Below are positions 1-64,000 of a stretch of 64,000 nucleotides of DNA, piece by piece. This stretch comes from Trueperaceae bacterium (GTDB lineage: Bacteria; Deinococcota; Deinococci; Deinococcales; Trueperaceae). Numbering within the stretch: position 1 is the stretch's first letter; every line of letters begins with the position of its first letter. Made by a program: the position numbers and the translations under genes. The notes under the pieces were generated by a model. The model was not told the DNA's origin, did not search any database, and saw nothing but the letters and a program-made list of their open reading frames with translations. Location of the stretch: positions 1,216,001 to 1,280,000 of the forward strand of contig JAXHLW010000013.1 of NCBI GenBank assembly GCA_034521815.1, given 5' to 3'.

Positions 1-70
1 GCCATCCCGGACCGGCCCACCACGCGAGGGCGAGAAGCAGAACGAGCGCTAGGCTGACCGGACCGACCAC
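1..70 (-). CDS. 5' end of a probable secreted or membrane protein, truncated by the window edge (MVGPVSLALVLLLALAWWAGPGW...)
   Basis: GTG at 70 preceded by minus-strand TAGGCT (77-82) at 6-nt spacing; hydrophobic signal-peptide-like translation. Confidence 0.5.
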   Translation of the reverse strand, partial: MVGPVSLALVLLLALAWWAGPGW

Positions 71-143
71 GTCACGAGCCTACCCCGACCGGCCGAAGCG
101 CGTCCCGGGGCGGCAGCCTGGGGGTGGTACGATCGGGCCGACG

Positions 144-1028
144 ATGGGCATCAGCGCCAAGGCACGCCCGCGACGCGAACGGGTGATGCTCCTCCTTCAG
201 CCCGTGGCGGGTGCCGTCGTGCGCGGCCTGGCGCCCCTCGGCGTCAACCCGCTTTGGCTCGTCACCCTGCACAGCGTCATGGGCATCGCAGCCGGCGTGC
301 TGATCGCCGTCGCCGGACCCGGCACCGGACCCGGTGCCGGACCCGACGGCCCCCTCGGCGGATCCGTCGGCTGGACCGTGGCCGCCGGCCTGCTGCTCGC
401 GAAAGCCGTTCTGGACAACGCCGACGGCGGGCTTGCCCGGGCCACGGGCCAGGTCACGAAGATGGGCCGCTACTACGACAGCGGCATGGACCTCGTCGTG
501 AACGTCGCGGTGTTCGCTGGCTTGAGCGTGCACGTCGGCGTGCCCGTCGCTGCGATCGCGCTGGTCGTGAGCACGGTGGCCCTGTCGCTGGACTTCAACA
601 TGGAGCGGCTCTACCGGCGGCCACGCACGTCCGCACCCAGCGGCCCGCCCGCGGCGGACCTTCCCGTGGGTGCGCCCGAGCCGGCGTATCGCCTGTTCGA
701 GCAGCTGTACGAGCGCCTGCTCGCCCCGCAGGATCGCGCGATCGAGCGTCTGGACCGGGCCCTGTTCCGCCGCGTGGAGGGCAGCGAGTACGAGGACGCG
801 CCGCTGGATCGTCGCCTCGCCTGGTCCGACCTGTTCTCGACCGCGACGCTCGTCGATCTGGGTCTGTCGACGCAGACGGTGATCCTGGCCGCCTGCCTGG
901 TCGCGGGTCGACCGTGGATCTTCGTGACCGCGCTCCTCGTCATCCCCGCCTGGGCATTGGGCGTGACCCTACTGCGGCTGATCCGATACCGGGCGTATCG
1001 TCGCGGGGATGAGGAGCGTCCGACGTGA
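144..1028 (+). CDS. CDP-alcohol phosphatidyltransferase family protein
   Basis: Motif LDNADGGLARATGQVTKMGRYYDSGMD matches DxxDGxxAR...GxxxDxxxD; multiple TM segments. Confidence 0.85.
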   Translation: MGISAKARPRRERVMLLLQPVAGAVVRGLAPLGVNPLWLVTLHSVMGIAAGVLIAVAGPGTGPGAGPDGPLGGSVGWTVAAGLLLAKAVLDNADGGLARATGQVTKMGRYYDSGMDLVVNVAVFAGLSVHVGVPVAAIALVVSTVALSLDFNMERLYRRPRTSAPSGPPAADLPVGAPEPAYRLFEQLYERLLAPQDRAIERLDRALFRRVEGSEYEDAPLDRRLAWSDLFSTATLVDLGLSTQTVILAACLVAGRPWIFVTALLVIPAWALGVTLLRLIRYRAYRRGDEERPT

Positions 1029-1537
1029 CCGAAACCGTGACCGAAACCCGTGACGCCGCCCCGAGGCCGCTGCCCACGGTGGGCGCGCTGATCGTCGCTC
1101 CCGATGGACGCGGCCTGTTCGTCCGCACCGAGAAGTGGCGCGGCCTTTGGGGCGTGCCCGGAGGCAAGATCGAGGGGGGCGAGACGATGCTGGCCGCGCT
1201 GCGCCGCGAGACGCGCGAGGAAACCGGCCTCACGCTGCACGACGTCCGTTGGGCCCCGACCCAAGAGGCCGTACGCAGCGACGCGTTCGCGCGCGACGCC
1301 CACTTCGTGCTTCTGAACTTCGTCGCGCGAACGAGCGCGACCGACGTCCGCCTGAACGACGAGGCGGACCGACACGTTTGGCTGCGCCCCGCGGACGCCC
1401 TCCGCGAGCTGCCGCTGAACGGCCCGACCCGCGCCCTGGTGCTTCACTACCTCGGCCACGGCCACTCCGGACCCGTGCTGCGCGAGGCACGAACGCCGAG
1501 CCGGGCGACGACCGGATCTTCGCGCGCACGCCCGTGA
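1025..1537 (+). CDS. NUDIX hydrolase
   Basis: Nudix box GGKIEGGETMLAALRRETREETGL; GTGA overlap with the upstream stop. Confidence 0.9.
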   Translation: MTETVTETRDAAPRPLPTVGALIVAPDGRGLFVRTEKWRGLWGVPGGKIEGGETMLAALRRETREETGLTLHDVRWAPTQEAVRSDAFARDAHFVLLNFVARTSATDVRLNDEADRHVWLRPADALRELPLNGPTRALVLHYLGHGHSGPVLREARTPSRATTGSSRARP

Positions 1538-2247
1538 GGCCGGCGGCGCTCGTCACCGGCTCGGCGAAGGGGATCGGTCGCGCGCTTCTGCTCATGCTGG
1601 CCGAACGCGGACACGACGTGATCGTTCACTACCGCTCCAGCGCCGACGAGGCGGAGGCCGTCGCCGAGCTCGCCCGCGGGCTCGGCGCGCACGCCGCGAC
1701 GATCCGGGCGGACGTCACCGACGAGGCCGCGGCGCACGGCCTGGTCGACGCCGCCGCCGAGCGGCTGGGTCGCCTGGACGTGGTGATCAACAACGTCGGC
1801 AACTACGACAAGGGTCCCCTGGACGAGGTCTCGAGCGCTTCGTGGCACGAGATGTTCGACTCGAACCTCCACGCCACGTACTACGTCTGTCAGCGCGCGG
1901 CGCCGATCCTACGGGCCTCCCCGCAGGGACGGATCGTGAACGTCGGCTACGCCGGCGTCGACGCCTTGGTCGCGAAGCCCGGCATCATCGGCTACCAGAT
2001 CGCCAAGACCGGCGTGCTGCTCTACAGTCGCGCGCTGGCGAAGCGCGAAGCGCGTCACGGCACCACGGTGAACGTCGTCGCTCCAGGCGTGATCGAGAAC
2101 AGCGTGACCCAGCCGATCGACGAGATTCCGATGGGACGGCCGGGCACGCTCGACGAGATGGCGTCCACCGTGGCGTTCCTCGTCTCGGACGAGGCGCGCT
2201 ACGTCACCGGCGCGTTCCTACCGGTGGCCGGCGGATGGAACCTGTGA
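1534..2247 (+). CDS. SDR oxidoreductase, pteridine/dihydrofolate reductase-like (FolM/TmpR-type)
   Basis: TGSAKGIG, VHYRSS, NNVG and YQIAK (YxxxK) motifs; GTG at 1534 overlaps the NUDIX stop. Confidence 0.8.
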   Translation: MRPAALVTGSAKGIGRALLLMLAERGHDVIVHYRSSADEAEAVAELARGLGAHAATIRADVTDEAAAHGLVDAAAERLGRLDVVINNVGNYDKGPLDEVSSASWHEMFDSNLHATYYVCQRAAPILRASPQGRIVNVGYAGVDALVAKPGIIGYQIAKTGVLLYSRALAKREARHGTTVNVVAPGVIENSVTQPIDEIPMGRPGTLDEMASTVAFLVSDEARYVTGAFLPVAGGWNL

Positions 2248-2972
2248 CCCCTGCGGACACGAACCCGTTCCGGACCCGCACGACGCGCGACGACGCCGGG
2301 TATCTCCGCACCGGTCCGTTGCCGGCCGACGATCGTCCCGCGGCTCGCCTGAACCGCTGGCCACCGACGGCACGGCTGTACGAGCCGCTCTGGCGGCGCC
2401 GCAGCCTGGGGCTGCTCACCCTCGGCGCGTTCGGGACGGATCGCGAGCTCGACGCGATGACCGCGTGGCTCGCGACGTCCCCCGGCGTGCGGATCCTCGA
2501 CGTCGGCTGCGGCGCGGGGTTCTACCTGCGCGCGCTTCACGGCGCGCGCGCCGACCTGGACCTGCACGGCCTCGACGCCAGCCCGGCGTTCTTGCGAGAG
2601 GCGGCCAGGACGTTGGCCCAGGCGAACGTGCCCGCGACGCTGGTGCACGCGGACGCCGCCCGCCTCCCCTACCGCGACGACGCGTTCGACGGCGCCGCCT
2701 GCGGCGGCACGCCGAACGAGTTTCGCGACCCCTCGGCGGTGTTCCGGGAGATCGCCCGTGTCGTACGGTCGGGCGGGCACGTCTGGCTGATGGCCCAGAT
2801 CGCGGCGAGAACGTGGCCCGCCCGCTTCGGACAGGCGCTGGCTCGGACCGGCGGGCTATGGATTCCGAGCACCGACGAGTTCGTCGACCGTGCCGAGGCC
2901 GCCGGGCTGCGAGCGGTCAGGATCGAGGAGCGGGGACCCGTTCTGCTGGGAACGTTCGTACGCTCCGCCTGA
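2244..2972 (+). CDS. Class I SAM-dependent methyltransferase
   Basis: ILDVGCGAG motif I, GLDAS, ADAARLPYRDDAFD; GTGA coupling (alternative ATG at 2235). Confidence 0.85.
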   Translation: MTPADTNPFRTRTTRDDAGYLRTGPLPADDRPAARLNRWPPTARLYEPLWRRRSLGLLTLGAFGTDRELDAMTAWLATSPGVRILDVGCGAGFYLRALHGARADLDLHGLDASPAFLREAARTLAQANVPATLVHADAARLPYRDDAFDGAACGGTPNEFRDPSAVFREIARVVRSGGHVWLMAQIAARTWPARFGQALARTGGLWIPSTDEFVDRAEAAGLRAVRIEERGPVLLGTFVRSA

Positions 2973-2984
2973 ACGGCGGGTGAC

Positions 2985-3560
2985 TCAGTCTTCCTCGAGC
3001 ACGTACGACGGCTCGTGCGCGTCGGGAGCCAGATCGAAGATGCCTCCCGCCGCGCGGAGGTTGACGACGACGGCTTCGAAGCGCTCGACGAGCGGCAGCC
3101 GAAACAGCGAGGTGTCTTCGGCCGGGCGCATCACCCGAGCGTCGAACAACGTCTGGAACGGCTTCCTGTGCATCGCATCCTGCAGGAAGTCGCTGGTCCG
3201 CAGGTTCGGCCTGAGCTGCATCCGGCCCGCGAGGACGTAGTTCGGAAACACGAGGTAGACGTGCCGCTGCTGCGTCGGCATGTTCGGATCGGTGGGCATC
3301 CAGGCCCCACCGACGATCCATGCGACCTGATCCTTCGGAATCGCCGCGAACTCCGTTTCGTAGCGAAAGTCCTCGCGCTTGGGCGGATGCTCGATCCCGC
3401 TCGCGTACATCGAGCACGAGGTCATCGTCAGGTGCGGCCGATCGTCCGCGTTCAGGAACTCGGCCGTCCCCCGCGAGCTCGGGAGGTGGATCTTGCCGAT
3501 CACCCGGAACTGCGTCGTGTAGACCCTCGCCTCGGTCGGCGTCACGTTCGCGTAGAACAC
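2985..3560 (-). CDS. Hypothetical protein with two internally repeated small beta domains (DUF6812-like)
   Basis: Halves YTTQFRVIGKIHLP..AEFLN and VFPNYVLAGRMQLR..SDFLQ resemble each other; -10 TAACGT 6 nt before the GTG. Confidence 0.65.
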   Translation of the reverse strand: MFYANVTPTEARVYTTQFRVIGKIHLPSSRGTAEFLNADDRPHLTMTSCSMYASGIEHPPKREDFRYETEFAAIPKDQVAWIVGGAWMPTDPNMPTQQRHVYLVFPNYVLAGRMQLRPNLRTSDFLQDAMHRKPFQTLFDARVMRPAEDTSLFRLPLVERFEAVVVNLRAAGGIFDLAPDAHEPSYVLEED

Positions 3561-3680
3561 GCAACGACGTTAGCACGTGAGCGACGCCGTCCTTCGCAGG
3601 AGACCCGGAAGCCCGGGCGCTCGGCGCCACCGCGGCGCCTCGCGGCTCGCGCGGCGGGGAGGCCGGATAGAATGCGCGGC

Positions 3681-5021
3681 ATGACGAGAACCCTGTTCGG
3701 GACCGACGGCGTGCGAGGCGTCGCGGGCCAAGCCCCGATGAGCGCGGAGACCGCGTTCGCGCTGGGCCGGGCCACCGCCGAGCGGCTGCGCGAGACGGCG
3801 GGGCGGCCTCCCCGAATCGTGCTGGGCGTCGATACGCGCCTCAGTGGCGCCATGCTTCGACACGCGTTCACCGCCGGCGCGATCTCGCGCGGCGCGCACG
3901 TGAGGTACGCCGGCATCGTGCCCACGCCTGGCGTGGCGTTCCTCGCTCGCCACGAAGGCGCCGATGCGGGCGTCGTGATCTCGGCCAGTCACAACCCGTA
4001 CCAGGACAACGGCATCAAGATCTTCTCGTCGAACGGCGACAAGCTGCCGGACGAGGAGGAGGCCGCGATCGAGCGCTGGCTGGAGGCGGGCGACGAGGCG
4101 TACCCGCCCGTGACCGGCGACGCCATCGGTGGAAGCGATCGCTACCCGAGCCGCAAGGGTGCGTACCGAGAGCACCTGCTCGAACACGCGCCCTACCTCG
4201 ACGGTCTCCGGGTGGGCTTGGACTGCGCGAACGGCGCGGCCAGCGAGATCGCGCCCGAGCTGTTCCGTCGCATCGGCGCACGGCTGCAGGTGATCCACGC
4301 CGGTCCGGACGGTCGCAACATCAACGTCGAGTGCGGATCGACCCACCCCTCCGCGATCGCGGCGCACGTCCTGGCTCACGGCCTGGACGTCGGCGTCGCG
4401 TTCGACGGGGACGCCGACAGGGCCCTCCTCGTCGATGCGCGTGGCCGACTCGTGACCGGGGATCACATCCTGGCCATCGTCGCCAGGGTCCGCGGCGACG
4501 CGGAGGTCGTCGGCACGGTGATGACGAATCTCGGCGTGGAACGGTGGATGTCGGAGCACGGCGTCACGGTGCACCGCACGATGGTCGGCGACCGCTACGT
4601 CCATCGCGAGCTCGTCCAGCGCGGTCTGCGACTCGGCGGCGAGGCGTCGGGCCACGTGCTCTTTCTCGACAAGGCGCCCACGGGGGACGGCCTCCTCACC
4701 GCCTTGCAGCTGCTGGCGGCGGTCCGAGCCTCGGGGCGCTCGCTCGAGACGTGGATGGACCAGATACCGAGCTACCCGCAGATCTTGCGCAACGTTCACG
4801 TCGACACCGGTCGCAAGCACGCGACGGCGAGCCATCCCGAGGTCCTCGCCGCCGTCGCGGACGCCGAAGCCGACCTGGGCGCCGAGGGGCGCGTGAGCCT
4901 ACGCCCCAGCGGGACCGAGCCGCTGGTGCGCGTCATGGTCGAGGGCGCCGACTCGGATCGGATCGAGCGGTACGCCGCTCGCCTCGCCGACGTCGTCGCT
5001 CGCGTCGGGGCCGCCTCGTGA
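3681..5021 (+). CDS. glmM: Phosphoglucosamine mutase
   Basis: LFGTDGVRG, ISASHNP, DGDADR, GGEASGH, RPSGTEPLVRVMVE; TAGAAT 7 nt before the ATG. Confidence 0.95.
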   Translation: MTRTLFGTDGVRGVAGQAPMSAETAFALGRATAERLRETAGRPPRIVLGVDTRLSGAMLRHAFTAGAISRGAHVRYAGIVPTPGVAFLARHEGADAGVVISASHNPYQDNGIKIFSSNGDKLPDEEEAAIERWLEAGDEAYPPVTGDAIGGSDRYPSRKGAYREHLLEHAPYLDGLRVGLDCANGAASEIAPELFRRIGARLQVIHAGPDGRNINVECGSTHPSAIAAHVLAHGLDVGVAFDGDADRALLVDARGRLVTGDHILAIVARVRGDAEVVGTVMTNLGVERWMSEHGVTVHRTMVGDRYVHRELVQRGLRLGGEASGHVLFLDKAPTGDGLLTALQLLAAVRASGRSLETWMDQIPSYPQILRNVHVDTGRKHATASHPEVLAAVADAEADLGAEGRVSLRPSGTEPLVRVMVEGADSDRIERYAARLADVVARVGAAS

Positions 5022-5689
5022 AGGCCGGGGCGAGAGATGCTTGGGACACGACCGGACCGGCCGGCGGCTGGCTGGACGCGACACGTGCGCTTCACCCCGG
5101 CCACCCGGTGTGGCCCGGCGACGCTCCGTTCGTGATCGTTCCGACCGCCCGCATTCCGGAGGGCGCCAGCGTCAACCTTTCCAGCACGACAGGCACCACG
5201 CACCTGGGCACGCATGTCGACGCGCCGTGGCACTACGACGACGACGCGCCCCGGATCGAGTCGATCGGCCTGGACGTGCTGATCGGCGACGGCCAGGTGG
5301 TGGATCTCACGGCCGGCGAGGGACCGGTCGAGGCGGACGAGCTGCCGGGCGGTCCGTACGCCGGCCGGGTGCTGCTCCGCACCGGTCAGCCCGACGCGTG
5401 GGTCGCCTTTCCCACCGACCTTCGCGCGCTCACCCCAGGCGCGGTCCAGCGGTTGGCGGCCGGCGGGGCGCGGCTGATCGGCACCGACGCTCCGAGCGTC
5501 GACGAGTTGGACAGTGCGGACCTGGCGGCCCATCACGCCTGCGGACGGGCGGGCGTGACGATCGTCGAAGGCTTGGCCTTGGGGCGCGTCCCGGCCGGGC
5601 CGTGCCGCGTCATCTGCCTGCCGCTCCGGCTGGTCGGAACGGACGCGGCTCCGGCGCGCGTCGTCGTGCAGCCGCTGCGCAGCGCATGA
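5018..5689 (+). CDS. kynB: Kynurenine formamidase (cyclase family)
   Basis: HLGTHVDAPWH, IGTDAPSVD, IVEGL; directly upstream of kynureninase. Confidence 0.85.
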   Translation: MKAGARDAWDTTGPAGGWLDATRALHPGHPVWPGDAPFVIVPTARIPEGASVNLSSTTGTTHLGTHVDAPWHYDDDAPRIESIGLDVLIGDGQVVDLTAGEGPVEADELPGGPYAGRVLLRTGQPDAWVAFPTDLRALTPGAVQRLAAGGARLIGTDAPSVDELDSADLAAHHACGRAGVTIVEGLALGRVPAGPCRVICLPLRLVGTDAAPARVVVQPLRSA

Positions 5690-6879
5690 GCGAGCTCCCG
5701 CTGCGCGAGGCGTTCCTCCTTCCTACCGGCGTGTACCTCGACGGCAACTCGCTGGGGCCTCTCAGCTGGGCCGCCCACGCCGCCGTCGAACGACGCATGC
5801 GCCAGTGGCACCATCACGGCGTGACGGCGTGGGACGACTGGATCGGCTTGGCGGAACGGCTCGCTCCCGCGCTGGCACGCCTGGTGGGCGCGAACGCCGA
5901 CGAGGTCATCCCGACCGGCGGCGTCACCGTGAATCTCCACGCGGTGCTCGCCGGGCTCTACCGGCCAGAAGGGCGACGCCGCCACATCGTGGCGTTGGCT
6001 CGCGAGTTTCCGAGCGACCTGTACGCGCTCAGGTCGTGGACCGATCGTCACGGCGCCGAGCTCCGGCTCGTGGGCGGCACCGACGAGGTGGTCGACGAGG
6101 CGGACATCGAAGCCGCGCTGGACGACGAGGTCGCGCTCGCCTGGCTGCCCGTCGTGACCTACCGCGCCGGTCAGCTCCTGGACGTGGCTCGGCTGACGCG
6201 TGCCGCGCACGCTGCGGGCGCCTTGGCGGGATGGGACGCGGCGCACTCGATCGGCGCGGTTCCCCACGCGCTCCACGATCACGGTGCCGACGTGGCGGTG
6301 TGGTGCTCGTACAAGTACCTCAACGGCGGCCCCGGAGCGCCTGGCGGGCTGTTCGTGCACCGACGCCATCACGGGCGCACCCCCGGGATGCCCGGCTGGT
6401 GGGGCCACGAGCGGACCAGCCAGTTCGAGATGCGTCCCGACTTCACCCCCGAGGCCGGGGCCGCCGGGTGGCAGATGGGCACGCCCAGCATCTTGGCGCT
6501 GGCCGGCTTGGAAGGCGCACTGGCGGTGTTCGAGGAGGTCCGGATCGATGCGGTGCGCGAGCGCTCGCTCGAACTCACGCGCCGGCTGATCGACGCCGTC
6601 GACCGCGAGCTTCCGGAGCTCGCCGTCGTCACGCCACGCGACGAAGCCCGCCGGGGCGGGCACGTCGCGCTGCGCCACGCGCATGCCGCCGGAATCTCTC
6701 GCGCGTTGCGCGAACGGAAGGTGATCGCCGACTTCAGGCGTCCCGACCTGCTGCGCCTCGCGCCCGTCGCGCTGTACAACGACGAGCGCGAGGTCGACAC
6801 GGTGGTCGCAACGCTCAGGGACGTCCTCGACGAGAGCGCCTACCTCCGTCCCCCGCCCACCGAGCCGTCCGTGCCGTGA
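5686..6879 (+). CDS. kynU: Kynureninase
   Basis: YLDGNSLG, FPSDLY, WDAAHSIG, WCSYKYLNGGPG (PLP lysine), GWWGH. Confidence 0.95.
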   Translation: MSELPLREAFLLPTGVYLDGNSLGPLSWAAHAAVERRMRQWHHHGVTAWDDWIGLAERLAPALARLVGANADEVIPTGGVTVNLHAVLAGLYRPEGRRRHIVALAREFPSDLYALRSWTDRHGAELRLVGGTDEVVDEADIEAALDDEVALAWLPVVTYRAGQLLDVARLTRAAHAAGALAGWDAAHSIGAVPHALHDHGADVAVWCSYKYLNGGPGAPGGLFVHRRHHGRTPGMPGWWGHERTSQFEMRPDFTPEAGAAGWQMGTPSILALAGLEGALAVFEEVRIDAVRERSLELTRRLIDAVDRELPELAVVTPRDEARRGGHVALRHAHAAGISRALRERKVIADFRRPDLLRLAPVALYNDEREVDTVVATLRDVLDESAYLRPPPTEPSVP

Positions 6880-6896
6880 GCGGCTATCATGCCGGC

Positions 6897-7163
6897 ATGA
6901 ACGAACCCAGCGAGGCGCCGGGCGACTCCGTTCCTCGCGACTCCGTTTCTGGCGACTCCGTTCCTGGCGTTTCAGCTCCTCGCGTCTCGACCGTGGGGTA
7001 CGCGATCGGCGTCGGTATGGCGTTCATGGCCGTGGTCGGCGTGTTCGTGAGGTTCGCCTTCGCAGGCGCGCCGGACGTGCTTCTGCTCGGCGGCTCGTTC
7101 CTCGTGGGCGCGGCCCTGGGCGCTGTCCGTGCGCGTGCCACCCGCGTGGACCTGTCCGACTGA
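6897..7163 (+). CDS. Small membrane protein (2 TM) with N-terminal 5-aa repeats
   Basis: TATCAT 6 nt before the ATG; two hydrophobic helices; GDSVP-type repeats. Confidence 0.6.
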   Translation: MNEPSEAPGDSVPRDSVSGDSVPGVSAPRVSTVGYAIGVGMAFMAVVGVFVRFAFAGAPDVLLLGGSFLVGAALGAVRARATRVDLSD

Positions 7164-7244
7164 GGCGCCGCCGCACACCCGAGAGCCCGGGCCACGGGTC
7201 TCGAGCGCCGTGCCCCCGTGACGAACCCGAACAAGAGCCAATCG

Positions 7245-7274
7245 ACAGCGATCCGCATCGCTGCGGATCGCTGT
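7245..7274 (-). terminator. 13-bp hairpin downstream of the tRNA operon (probable terminator)
   Basis: ACAGCGATCCGCA-TCGC-TGCGGATCGCTGT; loop reads GCGA (GNRA) on the minus strand; no long U tract. Confidence 0.55.
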
Positions 7275-7308
7275 GGACGTGGCTGGCCGTCATCGACGGC
7301 CCTTCTTC

Positions 7309-7385
<77 letters not shown>

Positions 7386-7416
7386 ATGCATCGTGCTCGG
7401 GCCTTGGAATCGGTAG

Positions 7417-7509
7417 TGGCGGAGAGGGAGGGATTCGAACCCTCGATAGAGGTTTTGCCCCTATACTCCCTTAGCAGGGGAGCGCCTTCAGCCGCTCGGC
7501 CACCTCTCC
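7417..7509 (-). tRNA. tRNA-Ser(GCT)
   Basis: GGAGAGGTGGCCGAGCGGCTGAAGGCG-CTCCC CT GCT AA GGGAG, long variable arm, TTCGAA loop, CCA end. Confidence 0.97.
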
Positions 7510-7539
7510 TGGTTGCCCGACGCCGACCGGACGATCGAG

Positions 7540-7629
7540 TGGCGGAGGGTGAGGGATTCGAACCCCCGGTGGGGCGAGCCCCACAACGGTTTTCAAGACC
7601 GCCGCTTTCGACCGCTCAGCCAACCCTCC
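7540..7629 (-). tRNA. tRNA-Ser(TGA)
   Basis: GGAGGGTTGGCTGAGCGGTCGAAAGCG-GCGGT CT TGA AA ACCGT, long variable arm, CCA end. Confidence 0.97.
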
Positions 7630-7643
7630 GGTCAGCGCAGGGA

Positions 7644-7672
7644 AGTATACCGGCAGGCCCAGAAGGTGTCAA
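7644..7672 (-). promoter_or_regulatory. Sigma70-type promoter of the tRNA operon
   Basis: Minus strand TTGACA-N17-TATACT; the -35 overlaps the trmJ stop codon. Confidence 0.85.
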
Positions 7673-8433
7673 CGCGTGCTCGACTCGTCCTGGGGGTGGC
7701 CCGGAAGCCGCTCCGGATCGCGCTTCGCGGCCCATGCCGCTTGCGAGATCAGGCCCCGCAGCGCCGCGACTTCGCGGGGTGTGGGCACGGCACGGTCCAG
7801 CAGACCCCGAAACAGCCTGAGCGTGGGAACCTCGCGGCGTGCGTCCGTGAACCCGATCAAATGCCAGAGCGCGACGAGATCGTCGTACATCCGCTCCACC
7901 TGATCGCGATCAGCGACCTCGGCGAGGTCCGGTCCGACCTCTCCTCTGCGCCGGCGCTCGAACCAACGGTGCGCCAGGATGTTCACCGCTTGGGCCAGGT
8001 TGATCGACGCGTAGTCCGCCGTAGGAATCTGGATCAACGCCTGACAACGATCGAGCTCCTCGTTCGCGAGGCCGTGATCCTCGGGACCGAACACCAGCGC
8101 GCCGCCCACGTCGGGAACGGTCGCGAGACCGTCGTCGGGCGGATAGTGGCGCACGGTCTCGCTTGCCCGCGGGCGGGCGGAGGTACCCACCGCCCAGCGC
8201 ACGCCGCGGAGCGCCTCGCCCAGGTCCGGCGCCACCGTCGCACGGTCCAGGACGTCACCGGCATGCGACGCCAGGGCCCGTGCGCTCGCGTCGATCCGGC
8301 AGCGCGGCGCGACCAGGACCAGCTCGGCAAGGCCGAAGTTCTTCATCGCCCGCGCCGCCGCCCCCACGTTCTCGGACGACTTGGGCCGCACCAGCACGAT
8401 GCGGAGACCGGCACGCTCGGAATCGTCGTTCAT
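7669..8433 (-). CDS. trmJ: SPOUT tRNA/rRNA methyltransferase, TrmJ/LasT family
   Basis: VLVRPKSSENVGAAARAMKNFG, VGTSAR, LVFGPEDHGLANEEL, YASINLAQAV. Confidence 0.85.
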   Translation of the reverse strand: MNDDSERAGLRIVLVRPKSSENVGAAARAMKNFGLAELVLVAPRCRIDASARALASHAGDVLDRATVAPDLGEALRGVRWAVGTSARPRASETVRHYPPDDGLATVPDVGGALVFGPEDHGLANEELDRCQALIQIPTADYASINLAQAVNILAHRWFERRRRGEVGPDLAEVADRDQVERMYDDLVALWHLIGFTDARREVPTLRLFRGLLDRAVPTPREVAALRGLISQAAWAAKRDPERLPGHPQDESSTR

Positions 8434-8456
8434 GCAGGGACGATACCGGACGCGAA

Positions 8457-8484
8457 ACCGCCCCCGGCACGTGCCGGGGGCGGT
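8457..8484 (-). terminator. Intrinsic terminator after rpsT
   Basis: Perfect 28-bp palindrome ACCGCCCCCGGCACGTGCCGGGGGCGGT ending in a short T run on the minus strand. Confidence 0.75.
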
Positions 8485-8521
8485 GCGATCGCGTAGCTGA
8501 CGCTGCTTTCAGGGGCTGCCT

Positions 8522-8800
8522 TCAGGCCGCGACGCCCTCACGCATCTTGCGGATGCGGGCGGACAGGCGGCTCTTGCGGCGCGCCGCGGCGTTCTTGTGC
8601 ATGGTGGCGCCCTTGGAGGCCTTGTCGACCAGACCTTGCACGACCTTCTGGTACTTGGCGGCGGCGTCGAAGTCGCCCTGTTCGGCGGCGGTCAGCGCCT
8701 TCTTGGTGAAGGTACGGATCGTCGACTTCGCCGCGCGGTTGCGCAGACGGGCGACTTCGGACTGGCGGTGCCGTTTCATCGCGGACGGGTTGCGAGCCAT
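8522..8800 (-). CDS. rpsT: 30S ribosomal protein S20
   Basis: SAMKRHRQSEVARLRNRAAKSTIRTFTKK...DKASKGATMHKNAAARRKSRL; SD GAGGAG. Confidence 0.97.
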   Translation of the reverse strand: MARNPSAMKRHRQSEVARLRNRAAKSTIRTFTKKALTAAEQGDFDAAAKYQKVVQGLVDKASKGATMHKNAAARRKSRLSARIRKMREGVAA

Positions 8801-8929
8801 GCTTCTCCTCGTGCTTCCTCTTGGAATGCGCGCGCCTCACGTCGACGTGGGCTCGCTGGGGGTCAGGAATCGTCCGATCACGGGTGCGGCGTCGTACGAG
8901 ACGCCTGCCTCTGCGTCGGTAGCCACAGG

Positions 8930-8959
8930 AGGGTAGCACATGCGTCCCGGCGTTCGCAA
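8930..8959 (-). promoter_or_regulatory. Probable rpsT promoter
   Basis: Minus strand TTGCGA-N18-TACCCT with a TGn extension. Confidence 0.5.
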
Positions 8960-9041
8960 CGTCACGCATGCACCGAAATCGTAGCCGTGCGGGTGACCAC
9001 GAACGAGCGCCTGGAGAATCTCCGAGCGAGGATACTGGGGA

Positions 9042-9950
9042 ATGGACATCGACGACACGACCCGCACCGTCGGCGCCGCGCTGGAGCGCGGTCTCGTCGG
9101 ACTGACCGAACAGCTCGTCTTCTGGCTGCCGCGCGTCGCGATCGCGGCGATGGTGATCCTGGTCGCGATCCGGATGGGACGTTGGGCGGCACGCCTGGCA
9201 TCGCGACCGTTCGGGTCCACCACGCAGACCGTTCAACGGTTCGTCGCGCGCGTCACCGAGCTCGGCGTGGGCGTCCTAGGCATCGCGCTCGCCCTGAACG
9301 TCCTCGGCCTGGGCGCTTTCGCCGCGGGCATCCTCGCCTCGGGATCCGTCGTGGCGATCGTGCTGGGCTTCGCGTTCCAGGAGATCGGCAAGAACCTGAT
9401 CGCCGGCGTGTTCCTCGCGTTCAACCGGCCGTTCAAGACCGGGGACATCATCGCGTGCGACGGTTTCGCGGGGGAGGTTCGCGCCCTCGACCTGCGCACC
9501 ACCCACATCCGCAACTTCGACGGCCGCGACATCTTCATTCCGAACGCGACCATCTTCACGCAGACGCTCGTCAACTACACGATCGACGACCTGCGCCGCC
9601 GTGCGTTCCGTATCGGTGTCCGCTACGAGGACGACGCCCTCGCCGCCACGGAGATCCTGAGGGCCGCGGTGCCGGACGTCGCGGGCGTGCTGACCGAGCC
9701 GGCGCCCAGCGCCGCCATCGTCGAGCTGTCGCCCTCGACGGTCGACCTCGAGATCGCGTACTGGGTGTCGATGGACGATTCGGTCCGCGTTCGGGCACAG
9801 GTGGGCTCGGCGGTCATGGACGCCTGCCGCCGGGCCCTGCTGCACGCCGGGTACACCGTCTCTCCGAACGTGACGACGGCGGTGGAGCTGGCCGGGAGTC
9901 CGGCGCCGCAACCGGTGCGGGTCGACATGCGACGTGCAGGACCTGCCTGA
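9042..9950 (+). CDS. Small-conductance mechanosensitive channel (MscS family)
   Basis: GFAFQEIGKNLIAGVFLAFNRPFKTGDII, GEVRALDLRTTHIRNFDGRDIFIPN. Confidence 0.9.
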   Translation: MDIDDTTRTVGAALERGLVGLTEQLVFWLPRVAIAAMVILVAIRMGRWAARLASRPFGSTTQTVQRFVARVTELGVGVLGIALALNVLGLGAFAAGILASGSVVAIVLGFAFQEIGKNLIAGVFLAFNRPFKTGDIIACDGFAGEVRALDLRTTHIRNFDGRDIFIPNATIFTQTLVNYTIDDLRRRAFRIGVRYEDDALAATEILRAAVPDVAGVLTEPAPSAAIVELSPSTVDLEIAYWVSMDDSVRVRAQVGSAVMDACRRALLHAGYTVSPNVTTAVELAGSPAPQPVRVDMRRAGPA

Positions 9951-10093
9951 TGCCTTCGCCGAAGGACGCTGAGCTCGGCCGGCAGTGCCATCTCGCCTAG
10001 GGCGGGCGTGCAGGTCGTGTGAACAGCTGCACACGAGCATCGGGACGGGAGCGGGCCGCGGACCCCCTGGCCGGTGCTACGCTCGCGGTTCTC

Positions 10094-11653
10094 ATGCCCA
10101 ACGGTCCGCGCCCACGCCTCGCGACTCGTACCGTGGCCGCATCGCCCCGCCCCGCGACCCGCCGTGGACCGGTCCTCGCGGCCCTGGTGCTCGCGATGTT
10201 CATGGCGGCCATCGAAGGCACGATCGTCGCGACGGCCATGCCCAGCATCGCGGGGTCGCTGGGGGGATTCTCCCTGTACGCCTGGGTCTTCGCGTCGTAC
10301 CTGCTCATGCAGGCGGTGACGACCCCGATGTTCGGCAAGCTGGCCGACCTGTACGGACGAAAGCCGATCTTCGTCGGTGGCGTCGCGATCTTCCTGGTCG
10401 GCTCGCTGGCGTGCGGCTTCGCCCCGTCGATGCCGTGGCTGATCGCGTTCCGGCTGGTGCAGGGAATCGGCGCCGGCGCCGTTCAGCCCGTGACCAGCAC
10501 CATCGCCGCCGACCTGTACGCCTTTCACGAGCGGGCTCGGGTCCAGGGCTGGCTATCGAGCGTGTGGGGGATCTCGGCCGTCACCGGTCCGCTCGCGGGG
10601 GGCCTGATCGTCGAGCAGGTGCACTGGGCATGGATCTTCTGGATCAACGTGCCGTTCGGTGCGCTGGCGATCGCGGGCGTCCTGGCGTACCTGCACGAGG
10701 ACGTGCCTCGCAGCGAGCGGTCGATCGACCGTACGGGCGTGGGCACGTTCGTGCTGGGCGTCGGTGCGCTCATCGTGCTGCTCACGCAGGCGGGCTCGCT
10801 GTCGACCCCTTGGACGCTCGCGCTGGCGGGCGTGACCGTCGTATCGCTCTCCCTGTTCTGGCGACACGAGCGATCGGCGCCCGAAGCGATGATGCCGCCC
10901 GATTTGTGGCACGACCCGCTGGTGCGCATCGCCAACATCGCCTCGTTCGGTGCCGGCGTCGTGATGATCGCCGTGATCACGTACCTCCCGACCTACGTTC
11001 AGGGCGTGCTGGGAGCGTCGGCGCTGGTCGCGGGGTTCACGCTGACGACGATGTCGATGGGCTGGCCGGTGGCCGCCGTCGCGGCGGGGCACCTCATGGT
11101 CCGGCTGGGCACGCGGTTCACGGCCCGAGCCGGCGCGATCGCGCTGGCCAGCGGAGCCGTGGGATTCGCGTTCCTGGACCGTGTCGGCGACCCTCGGTTC
11201 GCTGCGGCGGCGTCCCTGGCCGTCGGCGTCGGGATGGGCCTGATGATGACGACGTTCCTGGTCTCGATCCAGACGCGCGTGCCGTGGGAGCGGCGTGGGG
11301 CGGCGACGGCGACCAACGTGCTGATGCGGATTCTCGGGAATGCGATCGGCGCGGCCATGCTGGGCGGGGTGATCAACGCATCCCTGCTCGCCTGGCTTCG
11401 GCGTGAGGGACTCGCCGGCAGGCTGGACTTGGACGACGTGACGCGGGCCCTGGGCGAGGCCGGCTCGTTGGATCCCGCTCTTCTCGCGGGGATCCGCGGC
11501 GGGCTCGCCGCGGCTCTCGATCTGGCGTTCCTGGTGATGGCGGCCTGTGCGCTCGCTACGCTCCTGGTCGCGTTCGCGATGCCCGATCTCGCGCCTGGCG
11601 AGACGCGCGCCGGGGCGCCCGATCAGGCTGCCGACGCCGAGCCGGAGGCATGA
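10094..11653 (+). CDS. MFS multidrug transporter (DHA2/MDR family, 14 TM)
   Basis: AMFMAAIEGTIVATAMP, GKLADLYGRK, FRLVQGIGAG, WIFWINVP; start uncertain. Confidence 0.9.
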   Translation: MPNGPRPRLATRTVAASPRPATRRGPVLAALVLAMFMAAIEGTIVATAMPSIAGSLGGFSLYAWVFASYLLMQAVTTPMFGKLADLYGRKPIFVGGVAIFLVGSLACGFAPSMPWLIAFRLVQGIGAGAVQPVTSTIAADLYAFHERARVQGWLSSVWGISAVTGPLAGGLIVEQVHWAWIFWINVPFGALAIAGVLAYLHEDVPRSERSIDRTGVGTFVLGVGALIVLLTQAGSLSTPWTLALAGVTVVSLSLFWRHERSAPEAMMPPDLWHDPLVRIANIASFGAGVVMIAVITYLPTYVQGVLGASALVAGFTLTTMSMGWPVAAVAAGHLMVRLGTRFTARAGAIALASGAVGFAFLDRVGDPRFAAAASLAVGVGMGLMMTTFLVSIQTRVPWERRGAATATNVLMRILGNAIGAAMLGGVINASLLAWLRREGLAGRLDLDDVTRALGEAGSLDPALLAGIRGGLAAALDLAFLVMAACALATLLVAFAMPDLAPGETRAGAPDQAADAEPEA

Positions 11654-11737
11654 GTCGATCGAGCAAAGCGGAGCGGCCCGCCCTTTCGGACGAGCCGCTT
11701 CGGACGAGCCGCTCCACTCGATCTCGGTAACGTCGCG

Positions 11738-11986
11738 TCAGCGTCGTACCGCGCGCAAGATCGCCAGCAACACCACCGCCCCGACGAAGGCCACGAACAG
11801 ACTGTAGAAGTTGAATCCGGTCACGCCTTGCGCCCCGAACAAGCCGAAGAGCCAGCCACCGAGGAGGGCGCCGACGATCCCGACGACGATGTCGATCAAG
11901 AGCCCCTGTTCGGCTCTCGTCTTCATCACCATGCTGGCCAACCAGCCAGCGACGGCTCCGAGCACGATCCACAACAAAAAGTTCAT
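11738..11986 (-). CDS. GlsB/YeaQ/YmgE family stress-response membrane protein
   Basis: MNFLLWIVLGAVAGWLAS...DIVVGIVGALLGGWLF...AFVGAVVLL. Confidence 0.9.
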   Translation of the reverse strand: MNFLLWIVLGAVAGWLASMVMKTRAEQGLLIDIVVGIVGALLGGWLFGLFGAQGVTGFNFYSLFVAFVGAVVLLAILRAVRR

Positions 11987-12250
11987 ACAACATCCTTCCC
12001 GACTCGGGTCGAGGGCCGACGACGGCGGGCGCGTACGAAACGTGCAGGCTCGGTCGCCGTGACCTTGTCGATTCATCGTGGCCTGCCGCGTCGGCGTCAG
12101 CAACGTTCACGGCGCCTTGCTACGACGATCATGACGCGCTCGACCGCGATCCCTGTGCACATCCGTACATACCGAAAGCCGCCCCGAAGCGTGGAAGGCC
12201 GTCATGGCGCCCGCTACCCGAACCGTCCTATACTTCGGTATCGACCAGCA

Positions 12251-12310
12251 CCTGGACACACCAGATCTGGATACACCACGCCTGGACACGCCACGCCTGG
12301 ACACGCCATG
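12251..12310 (+). repeat. Four 15-bp tandem units ending in the start codon of the downstream gene
   Basis: CCTGGACACACCAGA/TCTGGATACACCACG/CCTGGACACGCCACG/CCTGGACACGCCATG. Confidence 0.85.
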
Positions 12311-12658
12311 ACGGACTTCGTCCGCTTCCTCGCCGCGTGGTCGCTTCTCCACGAGAGTGCGGACGAGGGCTGGAAAGCCGCGGTCCAGCGTGGTGAAGGG
12401 CTCGAGCCGGGGCGCCCCGGACAGGGGCCGGACGCGTTCGTCGACGGCCTCGCCGCGCTGGTGAACGACGAGAAGGAACGCCTGAAGCGCGAGCTCTCGA
12501 CCGACGATGCGAACGAGGCCGCGCGCGAGCCGATTCGAAGCTCGGCGGATCTCGCCGACAAGCTCGACGCGGTAGCGTTCGAGCTGGCCGAGCTTCGCGG
12601 CCGCCTCGAGTCGCTGCAGGCGTCCGTCGACGCTCTCGCCGCACGCCGGGACGACTGA
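12308..12658 (+). CDS. Small coiled-coil protein (phasin/UbiK-like C-terminus) upstream of the ABC1 kinase
   Basis: C-terminal heptads LDAVAFELAELRGRLESLQASVDAL; 5 nt from the next gene. Confidence 0.6.
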   Translation: MTDFVRFLAAWSLLHESADEGWKAAVQRGEGLEPGRPGQGPDAFVDGLAALVNDEKERLKRELSTDDANEAAREPIRSSADLADKLDAVAFELAELRGRLESLQASVDALAARRDD

Positions 12659-12663
12659 AGACC

Positions 12664-14022
12664 GTGCCACCGCGCGGCGGGACGATCGCCGCGGTCGCGC
12701 TGCGGCGCACCGGACTGGCCCTCTGGCGCATGCGGTTCGGCCTGCGCGGGCGACGGATGCGGAGGCGAGCCGTCGCATGCCAGCTGCGGCTCGCCTGCGA
12801 GGAGCTGGGACCGACGTTCGTGAAGCTGGGCCAGCTGGCCTCCGTTCGGCCCGATCTGGTCCCCGCCGAAGCCGCCTTCGAGCTCGAGCGTCTTCAGGAC
12901 CGTCTTCCTCCCGTCCCGATCGAGCCGATCCGCGCGACCTTGACGGCCGAGCTCGGCGCGCCGCCGGAGCGGATCTTCGCCACCTTCGACCCGGTCCCGG
13001 TCGCGACGGCGTCGATCGCGCAAGTCCACCGCGCCACGCTGGCCCACGACTACCGACCGGTGGTCGGAGCGATGCTGCACGCAGGCGCGACCGTGGCCGT
13101 CAAGGTGATCCGGCCAGGCGTCGAGCGAACGATCGACCAGGACCTGGCGGTCGCGAGCCGCTGGGCCGCCCTACTGGACCGGGTTCCGCGCCTACAGCGG
13201 CTGGGGCTCCGGTCGATGCTGGCCGAGTTTCGAGCCAGCCTGCGAAGCGAGCTGGACCTTCGGAACGAGGGACGCGTGGCCGACCGGTTCGCGCGCGACT
13301 TCGCGGACGATCCGTTGGTCTGCGTGCCGCGCGTCGTCTGGCGTCACACCACCCGTCGCGTCTTGGTGAGCGAGTTCGTCGAGGGGTGGCGGCTGAGCGA
13401 CCTGAGCGACGCGGAGCGCGCCGGCGTCGACGCGCGCGGGCTGGCCACCCACGGGGCCGAGGTGTTCCTCCGGCAGGTGCTGGTGCACGGTCGGTTCCAC
13501 GCCGATCTGCACCCGGCCAACCTGTTCGTCACCCCCGACGGACGCATCTGCTACCTGGACTTCGGCATCGTCGGGCGCACCACGCCGCAGCAGCGGATCG
13601 CCATCGCGCAGGTGCTGGCTGCCACGGTGTACGGCGACGCCGATCGGGCGCTCCGGTACTCGCGCGAGCTGGGCCTCGAGGTGCCGGAGCGTGACGAGGC
13701 CGCGGTCCGCGACGCCGTCGACGCGCTGATGCGCCGGCACCTCACGGAAAGCGAGCCCGCGGACGTGCGCGGTTTCGCGCTGGGCTTCCTGTCGATGCTC
13801 GCCGACTTCCGCATCCCCGTGCCGGAGGGGTACGGCCTGCTCGTCAAGGCGCTCGCGACGGTGGAGGGCGTGGCGCGGGCGATCTACCCCGACATCGACA
13901 TCACGAGGACCGCAGCGCCGTTCGCGACGCGCCTCGTCGCGGCGCAGCTCGCGCAGCCCCGGCGTCTGCGTGAGCGTCTCCCTGCCGCGACGCGAGCGGC
14001 GCTGCGCGAGCTTCTGGCCTGA
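12664..14022 (+). CDS. ABC1/AarF/UbiB family atypical kinase
   Basis: LGPTFVKLGQ, ATASIAQVHRA, VAVKV, FHADLHPAN, YLDFGIVG. Confidence 0.92.
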   Translation: MPPRGGTIAAVALRRTGLALWRMRFGLRGRRMRRRAVACQLRLACEELGPTFVKLGQLASVRPDLVPAEAAFELERLQDRLPPVPIEPIRATLTAELGAPPERIFATFDPVPVATASIAQVHRATLAHDYRPVVGAMLHAGATVAVKVIRPGVERTIDQDLAVASRWAALLDRVPRLQRLGLRSMLAEFRASLRSELDLRNEGRVADRFARDFADDPLVCVPRVVWRHTTRRVLVSEFVEGWRLSDLSDAERAGVDARGLATHGAEVFLRQVLVHGRFHADLHPANLFVTPDGRICYLDFGIVGRTTPQQRIAIAQVLAATVYGDADRALRYSRELGLEVPERDEAAVRDAVDALMRRHLTESEPADVRGFALGFLSMLADFRIPVPEGYGLLVKALATVEGVARAIYPDIDITRTAAPFATRLVAAQLAQPRRLRERLPAATRAALRELLA

Positions 14023-14085
14023 CCGCGACGTGCCTTGCGCTCGCGTGCGCATAGGGGTCGCGATCGACGGCATCGAGGTCGCGGC

Positions 14086-15597
14086 CTAATCGACCGATGG
14101 AGAGGCACGGACCGGCGCTTCGGCGGTGGCTGCCGGACGTGCGTGGAACGCGGCGGGGATCGGATCCTCTCCGGCTTCGGTGGTGATCAAATAGACGTGG
14201 TCGCCTGACTCGAAGCGAACCTCGCCGCGTGGCGAGATCATCCGATTGCCGCGGGCGATGGCGGCGATGACGATTTCGTCGGGGAGCTCTAGCTCGCCGA
14301 TCGTGCGACCCACCGCGGGCGCACTGGTGTCGAGCAGCATGTCGAAAACGCCGCTGCCGGGGGGTGCGGCGCCACCGAGCTCCAGGCGGAGCGGCGGCTC
14401 GGGCGTGGCCGGTTCGAGCAGACCGAGCAGGCGCGCGAGCGGCACGACGGTCAGGCCTTGCACGGCCGTGCCCGCGATCACGACCACCACCACGATATCG
14501 AAGAGAAGCTCGCCGTTGGGAACCCGCTGCAGCAGCGGAATGATCGCCAGGATGATCGGCACGGCCCCCTTCAGCCCGGCCCAGGACAGCACGGTGAGCT
14601 CCCGTGCGTCGAACCGGAAGCGTGGCGCCCAGCGGCCGAGCGGGATCAGCACGACAGCGAGACTGGCCGGTCGTGCGACGAGGGTCACGGTCGCCGTCAC
14701 CATCAGTGCGACCGGAATGCTGGCGAGCAGTCGGTCGGGGAACGACAGCAGCCCCAGCAGGAGGAACATCGTGATCTGCGCCCCCCATGCGATGCCGTCC
14801 ATGAACATCCGGATGGCACGCCCCTGAGTCAGCGGACGGTTCCCGAGGATCAGACCGGTCACGTAGATCGCAAGGAACCCCGAGCCACCCAGCAGGTTCG
14901 TGGTCGAGTACACCAGCAGGCCACCCGCCAGGACCAGGATCGGGTAGAGCCCGAAGGCGGGGATCTCGACCGCGTTCAAGACCGTGGCCAGCGCCCGGCC
15001 TCCCGCCCACCCGATCGCCGCGCCCAACGCGAGCTGCGCGACGACCCCGACCACGGCATCGCCAACGCTGACGCCGGCACCGGCCAGGGCAGCGGCGATC
15101 GTGACGGTGAGGTAGACGCTCACCGGATCGTTCGTGCCGGACTCGACCTCGAGGACGCTCCGCAAGCGGCGCGGAAGCCCGCGCCCCTTGAGCACGCTGA
15201 ACACCGCCGCCGCGTCCGTAGGAGCGAGGACCGCCCCGAGAAGCATCGCCTCGAGCCACGAGAATGGCGTGACGACGCGTGCGAGGACCGCGATGAGCAG
15301 CATCTTCACCAGCACGCCGAGGGTCGCGAGAAGCGATGCCGGAAGCAGGGCCTCGCGGAACGCCGACGCCTTCGTGTCGAGCCCGCCGCTCAGCAGAATG
15401 ACGGCCAGCGCCAGCAGACCCACGTTCAGCGCCAGCCCGTAGTCGTCGAACGCCAGTCCACCGGGCCCCGAGCTGCCCGCCAACATTCCGATGCCCACGA
15501 ACACCACCAGCGTCGGCACGCCGAAGCGCTGGGCGACCCTGGTGCTGAGGATGGCCGCCACCGCGAGCGCGCTGGCGACCACGAGAATGACGTCCAT
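14086..15597 (-). CDS. Potassium/proton antiporter (NhaP2/CvrA-type) with TrkA-C domain
   Basis: GMLAGSSGPGG, APTDAAAVFSVL, ESGTNDP, SWAGLKGAVPIILA, C-terminal RCK-C. Confidence 0.9.
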   Translation of the reverse strand: MDVILVVASALAVAAILSTRVAQRFGVPTLVVFVGIGMLAGSSGPGGLAFDDYGLALNVGLLALAVILLSGGLDTKASAFREALLPASLLATLGVLVKMLLIAVLARVVTPFSWLEAMLLGAVLAPTDAAAVFSVLKGRGLPRRLRSVLEVESGTNDPVSVYLTVTIAAALAGAGVSVGDAVVGVVAQLALGAAIGWAGGRALATVLNAVEIPAFGLYPILVLAGGLLVYSTTNLLGGSGFLAIYVTGLILGNRPLTQGRAIRMFMDGIAWGAQITMFLLLGLLSFPDRLLASIPVALMVTATVTLVARPASLAVVLIPLGRWAPRFRFDARELTVLSWAGLKGAVPIILAIIPLLQRVPNGELLFDIVVVVVIAGTAVQGLTVVPLARLLGLLEPATPEPPLRLELGGAAPPGSGVFDMLLDTSAPAVGRTIGELELPDEIVIAAIARGNRMISPRGEVRFESGDHVYLITTEAGEDPIPAAFHARPAATAEAPVRASPSVD

Positions 15598-15773
15598 GCG
15601 GGACTTTAACCGACGGCTTCGACCCGCCTCCGCAGAACGGGCGTCCGCCGAGTTCTCGACGAGGCCGCGGTCATCGACCCTCGAGCCCACCCAAGAGCAA
15701 GCAGGTGATGCCGAGCGAACCGCGAGAACCGTGGACGTCGATGCCCGAGTCGATGACCAGCTTGCCCCGCGCG

Positions 15774-18056
15774 TCACCGCGACCGGCTCACCGGGCCGAC
15801 CTGCAGCGAGCGTAGAGTCACGACACCCGCGGGCACCTGATCGAACACCAGCGCGATCTCGAAAACGCGCGCGAGGTCGAGCGCCGGGTTCGCCGCCAAC
15901 AGGTCGGCCAGCGGTAGGTCGACGCGCTGGAACAACGGGTACGCGTCCGGACGGTAGCGGACCGCCTCGAACGGGGCCAGGCGCGTCACCACGGTCGGCA
16001 GGTGCGGCGGCACGCCCTGCGTACCCGCCAGCGCCATACCGGCCACCTCGCCGGCATCGTCGACCAGCGCCACGCGCAGGTCGACCGGACCCGTCGGCGT
16101 CGCGTTTGCGCCGGGCAACGGGCCGACGCCACGACCCAACTCCAGGGTGAGGACCGCCTCCCGTGGCGCCTCGACCAGGCCATCGATCAGGTCGGCCAGG
16201 GAGACCGGCAACCGCACCCGGAAGCTGGGCGTCCGCTCGTCCTCGTCCTCACTCCACCCCAGCGTGACGGACGTGGCGTCGCGCGACACGCCGTCCCGGA
16301 AGCCAGGGTCCCCCAAGCGCCAGAGGGACAGGCCGTCGGCACTCACGACGCTCCCCTGCAGGCTACCGACGCCAGGATCGACATGCGACCCGTCGCCCAG
16401 CAGCGTGAGGGCGCGACCGTCGTCGTAGCGCGTCACGTACACGGTCGGTGGCAGCCAGTCGAGGCCGCCGCGGGGATCGCGGAACAGCTCGCGGTAGCCG
16501 TGCTCGCCCAGCAGGCTGGCACGAACGAATGCGCCGATCAGGGCCGCACCGGCGCGCTGCTGCTCGGCCTCGCTCATGATCGCCGCGGTGCGCAAGAGGG
16601 GCGCCAGCGGCGGCATCTGGTCGTGACGCCCCCACCGCTCGTTGAACTGGCCGTGGTTGGCGTGGTGCACGTAGACGGCCGCCTTGAAGCCACCCTCGGC
16701 AGGCCGCGCGCGCTCGTACTGCCGCTCGCCCACGAAGCTGCTCACGTCGCCGTCGAAGCCGCCGTGCAGCACCAGGTAATCGACGCCGCGCAGCGAGGTG
16801 GGCCGGTCGCCTAGGCGGTACTGGCCGTCGCTCGGGGCGATCGCGATCACCGCCTGCACGGCGTGCGGACCGCCGACCCGCTCCTGGAGGGGCGCCAGCG
16901 CGTCCGCGGGCAGACGACCGAGGCGGTCGAGCTCTGCCGCCAGCGCGGCCGCCTCGCCACCACGCGAATGGCCGGCGAGCGCCACGCGGCTCAGGTCGAC
17001 GCGCGGAACGGCCGGCTCCATCGACGGCCTCCCAACCTTGCCACAGGTCGAGATGCGCCAGCATCAAGAGCGCCCGGGCGTGGTTCTCGCCACGCAGACC
17101 GCCGACGATCGGCAGCGCGTTGAACGCGGCGGCGTCGATCGACGCCACCACGATGCCGTGGGACGCCAGGTGCTTGCCCAACCAGGCGTAGCCGTCCTCG
17201 GAGGCGACGAAGAGGTTGGCGTTGCCGTGGGCGATGAGCAGCAGCGGGTACGGACCCTCCCCCTCGGCCGGGTACCACACCACCGCGTTGCGCGGCACGG
17301 CATCGAGGTCGAACCCCAGCGCGGCCCGCCGGACCGGGCGGGCCACCGGCCCAGCTCCACCAGGTCGGCGAGGTCGATGGCTGTCGTCGCGAACGCGGCG
17401 TCCTCGCCGTACTCGGGCCGCCAATGCGGCAGGCCGCTGCCGTAGCGCAGCGTCGCGACCGCCAGCGGGCCCGGCACACCCGGATCGGGCAGCGCCAGTG
17501 GCGGCGCTGTACCAGCGACCAGCGGCGGCACCGGGTCGGCGCTGCCCGGCCACCACCACCAGGCCACGATCGCCACCGTAGCGAGGCCGGCGAGGACGGT
17601 GCCGATCGCCGCGTACGCGCGTGAACGGGGTGCGCCCGCCGTGGCACTCGGCCGCCACAGAGCCCGGCGCAACAGCGCCAGCGTCAGCACCATCCCCGTG
17701 CCAGCCACCAGCCAGGCGCCCCACACCGCCAAGGCCACCAACGGCGGCAACGACCCGAACGCGATCAGCATCGCCGCAGCGCCGATGGTGGCGTGCAACA
17801 CGGCGGGGCCGAGGACGCGCGTCCAGTCGACGGCGACCCAGCGCAGCAAAGCGAGACTCAGCGAGCCCAGGCCGAGCAGCGCCAGGCCCAGGCCGAAGCC
17901 GATGGCGAGATCGATCAGCGGGCCGTACGGGTGACCGATGGCGCTGCCAATCCAGGTCATCAGGGCCAGCAGCGCGAGCCGCGCACCCCAGCCTAGGACT
18001 TCAGGGAGGTCGGCCAGAACCGACCGGGCGGGGCGCGTCTCAGGCGAGGTGGACAT
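15774..18056 (-). pseudogene. Membrane-anchored alpha/beta-hydrolase split by two frameshifts (pseudogene or sequencing error)
   Basis: N-terminal TM region (18056-17336) continues in another frame as ...VWYPAEGEGPYPLLLIAHGN...YAWLGKHLASHG, then returns to the first frame at VDLSRVALAGHSRGGEA...DGDV...HANHGQFN. Confidence 0.75.
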
Positions 18057-18201
18057 GAGCCATGGTGGTCCCGAGGCCCGTTCGAGCGCAAGTGCCCGGC
18101 GGATGCCGCGGTGTCGAGCAGCAGCTGCGGGAGGCCGTCACGCTGCGACCATACGCTGCGACCATCCGTAGAAGAAGTGGCCGACGTCGAGGAAGAACAC
18201 C

Positions 18202-19086
18202 TCACCTCGACCGCGTAAAATCCGTGTCGCTTAGAGGACCTTCCGATGCCGGCCGCCGGGGCCCTTCTCCAGGCGAAGCGGCGCGCATACTCACCAACAG
18301 GAACGCCAACGACGTGAGCGACCCAACGGTGAAGAACACCCACAAGCCGAGCAGCTCGTCGCCTCCGCCCACGAGCGACCCCACGGCGAGCATCCCGGCG
18401 TAGATCGCTCCCTTGACGTTCATGACGACGGCGATCACGAACCCCCAGCCGCGCTGCGACCACAGCCACGCCGCTCCGAGCGCGACCGGCGCCACCACGA
18501 GCGACAGGTCCAGTGCCGCGATGAGACGGAACGGCTCCGCCCCGATCTCCGGCACGCTCCCCGTCGCGACGTACGCCAGCCACTGCCCAACCCAGGCCAG
18601 GCCGAGCACGAGCGACCAGACGCCCATGTAGCCCGACACCCACCTCGCGGTCGTCACCGCCGAGAACGAACGGCCGGTCGCGACCGGATCGAGCACCGTC
18701 GAGCCCGCGATCAGGGCCGCCCCGCTCGCCACGAACGACGTGACGTACAGCAGGAAGTGCACGTTCAGCGCCGCCCCGAACAGGTAGAAGGCGTAGGTGT
18801 AGAGGGCGTACTGCAGGACCCCGAGCAGCACCAGGTAGCCCCGCGCCGACCCGCGCCGGGCGAGCGCGAGCGACGCGAACAGGACGGGGACGGCGACGAA
18901 CAGCGTCACCGGGTCGTTGACGCGCCAAGCAGCGAGCGCGAACGCCGGATCCCGGTACAGGCCTGGCAGAAGCATGCCGGTCGCGGACTGCACCAGCATC
19001 AGCAGCCCGACCCCGGTCGCGAGCGCGAACGTTACGCGAAGGCGGACCTGCGCAGCGGCGCTCGGCAGCGCCAACGCTCCTAGCAT
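18202..19086 (-). CDS. Hypothetical multi-pass membrane protein
   Basis: About 8 TM segments; LYRD...NDPVTLFVAVP...YALYTYAFYLFG pattern. Confidence 0.7.
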   Translation of the reverse strand: MLGALALPSAAAQVRLRVTFALATGVGLLMLVQSATGMLLPGLYRDPAFALAAWRVNDPVTLFVAVPVLFASLALARRGSARGYLVLLGVLQYALYTYAFYLFGAALNVHFLLYVTSFVASGAALIAGSTVLDPVATGRSFSAVTTARWVSGYMGVWSLVLGLAWVGQWLAYVATGSVPEIGAEPFRLIAALDLSLVVAPVALGAAWLWSQRGWGFVIAVVMNVKGAIYAGMLAVGSLVGGGDELLGLWVFFTVGSLTSLAFLLVSMRAASPGEGPRRPASEGPLSDTDFTRSR

Positions 19087-19234
19087 GGTCTTTATCGTGC
19101 CACATTGGACGGTCCCTGCGTCGCGGACGAGGGCGAACGCCCGGAAGCATCGTGGCTCGGCAGCACCGGCGCTGTTCGAGGACGCGTTTCCAGAGGCGCC
19201 GACCGACGCACAACGAACGATCGACCGCGAGCAA

Positions 19235-19755
19235 CGAACGACGGGCGAGGAAATCGGGAAAGGAACGACGAGCGTGCGAACCGTAGCCAGCCGGACTGAA
19301 GCGCGACCGAGGAGGCACCCGATGGAACGAGGCGCGTTCGAAGCGTACGTGTTCGACCCGCTCGATCTGCGCGACACCTACGCCTTCCGCGACCCCACCG
19401 ACACACGTCCCGCGCCGATGTACTACAAGGACGCTCCGCTGCACGTGCCCCGCTACATCACCTCGGTGACCGGCCGAGGGCGGGATCGTCTCCACCGCGC
19501 CAGACACAATGCGCTTCCGCAGGGCCTTCTTCACCGGACGCTTCTTCCCGTGGAGACCATCGAGCCGCTCAAGCGATGGAACCGGACCACTTTCCCGGAC
19601 AGTTCGACTTCGGCATCGGCCTGGAAAAGCAGTGGACTCGATGGCTGAGTCTCACCGTTCGTCCCGATTGGCGAGCTGCTGGGATTCTGGAGGCAGTCCG
19701 GCGCCTTCGCTTCCACAACCCCCAACGCGACCTGTACTTCACAGGCACGGTGATT
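19235..19755 (+). pseudogene. Degraded C-terminal remnant of a serine hydrolase (beta-lactamase/PBP-like)
   Basis: Pieces across frames: TTGEEIG / AFEAYVFDPLDLRDTY / AEGGIVSTAPDTMRFRRAFFTGRFFP / GQFDFGIGL / LLGFWRQSGAFA / HNPQRDLYFTGTV. Confidence 0.65.
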
Positions 19756-19789
19756 TGGTTGAGCGAGATGGGGCACGGCGCGGCGGTGC

Positions 19790-19910
19790 GAGGTCCTTCC
19801 CGCTAAGGTCGGGGAACGACGCGTGCAGCCGCGCGGTCTCGGCCGAGTAGGCGGGACAGGCCGCGTTCGCGTCGTCGCAGACGGTGAGCACCACGTCGAA
19901 GCTCCACGAC
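19790..19910 (-). pseudogene. arsC: Fragment of a thioredoxin-type arsenate reductase (LMW-PTP fold)
   Basis: WSFDVVLTVCDDANAACPAYSAETARLHASFPDLSG resembles DxVITVC..A...CP........H..F.DP; the N-terminal CxxNxxRS loop is absent. Confidence 0.65.
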
Positions 19911-19976
19911 TCCAGCCCCCGCCCCCAGCAGGGAAGAAGAGGAAGCATCCTACGATCGAGGGGGGGCATACACCAC

Positions 19977-20006
19977 TTGACACAACTTGCGACCGCGCAG
20001 CATTCT
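19977..20006 (+). promoter_or_regulatory. Probable promoter of the alcohol dehydrogenase gene
   Basis: TTGACA-N18-CATTCT. Confidence 0.45.
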
Positions 20007-20116
20007 GCTGTCGGGGGAAAAGAAGCGTTCCTCGCGAGGCGCTCTGTCAGGGCCGCGCTCCCGAGGCCAGGTGGCAGCGCCGCACCTCCGATGAGCCCTG
20101 CACAGAGAGGATCTTC

Positions 20117-21175
20117 ATGAAAGCGCTTGTCTATCACGGGCCTGGCCAGAAGTCATGGGAAGATGTGCCGGACCCGGAGCTGCAGAAGCCCACCGACGCC
20201 ATCGTCCAGATCGACACCACCACCATCTGCGGTACGGACCTCCACATCCTGAAGGGAGACGTGCCGGCGGTCACGGACGGTCGAGTTCTCGGCCACGAAG
20301 GCGTGGGCACGATCACCGAGGTGGGATCGGCGGTGAAGGGCCTGGCGGTCGGCGACCGCGTAATCATCTCGTGCATCACCGCGTGCGGATCGTGCGCCTA
20401 CTGCCATCAACAGCTCCCCTCCCACTGCCTGGACGAGGAAGGTGCCTCAGGCATCGGATGGATCCTCGGCCACCTCATCGACGGGACCCAGGCGGAGTAC
20501 GTCCGGATCCCGTTCGCCGACAACTCGCTGCACAAGCTGCCGGCCGACGTAAGCGACGAAGCCGCCATCATGCTCTCCGACATCCTGCCGACCGGCTTCG
20601 AGATCGGCATCCGCAACGGCGACGTGGAGCCGGGCGACGTGGTGGCCGTCGTCGGCGCCGGACCGGTCGGGCTCTCCGTGATCATGACGGCCGGGCTCCA
20701 AGGGGCCTCCAGGGTCGTCGCCATCGACCTGGACGACAACCGTCTCGAAATGGCGCGGAAGTTCGGAGCCACCGACACCGTCAACAGCGGAGAGGACGGC
20801 TGGCACGATCGAGTCATGGCGATGACCGAAGGCGGGCTGGGCGTCGATGTGGCGGTCGAAGCCGTGGGCATCCCCAAGACCTTCGACATGTGCACATCGC
20901 TGATCCGGCCGGGCGCCTCGGTGGCGAACGTGGGGGTGCACGGCACGTCGGTCGAGCTCAAGCTGCAGGATCTCTGGATCAAGGACATCAGCATCACCAC
21001 GGGTCTGGTCAGCGCGACCACGACGCCCATGCTCCTCAAGTTGGTCAGCCAGGGCAAGATCGAGCCGGAGCAGTTCGTGACCCATCGGTTCAAGCTGGAC
21101 GACATGATGGAGGCGTACGACGTCTTCGGTCGAGCCGCCGAGACGAAGTCCATGAAGGTGGCCATCTCCCGGTAG
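20117..21175 (+). CDS. Zinc-dependent alcohol dehydrogenase family protein
   Basis: TICGTDLH, GHEGVG, CGSCAYC..C structural Zn site, LSDILPTG, GAGPVG; SD GAGAGGA. Confidence 0.92.
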   Translation: MKALVYHGPGQKSWEDVPDPELQKPTDAIVQIDTTTICGTDLHILKGDVPAVTDGRVLGHEGVGTITEVGSAVKGLAVGDRVIISCITACGSCAYCHQQLPSHCLDEEGASGIGWILGHLIDGTQAEYVRIPFADNSLHKLPADVSDEAAIMLSDILPTGFEIGIRNGDVEPGDVVAVVGAGPVGLSVIMTAGLQGASRVVAIDLDDNRLEMARKFGATDTVNSGEDGWHDRVMAMTEGGLGVDVAVEAVGIPKTFDMCTSLIRPGASVANVGVHGTSVELKLQDLWIKDISITTGLVSATTTPMLLKLVSQGKIEPEQFVTHRFKLDDMMEAYDVFGRAAETKSMKVAISR

Positions 21176-21382
21176 CCTCCGGCGACTGCGTCGCAGAGGA
21201 ACGGATGGAGGTGGATCAGTAGAAGCAGGAAGTCGGCGCCCCACCCGGCGAAGAGGGTCGGGCGCCTGCGGTACACGACCGGTGGGTCATCGACCCGTCG
21301 CGTGCGGGATCCGACGGGGTTGCCCGGTGGAGCGGCCGCGCACCTCCGGTATCGGCGCCGTCCTTCAAGATGGCTCCACAGC

Positions 21383-22612
21383 CTACCCCGACAGCTGCCC
21401 GATGATCGAGAACATCGGCAGGAACATGCCGGCGACGATGAACCCGACGACCGTTCCGAGGAACACGATCAGCGCCGGCTCCAACGCGGCGGTGAGGCTG
21501 CCGACCGCCTCGTCGACCTCGCGCTCGTAGAACGACGCGATCTTCTGCATCATCGTGTCCACGGCGCCGGTCTCCTCGCCGATCGCCGTCATGGACGACA
21601 CCAGCGGCGGAAACACCTGCGGATAGCGCATCAGCGTGGCGCTGATCTGCTCGCCGCGCTGGACGGACTCCTTCGTCTCTTCCAGGATGTCCTCGACGAT
21701 GGCGTTCCGCGCCGCGCCCTTGGTGATCTCGAGCGACTCGAGGATGTTCACCCCGCTGCGGAGCAGCAGCCCGAAGGTGTTCGAGAAGTTCGCGATCGCC
21801 GTCTTCTGGATCAGGACCCCGAACACCGGCGTCCGCAACGCCAGCCGGTCCAGCGCGTGCCGGCCGTTGTCGGTGCGGTACCAGAACCGTAGCCCGACGA
21901 CCACGCCCACGATCACCGCGGCCAGCAGCCACCAGAAGTTGAGCAGGAAGTCGCTGATCCCGACCAGGATGCGGGTGATGACCGGCAGGTCGCCCCCGAG
22001 CTGATCGAGGATCGTCGCGAACTGCGGCACGATCCCGGTCAGCAGGAAGAACGTCACCGCCAGGGCGATCACCAGCACCACGACCGGGTAGGTGAGCGCG
22101 GTACGGATCTTGCCCCGCAGCTCCGCCTGCTTCTCCATGTACGCCGCGACGCGCTCGAGGATGCCGTCGAGGTTCCCCGACACCTCGCCGGCCTTGACCA
22201 GGTAGATGTAGAGCTTGTTGAAGATGCCCGGGAACTTCGCCATCGCGTCCGAGAGCGGGAGGCCGGTCTCGACGTCCTCGCGGATCTTCCTCAGCGCGTT
22301 CTTGAGGCCTTCCTTCTCGGCCTGCCGCTGCAGGATCGCGAGCGACTGCACCACGGGAAGCCCGGCGTTGATCACGGTCGCGAACTGCCGGCTGAAGATC
22401 GTGACGTCGCGAAGGCCGGGCCGGCTGCTGGGATCCAGCCAGGCGGGCAGCTTGATGTCGGCGCTCAGGCCGCGCTTGGGCGTCTTGATCTCGCTGACGA
22501 AGTAGCCCTTCTCGCGCAGCGCGGCCGCCACGTCGCGCTGGGAGGCCGCCTCCATCGTGGCCGCGATCATCTTGCCGCCGCGGTCCCTGGCCTTGTACTC
22601 GAATACGGGCAT
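21383..22612 (-). CDS. pilC: Type IV pilus platform protein (T2SS F family)
   Basis: FSRQFATVINAGLP, GEVSGNL, ALTYP, IGEETGAVDTMM, LEPALIVFLG..GMFLPMF; SD AGGAGGAGG. Confidence 0.93.
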   Translation of the reverse strand: MPVFEYKARDRGGKMIAATMEAASQRDVAAALREKGYFVSEIKTPKRGLSADIKLPAWLDPSSRPGLRDVTIFSRQFATVINAGLPVVQSLAILQRQAEKEGLKNALRKIREDVETGLPLSDAMAKFPGIFNKLYIYLVKAGEVSGNLDGILERVAAYMEKQAELRGKIRTALTYPVVVLVIALAVTFFLLTGIVPQFATILDQLGGDLPVITRILVGISDFLLNFWWLLAAVIVGVVVGLRFWYRTDNGRHALDRLALRTPVFGVLIQKTAIANFSNTFGLLLRSGVNILESLEITKGAARNAIVEDILEETKESVQRGEQISATLMRYPQVFPPLVSSMTAIGEETGAVDTMMQKIASFYEREVDEAVGSLTAALEPALIVFLGTVVGFIVAGMFLPMFSIIGQLSG

Positions 22613-22760
22613 CGTGCCTCCTCCTGCGCGGTTCCACGACCGGCGCACGGGTCGGGGCGCGGGTCGTCGCGTGGGCCTCTCGGCTACCATATCCGGCCGC
22701 GCGCGCGGCTCGCCGCGGATTCGCTCACGTCTCGCAAAGGCCGATGGTAGCCTCCGTCCG

Positions 22761-23414
22761 ATGCCTCGCGAGCGCAAGAACGACCGCCTGGAGCGGGCTG
22801 CACGGATCTTGGACGCCCTCGGGCGGGCGTATCCGGACGCGGCCAGCGAGCTCGACTTCGGCTCGCCCTACCAGCTGCTGGTCGCCACGATCCTCTCGGC
22901 CCAGGCCACCGACGTCAGCGTCAACGCCGCCACGCCGGCGCTGTTCGACGCCTACCCGACCCCCGAGGCGCTGGCCGCCGCCACGCCGGAGGAGGTCGAG
23001 CCGTACGTGCGGACGATCGGCCTGTACCGAACGAAGGCGAAGAACCTGGTGCGGATGGCGGGCCTGTTGGTCGAGCGACACGGCGGCGAGGTGCCCGAGT
23101 CGTTCGAGGCGCTCCTCGAGCTGCCGGGCGTCGGGCGCAAGACCGCGAACGTCGTCGCCTCGAACGCGTTCGGCAGGCCCGGCATCGCCGTCGACACCCA
23201 CGTCGGTCGACTGGCCCGACGATTGCGGCTCAGCCGCCACCAGGATCCCGACAAGGTCGAGCGTGACCTGGAGCGGCTGTTCCCGACGGACAGCTGGATC
23301 TTCGTCCACCACGCCCTGATCCTGCACGGACGGCGTGTCTGCCGCGCACGGTCGCCGGCGTGCGACGCCTGCTCGCTGGCTCCCGACTGCCCGAGCGCGG
23401 GCACCTTCACGTAG
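22761..23414 (+). CDS. nth: Endonuclease III
   Basis: LLVATILSAQATD, LPGVGRKTANVV (HhH), AVDTHVGR, C-x6-C-x2-C-x5-C Fe-S motif. Confidence 0.95.
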   Translation: MPRERKNDRLERAARILDALGRAYPDAASELDFGSPYQLLVATILSAQATDVSVNAATPALFDAYPTPEALAAATPEEVEPYVRTIGLYRTKAKNLVRMAGLLVERHGGEVPESFEALLELPGVGRKTANVVASNAFGRPGIAVDTHVGRLARRLRLSRHQDPDKVERDLERLFPTDSWIFVHHALILHGRRVCRARSPACDACSLAPDCPSAGTFT

Positions 23415-23484
23415 GCGAACGTCCGGCAGCGACGTGTAAGCGACGGTCCCGACCTGCCCGCGTCCTCCTGCTAGCCTTCTGCGC

Positions 23485-24471
23485 ATGTTGGACCTCATCA
23501 TCATCGGCGCCGGCCCGATCGGTCTCGAAGCCGCCATCCGGGCCAAACGGGCTGGCCTTCGCTACCGCGTCCTCGAGAAGGGCGCGCTGGTGGACGCCAT
23601 CTACCGCTACCCGACCTACATGACGTTCTTCACCACCAGCGAGCGCCTCGAGATCGGCGGACATCCGCTGGTCACCGCCACCGACAAGCCGACGCGCAAG
23701 GAGGCGCTGGACTACTACCGGAAGGTCGCGCACGCCGAGGCGCTCGAGATCGAGGCGTACACGAAGGTGACGGCCCTCCGCCGCGACGCGGACGGGTTCG
23801 AGGTGACCGCCGCTCATCGCGACGGCGAGCCCCGCACCCTCCGCAGTCGCTTCGTCGCGCTGGCCACGGGCTACTTCGATCACCCCAACCGGCTGGGCGT
23901 CCCCGGGGAGGACCTCCCGCACGTCTCGCATTACTACGACGAGGCGCACCCCTACTACGGCCAGGAGGTCACGATCGTGGGGGCCGGGAGCAGCGCGGCG
24001 GACGCGGCGCTGGACCTGTTCCGGGCCGGAGCGCGCGTCACGATGGTGCACCGCGGCGACGACTTCCGGCACAGCCTGAAGTACTGGATCCGGCCCAACC
24101 TCGAGAACCGCGTGAAGGAGGGGTCGATCGTCGCGCACTTCCGCACCGAGATCGAGGAGATTCGTGACGACGCCGTGATCGCGACGAAGGACGGGCGCCG
24201 CCTCACGATCCCGGCCGAGCGCGTGTTCCTGCTGACCGGCTACCACGCCGCGGGCGACCTGCTGGACCAGGTGGGTGCCGTGACGGACGAGGTTACGCTG
24301 GCCGCCGAGCTCGACGAGCAGTTCCAGACCACCGTGCCCGGCCTGTACTGCATCGGGTCGGCCGGCTTCGGGCGCAGGACCAGCGACGTGTTCATCGAGA
24401 ACGGTTTGGTGCACGCCGAGGTGGCGATCACGGACGTCGCCCAGAGGGCGGGGACGCCGGCCGACGCCTGA
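23485..24471 (+). CDS. ypdA: YpdA family bacillithiol disulfide reductase
   Basis: IIGAGPIG, EKGALVDAIYRYPTYMTFFTT, ATGYFDHPN, KYWIRP, FIENGLVH. Confidence 0.9.
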   Translation: MLDLIIIGAGPIGLEAAIRAKRAGLRYRVLEKGALVDAIYRYPTYMTFFTTSERLEIGGHPLVTATDKPTRKEALDYYRKVAHAEALEIEAYTKVTALRRDADGFEVTAAHRDGEPRTLRSRFVALATGYFDHPNRLGVPGEDLPHVSHYYDEAHPYYGQEVTIVGAGSSAADAALDLFRAGARVTMVHRGDDFRHSLKYWIRPNLENRVKEGSIVAHFRTEIEEIRDDAVIATKDGRRLTIPAERVFLLTGYHAAGDLLDQVGAVTDEVTLAAELDEQFQTTVPGLYCIGSAGFGRRTSDVFIENGLVHAEVAITDVAQRAGTPADA

Positions 24472-24521
24472 GGTTTCGCGTTCGCGGGGGCCGGGCGTCT
24501 ACACTTGACGCGGAGGTCGCG

Positions 24522-25016
24522 ATGAATTCGCCACGCCGCATCGGTCTGCTGCTCATCGTCGTCGGTCTGGTGTTCTTCGTCGCCCGGGTGGGCGGCGGAA
24601 CGGCATGGCCGCTTTTCGTCATCGTCCCAGGCGCCGCCATGCTGGCCGTCGCGTTGGCAGGGCCCAGGGGCAACGCCGGGCTGGCCGTGCCCGGCAGCAT
24701 CGTCTCCGTCGTGGGCCTGGTGCTTCTCGTGCAGCAGGCGACGGGTACGTTCCACACCTGGAGCTACGTCTGGGGACTGGTCCTGGCGTCGGTCGGCGTG
24801 GGCTCGTTCCTCCAGGCCAGCATCGAAGAGAACCCCCAGGGGCAGCGCGAAGGGGTACGCCTCACGGTGCTGGGGCTGGCCCTGTTCGCGGCGTTCGGCG
24901 CGTTCTTCGAGCTTTTGGTCTTCGGCGGCGCGATGCAAGGCGTCCTCGGCTGGCTCCTTCCCCTGGCGCTCATCGTCGGCGGCGTCTGGATGCTGCGCCG
25001 AGGAGACAGCGCGTGA
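24522..25016 (+). CDS. Membrane protein (LiaF/LiaI-like WP-motif TM repeats)
   Basis: GLLLIVVGLVF, AWPLFVIVPG, about 6 TM segments; SD GGAGG. Confidence 0.7.
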   Translation: MNSPRRIGLLLIVVGLVFFVARVGGGTAWPLFVIVPGAAMLAVALAGPRGNAGLAVPGSIVSVVGLVLLVQQATGTFHTWSYVWGLVLASVGVGSFLQASIEENPQGQREGVRLTVLGLALFAAFGAFFELLVFGGAMQGVLGWLLPLALIVGGVWMLRRGDSA

Positions 25017-25429
25017 CGTCCGCTCGCACGCGCTCCCTGGCGGCGGGCCGGATCGTCCTGCTGGACGACGCAGGCGACCTCGCGGCGGACCATGCGGGCC
25101 GGATCGTCGTGTGCGGCGATCCGGCCACGCTTCGTACCGCCCGCGCGCTGCTTCGCTACCCCCCGTCGCTGGCCGTGCTGCACGATGCCGGCGTCGGCAA
25201 GGACGGCGCGGGCACGGCGGGTCTGGACCGGCTGGCGGACGTGCACGTGCCGGCGGTCGCCGTCGCGCACGACAGCGCCCGTTTGGGAGACGCCGAGGAC
25301 GTGCTCGAGCAGGGACGGATCGCGCACCTGAACGCCCCCGCCCGGGCGCTGGGGCTGGAGGAGGGTCCGCTGCTCCGTCAGCTCGCCCGGCCCAGGTCCG
25401 CCCACGTCCGGAAGCTCTCCCCCGCCTGA
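25013..25429 (+). CDS. Conserved hypothetical protein
   Basis: GTGA coupling; motif HDAGVGKDGAG...AVAHDSARLGD...HLNAPARALG. Confidence 0.6.
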   Translation: MTSARTRSLAAGRIVLLDDAGDLAADHAGRIVVCGDPATLRTARALLRYPPSLAVLHDAGVGKDGAGTAGLDRLADVHVPAVAVAHDSARLGDAEDVLEQGRIAHLNAPARALGLEEGPLLRQLARPRSAHVRKLSPA

Positions 25430-25469
25430 GTCGCCCCGCCACACCGGTCGAACCGGTAGCCTTGCCGGC

Positions 25470-26522
25470 ATGGATCTCGATCTGGACTTCCTCAAGGCGC
25501 TCCTTTCCGCTCCCGGTCCCAGCAGCTTCGAGTCGCGTCCCGCGGCGGTGTTTCGCGACCGTGCCGCGGCGCTGGGACTCGCGACGCGACAGGACGCGTA
25601 CGGCAGCGTGTTCGCCATCGCGGGCGAGGGCCGGCGGCCGCGCCTGCTGCTGTCGGGCCACATCGACGAGATCGGTCTGATCGTCACGCACGTCGACGAG
25701 AAGGGGTTCGCCTGGTTCAAGGCGGTGGGCGGCTGGGACGCTCAGCAGCTCGTCGGCCAGCGGGTGCGGGTGGTCGGACGCGACGGCGACGTCGTCGGCC
25801 TGATCGGCAAGAAGCCGATCCACCTGATGTCGGTCGAAGACCGCCGGAAGGTATCGAAGATCGAGGACCTGTGGATCGACGTCGGCGCGACGGACCGGGA
25901 CGACGCCCTGAAGGCGATCGAGCCGGGCGACGTCGCCGTCGTCGAGCAGCCGCTCGTCGAGCTCCGGAACGGTCGGATCGCCAGCAAGGCGATCGACGAT
26001 CGGATCGGGGCGTACGTCGCGCTCGAGGTCGCGCGCCGCTCGCGCGACGGAGGCTGCGAGGTGATCGCCAGCGCGACGGTGCAGGAGGAGATCGGCGGGG
26101 TGGGAGCGGCCGCCGCGGCGTACGGCCTGGAGCCCGACGTCGCCATCGCGATCGACGTGACGCACGCCACCGACGTGCCGGGCATCGAAGCGCGCAAGGA
26201 GGGCGAGCACGCCTTGGGCTCGGGGCCCGAGCTGGCCGTCGGCTCGTACGTCCACCGCGGCGTCCTGGAGCTGTTGCGTGCCACGGCGGACGAGGAGGGG
26301 ATCGCCGTGACGATCGGCACCTCGCCGTCCCGCACGGCGACGGACGCGGACCAGCTCGCCCGGGCGCGTGCCGGCGTCCCCTCGGCCGTCGTGTCGGTGC
26401 CGAACCGCTACATGCATTCACCCAACGAGATGGTCGCGCCCGAGGACGTCGAAGCGGTCGTTCGACTCCTCGTCGCCTTCGCGCGCCGCCTGCCCGACGC
26501 GCACCCGATCGCACAGCCCTGA
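25470..26522 (+). CDS. M42 family metallopeptidase (TET aminopeptidase-like)
   Basis: GHIDEIG, SKAIDDRIG, VQEEIG, AIDVTH, RYMHSPNE. Confidence 0.92.
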   Translation: MDLDLDFLKALLSAPGPSSFESRPAAVFRDRAAALGLATRQDAYGSVFAIAGEGRRPRLLLSGHIDEIGLIVTHVDEKGFAWFKAVGGWDAQQLVGQRVRVVGRDGDVVGLIGKKPIHLMSVEDRRKVSKIEDLWIDVGATDRDDALKAIEPGDVAVVEQPLVELRNGRIASKAIDDRIGAYVALEVARRSRDGGCEVIASATVQEEIGGVGAAAAAYGLEPDVAIAIDVTHATDVPGIEARKEGEHALGSGPELAVGSYVHRGVLELLRATADEEGIAVTIGTSPSRTATDADQLARARAGVPSAVVSVPNRYMHSPNEMVAPEDVEAVVRLLVAFARRLPDAHPIAQP

Positions 26523-26595
26523 CGGTCGGTCCTGACGGTCGGTCCTGACGTTCATCCCTGAGCCGGGCTCGCCGGCGTCGCGGTAGGCTCGACGT

Positions 26596-29160
26596 GTGCG
26601 CCTCGTCGTCACGCACGAGCAACCCGACTTCGACGCGCTGGCCAGCCTGGCTCTAGCGCGGCGGCTCCATCCGGACGCGCGGGTCGCGCTGCCCGACGCG
26701 CTGCCCGACGAGGTCCGTGCCTGCCTCGGCCTGTACTGGGATCGCCTCGACCCGCTGGACGCCGTCGAAGCGTCGAAACGGCCGATCGCGGAGCTGATCG
26801 TCGTCGACACCGCCGATCGGACGCGGCTGGGACCGTTCGAGCGTCACGTGGACGAGGTCCCGCTCGTCGTGTACGACCACCACCCCGCTCCCCGCGAGGC
26901 CAGCGCGCTCCCCACCGGCAGAGGGATCGTCGACCGGGTGGGAGCGACGGTGACGCTGCTGGTCCGCGAGCTGCGCAGACGTGACGACGCGCTGCCAGCC
27001 GAGCTGGCCAGCCTGGCGCTGCTGGGTCTGCACCAGGACACCGGTGGGTTCTCGTACGACCTCACGACGCCAGAAGACCACGACGCCGCGTCGTGGCTGC
27101 TCCGCCGCGGCGGAACGCTGGACCTGGTGCGGCGGTTCGCGCGGGGCACCTACGGCGAGGAGCACCAGGCGTTCCGGACGCGCATGGTGGCCAAGGCGCG
27201 CCTCGAGCAGGTGGCGGGACGACCGGTCGCCGTCTCGGCGTTCGAGTGGCCGCGCTACCTCGCGGACGTCTCGGCGCTCGCGAACGAGCTGCTCGAGCTG
27301 CACCGGGCCGATGCGGCGCTGCTGGCGGTCCGCATGGACGAGCGGACCTTGTTGTTCGCGCGTGCGGCCGGCGACACCTTCGACGTCGGCGCGGCGCTGC
27401 GCGAGGCGGCGAGCGGCGGAGGCCATCCCGGTGCGGCGTTCGCGCGGACCCGGACGGGGCTCGATCAGGCGACCCGGGCGGCGCTCGCCGCCCTGGCGCG
27501 GCACGCCAGACCGCCGCTCCGGGCTCGCGACCTGATGAGCACGCCGGTCAGGACCATCCCTCCCGACGCGACGGTGCACGAGGCCAGCCGCCTGCTTCTC
27601 CGGTACGGACACAACGGCCTGCCGGTCGTCGCGCAGCCGTCGGACGGCGAGGAGGCCGAGGCGGTAGGCGAGGTCGTGGGCGAGGTCGTGGGCGTGGTGT
27701 CTCGCCGGGACCTGGAACGGGCCCTTCAGCACGGCTTGGGCAGGTCACGCGTCGCCGGGTTCATGGGCACGCCGGCGGTGACGGCCGAGCCCGACGCGAC
27801 GCTGGAGCGGTTGGAGACGATGGTCGCCGAGCACGGCGTCGGCAGGCTTCCGATCGTGCAGGACGGCCGCCTCGTGGGCATCGTGACGCGCAGCGACCTG
27901 CTGGAAGCGCGCCACGGGCCGTACGCCGGAGAGGACGATCCTGTCGGCCGGATCGTCGAACGGGTCGAGGCCCAAGCGTCGTCGGCCCTGCAGGTTCTGA
28001 AGAACGCTCTCCCGGAGGGTGCCCGTCTGTACCTGGTGGGGGGCTCGGTCCGGGACGCGTTGCTGGGCGCCTCTCTGACCGACCTGGACCTGGCCGTCGA
28101 GGGTGGCCGTGCGGCTCCGTTGATCGACGCCCTGGCCGCCGCCACGGGCCGTCACCATACTCGCCACGACGCGTTCGGCACCGCCTCCGTCCGGCTTCCC
28201 GGCGGCCTCGGGGTGGACGTCGCGACGGCCAGGGAGGAGCGCTACCCCGAGCCTGGCGCGCTGCCCGAGGTGGTGCACAGCGACGTTCGCCGCGATCTGG
28301 CGCGACGCGATTTCACGGTGAACGCGATGGCGCTACGGCTGACGCCGGGGCCTCCGCAGCTGCTCGATCCGTTCGGAGGACTCGCCGACCTGCGTCGCGG
28401 CGTGCTGCGAACGCTGCATCCGCTGTCGTTCACCGAGGACGCGACGCGAATCGTCCGCGGGGCCCGGCTTTCGGGGCGGCTGGGGTTCGCGTTCGACGAC
28501 GAGACCGGCAAGCAGGCCCGGCGAGCGCTCGCGGAGGGCCGGTCCCAGACGATCAGCGCGGAACGACTTCGGTCCGAGCTCGAAGCGACGCTCCGGGAGC
28601 CGGTCCCTTCGCGCGCCCTGGCGGTGCTCGAGAAGCTCGGAGCGTTGCGAGCGATGTACGGTCTGGCGCATCCGGCCGAGGTGCTGGTCGAGCTCGACGC
28701 GCTTCGCGAAGCGGGTCGTCCGGTGCCGCCTGCCGCGTTCTTGCTGGCGATGATGGTGCCCCTCGCGAACGACGAGGCCGCCGCCGTCGTCGCGCGGTTC
28801 CACCTTCCCTCGCGCAGATCGGGTCAGGTGGCCCGCATCCGAGAGCTCATCGCCGGCGCGGAGCCGACGGACGACGTGCTCCACGGGCTCGGCCGTGAGG
28901 GACGCGCCGTCCTGGAGGCGCACGGCCGGCCGCACCGGGAGCGCGTGCGGGCGCTCGAGAGCCTGGCGGGCCGCCGAAGGCTGCGCGGGCGGGACCTGCT
29001 AGACTTGGGGATGACTCCCGGCCCCGAGGTGGGCCGGATCCTCGACGAGGTAGCACGGGCACGACGGCAGGGGCGCGTCGACGGTTTCGGCGACGAGCTC
29101 GACCTCGCACGCCGCTTGGTCGCGCGTGCCCGTGGCCAAGGGGAACCCCGTGACCTCTAG
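26596..29160 (+). CDS. DHH/DHHA1-CBS-class II tRNA nucleotidyltransferase (CCA- or A-adding enzyme)
   Basis: HEQPDFDA, YDHH, DTGGF, GGGHPGAA; two CBS domains; GGSVRD..DLDL, RRDFTVNAM, EDATRIVR. Confidence 0.9.
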   Translation: MRLVVTHEQPDFDALASLALARRLHPDARVALPDALPDEVRACLGLYWDRLDPLDAVEASKRPIAELIVVDTADRTRLGPFERHVDEVPLVVYDHHPAPREASALPTGRGIVDRVGATVTLLVRELRRRDDALPAELASLALLGLHQDTGGFSYDLTTPEDHDAASWLLRRGGTLDLVRRFARGTYGEEHQAFRTRMVAKARLEQVAGRPVAVSAFEWPRYLADVSALANELLELHRADAALLAVRMDERTLLFARAAGDTFDVGAALREAASGGGHPGAAFARTRTGLDQATRAALAALARHARPPLRARDLMSTPVRTIPPDATVHEASRLLLRYGHNGLPVVAQPSDGEEAEAVGEVVGEVVGVVSRRDLERALQHGLGRSRVAGFMGTPAVTAEPDATLERLETMVAEHGVGRLPIVQDGRLVGIVTRSDLLEARHGPYAGEDDPVGRIVERVEAQASSALQVLKNALPEGARLYLVGGSVRDALLGASLTDLDLAVEGGRAAPLIDALAAATGRHHTRHDAFGTASVRLPGGLGVDVATAREERYPEPGALPEVVHSDVRRDLARRDFTVNAMALRLTPGPPQLLDPFGGLADLRRGVLRTLHPLSFTEDATRIVRGARLSGRLGFAFDDETGKQARRALAEGRSQTISAERLRSELEATLREPVPSRALAVLEKLGALRAMYGLAHPAEVLVELDALREAGRPVPPAAFLLAMMVPLANDEAAAVVARFHLPSRRSGQVARIRELIAGAEPTDDVLHGLGREGRAVLEAHGRPHRERVRALESLAGRRRLRGRDLLDLGMTPGPEVGRILDEVARARRQGRVDGFGDELDLARRLVARARGQGEPRDL

Positions 29161-29181
29161 GGAAAGGCGGACCGACCCGAC

Positions 29182-29814
29182 GTGATCCTGCGCTACTTGA
29201 ACGATCCCACCACGCTGGTGGTCAGCGCCATCGTGATGGTGTTCGCGCTGATGTTCCACAACGTGTTCCAGACCTGGGTCGCCGCGCGACTCGGCGACAC
29301 CCGTCCCAAGGCCGCCGGCTTCGGCCAGTTCGAGCCGCAGCAGCAGCTCGAGCCCATGGGCGTCGTGCTGCTGTTCCTGCTGGGCTTCGGCTGGCCGCGG
29401 ATGGTGCCGATCAACGGCCGCGCCTACAGCGGCCGGGGCCGGCGCGAGGCGCTGGCCTGGTACGCCGGCCCTCTTGCGTACCTGATCGTCGGGTTCGCGT
29501 GCGTGCTGATCGGCTCGGTCTTCCTGGCGTCCGGATCGCCCGAGCTGTACCGGTCGTTCCTGGTGGCCGCCTCGTTCGCCGTGCTGCACGCCGTGATCAA
29601 CCTGTTCCCGGTCTTCCCGCTCGACGGGGCGATGGCGATGCTGGCGTGGGGCAACCGCTCGGTCCGCTCGTTCATCCAACAGATCCGCCAGTTCGGCATC
29701 ATGGGCTTCCTGGTGGTCTTCCTCGTCCTCAGCTACACCGGCGTGATCGCTTTTCTGCAGAGCCTGTTCCTGACGGTGTTCCAGAGCATCGTTCGGCTTC
29801 TGCCCGGGCTCTGA
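29182..29814 (+). CDS. Site-2 protease (M50) family membrane protein with degenerate HExxH
   Basis: FHNVFQ in place of HExxH; LGDT, GFGWPRMVP, AGP, NLFPVFPLDG. Confidence 0.8.
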   Translation: MILRYLNDPTTLVVSAIVMVFALMFHNVFQTWVAARLGDTRPKAAGFGQFEPQQQLEPMGVVLLFLLGFGWPRMVPINGRAYSGRGRREALAWYAGPLAYLIVGFACVLIGSVFLASGSPELYRSFLVAASFAVLHAVINLFPVFPLDGAMAMLAWGNRSVRSFIQQIRQFGIMGFLVVFLVLSYTGVIAFLQSLFLTVFQSIVRLLPGL

Positions 29815-29826
29815 CGGCCGCCCGCG

Positions 29827-31856
<2,030 letters not shown>

Positions 31857-31860
<4 letters not shown>

Positions 31861-32624
31861 GCGACCTCCACGATGACGACGGTGACGTTGTCGGGGCCGC
31901 CACGCTCGTTCGAGAGCGCGATGAGCGAGTCGACCGCCGTCTGAGGATCCGGACCGCGCCGGATCTCGTCGAGGATCTCGTCCGACTCGACCAGGCCGTG
32001 AAGGCCGTCGGTCGCGATCGCCAGCACGTCGCCCGAGCGAACGTCGAGCGTGGCCGTGTCGGGAGCCACCTGCGGCCGGGTTCCGAGCGCACGGGTGATC
32101 AGGTTCCGGAGCTCGTGGCCGCGCGCCTCGTCCTCGCTCAGGACGCCCTTCTCGACCTGCTCCTCGACCCAGCTGTGGTCCTTCGTCAGCTGATAGATGC
32201 GAGGCTCCCGGACGAGCCATGCGCGCGAATCGCCGACGTGCCCCACGTAGCCTTCGTTGCCCTCGAGCGCGATGCACGTCAGGGTCGTGCCCATTCCCCG
32301 CGATCCGCGTCGGCTCAACGCGGCGGTGTGCACGCGGCGATTCGCGAGGCGGATCGCCTTCTCCAGCAACGACTCGAGCCCGACGACGTGACGTCCGTCG
32401 TCGCGCTCGTCGACGTAGCGGCGGAGCGTCTCGTCGAGCGCCTCGATCGCGATCTTGCTGGCGACCTCGCCGGCCGCGGCGCCGCCCATGCCGTCCGCCA
32501 CCGCGATCACCGTCAGCTCGTTCCCGATGGTGCGCGGGAAACGCCAGACGCGATGGTAGTCCTCGTTCAGCGGGCGAACGCGTCCGGCGTCCGAGCCGTG
32601 GCCGACGCGAAGGAAGGTGGGCAC
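31857..32624 (-). CDS. PP2C/Stp1-type Ser/Thr phosphatase
   Basis: GRVRPLNED, VADGMGG, GMGTT, HVGDSR, TDGL, GGPDNVT. Confidence 0.93.
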
Positions 32625-32703
32625 GGCGCCAGTGTATCGTCTCGGCGCGATCCCCGTTCGGCATCGAACGCCGCGGCCCGCCCGTGCCTCGACCTGGTAG
32701 GCG

Positions 32704-33324
32704 TCAGTTGCCGCCGTGACGGGGCCGCTTGAGCGTCTCCAGGTAGGGATAGTCCGCGAGCATGCCGCGCAGGCGCACGAACAGCTCGACCGCGGCGTCG
32801 CGTTCCGCGGGAACCTCGCGTAGCCGGACGTAGGCGGTATCGCCGGAGGCGAAGCCGAACGTGGGCGTGCCGAACACGTGCTCGGCCTCGCCCCGGTGAT
32901 GCTCGCGCGCCAGGCGCGTACGCGCTTCGGGATCGGCCAGGTCGCGCTCGAAGCAGGCGAGGTGCAGCCGCGCCTCCTCGGCCACCTCCATCACCGTCGA
33001 CAGGTGGAACGGCCGGTGACCTAAGTGCCGCGCCCGCAACAGCGCCATTCGAAACAGGTCGTGCTGCTCAGGGCCTTGGTTGCGTGCAGCGGTCGACGCC
33101 AGGAACGGAAGCAACCCCATCGTTCCTCGGTCGTCACGCTCGCTCAGGCGCTCGTTCCAGAGCTGCCAGTCGTCGCCGCTCGGTCGGTTCGCCTGGTACA
33201 GGCTGAAGTGGCTCCACTCGAATCGCAGGCCCAGGGGCTCCGCCACCGACGCCGACAGCACCGCCGCACGCCAGGCGAAGGGGCAGAGGTAGTCGAAGTA
33301 CACCGTGACCGGCTCCGGAAGCAT
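32704..33324 (-). CDS. DsbA/FrnE-like thioredoxin-fold protein (CPFA, single Cys)
   Basis: VYFDYLCPFAW and VFGTPTF (cis-Pro loop). Confidence 0.8.
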   Translation of the reverse strand: MLPEPVTVYFDYLCPFAWRAAVLSASVAEPLGLRFEWSHFSLYQANRPSGDDWQLWNERLSERDDRGTMGLLPFLASTAARNQGPEQHDLFRMALLRARHLGHRPFHLSTVMEVAEEARLHLACFERDLADPEARTRLAREHHRGEAEHVFGTPTFGFASGDTAYVRLREVPAERDAAVELFVRLRGMLADYPYLETLKRPRHGGN

Positions 33325-33402
33325 GGCGGCATTGAACCCTGGAGGACCTGCCGGAGAGGTCGCCCCCCCGACGGACCGCGCGCCGTCCGTCCGCTCCGGC
33401 GC

Positions 33403-33705
33403 TCAGTTCGGGTCGTCCTCGCCGCGCGCGCCGGGCGCGATTCCGGTGCCGGAGGAAGCGGAGGCGTCCAGCGTTCGCCGCAGCGTCCGTGCCAGCGCGT
33501 CGGCCTGCGCCCGGGGAAGAACCACGCGCGACACGACCTGGGGCTTGTGATGCGGCAGCGCGGCGACGAAATCGAGGACCACCTCGTGCCTGCCGTGCGT
33601 GACCACGGTCGCGTTCGCGTAGCGGCCGCGGGCCGTGTCCGCGTCGAGGTTCAGCTCGACACGCGGACGCGTCTTTCCGTGCTCGTCTTGCGGGTCGTCG
33701 CTCAC
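33403..33705 (-). CDS. DUF3467 family protein
   Basis: ARGRYANATVVTHGRHEVVLDF...VVSRVVLP pattern. Confidence 0.75.
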   Translation of the reverse strand: MSDDPQDEHGKTRPRVELNLDADTARGRYANATVVTHGRHEVVLDFVAALPHHKPQVVSRVVLPRAQADALARTLRRTLDASASSGTGIAPGARGEDDPN

Positions 33706-34079
33706 GCCGCGGTCGCCTCGGCGAGATCGGCCGCGGTCCGACGCAACGCCAGGCGCGCTCGACCGAGGTCGGCGATGTCGTCGAGCACCATCACGGCCAC
33801 ATGGTTGTCCGCCGGCGCGGCGAGCGGGGCCAGCAGAACGGGGCCGCGCTCGTACTCGATCGTCGCCTGGCGCAGCTCGCCGTCGCCGAACAGCTCGGCG
33901 AGCGCGCGGCTGGACGCCAGGCTTCCCGCGATCAGACCGGCGATCAGGCCGGAGGCCTCGTCCGCGTCCGCGCCGTCACGTCCGACCGTCTCGACGACGA
34001 ACCCGTCGAGACTCGCGATCGCGACGCTGCGAACCCCGCGCGTGACGACGAGCTCCTCGAGGCGTTCGCGAAGCGTCAT
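33702..34079 (-). CDS. Roadblock/LC7 (MglB-like) protein
   Basis: GVRSVAIASLDGFVVE, QATIEYERG, LGRARL. Confidence 0.85.
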   Translation of the reverse strand: MTLRERLEELVVTRGVRSVAIASLDGFVVETVGRDGADADEASGLIAGLIAGSLASSRALAELFGDGELRQATIEYERGPVLLAPLAAPADNHVAVMVLDDIADLGRARLALRRTAADLAEATAA

Positions 34080-34462
34080 GCGAGCGCCGCCTCGATGCCC
34101 GGAATCGCGGCGTGCACGGCCTCGCGGACGCCCGCGGGCTCGCTGTCCCCCGCGACGACGAGCACCACGAACGAACGATCCTGGAGGCGGCGGATCAGGA
34201 CGGCCGCGTCGGCCGAGCGCAGCCACGCCTCCTCGACGGCGGCGGCGGCGAGCGCTTCGGTCGAGAGACGGTCCGCCGCGGCCAGCAGATCGGCCGCCTC
34301 CGCGCCCACCAGCGGCAGATCATCGACGGCGTCCGCCGCCGTGGCGACGTCCGATGCGGCCACGACCGATTCGATCAGCAGCCCGTCGCGGCCCACGACC
34401 GCAGCGACCCGTCCACCGGCCCGCGTCAGACAGTCGTGCAGCAACCGTTCCAGCTCGTCCAT
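34076..34462 (-). CDS. Roadblock/LC7 (MglB-like) protein
   Basis: AAVVGRDGLLIES; roadblock-sized alpha/beta pattern; ATGA coupling to the next gene. Confidence 0.75.
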   Translation of the reverse strand: MDELERLLHDCLTRAGGRVAAVVGRDGLLIESVVAASDVATAADAVDDLPLVGAEAADLLAAADRLSTEALAAAAVEEAWLRSADAAVLIRRLQDRSFVVLVVAGDSEPAGVREAVHAAIPGIEAALA

Positions 34463-34531
34463 AGAAATCCCAGTCTAGCACGGCGTCACGGGCGCGCCGA
34501 GGGCGACCTGGGGTCTGCTACGCTGCAGCGG

Positions 34532-35248
34532 ATGCAACTCCACGTTCATACCGCACCGGAGCGCCTGGCCCCCTACGTCCTGCTGCCCGGAGATCCGGGC
34601 CGCGCGACGTTCGTCGCCGAGACCTTCCTCGACGAGGCCGAGCTGACCACCGACAACCGTGGCCTGTTGGGCTACACCGGCCGCTACCGCGGGGTCCCCG
34701 TCAGCGTCCAGACCACCGGGATGGGCTGCCCGAGCCTGGCCATCGTGGTCGAGGAGCTGATCCGCCTGGGCGCCCACACGCTGGTCCGGATCGGCACCGC
34801 GGGCGTCGTCGCGGACCGCGTCGTGCCGGGCGACCTGATCGTCGCCGACGCGTCCGTCCCGAACGACGGCACGACCCGCCAGTACCTGGGAGGGGCGCCG
34901 TACGCTCCTGCGGCCTCGTTCGAGACGACCCGCGCGCTGGTGGACGCCAGCGCCGCGCACGGCGGGGCGCACGTGGGCCTGATCCGGACCGAGGACGCGT
35001 TCTACGCCACCGCGCCCGAGGACGTGCCCGCGATGGCCGCCCAGGGCGTGCTGGCGGTCGAGATGGAAGCCGCCGCGCTGTTCGTGCTCGGGCGGCTGCG
35101 CGACGTGCGGACCGGCTGCATGCTGGTCGCCAGCAACCGGATCGGCGATCCGTCGTTCGTGGAGCCGCAGATCCTGCGCTCCGGCGTCGAGCGCATGGTG
35201 CGCACGGCGCTCGACGCGTTCGTCGCGCTGGACGAGGCCGACCGGTGA
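34532..35248 (+). CDS. Purine/uridine nucleoside phosphorylase (PNP_UDP_1 family)
   Basis: LLPGDPGRA, TGMGCPS, RIGTAG, EDAFY, VEMEAA. Confidence 0.9.
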   Translation: MQLHVHTAPERLAPYVLLPGDPGRATFVAETFLDEAELTTDNRGLLGYTGRYRGVPVSVQTTGMGCPSLAIVVEELIRLGAHTLVRIGTAGVVADRVVPGDLIVADASVPNDGTTRQYLGGAPYAPAASFETTRALVDASAAHGGAHVGLIRTEDAFYATAPEDVPAMAAQGVLAVEMEAAALFVLGRLRDVRTGCMLVASNRIGDPSFVEPQILRSGVERMVRTALDAFVALDEADR

Positions 35249-36102
35249 ACGTGACCGTCGTCGGTGCCGGCACGATGGGCGCCGGCATCGCGCAAGCCTG
35301 CCTCGTCGCCGGTCACCGCGTCACGCTGCACGACGCGCGCGACGAGGCGGCCGTCGCGGCGCGCTCCGTCCTGGAGAAGGGTCTCGCGCGTGCCGCGGCG
35401 AAGGACCGTCTGGGCGGGCGCGACCCGGAGACGCTGCTGGGTCGGCTCACGATTCGCTCGGGCGCTGCCGAAGACGCGGTGTCCGACGCCGACGTCGTGA
35501 TCGAGGCGGTGGTCGAGGATCCCGACCTCAAGGCCCGCCTGTGGTCCGCCGTCGCCGCAGCGGCGCCCGCCGAGGCGCTTCTCTGCACGAACACGTCCAG
35601 TCTGTCGGTCACGGCGCTCGCGACCGCCTCCGGTCGTCCAGGCCGCTTCTGCGGCCTTCACTTCTTCAACCCCGTCTCGGCGCTCCCGCTCGTCGAGGTG
35701 GTCAGGGGCGAAGCGACGCCCGAGGCCACCATGCGCGAGGCCGAGCGCTTCGCCGAGGGCCTCGGCAAGACGCCGGTCCGCTGCGAGGACCGGCCCGGGT
35801 TCCTCGTGAACCGGCTGCTGATCCCGTACCTGAACGAGGCGGCGCAGCTCGCGGACGAAGGCGTGGCCGATGCGGCCTCGATCGACACCGCCCTGCGGCT
35901 GGGCGCGAGCATGCCGATGGGTCCGCTGGCGCTGGCCGACCTGATCGGCCTGGACGTGGTGCTGGCCGTGATGGAGAACCTGCACGCCGAGCTCGGAGAG
36001 CCGCGCTACCGACCTGCGCCGATGCTGCGGCGGATGGTGCGCGCGGGCCGGCTGGGGCGCAAGTCCGGCCGAGGATTCCACGACTACGGAGGGGACGCAT
36101 GA
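35245..36102 (+). CDS. 3-hydroxyacyl/3-hydroxybutyryl-CoA dehydrogenase
   Basis: VGAGTMGAGIA, EAVVE, NTSSLS, HFFNP, PGFLVNR, GPLALADLIGLD. Confidence 0.92.
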   Translation: MNVTVVGAGTMGAGIAQACLVAGHRVTLHDARDEAAVAARSVLEKGLARAAAKDRLGGRDPETLLGRLTIRSGAAEDAVSDADVVIEAVVEDPDLKARLWSAVAAAAPAEALLCTNTSSLSVTALATASGRPGRFCGLHFFNPVSALPLVEVVRGEATPEATMREAERFAEGLGKTPVRCEDRPGFLVNRLLIPYLNEAAQLADEGVADAASIDTALRLGASMPMGPLALADLIGLDVVLAVMENLHAELGEPRYRPAPMLRRMVRAGRLGRKSGRGFHDYGGDA

Positions 36103-36944
36103 GCGACGACCCGAACGGCACGGACGAAACGCACGGCGCGGGCGACCCGGGCGAGCTGGCGGACAACACGGTGTTCGAGCACCTTCGCCTCGAAACCGAC
36201 GAGGGCGTCGCGTTTCTCACCTTGGACCGCGAGGAGGCGTTGAACGCCTTGAGCGGCGAGATGCTGCTGGAGCTGGGCATGGCGATCGAGCTGGTCGAGG
36301 CGGACATCGATGTCCGGGCGCTGGTGGTGTCGGGGGCGGGCCGCGGATTCTGCGCCGGCGCGGATCTGGCAGGCTTCGCCGATCTGGACGACGCGTTCTC
36401 CGGACGCGAAGCGGCGCTGGCCGGCCAGGACGTGATGAGCTCGCTGGCGGCGTTGCCGATCCCCACCGTGGCGGCGCTGCACGGCTTCGCGGCCGGAGGC
36501 GGCCTGGAGCTGGCGCTGGCGTGCGACCTGCGCGTCGCCGCGCCGGGTACCCGGCTGGGCCTGCCCGAGACGACGCGAGGGCTGATCCCCGGCTACGGCG
36601 GCACGCAGCGGCTTCCCCGCCTGATCGGCGAGGCGCGGGCGCTGGACCTGATCCTGACCGGTCGCCTGGTCCCGGCCGAGGAGGCGCTGAGTCTCGGCCT
36701 GGTGTCGCGCCTCGCAGACGACCCCGTCGCCGAGGCCGAAGCGTTGGCGCGCGGCATGCTGCGCAGCGCGCCGGTCGCGCTGGGACTCGCGAAGGAGGCG
36801 GTCGTTCGCGGCATGGACGGAACGCTTCCCCAGGGCCTCGAGGTCGAGGCCGACCTGTTCGGCCTCGTCGTCACGACCGACGATTCCGCCGAAGGCGTCC
36901 GCTCCTTCCTCGAGAAGCGCGATCCCGAGTTCGAAGGGCGCTGA
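36099..36944 (+). CDS. Enoyl-CoA hydratase/isomerase
   Basis: FCAGADL, GGGLELALACDLR, LPETTRGLIPGYGGTQRL. Confidence 0.92.
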   Translation: MSDDPNGTDETHGAGDPGELADNTVFEHLRLETDEGVAFLTLDREEALNALSGEMLLELGMAIELVEADIDVRALVVSGAGRGFCAGADLAGFADLDDAFSGREAALAGQDVMSSLAALPIPTVAALHGFAAGGGLELALACDLRVAAPGTRLGLPETTRGLIPGYGGTQRLPRLIGEARALDLILTGRLVPAEEALSLGLVSRLADDPVAEAEALARGMLRSAPVALGLAKEAVVRGMDGTLPQGLEVEADLFGLVVTTDDSAEGVRSFLEKRDPEFEGR

Positions 36945-36956
36945 GTCGGCTTCGGC

Positions 36957-37937
36957 ATGCCGTTCCGCATCCGCTTCACGCTCATCGTGCTCGCCTCTCT
37001 GCTCGCCGCGATCCTGGTGCTGCCTCTCGTCTGGCCCGTCCCGCCCCTCGAGGGAACACGCCCGGCCGCGGAGCTGGCCGAGGAGGACGCCGACTGGATC
37101 GACGCGGGCGCCCTGATGCTGCACGCCCGGATCGCCGGGCCGGACGACGCCGCGTCACCGGGGGCGGCGTTCCTCCACGGCTTCGGATCGAACCTCGAGA
37201 GCTTCGCCCCGCTCCAAGCCGGCCTGGCCGACCGGGTCCGCACGGTCGCGTGGGATCGGCCCGCCTTCGGGCTGACCGAGCGCGTCCTGAGCTGGCCGGA
37301 CGAGAACCCGTACGGTCCAGGCGCCCAGGTGGGGCACGTTCTGGTGGCGCTGGACGCCGCGGGCATCGACCGTGCGGTGCTGATCGGCCATTCGGCGGGC
37401 GGCGCGATCGCGCTCAGCGCAGCGCTGCGACACCCGGCGCGCGTCTCCGGCCTGGTCCTGATCGCGCCGGCGGTGTATCGCGGCGGGGGCGCGCCCGCCT
37501 GGTCGCGCTGGATGCTGGGCACGCCGCAGCTGGAGCGCATCGGGCCGGCGCTGATGCGTCAGCTGGGCGGCGAGCCCGGCGAGAGCCTTCTCCGCTCGTC
37601 GTACGCCGATCCTGCGCGCCTGGACCCAGGGGTGCTCGACGCCTACCGGCGTGCGACCCGGGCCGACGACTGGGACCGGGCGCTATGGGAGCTGGTCAAG
37701 GCCAGCCGCGAGCCCGACGTCGCCTCGCGCCTCGGCCAGGTACGAGTTCCCGTGCTCGTCGTCACCGGCCTCCAGGACCAGATCGTTCCGCCCGACCAGA
37801 CGCGCCGGCTCGCGCGCGAGCTGCCGTCCGCGACCCTGGTCGAGCTGCAGGGCTGCGGGCACGTACCCCAGGAGGAGTGCGCTGCAGAGCTTCTGAGCGC
37901 CGTCCAGAGCTGGTGGAGCGACGAGCTGGACCGCTGA
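36957..37937 (+). CDS. Alpha/beta hydrolase with N-terminal membrane anchor
   Basis: HGFG, DRPAFG, GHSAGG, D(QIVP), GHVPQEE. Confidence 0.88.
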   Translation: MPFRIRFTLIVLASLLAAILVLPLVWPVPPLEGTRPAAELAEEDADWIDAGALMLHARIAGPDDAASPGAAFLHGFGSNLESFAPLQAGLADRVRTVAWDRPAFGLTERVLSWPDENPYGPGAQVGHVLVALDAAGIDRAVLIGHSAGGAIALSAALRHPARVSGLVLIAPAVYRGGGAPAWSRWMLGTPQLERIGPALMRQLGGEPGESLLRSSYADPARLDPGVLDAYRRATRADDWDRALWELVKASREPDVASRLGQVRVPVLVVTGLQDQIVPPDQTRRLARELPSATLVELQGCGHVPQEECAAELLSAVQSWWSDELDR

Positions 37938-38040
37938 GCGGACGGATCGCCGAGACGGAGCGCCCACCGATCCGCGTCGATCGGTCCGCGTCGATCGGTC
38001 CGCGCAAGGCCGCCGCACGACCGGGTGGTACGCTCGCGAC

Positions 38041-39099
38041 ATGGACTTCGACTACGACCTGCTGAGGAAGCTGTCCGAGACGCCGGGCGTCCCAGGGCGC
38101 GAGGAGCTGGTGCGCGAGCGGATCGTGGACGCGCTCGAAGGACTGGATCTCGACGTTCGGGTCGACGCGATGGGCAACCTGATCGCCGAGAGCGCAGGTC
38201 TCGAAGGCGCTCCGAAGGTCATGATCGCCGCGCACATGGACGAGATCGGCTTCATCGTGCGGCACGTCGGCGACGACGGCTTCCTTCGGGTGCAGAACCT
38301 CGGCGGGTTCGACCGTCGCAACCTGTTCGCCCGCCAGGTGCTGGTCCACGCCCGGTCGGGCGAGCCGCGCATCGGCGTGCTCCACCCTGCGACGAAGCCC
38401 GTCCACATCGCGACGGACGACGAGAAGAAGAAGATCCCCGAGATGGCCGACTTCGCCGTCGATCTCGGGCTGGACGCCGAGACCGTGAGGCGCGAGGTCC
38501 GGATCGGCGACATGGTCACGCTGCTGCAGCCGTTCCAGGACCTGGGGCCGGTCGTCGTCGGCAAGGCGCTCGACGATCGCAGCGGCTGCTGGGTGCTGGT
38601 GGAGACGCTGCGCCGCGTGCGCGAGCCCGCCTGCCGGATCCAAGCGGTGTTCACCGTGCAGGAGGAGGTCGGCCTGCGCGGCGCCGCGACGGGAGCGTAC
38701 GGACTGGCTCCCGACGTGGGGATCGCCCTGGACACGACGTTGGCCGTCGACACCCCCGGCACGCCGGCCCACGAGGCGATCACCAGGCTCGGTGACGGCG
38801 TCGGCATCAAGGTGTCGGACAGCTCGACCGTCTCGCACGGCTGGCTGGTCGACCGGATGGCGGAGCTGGCCGATCGCGACGGGATTCCGCATCAGTTCGA
38901 GGTGCTCCCCCTGGGCGGCACCGATGCCGGAGCGATCCAGCGGAGCCGCGACGGGGTTCCCAGCGTGACGCTGTCGACGCCGTCGCGCTACGTCCACACC
39001 GTGACCGAGATGATCTCCAAGCGCGACGTCGAGGCCACGATCGCCCTCCTGACGGCGTTCCTCACCGACGAGCAGGCGCCCCTGGCGCCGAGCCGCTGA
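38041..39099 (+). CDS. M42 family metallopeptidase (second paralog)
   Basis: AHMDEIG, KALDDR, VQEEVG, ALDTT, GGTDAG, RYVHT. Confidence 0.92.
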   Translation: MDFDYDLLRKLSETPGVPGREELVRERIVDALEGLDLDVRVDAMGNLIAESAGLEGAPKVMIAAHMDEIGFIVRHVGDDGFLRVQNLGGFDRRNLFARQVLVHARSGEPRIGVLHPATKPVHIATDDEKKKIPEMADFAVDLGLDAETVRREVRIGDMVTLLQPFQDLGPVVVGKALDDRSGCWVLVETLRRVREPACRIQAVFTVQEEVGLRGAATGAYGLAPDVGIALDTTLAVDTPGTPAHEAITRLGDGVGIKVSDSSTVSHGWLVDRMAELADRDGIPHQFEVLPLGGTDAGAIQRSRDGVPSVTLSTPSRYVHTVTEMISKRDVEATIALLTAFLTDEQAPLAPSR

Positions 39100-39109
39100 A
39101 CGGAGTCCC

Positions 39110-39848
39110 GTGGTCCTCGGCCTGATCAGCGACGTGCACGCGAACCTGATCGCGCTGGACGCAGCGCTTCAGGCGATGCGCAGGGCCGGCGCGGAGCAGG
39201 TGGTGTGCCTCGGCGACCTGGTCGGCTACGGTCCGGCGCCGAACGAGACCGTCGAGCGGATCCGCGAGGAAGGGCTGCTGTGCACGCTGGGCGCGGCCGA
39301 CGAGCGTATCGCGTTCGACTTCGCTCGTACCGCCGTGCCCCGCAAAGGCGTCGGCGACGCGACGCTCGAATGGACACGGGAGGTGCTGGAGCCGCAGCAC
39401 GTCGCCTGGCTGCGCCAGCTTCCCGTGCAGCGCCGGCTGGCGACGCCCGCCGGGCGCCTGCGGGCGTTCCACGGCACGGCCGAGGATCCAGGCGACCGGA
39501 CCGATCTGCACCGCGATCCTCAGCAGCTCGCCCGGCTTCTCGACCGGCACCGCTGCAGCATCCTGGCCAGCGGCGGAACGCACGTGCCGTACCAGCGTCG
39601 GATCGGCGACCGCGTCGCCGTGAACCCGGGCTCGGTCGGGCTGTCCCTGAACGGCGAGCCCGGCGCCGACTACGCGCTGTTGCGGATCGACGAGGGCGGC
39701 ATCGACGTGCGCATGGACAAGGTCGAGTACGACGTCGCGGCGGTGGCCTTCGACATCATCGCCTGGGGCCTGCCTCCCGTCGTCGCCGAGGCGATCCAGC
39801 GAGGACGCATGCCCGCCGAAGAACGACGAAGACGACGTCACCACCTGA
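39110..39848 (+). CDS. Calcineurin-like metallophosphoesterase with degenerate motifs; probable 3' frameshift (as sequenced the ORF runs to 40117)
   Basis: SDVHAN, LGDLVGYG, LGAAD, FHG, GGTH, NPGSVG; removing C39824 gives ...EEDEDDVTT-TGA(39846-48). Confidence 0.75.
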
Positions 39849-39864
39849 CGCGGAAGCCCGCCGC

Positions 39865-41049
39865 TCAGTCCTGCGTCTCGGCCTCCAGCCCCAGCGCCAG
39901 CGCCTCGCCGCCGCCGATGCAGATCGCCGCGACGCCTTTGCGGCCGCCCGAGAGCCGCAGCGCGTTCAGGAGCGTCACGACGATACGCGTGCCCGACGCC
40001 CCGATCGGGTGTCCCAGCGCCACGGCGCCGCCCAGCACGTCGACCTTGTCGTCCGGCAGCTCGAACGTCTTCATCGCCGCCATCGTGACGACCGCGAACG
40101 CCTCGTTGATCTCGTAGCGATCGACCTCGTCGGGCGACCACCCCAGCCGATCGAACAGCGTGCGCAGCGCGCCCAGCGGCGCCGTCGTGAAGCGGACGGG
40201 CTCCTGGGCGTGGGAGCTCCAGCCCGTCAGGCTCGCCAGGATCGGCAGGCCCCGGCGCTCCGCCTCCTCGCGCGACAGGACGACCACCGCTGCCGCCCCG
40301 TCGTTGATCGTCGACGCGTTCGCCGCGGTCACCGTCCCATCCTTCTCGAACGCGGGCCGCAGGGTCGCGATGCGATCGAACTTCACGGCCCAGGGCCCCT
40401 CGTCCTCCTCGACCACCGTCACCGCGCCCTTGCGGCCGGGCACCTCGACGGGCACGATCTCGTGCGCCGCCGCGCCGCTGCGGGTCGCCTCCTGCGCACG
40501 CCGGTAGGAGCGCTCGGCGAAGGCGTCCTGCGCGACGCGGTCGAACGCGTGCTCCGTCGCGCACAGCTCGGCGCAGCTCCCCATGTGGACGTCTTCGTAG
40601 ACGTCCCAGAGCCCGTCGTGCACCAGCGAGTCCACCATCTTCCCGTCGCCCAGGCGGAGTCCGGCCCGCACGCCCGGCACGAGGTAGGGCGCGTTGCTCA
40701 TCGACTCCATGCCACCGGCCACGACGATGCGGGCGTCGCCCACGGCGATCGCACGCGCCGCCTGCACGATCGTCTCCAGGCCGCTTCCGCACATCTTGTT
40801 GAGCGTGACCGTCGGCGTCGATACCGGCAGGCCGGCACGAATCGCGGCCTGACGGGCCGGCGCCTGGCCCTGCCCGGCCGAGAGGACGTTGCCCATCAGC
40901 ACCAGGTCCACGTCGGTCGCCTCGATGCCGGCTCGCTGGACGGCGCCCCGAATCGCGGCGGCCCCGAGCTCGGGGGCGGGCAGCGGGGCGAGGGCGCCCT
41001 GGAACGCGCCGATGGCGGTGCGCGCGGCGGATGCGATCACGATGTCCAT
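39865..41049 (-). CDS. Acetyl-CoA C-acyltransferase (thiolase)
   Basis: NKMCGSG, GGMESMS, NEAF, GHPIGASG, ICIGGG. Confidence 0.95.
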   Translation of the reverse strand: MDIVIASAARTAIGAFQGALAPLPAPELGAAAIRGAVQRAGIEATDVDLVLMGNVLSAGQGQAPARQAAIRAGLPVSTPTVTLNKMCGSGLETIVQAARAIAVGDARIVVAGGMESMSNAPYLVPGVRAGLRLGDGKMVDSLVHDGLWDVYEDVHMGSCAELCATEHAFDRVAQDAFAERSYRRAQEATRSGAAAHEIVPVEVPGRKGAVTVVEEDEGPWAVKFDRIATLRPAFEKDGTVTAANASTINDGAAAVVVLSREEAERRGLPILASLTGWSSHAQEPVRFTTAPLGALRTLFDRLGWSPDEVDRYEINEAFAVVTMAAMKTFELPDDKVDVLGGAVALGHPIGASGTRIVVTLLNALRLSGGRKGVAAICIGGGEALALGLEAETQD

Positions 41050-41059
41050 GATGGCGAGT

Positions 41060-41986
41060 CTACCGCCGGAAGGTCACCTCGACCGCGGCGCCTTGCCAGC
41101 GGATCGTCAGCGGAAGATCGAGGCGCGTCCCGGTGGGCAGCCAGGCGACGGCGATCCACGGGGCGCCCGGACCGACGGCGTCGGCGCTTCCCGCGAGCGT
41201 CTCGTGCCGGGCTCCGGTCGCGAGCAGCTCGCGACCGCCGGCCGACAGCGAAATCCCCTCCAGCGACGCGCCGGCCGTGCGCGAGGTCCCGATGATCAGC
41301 AGCGCGCGCGCCGCGCCGGCTTCCGCGAGGGCCTCGTCGACCACGGTCCGTAGCTCGGGCGCGAGCAGGGGCACGAGCGCCAGGTCGGTCGCCCATACGG
41401 CGACGTCGCTGACGCCGTCCTCGTCCGGCTCGGACACGATCTCGACCGCCACCGCACCCGGAGCGGGTCGCAGGACGGTCGCCCTCGGGTCGTCGCTCGC
41501 CGTCCGCGCGGGAGGCTGGACGTGAAGCGTCCAGACGCGCCCGCGAGCGTCTCTCACGGTTCGCGGACCGGTACGGACCAGCCCGAACGGCGCCCCGGCG
41601 TCCAGCGGTAGCCACCAGCCGTCGGGACGACGCTCGGCCGGAGCGGACAGCGAGGTCTCCCCCGCACGCAGGCCCGCCGCCGTGCCGTCCACGGAGCCGT
41701 CGAACAGGGTAAGGGTGACGCCTTCGGTGCGAAGGACCAGCACCGACCCGTCCGCCACGACCTCCGCCCCCACGACGTGGGCGAGCCTGTCGGCCCGGAC
41801 CCACGGCTGCGGCGCGCCGGGCAGCGCCTGCAGCACGCCGGCCGTCGCGTCGGTCTCCTGCTGCGCCGCCGCCCAGGGCGCCCCGAGCCCGACGAGCAGC
41901 GTCAGGATCGCGGCCAGCAGACACGGCGTGCAGAGCGACGTACGGAGCGTCGTGCAGAGCGTCGTGCAGAGCGAACGGTCGCGCAT
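41060..41986 (-). CDS. Hypothetical secreted protein
   Basis: Signal peptide ...LLAAILTLLVGLGAPWAAA-QQ; TAGCCT 7 nt before the ATG; N-terminal 4-aa repeats. Confidence 0.6.
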   Translation of the reverse strand: MRDRSLCTTLCTTLRTSLCTPCLLAAILTLLVGLGAPWAAAQQETDATAGVLQALPGAPQPWVRADRLAHVVGAEVVADGSVLVLRTEGVTLTLFDGSVDGTAAGLRAGETSLSAPAERRPDGWWLPLDAGAPFGLVRTGPRTVRDARGRVWTLHVQPPARTASDDPRATVLRPAPGAVAVEIVSEPDEDGVSDVAVWATDLALVPLLAPELRTVVDEALAEAGAARALLIIGTSRTAGASLEGISLSAGGRELLATGARHETLAGSADAVGPGAPWIAVAWLPTGTRLDLPLTIRWQGAAVEVTFRR

Positions 41987-42171
41987 CGGCCGGAGGCTAG
42001 CACGCTGCGAGCGACCTCCGTGCGGCGTCCGACGGTGCGCGCTACGCCTGCGCGGTACGATCAAAGTACGTTCATACGCACGCGCTGCACGGACGCGCCG
42101 ACCCGACGGGGGCTTCACGAGACCGAGGCCCACGCGGACACGCCAAGCGTCGAGCGCGGAAGGAGACATCG

Positions 42172-43878
42172 ATCGACAAGGTCCACGGCTCCCTGTCCGG
42201 CCTGAAGAAGAACCAGATCAAGCGCCTCGGCAACCTGTACCGCCGCCGCGTGCCGCCCGAAGCCGCGACCAGCGGCGAGCTGGCGCGGGCGATCGCGACC
42301 CTCGCTCTCGAGATCAACGCTCCCGTCTCGGTCCTCGTCGACCGGCGCGGCCGCGTGGTGACGGTCGCCGTCGCCGACGCGGAAGGCACGCCCGTGCCGT
42401 CCCGCGCGGGCGAGGCCGAGTCGCGCTTGCGCGGTCTCCGCCTCGTCCACGTCCATCCGGGCGGCGGCGAGCTGTCGGGCGCCGACCTGACCACGCTGTT
42501 CCTCGGACGGCTCGACGCCGTCGTGGCGATCGAGGCGTTCGCCGGTCCGTCGGGCCCGGAGCTCGGTCCCGCCCACCTCGCGCTGGTCGCTCCACCCACC
42601 AGCGAGGAGGAGGACTGGCTGATCGACCCGCCGACCGACGTCGCCAGCCTCGAGCGGCAGGACCTGTTGGCACGGGTCCGCGCCGTCGAGGAGGAGATGG
42701 CGCGCAGCGAGCGATCGCGCGAGGTGTCGCGCTCGTCCGCCGAGCGGGCCATCCTGATCGGCCTCGACACCGGCGACACGATCGAGGCGCAGGCACGCCT
42801 GCAGGAGCTGAGCGAGCTGGTCCGCTCGGCCGGGGCGACCGTCGCCAAAGCCGAAATGCAGCAGCGCTCGCGGATGGACCGGAAGACGCTGGTCGGTCGC
42901 GGCAAGCTGAGCGAGCTCGTGTCGCTGGCGTACCACGAGGACGCCGACCTCCTCGTGTTCGACCGCGAGCTGGCCCCGGCGCAAGCGCGCGAGATCGAGC
43001 AGGCGACGCGCCTGAAGATCCTCGATCGCACCCAGGTGATTCTGGACATTTTCGCGCAGAACGCCCGGGGACGCGAGGCGCAGGTGCAAGTGGAGCTCGC
43101 GCAGCTCCACTACCAGCTTCCGCGCCTGGCCGGCCGGGGCGCCGCGTTCAGCAGGCTCGGCGGCGGCATCGGGACGCGAGGACCCGGCGAGACGAAGCTC
43201 GAGGTCGATCGGCGCCGCATCCGCGACCGGATCACCGCGCTCGAAAGCGACGTCGATCGCATCAGCCGACGGCGCGAACGGACGCGCAAGAACCGGACCG
43301 TCGCCAGCACGCCGGTCGTGGCCCTGGTGGGGTACACGAACGCCGGCAAGTCGACGCTGTTCAACGTGCTGGCCAAGTCCGACGCCTTGAGCCGCGACGC
43401 GCTGTTCGCGACGCTCCGTCCGACCTCGCGCGAGGGCTGGCTGCCCGCGTTGGGCGCCTGGGGCGGCAAGGTGGTCTACACCGACACGGTCGGCTTCATC
43501 CGCGATCTTCCCGACGAGCTCGTCGACGCGTTCCGGGCGACGCTCGAGGAGCTCGACGACGCCGACCTGCTGCTCCACGTCGTGGACGGAGCCGCTCCGG
43601 GCGCTCCCGATCGGGTGAGCGCGGTGGAACGGATCCTGGACCGTCTGGAGCTGACGCCGCCACGGCGGGTGGTGATCAACAAGGCCGACGCGATGGACGA
43701 GGCGATCCGCGACGACCTGGAGCTCCGCTACGGCGCGCGCTCGGTGTCCGCCCTCTCCGGTGTCGGCATCGACGCGCTGAAGGCGGAGCTGGCCGAGGCG
43801 CTCGAGGGCGACGACCACGTCCCGTTGCCGGACGATCCCGCCGCGGCGTGGGGCGTGGTCACCCCGAACGAGCCCTGA
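42172..43878 (+). CDS. hflX: GTPase HflX with long N-terminal extension; probable ATC start
   Basis: DRTQVILDIFAQNA, GPGETKLEVDRR, GYTNAGKSTL, DTVGFI, NKAD; conserved-looking N-terminus (I)DKVHGSLSGLK..LYRRR after SD GGAAGGAG. Confidence 0.93.
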   Translation: MDKVHGSLSGLKKNQIKRLGNLYRRRVPPEAATSGELARAIATLALEINAPVSVLVDRRGRVVTVAVADAEGTPVPSRAGEAESRLRGLRLVHVHPGGGELSGADLTTLFLGRLDAVVAIEAFAGPSGPELGPAHLALVAPPTSEEEDWLIDPPTDVASLERQDLLARVRAVEEEMARSERSREVSRSSAERAILIGLDTGDTIEAQARLQELSELVRSAGATVAKAEMQQRSRMDRKTLVGRGKLSELVSLAYHEDADLLVFDRELAPAQAREIEQATRLKILDRTQVILDIFAQNARGREAQVQVELAQLHYQLPRLAGRGAAFSRLGGGIGTRGPGETKLEVDRRRIRDRITALESDVDRISRRRERTRKNRTVASTPVVALVGYTNAGKSTLFNVLAKSDALSRDALFATLRPTSREGWLPALGAWGGKVVYTDTVGFIRDLPDELVDAFRATLEELDDADLLLHVVDGAAPGAPDRVSAVERILDRLELTPPRRVVINKADAMDEAIRDDLELRYGARSVSALSGVGIDALKAELAEALEGDDHVPLPDDPAAAWGVVTPNEP

Positions 43879-43888
43879 GCGCGCGTAA

Positions 43889-43939
43889 TCAGGGCGCGGG
43901 CGCGCTCAGGGCGTGGGCGCGCTCAGGGCGTCGGCGCGC
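43889..43939. repeat. Three 17-bp tandem units between the converging hflX and TPR genes; partly complementary to the hflX 3' end
   Basis: TCAGGGCGCGGGCGCGC/TCAGGGCGTGGGCGCGC/TCAGGGCGTCGGCGCGC; GCCCTGAGCGCGC (43872-84) pairs with GCGCGCTCAGGGC. Confidence 0.8.
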
Positions 43940-46190
43940 CGTCGAGCGCCCACTGCGCGTACACGTCGACGAAGGTCGCCCGCACCTCCGACGTCTGCTC
44001 GGCCGCGAGGAACGCCAGGAAGTCCCGGACGTCCCGGTCGTCGCTGGTCTCGAACAGCGTAGCGCCGGAGAGTCCGGCGAAGCGACCGCTCTCGGCGGTC
44101 GGAAGCGACTCTTCCGCGGCCTCCGCCGCGGCGCGGAGCTCGTCGATCAGCCGCGTGACGACGGCGTCCTCGCGATCCGCATCGTCCGGACCGTAGAGCG
44201 GTCGCCCCGACGCGAGCGAGGTGAGCACGACGTTCCGGCCGATGAGGCGGCGCAGCGGCTCGGGCTGGCCCGCCACCTCCACCTCCCGCGCGATCTCGGC
44301 CCGCGTGTCGCCGTCGCCGGTCAGCGTCACCGTGACGAGGTACGCGCCAGGCGCGAGGTCGCTGGGCAGCTCGATGCCGGCCTCCTCGATCACGTAGCCG
44401 ATCGCGTCGGCGGGAACGTCGACCGACACCTCGTTCCGGACCAGCACGTCGCCGTCCGGGTCTTCGAGCGTCGCGGTCACCTCGAGCCGGAGCGGTAGCG
44501 CCTCGCCCGGCGTGAGGGCCTCGAACCGGAGCCCGATCGGGTCTCCGGGACGCAGCGGCGGCTCGATCCGGCCGCCGCCGAGAACGAGGTCCAGCCGGTC
44601 GCCGCCGATCTCCAGCGGTGGCGGCGGCGCGGTGAGCACGGCGAGGCGTCGCTCGGCCGCCTCGTCGTACGGCGCGCCCCAGCCGCCCAGGTCCAGGAAC
44701 GTGCGATACGCCTCGGCCGCGTCGTCGCGCCGGCCTTCCGTCTCGTACAGCCGGGCCAGGGCGTAGTGCAGCGCCGGCTCCTCGGGTCGCTCGGCGATCG
44801 CGTTCACGATGTCCGCGAGCGCCTCGTCGTCGACATCGGGGTCGGCGCTCAGGGCGCGCTCGTAGGGTGGCATCGCTTCGTCCAGACGGCCGAAGCGGGC
44901 GCGTACCAGCCCGAGGTTGTACGCCGCGATGGTCGCGCCGGGACGCAGCTCCAGGGCCCGCTCGCTGGCCTCTTCGCTCCGATCCCACAGGCCCAGCAGG
45001 TACCAGGCCCAGCCCAGGTTCGTCCAGTACAGGTCGTTGTCCGGCTGCAGATCGACGGCGACCGCCAGGGCGCGGGCCGCCGCCAGCCCGTCGTCGTCGT
45101 CGAACGCCAGGTAGCTGAGCCGCTCGAACGGCCAGGCGAACGTCGGCGTGGCCCGCGCGAGCGCCTGCAACGCCTCGCGCTCGAGGGCCGCGTCGGCCCT
45201 CACGTCGGCGAGAAGGGCCACCACCACCAGCACGGCGGGGTCGTCCGAAGCGGCGAGGGCGGCCAGCGCCTCGCTCGCTCCGGCCCGGTCCTGGGCCAGC
45301 TCGTACGAGGCCAGCGCCGCGGCACCGTACGGATAGCCGCTCGCGGCTCGTGCGTAGGCGTCGTCGGCACGCGCCAGGTCTCCCCCGTCGGCCGCGACGG
45401 CGCCGATCCAGGCGTCGGCGGCGGGCACGCCCGCCCCGGCCAGCCCGGCGAGGTACGCCATCGTCCGCTCGCCGTCCTCCAGGACGGTCAGCGCCAGCGT
45501 GGCCGCCAAGGCGGGCCGACCCGGTACCGGGCGTCCGGCTCGCACGTCGTCCAGCACGGACGCGAGCTCGCGGAGCCGCGGCGAGACCGTGCCGGCGTCC
45601 TCGGCGCGCTCGACCAGCGCGTCCACCTCGTCCGCGAAGCCTCCGGCCAGGAGCGTGACGGCGCGGCCCAGGGCATCGTCGGCACCGGCCATGTCGATCG
45701 GCGCCGGCGGCGGGGGCGGGCGCAGATCGAGTCGCGCGCTCAACAGCGCCGCGGCCCGCCTGGCCAGCTCGGCGGGATCGTCCTCGGGGGCACGGAGCGT
45801 GGTGCTCACCGTCGTGCCGTCGGCCGCGGCCGCCACCAGGTCGAGACGCAACCCGCCTGCGTCGGTCACGACACGGCCCGACACGGCCATGTCGACGCCG
45901 GTGCCGGCGCGTAGCAGCATGGCGCCGTGCAGGCGCGCCATGCCACCGTCCTCGACCAGGGCCAGCGGCCCGACGTAGCCGTCGGCGTAGGAGAACGGCG
46001 GAACCAGCGCGGGGGCCGCGGCCGGTCCGACGACCAGGTCCGCGTCGCGCTCGAGCGCCTCGGCGATCCGGTCCGCGACGACGGCGCCGAGGACCGTCCC
46101 CTCGCCGAGGAACGGGTGGACGACCACCGTCTGGGCTTGGGCAGCCCCAGCGAGCGCGAGGGCAATGAGAACAGTCCTGAGCAGGCGCAT
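43923..46190 (-). CDS. Secreted TPR-repeat protein
   Basis: Signal peptide MRLLRTVLIALALAGAAQA; TPR units (YWTNLGWAWYLLG, AYNLGLV, HYALARLYE). Confidence 0.8.
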   Translation of the reverse strand: MRLLRTVLIALALAGAAQAQTVVVHPFLGEGTVLGAVVADRIAEALERDADLVVGPAAAPALVPPFSYADGYVGPLALVEDGGMARLHGAMLLRAGTGVDMAVSGRVVTDAGGLRLDLVAAAADGTTVSTTLRAPEDDPAELARRAAALLSARLDLRPPPPPAPIDMAGADDALGRAVTLLAGGFADEVDALVERAEDAGTVSPRLRELASVLDDVRAGRPVPGRPALAATLALTVLEDGERTMAYLAGLAGAGVPAADAWIGAVAADGGDLARADDAYARAASGYPYGAAALASYELAQDRAGASEALAALAASDDPAVLVVVALLADVRADAALEREALQALARATPTFAWPFERLSYLAFDDDDGLAAARALAVAVDLQPDNDLYWTNLGWAWYLLGLWDRSEEASERALELRPGATIAAYNLGLVRARFGRLDEAMPPYERALSADPDVDDEALADIVNAIAERPEEPALHYALARLYETEGRRDDAAEAYRTFLDLGGWGAPYDEAAERRLAVLTAPPPPLEIGGDRLDLVLGGGRIEPPLRPGDPIGLRFEALTPGEALPLRLEVTATLEDPDGDVLVRNEVSVDVPADAIGYVIEEAGIELPSDLAPGAYLVTVTLTGDGDTRAEIAREVEVAGQPEPLRRLIGRNVVLTSLASGRPLYGPDDADREDAVVTRLIDELRAAAEAAEESLPTAESGRFAGLSGATLFETSDDRDVRDFLAFLAAEQTSEVRATFVDVYAQWALDGAPTP

Positions 46191-46270
46191 GAAAACCTCC
46201 GTCTGGGACGCTAGCACGGCTCGGATGAGGACTCTGGGCTCCCGAGCGGAGTCGCCCGGGAAGCGCCCGC

Positions 46271-46729
46271 TCAGGCCAGCAGGTCCTCGAAATCGTCCAT
46301 CATCCGTTGGGCCGCCTCGACGCTCCTGCAGATCACCAGGATCGTGTTCTGTCCCGCGAGGGTGCCGACCACCTCGTCGCGATCGAGCTTGTCGATCACG
46401 TAGGCGATTCCGCTGGCGTGCCCCTCGTCGGTGTCGATCACCAGCAGGTTGTCGCCGCGATCGAGATCGCGCACGAACAGACGGAACCGCTGCGCCAGCT
46501 CGCCGACCACGTCCTCCTGGGCGGCGAGCGGCGTGGACCTGTAGCGGTGCTGACCGTTCCCGGCGGGCAACCGGACCAGACGTAGCTCGTTCACGTCGCG
46601 GCTGATGGTGGCTTGCGTGACCTTGATGCCTCGCTTGGCGAGGTGCTCGGCGATCTCGGCTTGGGTCGAGATGAACTCGTTCTCGACGAGCTCCTCGATC
46701 AGCCGCTGACGGTACTCTTTACTCGGCAT
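46271..46729 (-). CDS. argR: Arginine repressor
   Basis: RQRLIEEL..ISTQAEI, VTQATISRDVNEL, GTLAGQNTILVI. Confidence 0.95.
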   Translation of the reverse strand: MPSKEYRQRLIEELVENEFISTQAEIAEHLAKRGIKVTQATISRDVNELRLVRLPAGNGQHRYRSTPLAAQEDVVGELAQRFRLFVRDLDRGDNLLVIDTDEGHASGIAYVIDKLDRDEVVGTLAGQNTILVICRSVEAAQRMMDDFEDLLA

Positions 46730-46741
46730 ATTTATACGGTA
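46725..46741 (-). promoter_or_regulatory. ARG box overlapping the argR -10 region and start codon
   Basis: Minus strand CGTATAAATATGCC resembles TGcATAnnTATgCA; -10 TACCGT 6 nt before the ATG. Confidence 0.65.
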
Positions 46742-46788
46742 TACGTCGGTGTACGATCGCGCCAGGGCTTGAGACACGAAACGATCGG

Positions 46789-48012
46789 TCAGCCGCTCAG
46801 CTCGCGCACGGCCCGGTCCAGGATCCGCTCCGCCGTCTCCCGCTTCGTCAGGCGCGGCAGCGCGTCGGACGTCCCGTCCGGCCGCACCAGCGTGACCTCG
46901 TTCAGGTCGCCGCCGAAGCCGCTCCCCTCCCGCCGCGGGTAGTTCAGCGCGATGAACGCCAGGCTCTTGCGCCGCGCCTTGTCGGCGGCCCGCTCGACGC
47001 CCTGATCGGTCTCCATCGCGAAGCCCACCATCGTCTGCCGCGTCCGTCGCCTGGCCAGCGTCGCCAGCACGTCCGGGGTCCGCACCAGCTCCAGCGAGGA
47101 GGCCTCGCCCACCTTCGGCACCTTCTGCTCCGCCGGCTCGGCGGGACGCCAGTCCGCGACCGCCGCGCTCATCACCAGCAGGTCGCACGCGTCGAACGGG
47201 GCGACGACCGCGTCGGCCATCTCCTGCGCCGTCTCGACCGCGATGGCGCGCACCCCGTGCGGCACAGCGACCGCCATCGGACCGTGCACCAGGGTGACGT
47301 GCGCGCCCCGGTCGCGCGCGGCCTCGGCCACGGCGACGCCCATGCGGCCCGAGGAGGGATTGCTCAGGAACCGCACCGGATCGAGCCACTCCCGCGTCGG
47401 CCCCGCCGTCACCAGCACCCGCCGACCGACCAGGTCGCGTGGCCTGGCGTCGCGCATCACCGCCGCCACCAGCGAGGCCTCGTCCGGCAGCCGTCCGACA
47501 CCGGATCCCTCGTCCACCGACCCGAGGCGCCCGGACGCCGGCACGAGCACCTCGCGCCCGTCGTCGCGAAGCCGCTCGACGTTGCGGCGTACGGCCGGTG
47601 CGTTCCACATCGCCGCGTTCATCGCCGGCGCGTACAGCACGCGCTCGACCGAGAGGGCCAGCGCAGAGACAGGATCGTCGGCGCGTCCCGCCGCCGCCGC
47701 GGCCAGCGCGTCGGCGCTCGCAGGCGCGACGAGCATCGCGTCCGCCCAGCGCGCCCAGCTGAGATGACGCGCCTCGCCGTCGGCACGGAACCAGGCGCGC
47801 CGATCCAGGATCTCGCTTCCCGACGCCGTGGCCAGGGCCAGCGGCGTGACGAACAGGTGCGCGGCGCGGCTCACCGCGACGCGCACCTCCGCACCCGCCT
47901 CGTGCAGGCGACGGATCAGCAGCGGCGCCTTGATCGCCGCCACGCCGCCCGTCACCCCCACCACGACGTGGCGGGAGGCGGCCGAAGCCGAGCTCGTCGA
48001 ATCAGAGCTCGT
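46789..48012 (-). CDS. coaBC: Bifunctional phosphopantothenoylcysteine decarboxylase/synthase (start uncertain: ACG 48012 or GTG 47964)
   Basis: GVTGGVAAIK, APAMNAAMW, VTAGPTREWLDPVRFLSNPSSGRMG, AAVADW, VGFAMET. Confidence 0.93.
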   Translation of the reverse strand, partial: TSSDSTSSASAASRHVVVGVTGGVAAIKAPLLIRRLHEAGAEVRVAVSRAAHLFVTPLALATASGSEILDRRAWFRADGEARHLSWARWADAMLVAPASADALAAAAAGRADDPVSALALSVERVLYAPAMNAAMWNAPAVRRNVERLRDDGREVLVPASGRLGSVDEGSGVGRLPDEASLVAAVMRDARPRDLVGRRVLVTAGPTREWLDPVRFLSNPSSGRMGVAVAEAARDRGAHVTLVHGPMAVAVPHGVRAIAVETAQEMADAVVAPFDACDLLVMSAAVADWRPAEPAEQKVPKVGEASSLELVRTPDVLATLARRRTRQTMVGFAMETDQGVERAADKARRKSLAFIALNYPRREGSGFGGDLNEVTLVRPDGTSDALPRLTKRETAERILDRAVRELSG

Positions 48013-48280
48013 CGGTACGCTCCTCGCGTCGCTGCCGTGCCCGAGCTTCGCGCAGCGATACGTCGGTAGGAAGGTCCTCGCCCCAGACGATGTCCTTGCC
48101 GGTACGGAGCTCCTCCATCGCGACGGAGACGGTGTTGGACTTCGCTTCGGGCATCTCGTCGGCCGACAGCAGCGACGGAACGCCGCTCTTGAGCTGCGCG
48201 GCGCGACGGGCGACCACGATCGAGAGGCGGTAGCGGGAATCGGTCAGAGACAACAGTCGGTCGTAGCCTTTCTGAGCCAT
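48002..48280 (-). CDS. rpoZ: RNA polymerase omega subunit
   Basis: DRLLSLTDSRYRLSIVVARRAAQL...NTVSVAMEEL; SD AGGAGG; gmk-rpoZ-coaBC synteny. Confidence 0.92.
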   Translation of the reverse strand: MAQKGYDRLLSLTDSRYRLSIVVARRAAQLKSGVPSLLSADEMPEAKSNTVSVAMEELRTGKDIVWGEDLPTDVSLREARARQRREERTDEL

Positions 48281-48448
48281 CGGTCCTCCTAAGCGGGAAA
48301 CGGGGCCGGCCCGGGCGACGACGCGCATCGTGCGCGTCCGCCGGCGGCGCCCCGCGCCTCGTCCGTCGACTCTACCTCAGCGGTCCGACCCCAGCCGTCC
48401 TACGGACGCCGTGCCCAGCGACGGTCGCGGACGCGGCGCGGCGCGGCG

Positions 48449-49111
48449 TCACGACTCGCGCAGGAAGGCGCGCACCTCGTCGTCGCGGAGCCGCGCAGCG
48501 CGCACCCGCTCGGCGCGCACGATCGCCTGGAAGTGCTGGACCGCCTGCCCGAGCTCGTCGTTCACCACCGCGTAGTCGAACTCGCGCACCGCGCGGATCT
48601 CGTCGCGGGCCCGGGCCAGCCGCTTCTGGATCTTGGCCTCGTCGTCGGTGCCACGACCGCGCAGACGGCGCTCGAGCTCGGCCAGAGAGGGCGGCGCGAT
48701 GAAGATCATCACCGCCTCCGGCAGCGCGCGCCTGAGCTGGCGCGCACCGGCCAGCTCGAGCTCCAGCAGCACGTCGCGACCCGCCTCCAGGGCGGCTTCG
48801 ACCGGGGCGCGCGGCGTGCCGTAGTAGTCGCCGACGTACTCGGCCCACTCGAGCAGGCCGTCGTCCCGGATCATCGTCTCGAACGGCTCGGTGTCCAAGA
48901 AGTAGTACTGAACGCCGTGCTGCTCGCCGGGCCGTTGGGCCCGCGTGGTCGCCGAGACCGAGTAGAACAGCTCGCCCAGCGCCGGCACCGCCTCGCGCCG
49001 GATCGTGTCCTTGCCGACGCCCGAGGCGCCCGTCATCACGAACGGGATTCCCCGCCGGCCGACGGCGGCCCCGGACGGGCCGGGGGATGCCGGGTGCTCT
49101 CCTCGCTTCAC
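48449..49111 (-). CDS. gmk: Guanylate kinase
   Basis: GASGVGKDT, SVSATTRAQRPGE, YYGTP, RGTD; GTG start 7 nt after TACCTT. Confidence 0.95.
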   Translation of the reverse strand: MKRGEHPASPGPSGAAVGRRGIPFVMTGASGVGKDTIRREAVPALGELFYSVSATTRAQRPGEQHGVQYYFLDTEPFETMIRDDGLLEWAEYVGDYYGTPRAPVEAALEAGRDVLLELELAGARQLRRALPEAVMIFIAPPSLAELERRLRGRGTDDEAKIQKRLARARDEIRAVREFDYAVVNDELGQAVQHFQAIVRAERVRAARLRDDEVRAFLRES

Positions 49112-49242
49112 GCGGGGCAAGGTACCACGGGGGCGAGGCGACGGCGGAGGCGCGCACGGAGCGGGCGCACGGAGCGGTGCCGGCGCCCCCGCTGCCGCTT
49201 AGGCGGCGGGTGGTAGCATGCGGTCCCGGAGAAGGTGAGGGC

Positions 49243-50940
49243 ATGGTGACCAAGTACATCTTCATCACGGGCGGGGTGGTTTCGAGCCTGGGCAAAGGCA
49301 TCTCCACCTCGAGTCTCGGAGCGCTGCTGCGTGCGCGGGGGTACCGCGTCACGGCCGTCAAGATCGACCCCTACATCAACGTCGACGCCGGCACGATGCG
49401 GCCGTACGAGCACGGCGAGGTGTTCGTGACCGACGACGGCGCCGAGACCGACCTGGACATCGGGACGTACGAACGCTTCCTGGACACCGACCTCGGACGC
49501 GGCAACAACGTCACGACCGGCCAGGTGTACCAGACCGTGATCGACCGGGAGCGGCGAGGCGAGTACCTGTCGCAGACCGTCCAGGTCATCCCCCACGTGA
49601 CCGACGAGATCAAGAAGCGGATCCGCGCCGCCGGCGAGGAGGCCGGCGCCGAGCTGGTGCTGGTCGAGGTGGGCGGGACCGTCGGCGACATCGAGTCGCT
49701 CCCGTTCCTCGAAGCGATCCGCCAGATGCGGTTCGAGGAAGGCCGCGACCAGACCCTCTACCTGCACGTCACCCTGCTCCCCTACCTGGGCACCAGCGAG
49801 GAGTTCAAGACCAAGCCGACGCAGCACTCCGTCGCCACCCTCCGCGGCGTGGGCATCCAGCCCGACGCCCTGATCGTCCGTAGCGAGCGGCCCGTCCCGG
49901 ACGAGGCGCGCCGCAAGATCGCGCTGTTCTCGAACGTCGAGGCCCGCGACGTGTTCAACGCCTACAACGCGGACCACGTCTACGCCGTTCCCGAGATGCT
50001 CGAGCAACAGGGCATCGGCCGCTTCACCGAGCGCCTCCTGGGCCTCGACAAGGTGCTGCCCGAGCTCCACGTCTGGCAAGAAGCGGTCCGGGTGCTTCGC
50101 AAGCCCGCCGGCCGGGCGCGCATCGCGGTCGTCGGCAAGTACACCGCGATGCCGGACGCCTACCTCTCGCTCAACGAGGCGCTCAAGCACGCCGGCATCG
50201 CGAACGACGTGTCGGTGGACGTCGAGTGGGTCTCTGCCGAGGAGGTCGCCGAAGGCGATCTGGGGTTCCTGGAGACGTACGACGGCATCCTCGTTCCCGG
50301 TGGGTTCGGCGTGCGCGGCATCGAAGGCAAGGTCCGGGCGGCCCGGATCGCCCGCGAGAGGAACGTGCCCTACCTGGGCATCTGCCTGGGCATGCAGATC
50401 GCGGTGATCGAGTTCGCCCGCAACGTCGCGGGACTGGGCCACGCCAACTCGACCGAGTTCGATCCGTACACGCCCCATCCGGTGATCGACCTCATGCCCG
50501 AGCAGCTCGACGTCGAGGGCCTGGGCGGAACGATGCGGCTGGGAAGCTGGCCGATGCGCATCGAGCCCGGGACGGTGCTCGAGTCGCTCTACCGCCCCGG
50601 CGCGGGTCGCATGGTGCGCGAGCGGCACCGGCACCGCTACGAGGTCGCGCCAGGCTACGTGGACCGCCTGGTCGAGGCCGGCATGGTCGTCTCGGGCGTG
50701 ACGCCGGGGATGGAAGGCCGCGGTGCGGGCCTCGTCGAGGCGATCGAGCTCGCCGGACACCCGTACTTCGTGGGCCTGCAGTCCCATCCCGAGTTCACCT
50801 CGCGGCTGATGCGGCCCAGTCCTCCCTTCCGAGGGTTCATCGCCGCCGCGACGCGCCGCGCCGAGGCGGCCGGCTCCAGCGGCGACGCGTCCCCGGTCGA
50901 CCCGCCCGACCCGGGGACGGCGACGCCCGAACGACCGTGA
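49243..50940 (+). CDS. pyrG: CTP synthase
   Basis: KYIFITGGVVSSLGKG, KTKPTQHSV, GICLGMQ, RHRHRYE, QSHPEF. Confidence 0.97.
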   Translation: MVTKYIFITGGVVSSLGKGISTSSLGALLRARGYRVTAVKIDPYINVDAGTMRPYEHGEVFVTDDGAETDLDIGTYERFLDTDLGRGNNVTTGQVYQTVIDRERRGEYLSQTVQVIPHVTDEIKKRIRAAGEEAGAELVLVEVGGTVGDIESLPFLEAIRQMRFEEGRDQTLYLHVTLLPYLGTSEEFKTKPTQHSVATLRGVGIQPDALIVRSERPVPDEARRKIALFSNVEARDVFNAYNADHVYAVPEMLEQQGIGRFTERLLGLDKVLPELHVWQEAVRVLRKPAGRARIAVVGKYTAMPDAYLSLNEALKHAGIANDVSVDVEWVSAEEVAEGDLGFLETYDGILVPGGFGVRGIEGKVRAARIARERNVPYLGICLGMQIAVIEFARNVAGLGHANSTEFDPYTPHPVIDLMPEQLDVEGLGGTMRLGSWPMRIEPGTVLESLYRPGAGRMVRERHRHRYEVAPGYVDRLVEAGMVVSGVTPGMEGRGAGLVEAIELAGHPYFVGLQSHPEFTSRLMRPSPPFRGFIAAATRRAEAAGSSGDASPVDPPDPGTATPERP

Positions 50941-51614
50941 GCGACGGGGCTCCGGCCGGCGGGCCGTTGGTGATCGGACTGGCCGGCGGGACCGGATCGG
51001 GCAAGACCACGGTGGCCGAGGCGATCGTGCGGGCCGCAGCCGGCCGGGTGGCGATCGTTCCCCAAGACGCGTACTACCGATCGCAGCCCGACCTGCCGTT
51101 CGAGGCACGGGCGCTGACGAACTACGACGAGCCCAGCGCGTTCGATACCGAGCTCCTCGTCGCGCACATCGACGCGCTCTGCGACGGTCTCCCCGTCGAG
51201 CGGCCGGTGTACGACTTCGAGCGCCACGAGCGCTCGAGCGAGACGATCCGCGTCGAGCCGCGTGCCGTGCTGGTGGTCGAGGGGATCCTGGTGCTCCACG
51301 AGCCGGCGCTACGCGAGCGCATGACGCTCAAGGTGTTCGTCGACGCCCCGCCCGACGAGCGCTTCATCCGGCGCCTCGAGCGCGACGTCGCCGAGCGCGG
51401 CCGCAGCGCGGCCAGCGTGATCGCGCAGTATCGGCGCACCGTCAAGCCGATGCACGACCTGTTCGTCGAGCCCACCAAGCAGCACGCCGATCTCATCGTG
51501 CCCGAAGGGGGCCGAAACCACGTCGCGCTGGCGGTGATCGCGAGCTTCGTCGAGCGCACGGTCCGCGCTCCGGGCGGCGCCTCGGAGACGTCCACGGGCG
51601 GCTCTCGTGCCTGA
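50937..51614 (+). CDS. udk: Uridine kinase
   Basis: IGLAGGTGSGKTT, QDAYY, NYDEP, RRLERDV.ERGR, FVEPTKQHADLIVP. Confidence 0.93.
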   Translation: MSDGAPAGGPLVIGLAGGTGSGKTTVAEAIVRAAAGRVAIVPQDAYYRSQPDLPFEARALTNYDEPSAFDTELLVAHIDALCDGLPVERPVYDFERHERSSETIRVEPRAVLVVEGILVLHEPALRERMTLKVFVDAPPDERFIRRLERDVAERGRSAASVIAQYRRTVKPMHDLFVEPTKQHADLIVPEGGRNHVALAVIASFVERTVRAPGGASETSTGGSRA

Positions 51615-53496
51615 GGGAGCCGTCCGCGCGCTGTGGTGGCTGGTGGCGCTGTCCCTCGTTCCCGCCGCGCTTCTCGGCTGGCAGCGCCACCGTGCCGAGG
51701 GCGACACCCGGCGCGTCGCCATCGTCATGGACGAAGACGCGCTCGAGACGCAGGCCCGCACCCTGAATCGCGATCCGTTCGAGCTCGCGCTCCACTACCG
51801 CTCGCTGGGCCTACCCGGCATCGCGATCTACGAGCAGACCCCCAGGAGCCTGGCCGCCGACGGACGCGCCGCGATGATCACGGGCGCGGACGCGATCGCG
51901 CAGACGGTCGCGAACGGCCTGCCGCCTCCCGACGTTCCCGCCCACGCCACCCTGATCCGTGCGCTCGAGCCGGGGGCGCTCGACGACCTGATCGCAGCGA
52001 TGCCCGCGCCGCCCGACACCGTCCGCCTGGGCGGGCACGACTGGTGGGCGCTACCCGGCGACGACGCCGAGATTCGTCCGGCGGGCCCGGACCGCACGAA
52101 GGTCGCCCGGTACGTGGAGGCCGGCTTCGACGTCGCCTACCGACCCCGCAACGCGCCCGGCCTGCGCGACGTGGGCGCGACGTTCCCAGGGCGCGCCCGC
52201 TACCTGATCCACGCCGGCCTGGACGTCGCCGGCCATCCGCACGACCTGACCGGGCTGGCGGACGCCTCGCAGGCGTACTGGACCGCGGTCATCGAGGGCA
52301 CGCCGCAGGACGGCTTCGCCGCGCTGCGCGGCAAGGTCCCCACGGTCCGCCTGTTGAGCTTCAATCAGGACTACCTGAACCAGGGGCTGCGTCCCGCCGA
52401 GGTGGTGGACAAGTACCTGCTCGCCGCCGAGGAGCGCAACGTCCGGCTGCTCTACCTGCGGCCCTACACCGAGCAGCAGCTCGGCGACATGCTGGCCAAC
52501 ACCGAAGCCCTGGTCGGCGGACTCGTCGCCGCGCTCGAGGCGTCCGGCTTCGAGATCGGCCCGCTCCCCTTGGACCAGGAGAGCCTGGGCGACTATGCGC
52601 CGTCGCGCTGGCTTCGCGCGGCCGCCGCCGTCGGCGTCCTCGCCGGCCTCGGCCTGCTGGCCGCGCTCTACCCCGGCGTGTGGGGACTGCTGGCCGCGGC
52701 GGCGGTCGGCGGGCTCGGCGTGGTGGCGGCTGGACTCGATTGGGACGCCCTGGCGCTGATCGCGGCGCTCGTCTTCCCGGTTCTCGGCTACGGCCGTCCG
52801 CTGCGCGAAGGCTCCTTTCGTACAGGCACCGATCGTACAGGCACCGACGAGCCCGACCGCAGAGGGGCGTGGATCCTGCTGCGCGCGACCGCCGTGAGCC
52901 TGATCGGCGCGATCCTGCTGGTGGCGGTGGGAAGCGACAGGGCGTCGGTCCTGGGCGTCGAGCCGTTCAGGGGCGTCGCCGCGACGCTGGTCGTCCCGCC
53001 GGCGCTCTTCCTCGCGCACGCGATGCTGCGCGAGCGCGGTCCGGCCGGCTGGCTGCGCACCTTGTGGTCGCGTGAGATCCGCCTCGGCCCGGCCATGTTG
53101 GCCGCCGTGGGCGTGGCCGCTCTGGCCCTCGTCGTCATCCGCCGCGGCAACACCCCGATCATCGGCGCCAGCGAGCTGGAGCTCGAGATCCGCGAAGCGC
53201 TGGCCTCCGCCTTCGCCCGGCCCCGCTTCAAGGAGCTGCTCGGGCATCCGCTCGGACTGCTGGGTCTGACCGGAAAGGGGTGGCCGGAGTGGATCCGCGC
53301 TCCGCTGCTCACCGGGGGCGTGATCGCCCAGGCCAGCATCCTGAACAGCTTCGCGCACTACCACACGCCGCTGGCGATCTCGCTGGAGCGCACGATCGTC
53401 GCGCTGGCGCTGGGCGGCGCGTTGGGCCTGGCGGGCGTGATCATCGCGCGACCGCTGGTCCGCTGGGGTCGTCGCTGGCTGGACGCAGCGGCGTGA
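51607..53496 (+). CDS. DUF5693 family membrane protein (csaB-associated)
   Basis: AAEERNVRLLYLRP, FRGV, RRGN, RPRFKELLGHP, SILNSFAHYHTP. Confidence 0.8.
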   Translation: MPEGAVRALWWLVALSLVPAALLGWQRHRAEGDTRRVAIVMDEDALETQARTLNRDPFELALHYRSLGLPGIAIYEQTPRSLAADGRAAMITGADAIAQTVANGLPPPDVPAHATLIRALEPGALDDLIAAMPAPPDTVRLGGHDWWALPGDDAEIRPAGPDRTKVARYVEAGFDVAYRPRNAPGLRDVGATFPGRARYLIHAGLDVAGHPHDLTGLADASQAYWTAVIEGTPQDGFAALRGKVPTVRLLSFNQDYLNQGLRPAEVVDKYLLAAEERNVRLLYLRPYTEQQLGDMLANTEALVGGLVAALEASGFEIGPLPLDQESLGDYAPSRWLRAAAAVGVLAGLGLLAALYPGVWGLLAAAAVGGLGVVAAGLDWDALALIAALVFPVLGYGRPLREGSFRTGTDRTGTDEPDRRGAWILLRATAVSLIGAILLVAVGSDRASVLGVEPFRGVAATLVVPPALFLAHAMLRERGPAGWLRTLWSREIRLGPAMLAAVGVAALALVVIRRGNTPIIGASELELEIREALASAFARPRFKELLGHPLGLLGLTGKGWPEWIRAPLLTGGVIAQASILNSFAHYHTPLAISLERTIVALALGGALGLAGVIIARPLVRWGRRWLDAAA

Positions 53497-54542
53497 AGGT
53501 CCTCGTGTCGGGCTACCTCGGCCAGGGAAACCTGGGCGACGAGGCGATCTTCGCGGGGCTCGCCCGCGGCCTCGCCGCGCGCGGACACGCGGTGCAGGCG
53601 TTGAGCGGCGCCCCCGCCGCGACGCGAGCGTCGCACGGGGTTCCCGCCTGGCATCGCCTGCGCGACCTCCCCTGGGCGCTGAGCCGGGCCGACGCGGTCG
53701 TCTCCGGCGGCGGCGGGCTCCTCCAGGACGCGACCAGCCATCGCAGCCTGCTGTACTACCTCGGCGTGATCCGAGCCGCCCGGGCGACCGGCGCACGGGT
53801 CGTGGTGGCCGGACAATCGATCGGACCGCTCTCGGCCCGAGGCCGCCGAGCGGTCGCGGGAGCGCTGGCCGGACTGCCGGTCGCCGTGCGCGACGCGCCC
53901 TCGCAGGCGCTCCTCGCGGAGATGGGGATCGACGCGCCCCGCTTCGCCGACCTGGCGCTCGCCCTGCCGCTCAGGAGCGTGCGACGGGTCGGCGGCGTGC
54001 TGCTGGTGCCGCGCGCCGACGTGGCGGGCGCGCGAGCCGGGCTCGTGGCCGTCGCCCGCGACGCCCTCGGAGCGGGCCGTCCCGTGGGCGTCGTCCCGCT
54101 CCAGCGCGGAGCCGACGAGGAGGAGGCCGACGCGATCGTCGCCGAGGTTCCCGGCGCGGAGCGGCGCCACGCCGACACCGCCGGTCGCGCCCTGGCGCGC
54201 TGCGCCGAAGCGGACCTGGTCGTCTCCGTCCGCCTCCACGGCCTGATCCTGGCCGCACGAGCCGGCGTCGCCCACGTCGGCGTGGCGTACGACCCGAAGG
54301 TGGACGGGTTCTTGGAGCGTAGCGGCGGAGCGTCGGCACAGGTCCCCGTCGACGCGGACGAGCTCGGACGCCTGGCCACCGCAGCGACCCGGCCGGCGGC
54401 GGGGCTCGGCGAGTCGCTGCGGGCCTCCGCCGAGGCGGGGCTCGACTGGCTCGACGAAGCGCTCCGCCAGGGCTCCGAGCCCGGTCGCGGCGATCCCGCC
54501 GACGGGCGAACCGGCGGGGCGCCGGGTAGCATGGCGCCATGA
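53493..54542 (+). CDS. csaB: Polysaccharide pyruvyl transferase
   Basis: SGYLGQGNLGDEAI, SGGGGLLQDATS..SLLYY, QSIGPL, VRD, VRLHGLI, YDPKV. Confidence 0.9.
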   Translation: MKVLVSGYLGQGNLGDEAIFAGLARGLAARGHAVQALSGAPAATRASHGVPAWHRLRDLPWALSRADAVVSGGGGLLQDATSHRSLLYYLGVIRAARATGARVVVAGQSIGPLSARGRRAVAGALAGLPVAVRDAPSQALLAEMGIDAPRFADLALALPLRSVRRVGGVLLVPRADVAGARAGLVAVARDALGAGRPVGVVPLQRGADEEEADAIVAEVPGAERRHADTAGRALARCAEADLVVSVRLHGLILAARAGVAHVGVAYDPKVDGFLERSGGASAQVPVDADELGRLATAATRPAAGLGESLRASAEAGLDWLDEALRQGSEPGRGDPADGRTGGAPGSMAP

Positions 54543-55348
54543 GTCGCACCCGCGCCCCCTGGACGCCCTGCGCCACGGCCCCGCCGGCCCGAGCGGCGCT
54601 CGTTGCGATCGTCGCGGCCGCGCTGCTCGGCCTGTCGTCCGGCCAGGGCGACCCCGCCTCCGCGATGCGCGACCTGCTGGCCCGCGGCTACTACAACGCC
54701 GCGGCCCAGCTCGAGGGACCGAACCTGGTCCAGCAACGCCCGGACGACCCCGAGGCGCACTACCTGTACGCGCGCGCCGCCTGGCTGACCGACGACCTGA
54801 CCACCGCACGGCGCGAGCTGGACGCCGCCCTGGCGCTGGTGGGGAGCCCGCCCGCCCCGTACGTGCACCTGAACGGTCTGTTGAGGGCCGCGGAAGGGGA
54901 CGCCGAGGGCGCGTTGCGCTCGCTCGAGAACGCCTTCCTCCGCAGTCGCGACTACCAGCACGGCATGGACTACGGCCTGATCGCATGGCGCGAAGGACGT
55001 CTCGAGACCGCCCTCTCGGCGTACGCCGCGGCCGCCGAGACGACGCGCGGGCAGCGCGAGCCGTGGCCGCACCTGAACCGGGGTCGGATCCTGGCACGCG
55101 TGGGTCGGAGCGACGAGGCGGTGGAGGCGTTCGAGATGGCGATCGAGGTGTTCGAGCGCAGCGATCCGGGCGGTGTCGTGCCGCCATCGGCCGCCTACGT
55201 CGAGGCGTTCTACCGGCTGGGCAGGCTCAGGGAAGCGGCAGGCGACCTCGCCAGGGCCGAGCAGGACTACAAAGCGGCGCGCAGCATCGACCCGAACTAC
55301 ACGCCTGCGATCCAGGCGCTCGACGCGCTGACGCGCCGGTTGGAGTGA
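54539..55348 (+). CDS. Secreted TPR-repeat protein
   Basis: Signal peptide and TPR units (AHYLYARA, PHLNRGRILAR, AFYRLGRL). Confidence 0.8.
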   Translation: MSRTRAPWTPCATAPPARAALVAIVAAALLGLSSGQGDPASAMRDLLARGYYNAAAQLEGPNLVQQRPDDPEAHYLYARAAWLTDDLTTARRELDAALALVGSPPAPYVHLNGLLRAAEGDAEGALRSLENAFLRSRDYQHGMDYGLIAWREGRLETALSAYAAAAETTRGQREPWPHLNRGRILARVGRSDEAVEAFEMAIEVFERSDPGGVVPPSAAYVEAFYRLGRLREAAGDLARAEQDYKAARSIDPNYTPAIQALDALTRRLE

Positions 55349-55410
55349 GCGACCAGGCGCGCCGGAAAGCGTGACCCGGGTCGCGCCGTGGACGACGACG
55401 CGCGCTGGGC

Positions 55411-56682
55411 TCAGTTCACCGTTCGCGTGCGCCGGGCGGCGAAATCCTGAAGCACGTAGCGGCCGATCGTGCGTGGCGTCGTGAAGTACGCCTTGCCTCG
55501 CGTCATCGCGCTCACCCTCTGCACGAACGCGATCAGCTCGGGATCGCGGGCCAGCATGAAGGTGTTGATCTGGATTCCCTCGCGGCGACACGCCGCCACT
55601 TCGCGCAGCGTCTCGCCCATCACCACCGGATCGAGCCCGTAGGCGTTCTTGTAGATCCGACCGTTCGGCAGCGTGATCGCCGACGGCTTGCCGTCCGTGA
55701 TCATCACCACCTGCTTCATCTCCTTGCTCTCGCGCTTCAGCAGCCTGCGCGCGGTGCTCAGACCCTGCGCCGTGTTCGTGTGGTAGGGGCCCACCCGCGC
55801 CTGGGCCAGCCGAGCCAGGGGGATCTCCTCGGCCCCGTCGTGGAACAGCACGAAGCGCACGCTGTCGCCCGGGTACTGCGTGCGGATCATGTGCGCCAAG
55901 GCCAACGCCACCTGCTTCGCCGGCGTGAAGCGGTCCTCGCCGTAGAGGATCATCGAGTGGCTGCAGTCCAGCATCACCACCGTCGCGGCGGCCGCCTGCA
56001 GCTCGGCCTGCTGGACGTGCAGATCGTCCTCGCGCAGCTCGATCGGGCCGTCGCCGTTCGCGCGAGCCGCCGCGGACTTGAACGTCTCGCCGAGGTCGAG
56101 GTTCATCGCGTCTCCGAACGAATACGGGCGACTCTCGCCCACCGCCTCGATTCCGGCGATGCGGGCGCGCGTCTCGTGCGCGCCCAAGGTGCCGCCCCCG
56201 CGCCCCCCGAGCACGTCGCGCAACGTCCGGTAGCCGAGGAAGTCGATCGACTTGTCGGTCAGCTCGAAGCGGGCCTCGCCCGGGTCGCCCTGCCGCGGGT
56301 CGTCCTGCCACGGCTCGCCCTGGCCCGAGCCGTCCCCGGCCTCGGCCGCCGGACCGCCGTCGCCACCCTCGGCGCGCAGGTAGCCCTCGCGCTCCAGGCG
56401 GCGGGCCAGCTCGCGCACCATCTCGCCCAGCGCGCTGTCCAGCCAGTCGTCCGCCTCCATCGCCGCCTCGAGGACGTCGTCCGGAATCCTTCCCGATCGG
56501 AAGAGCGCCTCGGCGATCGCCTCGTACAGGTCGCGCATCGTGCGACCCGCGTCCGGATCGGGCGAGAACGGGTCGCGCTCGAACCCCGACGAGAGCAGAC
56601 GATCCTGGAGGAGGCGCATCAGCTCCGCCATGTCCAGGTCGTCGAGCGTCGCCTCGTAGCGCGAGAATCGGGTCGATCCCAT
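55411..56682 (-). CDS. vWA domain protein
   Basis: MIDAS motif [17 protein letters not shown]. Confidence 0.88.
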
Positions 56683-56690
56683 CGTCGTCC

Positions 56691-58187
56691 TCAGTTCCAG
56701 CGCCGCCGGGCGGCGCCGGCCTCGCGCGCGTCCGGCTCGACGGCGACGTAGCCGCGCTCCTCGCTCCGTCCGATGCGCCTGCGGGCGTGGAGCCCCTCGA
56801 GGACGAACTCGCCGGCGGCGGCACGCTCGTCCGCGTCGGTCCCGCCCGAGAGCGTGGCGCTGGCCTCCAGAAGCCCGGGCACCTGCGCCATCTCGTCCAG
56901 CCAGCGGTCGGCGGGGACCTCTCCGGGCAGCCGCAGGACGGCATCGTTCTCGAACCAGGCGACCACCTCCTCGACCTCGAGCTCGCCCGCGTGCGCCGTG
57001 AAGGTGCGGCCGATCGCCTCCCGGACGATGTCGCGGGCGACCGCCTCGCCGCCCTTGAGCTCGCCTTCGTACTCGAGCTCCAGCTTTCCGGTCACGGCCG
57101 ACAGCGCCTGGTACAGATCACTGATCCTCGCGACGGGGCGCGTGTCGCCGTGCGCCAGCGCCCGACGTTCGGCGTTCGAGATCACCGTCTCGAGCAGCGA
57201 GATCGGCAGACGCTGCGAGACGCCGGAATGCTTGTCGACCCGGGCGTCCTCGCGCGCGATGAAGGCGACCTGCTCGACGGCCTCGGCCACCCAGGCGGGC
57301 ACCAGCACGTCGGCGTCCCGCGCCGTCCAGGCCTCCTGCGCCGTGACGCGCATGCCCTCCTCGACCGTCCCCTGGTAGTGGGTGCGGACCTCGCTCCCGA
57401 TTCGGTCCTTGAGCGGCGTGATGATCTTGCCGCGGGCGGTGTAGTCCTCGGGGTTGGCGCTGAAGACCAGCAGCACGTCCAGCGGCAGCCGGACGGGGTA
57501 GCCGCGGATCTGGACGTCACCCTCCTGCATCACGTTGAACAGCGCGACCTGCACCTTGCCGGACAGGTCGGGAAGCTCGTTCACCGCGAACACGCCGCGA
57601 TTCGCACGCGGCAACAGGCCGTAGTGCACGCTGCGCTCGTCGCCGAGGCGCGTGCCCAGCCGGGACGCCTTGATCGGGTCGATGTCGCCGACGATGTCGG
57701 CGACGGTCACGTCGGGCGTGGCGAGCTTCTCGACGTAGCGCGCCTCGCGGGGCAGCCAGGCCACCTCGGCCTCGTCGCCCTGCTCGGCAACGATCGTTCG
57801 GCCTTCGAGCGAGACGGGCGCCAGCGGATCGTCGTTGAGCTCCGAGCCGGCCAGGACCGGCACCAGCGGGTCGAGCAAGTCGGTGAGCTGACGCAGCATC
57901 CGCGTCTTCGCCTGGCCGCGAAGACCCAGCAGGATGAAGTTGTGGCGGGCGAGCAGCGCGTTCACGATCTGCGGAACGACCGTGTCGTCGTAGCCGACGA
58001 TGCCGGGAAACACCGGCCCGCCCTGGCGAAGACGGCTCACGAGATTCGCCCTCAGCTCGTCTTTGACGCTGCGACCCGCGAGAGCGGCCCAGCGGCTCGC
58101 CCGGAGCTCGCCCAGGGTCGCCGGGCGGGCGCCGTCGGCGCCACCTACGGGGGTGCCGGCGAGAGGGGTGCGTGCGGGATCGTCCAT
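56691..58187 (-). CDS. AAA+ ATPase, magnesium-chelatase/MoxR-like
   Basis: Walker A variant [42 protein letters not shown]. Confidence 0.88.
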
Positions 58188-58284
58188 GGGGCATGGTAGC
58201 ACCGGCCTCCGGGCGGTCGATATCGCGCCAGACTGCAATGCGGCCGCCATCGTGCTCCGGTCCGGTGCCCAGGTACAGTGCGCC

Positions 58285-59550
58285 ATGCACGCGACGGACG
58301 CACCGATGGACGCACCGATGGAAGCACCGATCCGCAGCGCCGAGATCGTCGCGGTCGGAACCGAGCTGCTGCTCGGCGAGATCGTGGACACGAACGGCGC
58401 CTGGCTGGCGGCGACGCTGGCCGACCGCGGGGTGGACGTGTACTGGTCGGTCCGCGTCGGCGACAACCTCGCACGCGTCCGCGAAGCGCTCGAGGCGGCC
58501 CTCGAGCGGAGCGACCTGGTGGTCACCAGCGGGGGGCTCGGCCCGACCGAGGACGATCTCACCCGTGAGGCGATCGCGGCGGTGGCCGGCGAGACGCCGA
58601 CCGTCGATCCGGTGCTCGAGGACGAGCTGCGCGCCCGGTTCGCGCGAATGGACCGGTCGATGCCGGAAGCCAACGTCAAGCAGGCCTGGACGATCCCGTC
58701 CTCGGAAACGCTTCCCAACCCGCGCGGCACGGCGCCCGGCTGGCTGGTCAGGCTGCAGCGCGGCGGCCGGACCCGCTACGTCGCGGCCCTGCCCGGACCG
58801 CCACGCGAGCTGCTGCGCATGGTCGAGCACGAGCTTCTCCCCAGGCTGCCGCTCCCCGAAAGCCGGCTGTGGACCACCACGCTGAAGGTCGGCGGCTTGG
58901 GCGAGTCGCACGTCGCTGCGGTGCTGGCCGAGCTCACCGCCGGCGCCAACCCGAGCGTCGCGACGTACGCTCGCGCGGACGGCGTGCACGTCCGGGTCGC
59001 GGCCAAAGGCCCCGACGCCGAGGCGGCCGAGACGCTTGGGCGGCCGGTCGCGCTGGAGGTCGCGGCGCGGCTGGGCGACGCGGTCTGGGGCGCCGACGAC
59101 GACGATCTCGCGTCGGTCGTGATCGATGCCCTGCACCGTTCCGGTCGCCGGCTCGCGGTGGTCGAGCGCGCGACCGGAGGACGCCTGGCGTCCGCCCTTT
59201 CCGCGGCCGACGAGCGGCGCTCGGCGCTCGCTGGGGCCGTGGTAGCATGGCAGGTCGATGCGATGGACACGCTCGGGCCGCCGGCCGCCTCCCTTCGGGG
59301 CGCGAACGCCGCCGAGGCGGCGGTCGGAGCTCGCGCGTTCTTCGCTGCCGACGCAGCGATCGCCGTGGGCGAGCTGCGCGCGATGGACGACGAGGACGGA
59401 GGCGTCTCGGTGGACGTCGCCGTCCGCGATGCGCAAGGGGACGAGACGGACACGGTCCGCCTCCTCGAGCGCGGCGGGCCCTGGGTACGCGACCGCGTCG
59501 TGCTACGGGCCCTCGACCTCCTGAGGCGCCGCCTACGGGACACCCGCTAA
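58285..59550 (+). CDS. cinA: CinA family protein (MocF-like domain plus degenerate PncC domain)
   Basis: [46 protein letters not shown]; upstream of recA. Confidence 0.9.
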
Positions 59551-59595
59551 GGATCATGGACCGCGCCCGCTCCGGCGCGTTGGAGGCGAGACCGA

Positions 59596-60710
59596 ATGGC
59601 CGAGACGAGCAGCGATCCGCGCCGCAAGGCGCTCGAGACCACCCTTCTCCAGATCGAGCGTCAGTTCGGGAAGGGTGCGGTGATGCGGCTTGGGGACGAG
59701 TCGCAGCGGGAGAAGATCGCGGTGATTTCGACGGGGTCGATGAGTGTGGATCTGGCTCTGGGGATCGGTGGGGTGCCGCGGGGTCGGGTGGTGGAGATCT
59801 ACGGTCCGGAGTCGGGTGGGAAGACGACGCTGGCGTTGCACATCATCGCGGAGGCGCAGGCGGCGGGGGGCGTGGCGGCGTTCGTGGACGCGGAGCATGC
59901 GTTGGATCCGAGCTACGCGGAGAACCTGGGCGTGAACGTGAGCGATCTGTTGGTGTCGCAGCCGGATACGGGGGAGCAGGCGCTGGAGATTACCGAGCTG
60001 TTGATCCGGTCGGGTGCGGTGGATGTGGTGGTGATCGATAGTGTCGCTGCGTTGGTGCCGCGTGCGGAGATCGAGGGCGAGATGGGGGATGCGCATGTGG
60101 GGTTGCAGGCGCGGTTGATGAGTCAGGCGCTCCGGAAGTTGACGAGCGTGCTGGCGAAGTCGCGGACGACGGCGGTGTTCATCAATCAGATTCGCGAGAA
60201 GATCGGGGTGATGTACGGCAATCCGGAGACCACGCCGGGGGGTCGCGCCCTGAAGTTCTACGCGAGTGTCCGCATGGAGGTGCGTCGCAAGGGGGACGTG
60301 AAGGTGGGGGCGGACAAGGTGGGGAATCGGACGCGGGTGAAGGTGACGAAGAACAAGGTGGCTCCGCCGTTCAAGGAGGCGGAGGTGGAGATCATTTTCG
60401 GTCGGGGGATCGACAAGATCGGGGATCTCCTGGGCATCGCGACGGATCTGGATGTGGTGCAGAAGAGCGGGTCGTGGTTCTCGTACGGGGAGACGCGTTT
60501 GGGGCAGGGCAAGGAGAAGGCGGGCGAGTTTCTCGCGGAGCGTCCGGAGCTGTTGACGCAGATTCGTAGCGAAGTGACCGAGCGGCTGAAACCGAAACCG
60601 AAGGGGGACGCGGCGGCCGACGGCGCGAGCGCATCGGCGTCGCCGAGCGCGGCCGGCGCCCCCGCGAACGACGGTCCGACCACCGGGACGAGCAGCTCGG
60701 ACGGCGCGGC

Positions 60711-60714
<4 letters not shown>
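59596..60714 (+). CDS. recA: Recombinase RecA
   Basis: [50 protein letters not shown]. Confidence 0.99.
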
Positions 60715-62381
<1,667 letters not shown>

Positions 62382-62585
62382 CGGGCCGGGTCGTGGCTAC
62401 GCACCGGGTCGGGTGCCCCGGCGGGTCTGGGGTATGCTCTCCGCCGTCGGTTCGAAGGTAGCGACGCGCCGCGACTCTCCTGCGAGGTGGAACGTGCAGA
62501 GGTGGAACGTGCAAAGGCCTGACCGCAGACGCCCTGTCCCCCGCTTTCGAGCGCGCTCTCACGTCCTGAGCCAGGGGCGGCGCCC

Positions 62586-63530
62586 ATGAGGGTCGGAGAC
62601 GACGTCAAGCTCTTCAGCGGGACGGCGACGCCGGACCTCGCACGGGCCGTCGCGGAGAACCTGGGGATGCGGCTCTCGAACGGCTCGGTGTCGCGGTTTC
62701 CCGACGGCGAGACCCGCATCCAGATCGACGAGAGCGTCCGCGGCGCGGACTGCTACATCGTTCAGTCCACCTGCGCACCGGTGAACCACAGCCTGATGGA
62801 GGTGCTCGTCCTCGCCGATGCGCTCAAGCGCGCCTCGGCCTGGCGCGTGAACGCGGTGGTGCCGTACTTCGGCTACGCCCGGCAGGACAAGAAGGTCCAG
62901 GCGCGCGAGCCGATCACCGCCAAGCTGGTCGCGAACCTGATGCAGACCGCCGGCGTGGACCGCGTCATCACCGTGGACCTTCACGCCGGGCAGATCCAGG
63001 GATTCTTCGACGTGCCCGTCGACCACCTCACCGCGCTCGACATTCTGGGCGATCACCTGGAGAAGGACGACCTGTCGGACTCGGTCGTCGTGTCGCCCGA
63101 CGTCGGTCGCGCCACCGAGGCGCGCCGGCTGGCCAACTACCTGGACCTGCCGCTCGCGATGCTGTACAAGCGTCGCACCAGCCCCACCGAGATCCACGTG
63201 ACGCACGTCATCGGCGACGTCGCAGGCCTGCGTCCGATCATGATCGACGACATGATCTCGACGGCAGGCACGATGCGTAACGGGATCGACGCCCTGCTGC
63301 GACTGGGCGCGCGACCCGACGTCACCGTCGCGGCGACCCACGCCGTGTTCACGCCACCCGCGCTGGAGCGCCTCACGCACCCGGCGATCGGGCGCATCGT
63401 CGTCACCGACACGGTGCCGTTCGCCGGCGGGCACGACGGCGTCGAAGTGCTGTCCGTGGCGCCGTTGTTGGCGAAGGCGATCCGGAACGTGCACGACAAC
63501 GCCTCGGTGAGCTCGCTCTTCAGCGGCTGA
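62586..63530 (+). CDS. prs: Ribose-phosphate pyrophosphokinase
   Basis: FPDGE, PYFGYARQDKK, DLHAGQIQGFF, IDDMISTAGT. Confidence 0.96.
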   Translation: MRVGDDVKLFSGTATPDLARAVAENLGMRLSNGSVSRFPDGETRIQIDESVRGADCYIVQSTCAPVNHSLMEVLVLADALKRASAWRVNAVVPYFGYARQDKKVQAREPITAKLVANLMQTAGVDRVITVDLHAGQIQGFFDVPVDHLTALDILGDHLEKDDLSDSVVVSPDVGRATEARRLANYLDLPLAMLYKRRTSPTEIHVTHVIGDVAGLRPIMIDDMISTAGTMRNGIDALLRLGARPDVTVAATHAVFTPPALERLTHPAIGRIVVTDTVPFAGGHDGVEVLSVAPLLAKAIRNVHDNASVSSLFSG

Positions 63531-63553
63531 CGCGCCGTTCGCTCGTCGCCCGC

Positions 63554-63583
63554 TTGCGGTGGGGAGCCAGGAACGAGTATCCT
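63554..63583 (+). promoter_or_regulatory. Probable rplY promoter
   Basis: TTGCGG-N18-TATCCT about 140 nt upstream of the ATG. Confidence 0.45.
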
Positions 63584-63725
63584 CGCATGTTGCGATGCGC
63601 GTCCCGTCATCGGGGCGCGCACCCGCCTGCGCACACCGGCGCGCCGTTCTCCGGCGCAGCGGGGTCCGCGGGCGCAGGAACCGACGCCAGGCGCCAGCGC
63701 GCGCTGGCCGCCACGGGAGGCACGC

Positions 63726-64000
63726 ATGAAGCTCGAAGCCAGCACGCGCACGACGGGACGGAGCAGCGCCCTCAGGCAAGAGGGTCGGCTCCCCGCCGTC
63801 GTCTACAACAAAGGTCTCAACCTGTCCGTCGCGATCGAGTTCAAGGCGTTCGACCGCGTCTTCCGCGAACAGGGGACCTCCAGCCTGATCGATCTCGAGG
63901 TGGACGGCGACAACCATCAGGTCCTCGTTCGCGAAGTCCAGATGGACAAGCGCCGCCGCATTCCGCTTCACGTCGACTTCTACGCCATCACCGCCGGCCA
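63726..64000 (+). CDS. rplY: 50S ribosomal protein L25/Ctc (partial, runs off the window)
   Basis: LRQEGRLPAVVYNK...VLVREVQMDKRRRIPLHVDFY; SD GGGAGG. Confidence 0.93.
   Translation, partial: MKLEASTRTTGRSSALRQEGRLPAVVYNKGLNLSVAIEFKAFDRVFREQGTSSLIDLEVDGDNHQVLVREVQMDKRRRIPLHVDFYAITAG

Follow-up and report, generated by a model that had tools for sequence, protein, structure and literature searches.

Two dispersed recA copies in the Trueperaceae share a near-identical core whose strand-asymmetric recoding ends at the edges of their common tract

The window, a stretch of 64,000 nucleotides from a Trueperaceae bacterium (assembly GCA_034521815.1, contig JAXHLW010000013.1, positions 1,216,001 to 1,280,000 of the forward strand), carries a recA gene whose product matches the Pfam profiles RecA (PF00154, 1.3e-137) and RecA_C (PF21096, 3.8e-21), and is thus a member of the RecA recombinase family (Table 1). 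The genome of the window is called G000 here, and the other G-numbers denote the related genomes with which it was compared. The recA start lies 46 nt downstream of the cinA stop, the last 4 nt of recA are shared with the start of rny, and this flanking of recA by cinA and rny is kept throughout the order. The true start of cinA is probably later than that of the listed open reading frame (ORF), because the Pfam domains start only at residue 115.

Table 1. Genes and segments at the recA locus of the window (locus A); positions are those of the window.
Feature	Position	Strand	Remarks
cinA	58000..59550	+	Pfam MoCF_biosynth, CinA_KH, CinA; coordinates of the ORF as listed; same orientation as recA, upstream of it
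recA, locus A copy, 372 aa	59596..60714	+	middle gene of the conserved cinA-recA-rny arrangement
N-terminal segment, locus-specific, codons 1-19	59596..59653	+	absent from the second copy; ordinary codons
Converted and recoded core	59654..60604	+	near-identical to G000:C1:332543-333493; synonymous-site C and A depleted on the coding strand
G-quadruplex-type motif, canonical, the only one	59760..59788	+ (coding strand)	pattern scan
C-terminal tail, locus-specific, ordinary codon usage	60605..60714	+	last 9 shared bases end at 60613
rny (RNase Y)	60711..62381	+	Pfam RNase_Y_N, KH_1, HD; C-ending codons preferred

A first-pass annotation had described the core of this gene as recoded towards G- and T-ending codons, with the usual codons of the genome at both ends of recA and in the two neighboring genes, and the fourfold degenerate third positions bear this out. 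In the core (59653-60603, in frame) these sites count G 137, C 20, T 18 and A 0, against G 18, C 16, T 2 and A 2 in the two tails of the gene, 121 G and 144 C in cinA, and 102 G and 183 C in rny; the N-terminal segment as a whole has 17 G and 22 C. The hand counts made at that stage (34 G and 10 C in 59761-59820, 18 G and 22 C in 61441-61500) are exact, and the frequent GAT, TTG and AGT codons are real by the codon table. T-ending codons make up 38% of the twofold codons in the core vs 9% genome-wide, TTG accounts for 37% vs 6% of Leu codons, and AGT for 22% vs 2% of Ser codons. On the coding strand the recoding therefore runs from C to G at fourfold sites, from C to T at twofold sites and from CTG to TTG, with A also removed, and the switch of codon style is completed inside one 20-codon window at either end of recA. 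The bias extends to protein composition, with Gly and Val together numbering 69-88 in skewed cores vs 60-71 in unskewed cores. The single G-quadruplex-type motif is most likely a by-product of G enrichment, and selection for such structures, an alternative raised at the outset, finds no support beyond base composition in a comparison of G-runs with synonymous shuffles in 18 genes.

It had also been predicted that a second recA would be found elsewhere in the genome, with nucleotide identity bounded by the edges of the recoded tract. Such a copy lies at G000:C1:332470-333582 (PF00154, 5.8e-137; PF21096, 3.2e-21), and differs from that of the window at only 6 positions in 960 nt (window 59654-60613), while the first 19-24 codons, the C-terminal tails and the neighboring genes are all unrelated, and the alignment has zero identity upstream of 59654. 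The sharpness of the proposed edges, 59665 and 60590, was correct, though not their exact positions, which are 59654 and 60604-60613, that is, 11 nt and 14-23 nt further out. Five of the differences are synonymous (59757, 59758, 59847, 59892 and 60486) and one, at 60605, exchanges Gly and Glu; all fall within 240 nt of the left edge or 130 nt of the right edge, with none in 59893-60485, so that a defined tract with diverged flanks retains its leftover differences towards its ends. The recoding ends at the tract edges, and its sharp edges are the edges of the homology common to both copies. The two genes encode one RecA core with differing N-terminal segments and C-terminal tails, their products being distinguished only by about 20 residues at the N terminus and 30 at the C terminus; their promoters also differ.

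The core might have been a chimeric or collapsed piece of a metagenome-assembled genome, as the first-pass annotation had allowed, and G000 does contain artifacts of strain heterogeneity in the form of duplicates, in tandem or on small contigs, that are about 97% identical, as well as one tuf copy with broken frames. However, the same two-copy architecture is present in two single-contig genomes (G013 and G020) and in two further genomes, and the copies differ at the six sites given above, with the variants of the C1 copy at 59757/59758 recovered in 2 of 4 independent metagenome runs from three studies. In all four runs each of the two flank types occurs attached to the core at the left edge; the C1-type flank is joined on a contig at 59653 in 4/4 and at 60613 in 2/4, and both kinds of junction are thus present at the two positions on independent metagenome contigs. 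Locus-A unitigs in these runs end at 59682, and the metagenome depths, which sum several organisms, were not taken as copy numbers. An assembly artifact is, in our view, almost certainly not the explanation.

Comparison with relatives, proposed earlier as a check, revealed the same two loci in several genera. Locus A is defined by cinA-recA-rny, whereas locus B has the arrangement (idi2-small ORF)-recA-oforA and its own conserved promoter-like element; synteny with oforA was found in seven genomes (G000, G005, G006, G008, G016, G019 and G020) from at least four genera. There are thus two paralogous loci, each with synteny conserved across species, as after one old duplication and not repeated ones. 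Five genomes contain both copies in full, and in each of them the cores match at 98.7-100% of positions over 967-991 nt while the tails of loci A and B differ; RecA proteins of different genera, by contrast, are only about 77-87% identical. In the recA tree each A copy joins the B copy of its own genome and not the A copies of other genomes (support 95-100), and paralogues within a genome are closer than orthologues between genomes, synonymous sites included. Pooling the two copies from each of G000, G005, G019 and G020 gives fourfold G/C/T/A of 1120/171/162/9 in the tract and 70/76/9/7 in the tails. On this sequence evidence the two recA loci are old and syntenic, with a core that appears to be kept near-identical by recurrent interlocus gene conversion, that is, by concerted evolution. 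The recurrent conversion with a second recA that was originally suggested is accordingly supported by the second copy, by the tract edges and by the pairing by genome; that conversion itself may be strand-biased, the causal clause of that suggestion, is a hypothesis. A RecA search of genome contigs gave, among the matches listed, only distant phyla and no further two-copy cases.

The sharp-edged codon style looks alien for this genome, as it would if the core were a mosaic from a lineage with G-ending codon usage that was copied into both loci. We consider a foreign origin highly improbable. The core protein groups with its own family (clade support 99/98) and not with another lineage, in agreement with the earlier argument against distant horizontal transfer, and identity declines smoothly with taxonomic distance. 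Fourfold identity between genera is at the expectation from composition (G000-G020: 0.64 vs 0.64), and this saturation, with the skew kept in each lineage, is not that of a frozen import; it means that the recoding force is still acting. A foreign origin would also require the same donor for tuf (see below), and no genome is known to us that avoids C to this extent in its overall codon usage.

The window recA ranks first among 1561 ORFs for fourfold (G-C)/(G+C), with 0.62 against a mean of -0.02 (sd 0.15), and the second recA ranks second, in what is a crude ORF set. In a relaxed set, also crude, in which 1612 ORFs have 100 or more fourfold codons, only tuf (0.79) precedes recA (0.62), and the next ORF scores 0.41. 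When raw GC skew is scanned without annotation in 900-nt windows (17,457 in all), the four highest loci are the two copies of tuf and the two of recA. Cumulative GC skew places locus A on the lagging and locus B on the leading strand, so that the skew is not a replication effect. An SQD1-like gene present in one copy (C13:300856-302160) is skewed just as extremely in the other direction (G 27, C 192), so that duplication is not a precondition for extreme strand-specific codon skew.

Apart from recA, self-BLAST of G000 gives a single dispersed pair of near-identical genes, tuf. As had been predicted for multicopy genes, tuf shares the style of the recA core, with fourfold G 149, C 6, T 64 and A 1, and the tuf skew is stronger than that of recA (+0.79 to +0.92 vs +0.75 for the recA core). 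The tuf neighbors fusA, rpsL, rplC/D/B, rpoB/C, nusG and rplK/A score from -0.15 to -0.38; the skew of recA thus exceeds the range of highly expressed single-copy genes, which show the opposite bias. A partial PPK2-like duplicate (447 nt, 94.6% identity) was considered as a third case and rejected, having only mild skew, and a KaiC-like pair at 86% identity is unskewed. The signal was seen in two gene families only, both of them highly or inducibly expressed.

Deamination of the exposed non-template strand during transcription (C to U, A to hypoxanthine) leaves a coding strand that is poorer in C and A and richer in G and T. Transcription-associated mutation alone, with conversion only spreading its result, would fit the direction of the recoding and the rise of T at twofold sites, as well as a skew that tracks the gene and not the replication strand. 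Even so, this explanation is quite unlikely: fusA, which is in the tuf operon, rpoBC and the ribosomal-protein genes are heavily transcribed and have the opposite bias, the recA tails on the same transcript are not recoded, the single-copy recA of relatives is unskewed, and deamination alone yields T and not the change from C to G seen at fourfold sites. A coding-strand G+T excess scaled with transcription was not observed in single-copy genes; the excess is in the two duplicated genes only. Much of the same evidence bears on selection at the level of translation or mRNA, through a special codon set for translation in times of stress or through low mRNA structure, which has in its favor that the recA and tuf products are abundant or damage-induced, and that G-ending and C-ending codons are read by different tRNAs. 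Yet T-ending codons, which share their tRNAs with C-ending codons, rise too, the ribosomal-protein genes, fusA and rpoBC favor C, and neither the tails on the same mRNA nor the single-copy recA of relatives is affected. Other highly expressed genes do not use the codon set of recA and tuf, as they would under expression-linked codon adaptation, and we regard this explanation as very unlikely and largely refuted.

Among relatives, the tuf pairs of 11 genomes are 98.7-100% identical, and in six genomes of the same family tuf has 0-6 C among 188-223 fourfold sites. In G030, G027, G031 and G039 the tuf pair is skewed and the single recA is not. The tuf and recA pairs of G013 are both 100% identical, with distinct tails, yet show no skew (-0.10 and -0.02), and the tuf pairs of G026 and G033, 99.8-99.9% identical, are C-preferring. 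Conversion alone is therefore insufficient for skew. The spectrum of differences between copies (0-14 per pair, some at alignment ends) had no clear strand asymmetry, though such numbers are too small for a directional spectrum to emerge.

G000 encodes a two-domain NucS (NucS_C 2.5e-24, NucS_N 1.3e-12), while the MutS mismatch-binding domain (MutS_I, PF01624) and the MutL C-terminal domain (MutL_C, PF08676) were not found in this 83.5% complete assembly, in which not found does not mean absent, nor in any of 10 genomes of the same genus; among other relatives, 16 have the former and 18 the latter. This repair set resembles the state of Actinobacteria. Most of the source family apparently has NucS only, in contrast to the seven Deinococcus-Thermus species covered by PMC5290159, reported there to have both systems. 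Within the family, tuf skew is positive (0.40-1.0) in 10/10 genomes with NucS, without MutS/L and with tuf data, and negative in 4/4 genomes with MutS and/or MutL, an association that may go back to just one or two events in evolution; G023, G024, G008 and G022, where tuf is unassembled, were left out of the tuf comparison. G023 and G024 have one recA match each, with skews of -0.26 and -0.23, a strong NucS, and no MutS/L found. Outside the family, G027, G031 and G039 have MutS/L and weak or no NucS matches, yet skewed tuf, and G025 and G033, in which both systems are present, are unskewed. We therefore rejected loss of MutS/MutL as a general cause of the skew, since it fails outside the family.

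Our preferred reading, to which we assign a probability of about 60%, is that concerted evolution of the two recA loci is combined with a directional, strand-asymmetric force that is tied to conversion, possibly via NucS. The recoding would be the equilibrium signature of a force acting on DNA only where two dispersed copies interconvert. We tie this force to converting pairs because the tuf pair is marked as well, while single-copy neighbors expressed at equal or higher levels, and the single-copy recA of relatives with the same repair genes, are spared. In a first step, it would mostly be one strand, as defined by the direction of transcription, that forms heteroduplex between the copies. 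In a second, the mismatches would be processed unequally: NucS/EndoMS is reported to cut G/T, G/G and T/T but not C/A-type mismatches (PMC6159521), the same base axis as the recoding of G000, and a difference between G or T and C or A might then be seen or ignored according to which strands pair, giving a bias along the keto/amino axis, as observed. The specificity reported in that source was established for Corynebacterium and archaeal enzymes only. NucS is also reported to inhibit homeologous recombination (PMC5290159), and the parts of the literature consulted do not link it to biased conversion between paralogues or to codon skew. We favor this scheme with the proviso that both steps are hypothetical and that the sign of the bias is not derivable from present data.

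GC-biased gene conversion, also described in bacteria, favors G and C equally on both strands. The force considered here would likewise be non-adaptive, directional and linked to recombination, shifting synonymous sites and leaking into amino-acid composition. In contrast to the strand-symmetric rise of G+C expected from that process, C is lost here (20/175 fourfold sites in the core), T becomes more frequent at twofold sites as well as among the codons for Leu and Ser, and the axis is strand-specific, setting keto (G, T) against amino (C, A) bases. Tentatively, and with more doubt than confidence, one may therefore think of a keto-directed, strand-specific biased gene conversion, undescribed so far, in which G or T is favored over C or A on one strand. 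It would arise if one-strand heteroduplex of dispersed paralogues were filtered by a mismatch system blind to C/A-type mismatches, which could be NucS or, in Thermus-like relatives, MutS with its C/C blind spot. If true, it would rewrite nearly all free sites of concertedly evolving genes and add Gly and Val to their products, and it would affect recA itself, the gene of the enzyme that catalyzes the exchange.

Selection might instead act on the DNA as a recombination substrate, since RecA prefers single strands that are GT-rich or TGG-like; the synonymous sites of genes that have to remain identical (RecA filaments, EF-Tu) would then be tuned for pairing and conversion of the copies, or for repair of recA first after genome shattering. 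The G+T enrichment on one strand, confined to the two gene pairs kept identical, agrees with this, as does the reported preference of RecA for binding TGG repeats (PMC3763553). No common Chi-like or TGG-type word, however, was found above codon composition in 14 genes, and G-runs did not exceed those of synonymous shuffles in 18 genes (z -3.0 to +1.9). The pairs of G013, G026 and G033 stay identical without skew, per-site selection for recombination rate would be very weak and yet the purge is nearly complete, and the amino-acid shift resembles a cost and not tuning. We therefore consider substrate selection unlikely, although it deserves some weight.

The concerted evolution of tufA and tufB is well known (Lathe & Bork 2001 and Kondrashov 2007, cited in Wang & Chen 2018, PMC6053082). 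As reported there, those genes are also two dispersed copies in different conserved contexts, near-identical at synonymous sites while orthologues have diverged; the near-identity persists over deep splits, and the tuf pairs of the genomes studied here behave alike. What differs is that the gene is recA, which, with 0 mentions in the available text of that survey, is not one of its 26 genes, that only the recA core converts and the products retain different ends, and that the converted recA and tuf tracts bear a strand-specific purge of C, of which our literature searches found no description. More than one recA per genome is reported in other bacteria as well: RecAC and RecAP of Deinococcus deserti are 81% identical, and its two plasmid recA copies encode the same protein with only silent third-position differences (PMC3564903); RecA1 and RecA2 of Myxococcus xanthus are 64.6% identical, and Bacillus megaterium also has duplicate recA genes (PMC7029660). 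According to these reports RecAC/RecAP and RecA1/RecA2 are diverged and functionally split, whereas the two copies described here are chromosomal and, across genera, have a core identical to each other.

If the purge of C is indeed confined to conversion tracts, it would be direct genomic evidence of a strand-asymmetric conversion bias in bacteria, and such a force could override codon adaptation and alter protein composition. Two RecA proteins with one catalytic core but different ends and promoters also form a natural experiment on how RecA is tuned by its ends and by regulation. In G000, the locus-B palindrome has a single occurrence within 1 mismatch, with no regulon found, and neither Peptidase_M78 (IrrE-type) nor the LexA DNA-binding domain was found in the 83.5% of the genome covered. 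In practical terms, recA is used as a single-copy marker in phylogeny and genome quality checks, yet it is duplicated in the source family, where the sequence of its core follows the genome and not the locus. The core also breaks short-read assemblies, and N-terminal fragments of recA lie at contig ends in G004, G007 and G008.

The recoded core of the window's recA gene is a conversion tract carrying a strand-specific purge of C, a feature it has in common with tuf. The gene starts 46 nt past cinA, and its end shares 4 nt with the beginning of rny. Within the core (~960 nt), fourfold third positions counted in frame are G 137, C 20 and T 18, with no A-ending fourfold codon at all, compared with G 18, C 16, T 2 and A 2 in the two tails of the same gene, G 121 and C 144 in cinA, and G 102 and C 183 in rny. 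The hand base counts of the first-pass annotation, which had described the core as recoded to G- and T-ending codons, were reproduced exactly, but the pattern amounts to avoidance of C more than to a preference for G: at fourfold sites, G-ending codons and, less often, T-ending ones take the place of those ending in C, T closes 38% of the twofold pyrimidine-ending codons (9% in the genome), and TTG and AGT account for 37% of Leu and 22% of Ser codons, versus 6% and 2% in the genome.

A protein search of the source genome (G000, in which the window is C13:1216001-1280000) gave exactly two recA matches, the second of which, on contig C1, had been predicted. Over window 59654-60613 the two copies show 6 differences in 960 nt, of which five are synonymous and one is a Gly/Glu change at 60605, with none between 59893 and 60485; on either side, up to 59653 and past 60613, the alignment shows no relation. 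The edges of homology coincide with those of the recoding, also as predicted, so that the recoded tract is the shared tract; the limits first proposed, 59665 and 60590, lie slightly inside. The C1 neighbourhood is ordinary chromosome rather than a mobile element, including comEA/comEC-like, Hsp33-like, rhomboid-like and idi2-like genes, a 2-oxoacid:ferredoxin oxidoreductase alpha subunit and a ClC channel (names read from translations, Pfam being used on that contig for recA and NucS only).

Coordinates of the features discussed in the window and in the source genome (G000)
Feature	Location	Strand	Remarks
recA, window copy	window 59596-60714	+	Pfam RecA 1.3e-137, RecA_C 3.8e-21
Second recA	G000:C1:332470-333582		protein search match
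tuf copies	G000:C13:312767-313984 and C13:518418-519632		same orientation, ~206 kb apart
Promoter-like element and palindrome	G000:C1:332330-332400		also upstream of the second recA in compared loci L032, L006, L034, L035
NucS	G000:C1:205974-206873		two-domain
KaiC-like pair	G000:C12:130943-132862 and C13:943026-944543		
SQD1/epimerase-like gene	G000:C13:300856-302160	-	single-copy
Tandem blocks	G000:C13:1667675-1683560, C13:961753-986044, C12:16766-31987		96-98% identity

Because the source assembly (13 contigs, 83.5% complete) contains strain-heterogeneity duplications at ~97% identity, the architecture was checked independently. Two full recA genes are present in four more genomes of the same family (G005, G013, G019 and G020, with G013 and G020 in single contigs), their cores 98.97-100% identical over 967-991 nt and their tails different. 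Among contigs from four metagenome runs (three studies) aligned to the window, the C1-type flank is joined to the core at 59653 in all four runs and at 60613 in two, and the C1 variants at 59757/59758 are present in two; the cinA-side unitigs stop at 59682, 29 letters into the core and below the threshold for bridging. A chimeric assembly, which had been raised as an alternative, is contradicted by the two-copy layout of these four genomes and by the C1-type junction at 59653 in every run. Other duplications of the source genome, namely the tandem blocks and the small contigs C6, C7 and C10 against C12/C13 (96-98% identity), resemble strain variants assembled together, an artefact of assembly. 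In the family's short-read genomes, N-terminal pieces of recA and end pieces of tuf lie at contig ends (G004:C193, G007:C17, G008:C45, and C6, C9, C12 and C14 of G016), and the bins lack the cores; recA and tuf, nominal "single-copy markers", behave here as assembly-breaking repeats.

A genome-wide comparison of codon skew, as proposed in the first-pass annotation, identifies the recA core as an outlier by three measures. Among 1561 crudely called ORFs, recA shows the top fourfold-site skew, (G-C)/(G+C), at 0.62 (mean -0.02, sd 0.15), and the runner-up, at 0.58, is another recA. In a relaxed set of 1949 ORFs, 1612 of them with at least 100 fourfold codons, it is exceeded by tuf alone (0.79), the next value being 0.41. 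A raw GC-skew scan free of gene calls (17,457 windows of 900 nt, mean absolute skew 0.04) places the two tuf (0.47) and two recA loci (0.38 and 0.35) as its top four. The fifth strongest locus is an SQD1-like gene, named from its translation read by eye, at the opposite extreme (G 27, C 192, T 6, A 11; skew -0.75, the lowest of the 1612 long ORFs).

By self-BLAST, the only dispersed near-identical gene pairs in the source genome are recA and tuf (1219 nt, 98.7% identity). The multicopy tuf shares the skew, as had been suspected, in the same style and more strongly (fourfold G 149, C 6, T 64, A 1). Its second copy, with one TGA, one TAG and one TAA within the match plus two gaps, is either misassembled or in decay. 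A skew normal for highly expressed single-copy genes, and codon adaptation more generally, are contradicted by the genes next to tuf in its operon and by further highly expressed genes, which are biased the other way, toward C (fusA -0.18; rpsL, rplC/D/B, rpsC, rplP, nusG, rplK/A and rpoB/C -0.15 to -0.38), and by the rise of T-ending codons in the core. Summed over both, non-independent copies in G000, G005, G019 and G020, fourfold G/C/T/A are 1120/171/162/9 in the conversion tracts and 70/76/9/7 in the tails of the same recA copies.

The recA core is skewed (0.47-0.89) in nine genomes of the family. It is unskewed, like its own flanks, at 14 single-recA loci of four sister families (-0.64 to +0.06), and also in the family members G023 and G024 (-0.26 and -0.23), each with one recA match, while G030, G027, G031 and G039 have a skewed tuf pair (0.49-0.87) and an unskewed single recA. 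The skew belongs to converting pairs. The force reaches protein composition, with Gly+Val at 69-88 in skewed versus 60-71 in unskewed cores, and G and T up and C down at first codon positions. Since the recA and tuf pairs of G013, each 100% identical, are unskewed, and the tuf pairs of G026 and G033 prefer C, conversion is necessary in these data, not sufficient. A KaiC-like pair in the source genome (~86% nucleotide identity over 1.8 kb, skew 0.00 and 0.03) is diverging rather than converting.

The cinA-recA-rny arrangement (locus A) is common to the whole order, and recA followed by oforA (locus B) recurs in seven genomes (G000, G005, G006, G008, G016, G019 and G020), so the duplication is old. 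In the RecA core tree, however old the pair, the A and B copies group by genome (G000 99/98, G005 100/100, G019 95/96, G020 100/99), and between-genus fourfold identity is about that expected from composition (G000-G020 0.64 vs 0.64; G000-G019 0.75 vs 0.70). Pairing by genome with saturated fourfold sites is the pattern classically left by recurrent interlocus gene conversion. Conversion does not extend to the tails, and those of the B copies have an acidic ending in common across genera. Some relatives have a relocated recA: in G013 (L033) the second copy lies away from oforA, and in G023 (L008) the only copy is flanked by an acyl-CoA dehydrogenase and an MFS transporter, with neither cinA nor rny beside it. 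The proposal of biased conversion with a second recA is supported where it could be tested, the window recA being one half of a converting pair.

A family-wide recA pair under concerted evolution is new for recA. The duplicate recA genes of Myxococcus xanthus (64.6% identity) and Bacillus megaterium are described as diverged pairs (PMC7029660), and the chromosomal and plasmid RecA forms of Deinococcus deserti as 81% identical (PMC3564903), whereas the cores in this family are near-identical. For prokaryotes, a survey of concerted evolution that persists over long times covers 26 genes, tuf included (PMC6053082), and "recA" is absent from its main text. A strand-specific purge in converting bacterial paralogues was not found in the literature on gene conversion with codon usage, strand asymmetry, GC skew, tuf or GC3, older Thermus tuf papers lying outside this scope.

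Several other causes were rejected. By cumulative GC skew, locus A is on the lagging and locus B on the leading strand and both are skewed, so replication asymmetry is not the cause; contig C13 switches at ~611 kb and ~1.88 Mb, and cinA-recA-rny would run head-on to replication, the C1 recA and both tuf copies co-directionally. Classical GC-biased conversion does not fit a tract that loses C and gains T, nor does transcription alone, as the tuf operon neighbours and the tails on the same recA mRNA lack the purge. A frozen foreign import is contradicted by the core protein, which nests within its own family in the RecA tree (distant HGT had already been argued against from its Deinococcota signatures), and by the turnover of silent sites under a lasting skew. 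Synonymous shuffles contain as many G-runs, G4 motifs and Chi-like words as the native sequence, so selection for any of these, G4 having been among the suggested alternatives, is rejected; the single G4-type motif of the core (59760-59788) looks like a by-product.

Most of the family seems, from domain searches, to run on NucS/EndoMS alone. MutS_I and MutL_C were not detected in the source genome (83.5% complete), in any of 10 same-genus genomes, or in G012, G015, G016, G018, G019, G020, G022, G023 and G024, all with strong NucS; G011, G013 and G017 have MutS_I and MutL_C, G014 and G021 MutL_C alone, and these five gave no NucS match above cut-off. In contrast, seven Deinococcus-Thermus species are reported with both systems (PMC5290159). 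Among family genomes with tuf data, tuf skew is positive in 10/10 with NucS and without MutS/L (0.40-1.0) and negative in 4/4 with MutS and/or MutL. T enrichment in tuf over its flanks (37% vs 9% in G020, 47% vs 18% in G018) is largest in NucS-only genomes and absent in MutS-bearing skewed ones. The reported substrates of NucS/EndoMS are G/T, G/G and T/T mismatches, C/A-type ones being left uncut (PMC6159521), and NucS is reported to suppress homeologous recombination (PMC5290159). In a heteroduplex between copies, a G-or-T versus C-or-A difference would yield a mismatch that is either recognised or ignored, according to the strands paired; if one strand relative to transcription formed most heteroduplex, a bias along the keto/amino axis, though of no predicted sign, would follow, and this is the axis of the observed recoding. 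A NucS-linked, strand-asymmetric conversion bias may be a lineage factor. Against this link, tuf is skewed in G027, G031 and G039, which possess MutS/L and a weak NucS match or none, and skew is missing from G025 and G033, which possess both systems; the association inside the family may represent one or two events.

At locus B, a promoter-like element (TTGCGC, 18 nt, TAGTAT or TAGGAT), kept in 5/5 genomes with upstream sequence, overlaps an AT-rich 15-bp palindrome ~70-90 nt 5' of recA. Domains of IrrE-type or LexA-type regulators were not detected in the source genome (83.5% complete). Since at locus A recA directly follows cinA, the two genes probably supply one and the same core, each under its own regulation. 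Within 1 mismatch, the locus-B element has a single occurrence in the source genome.
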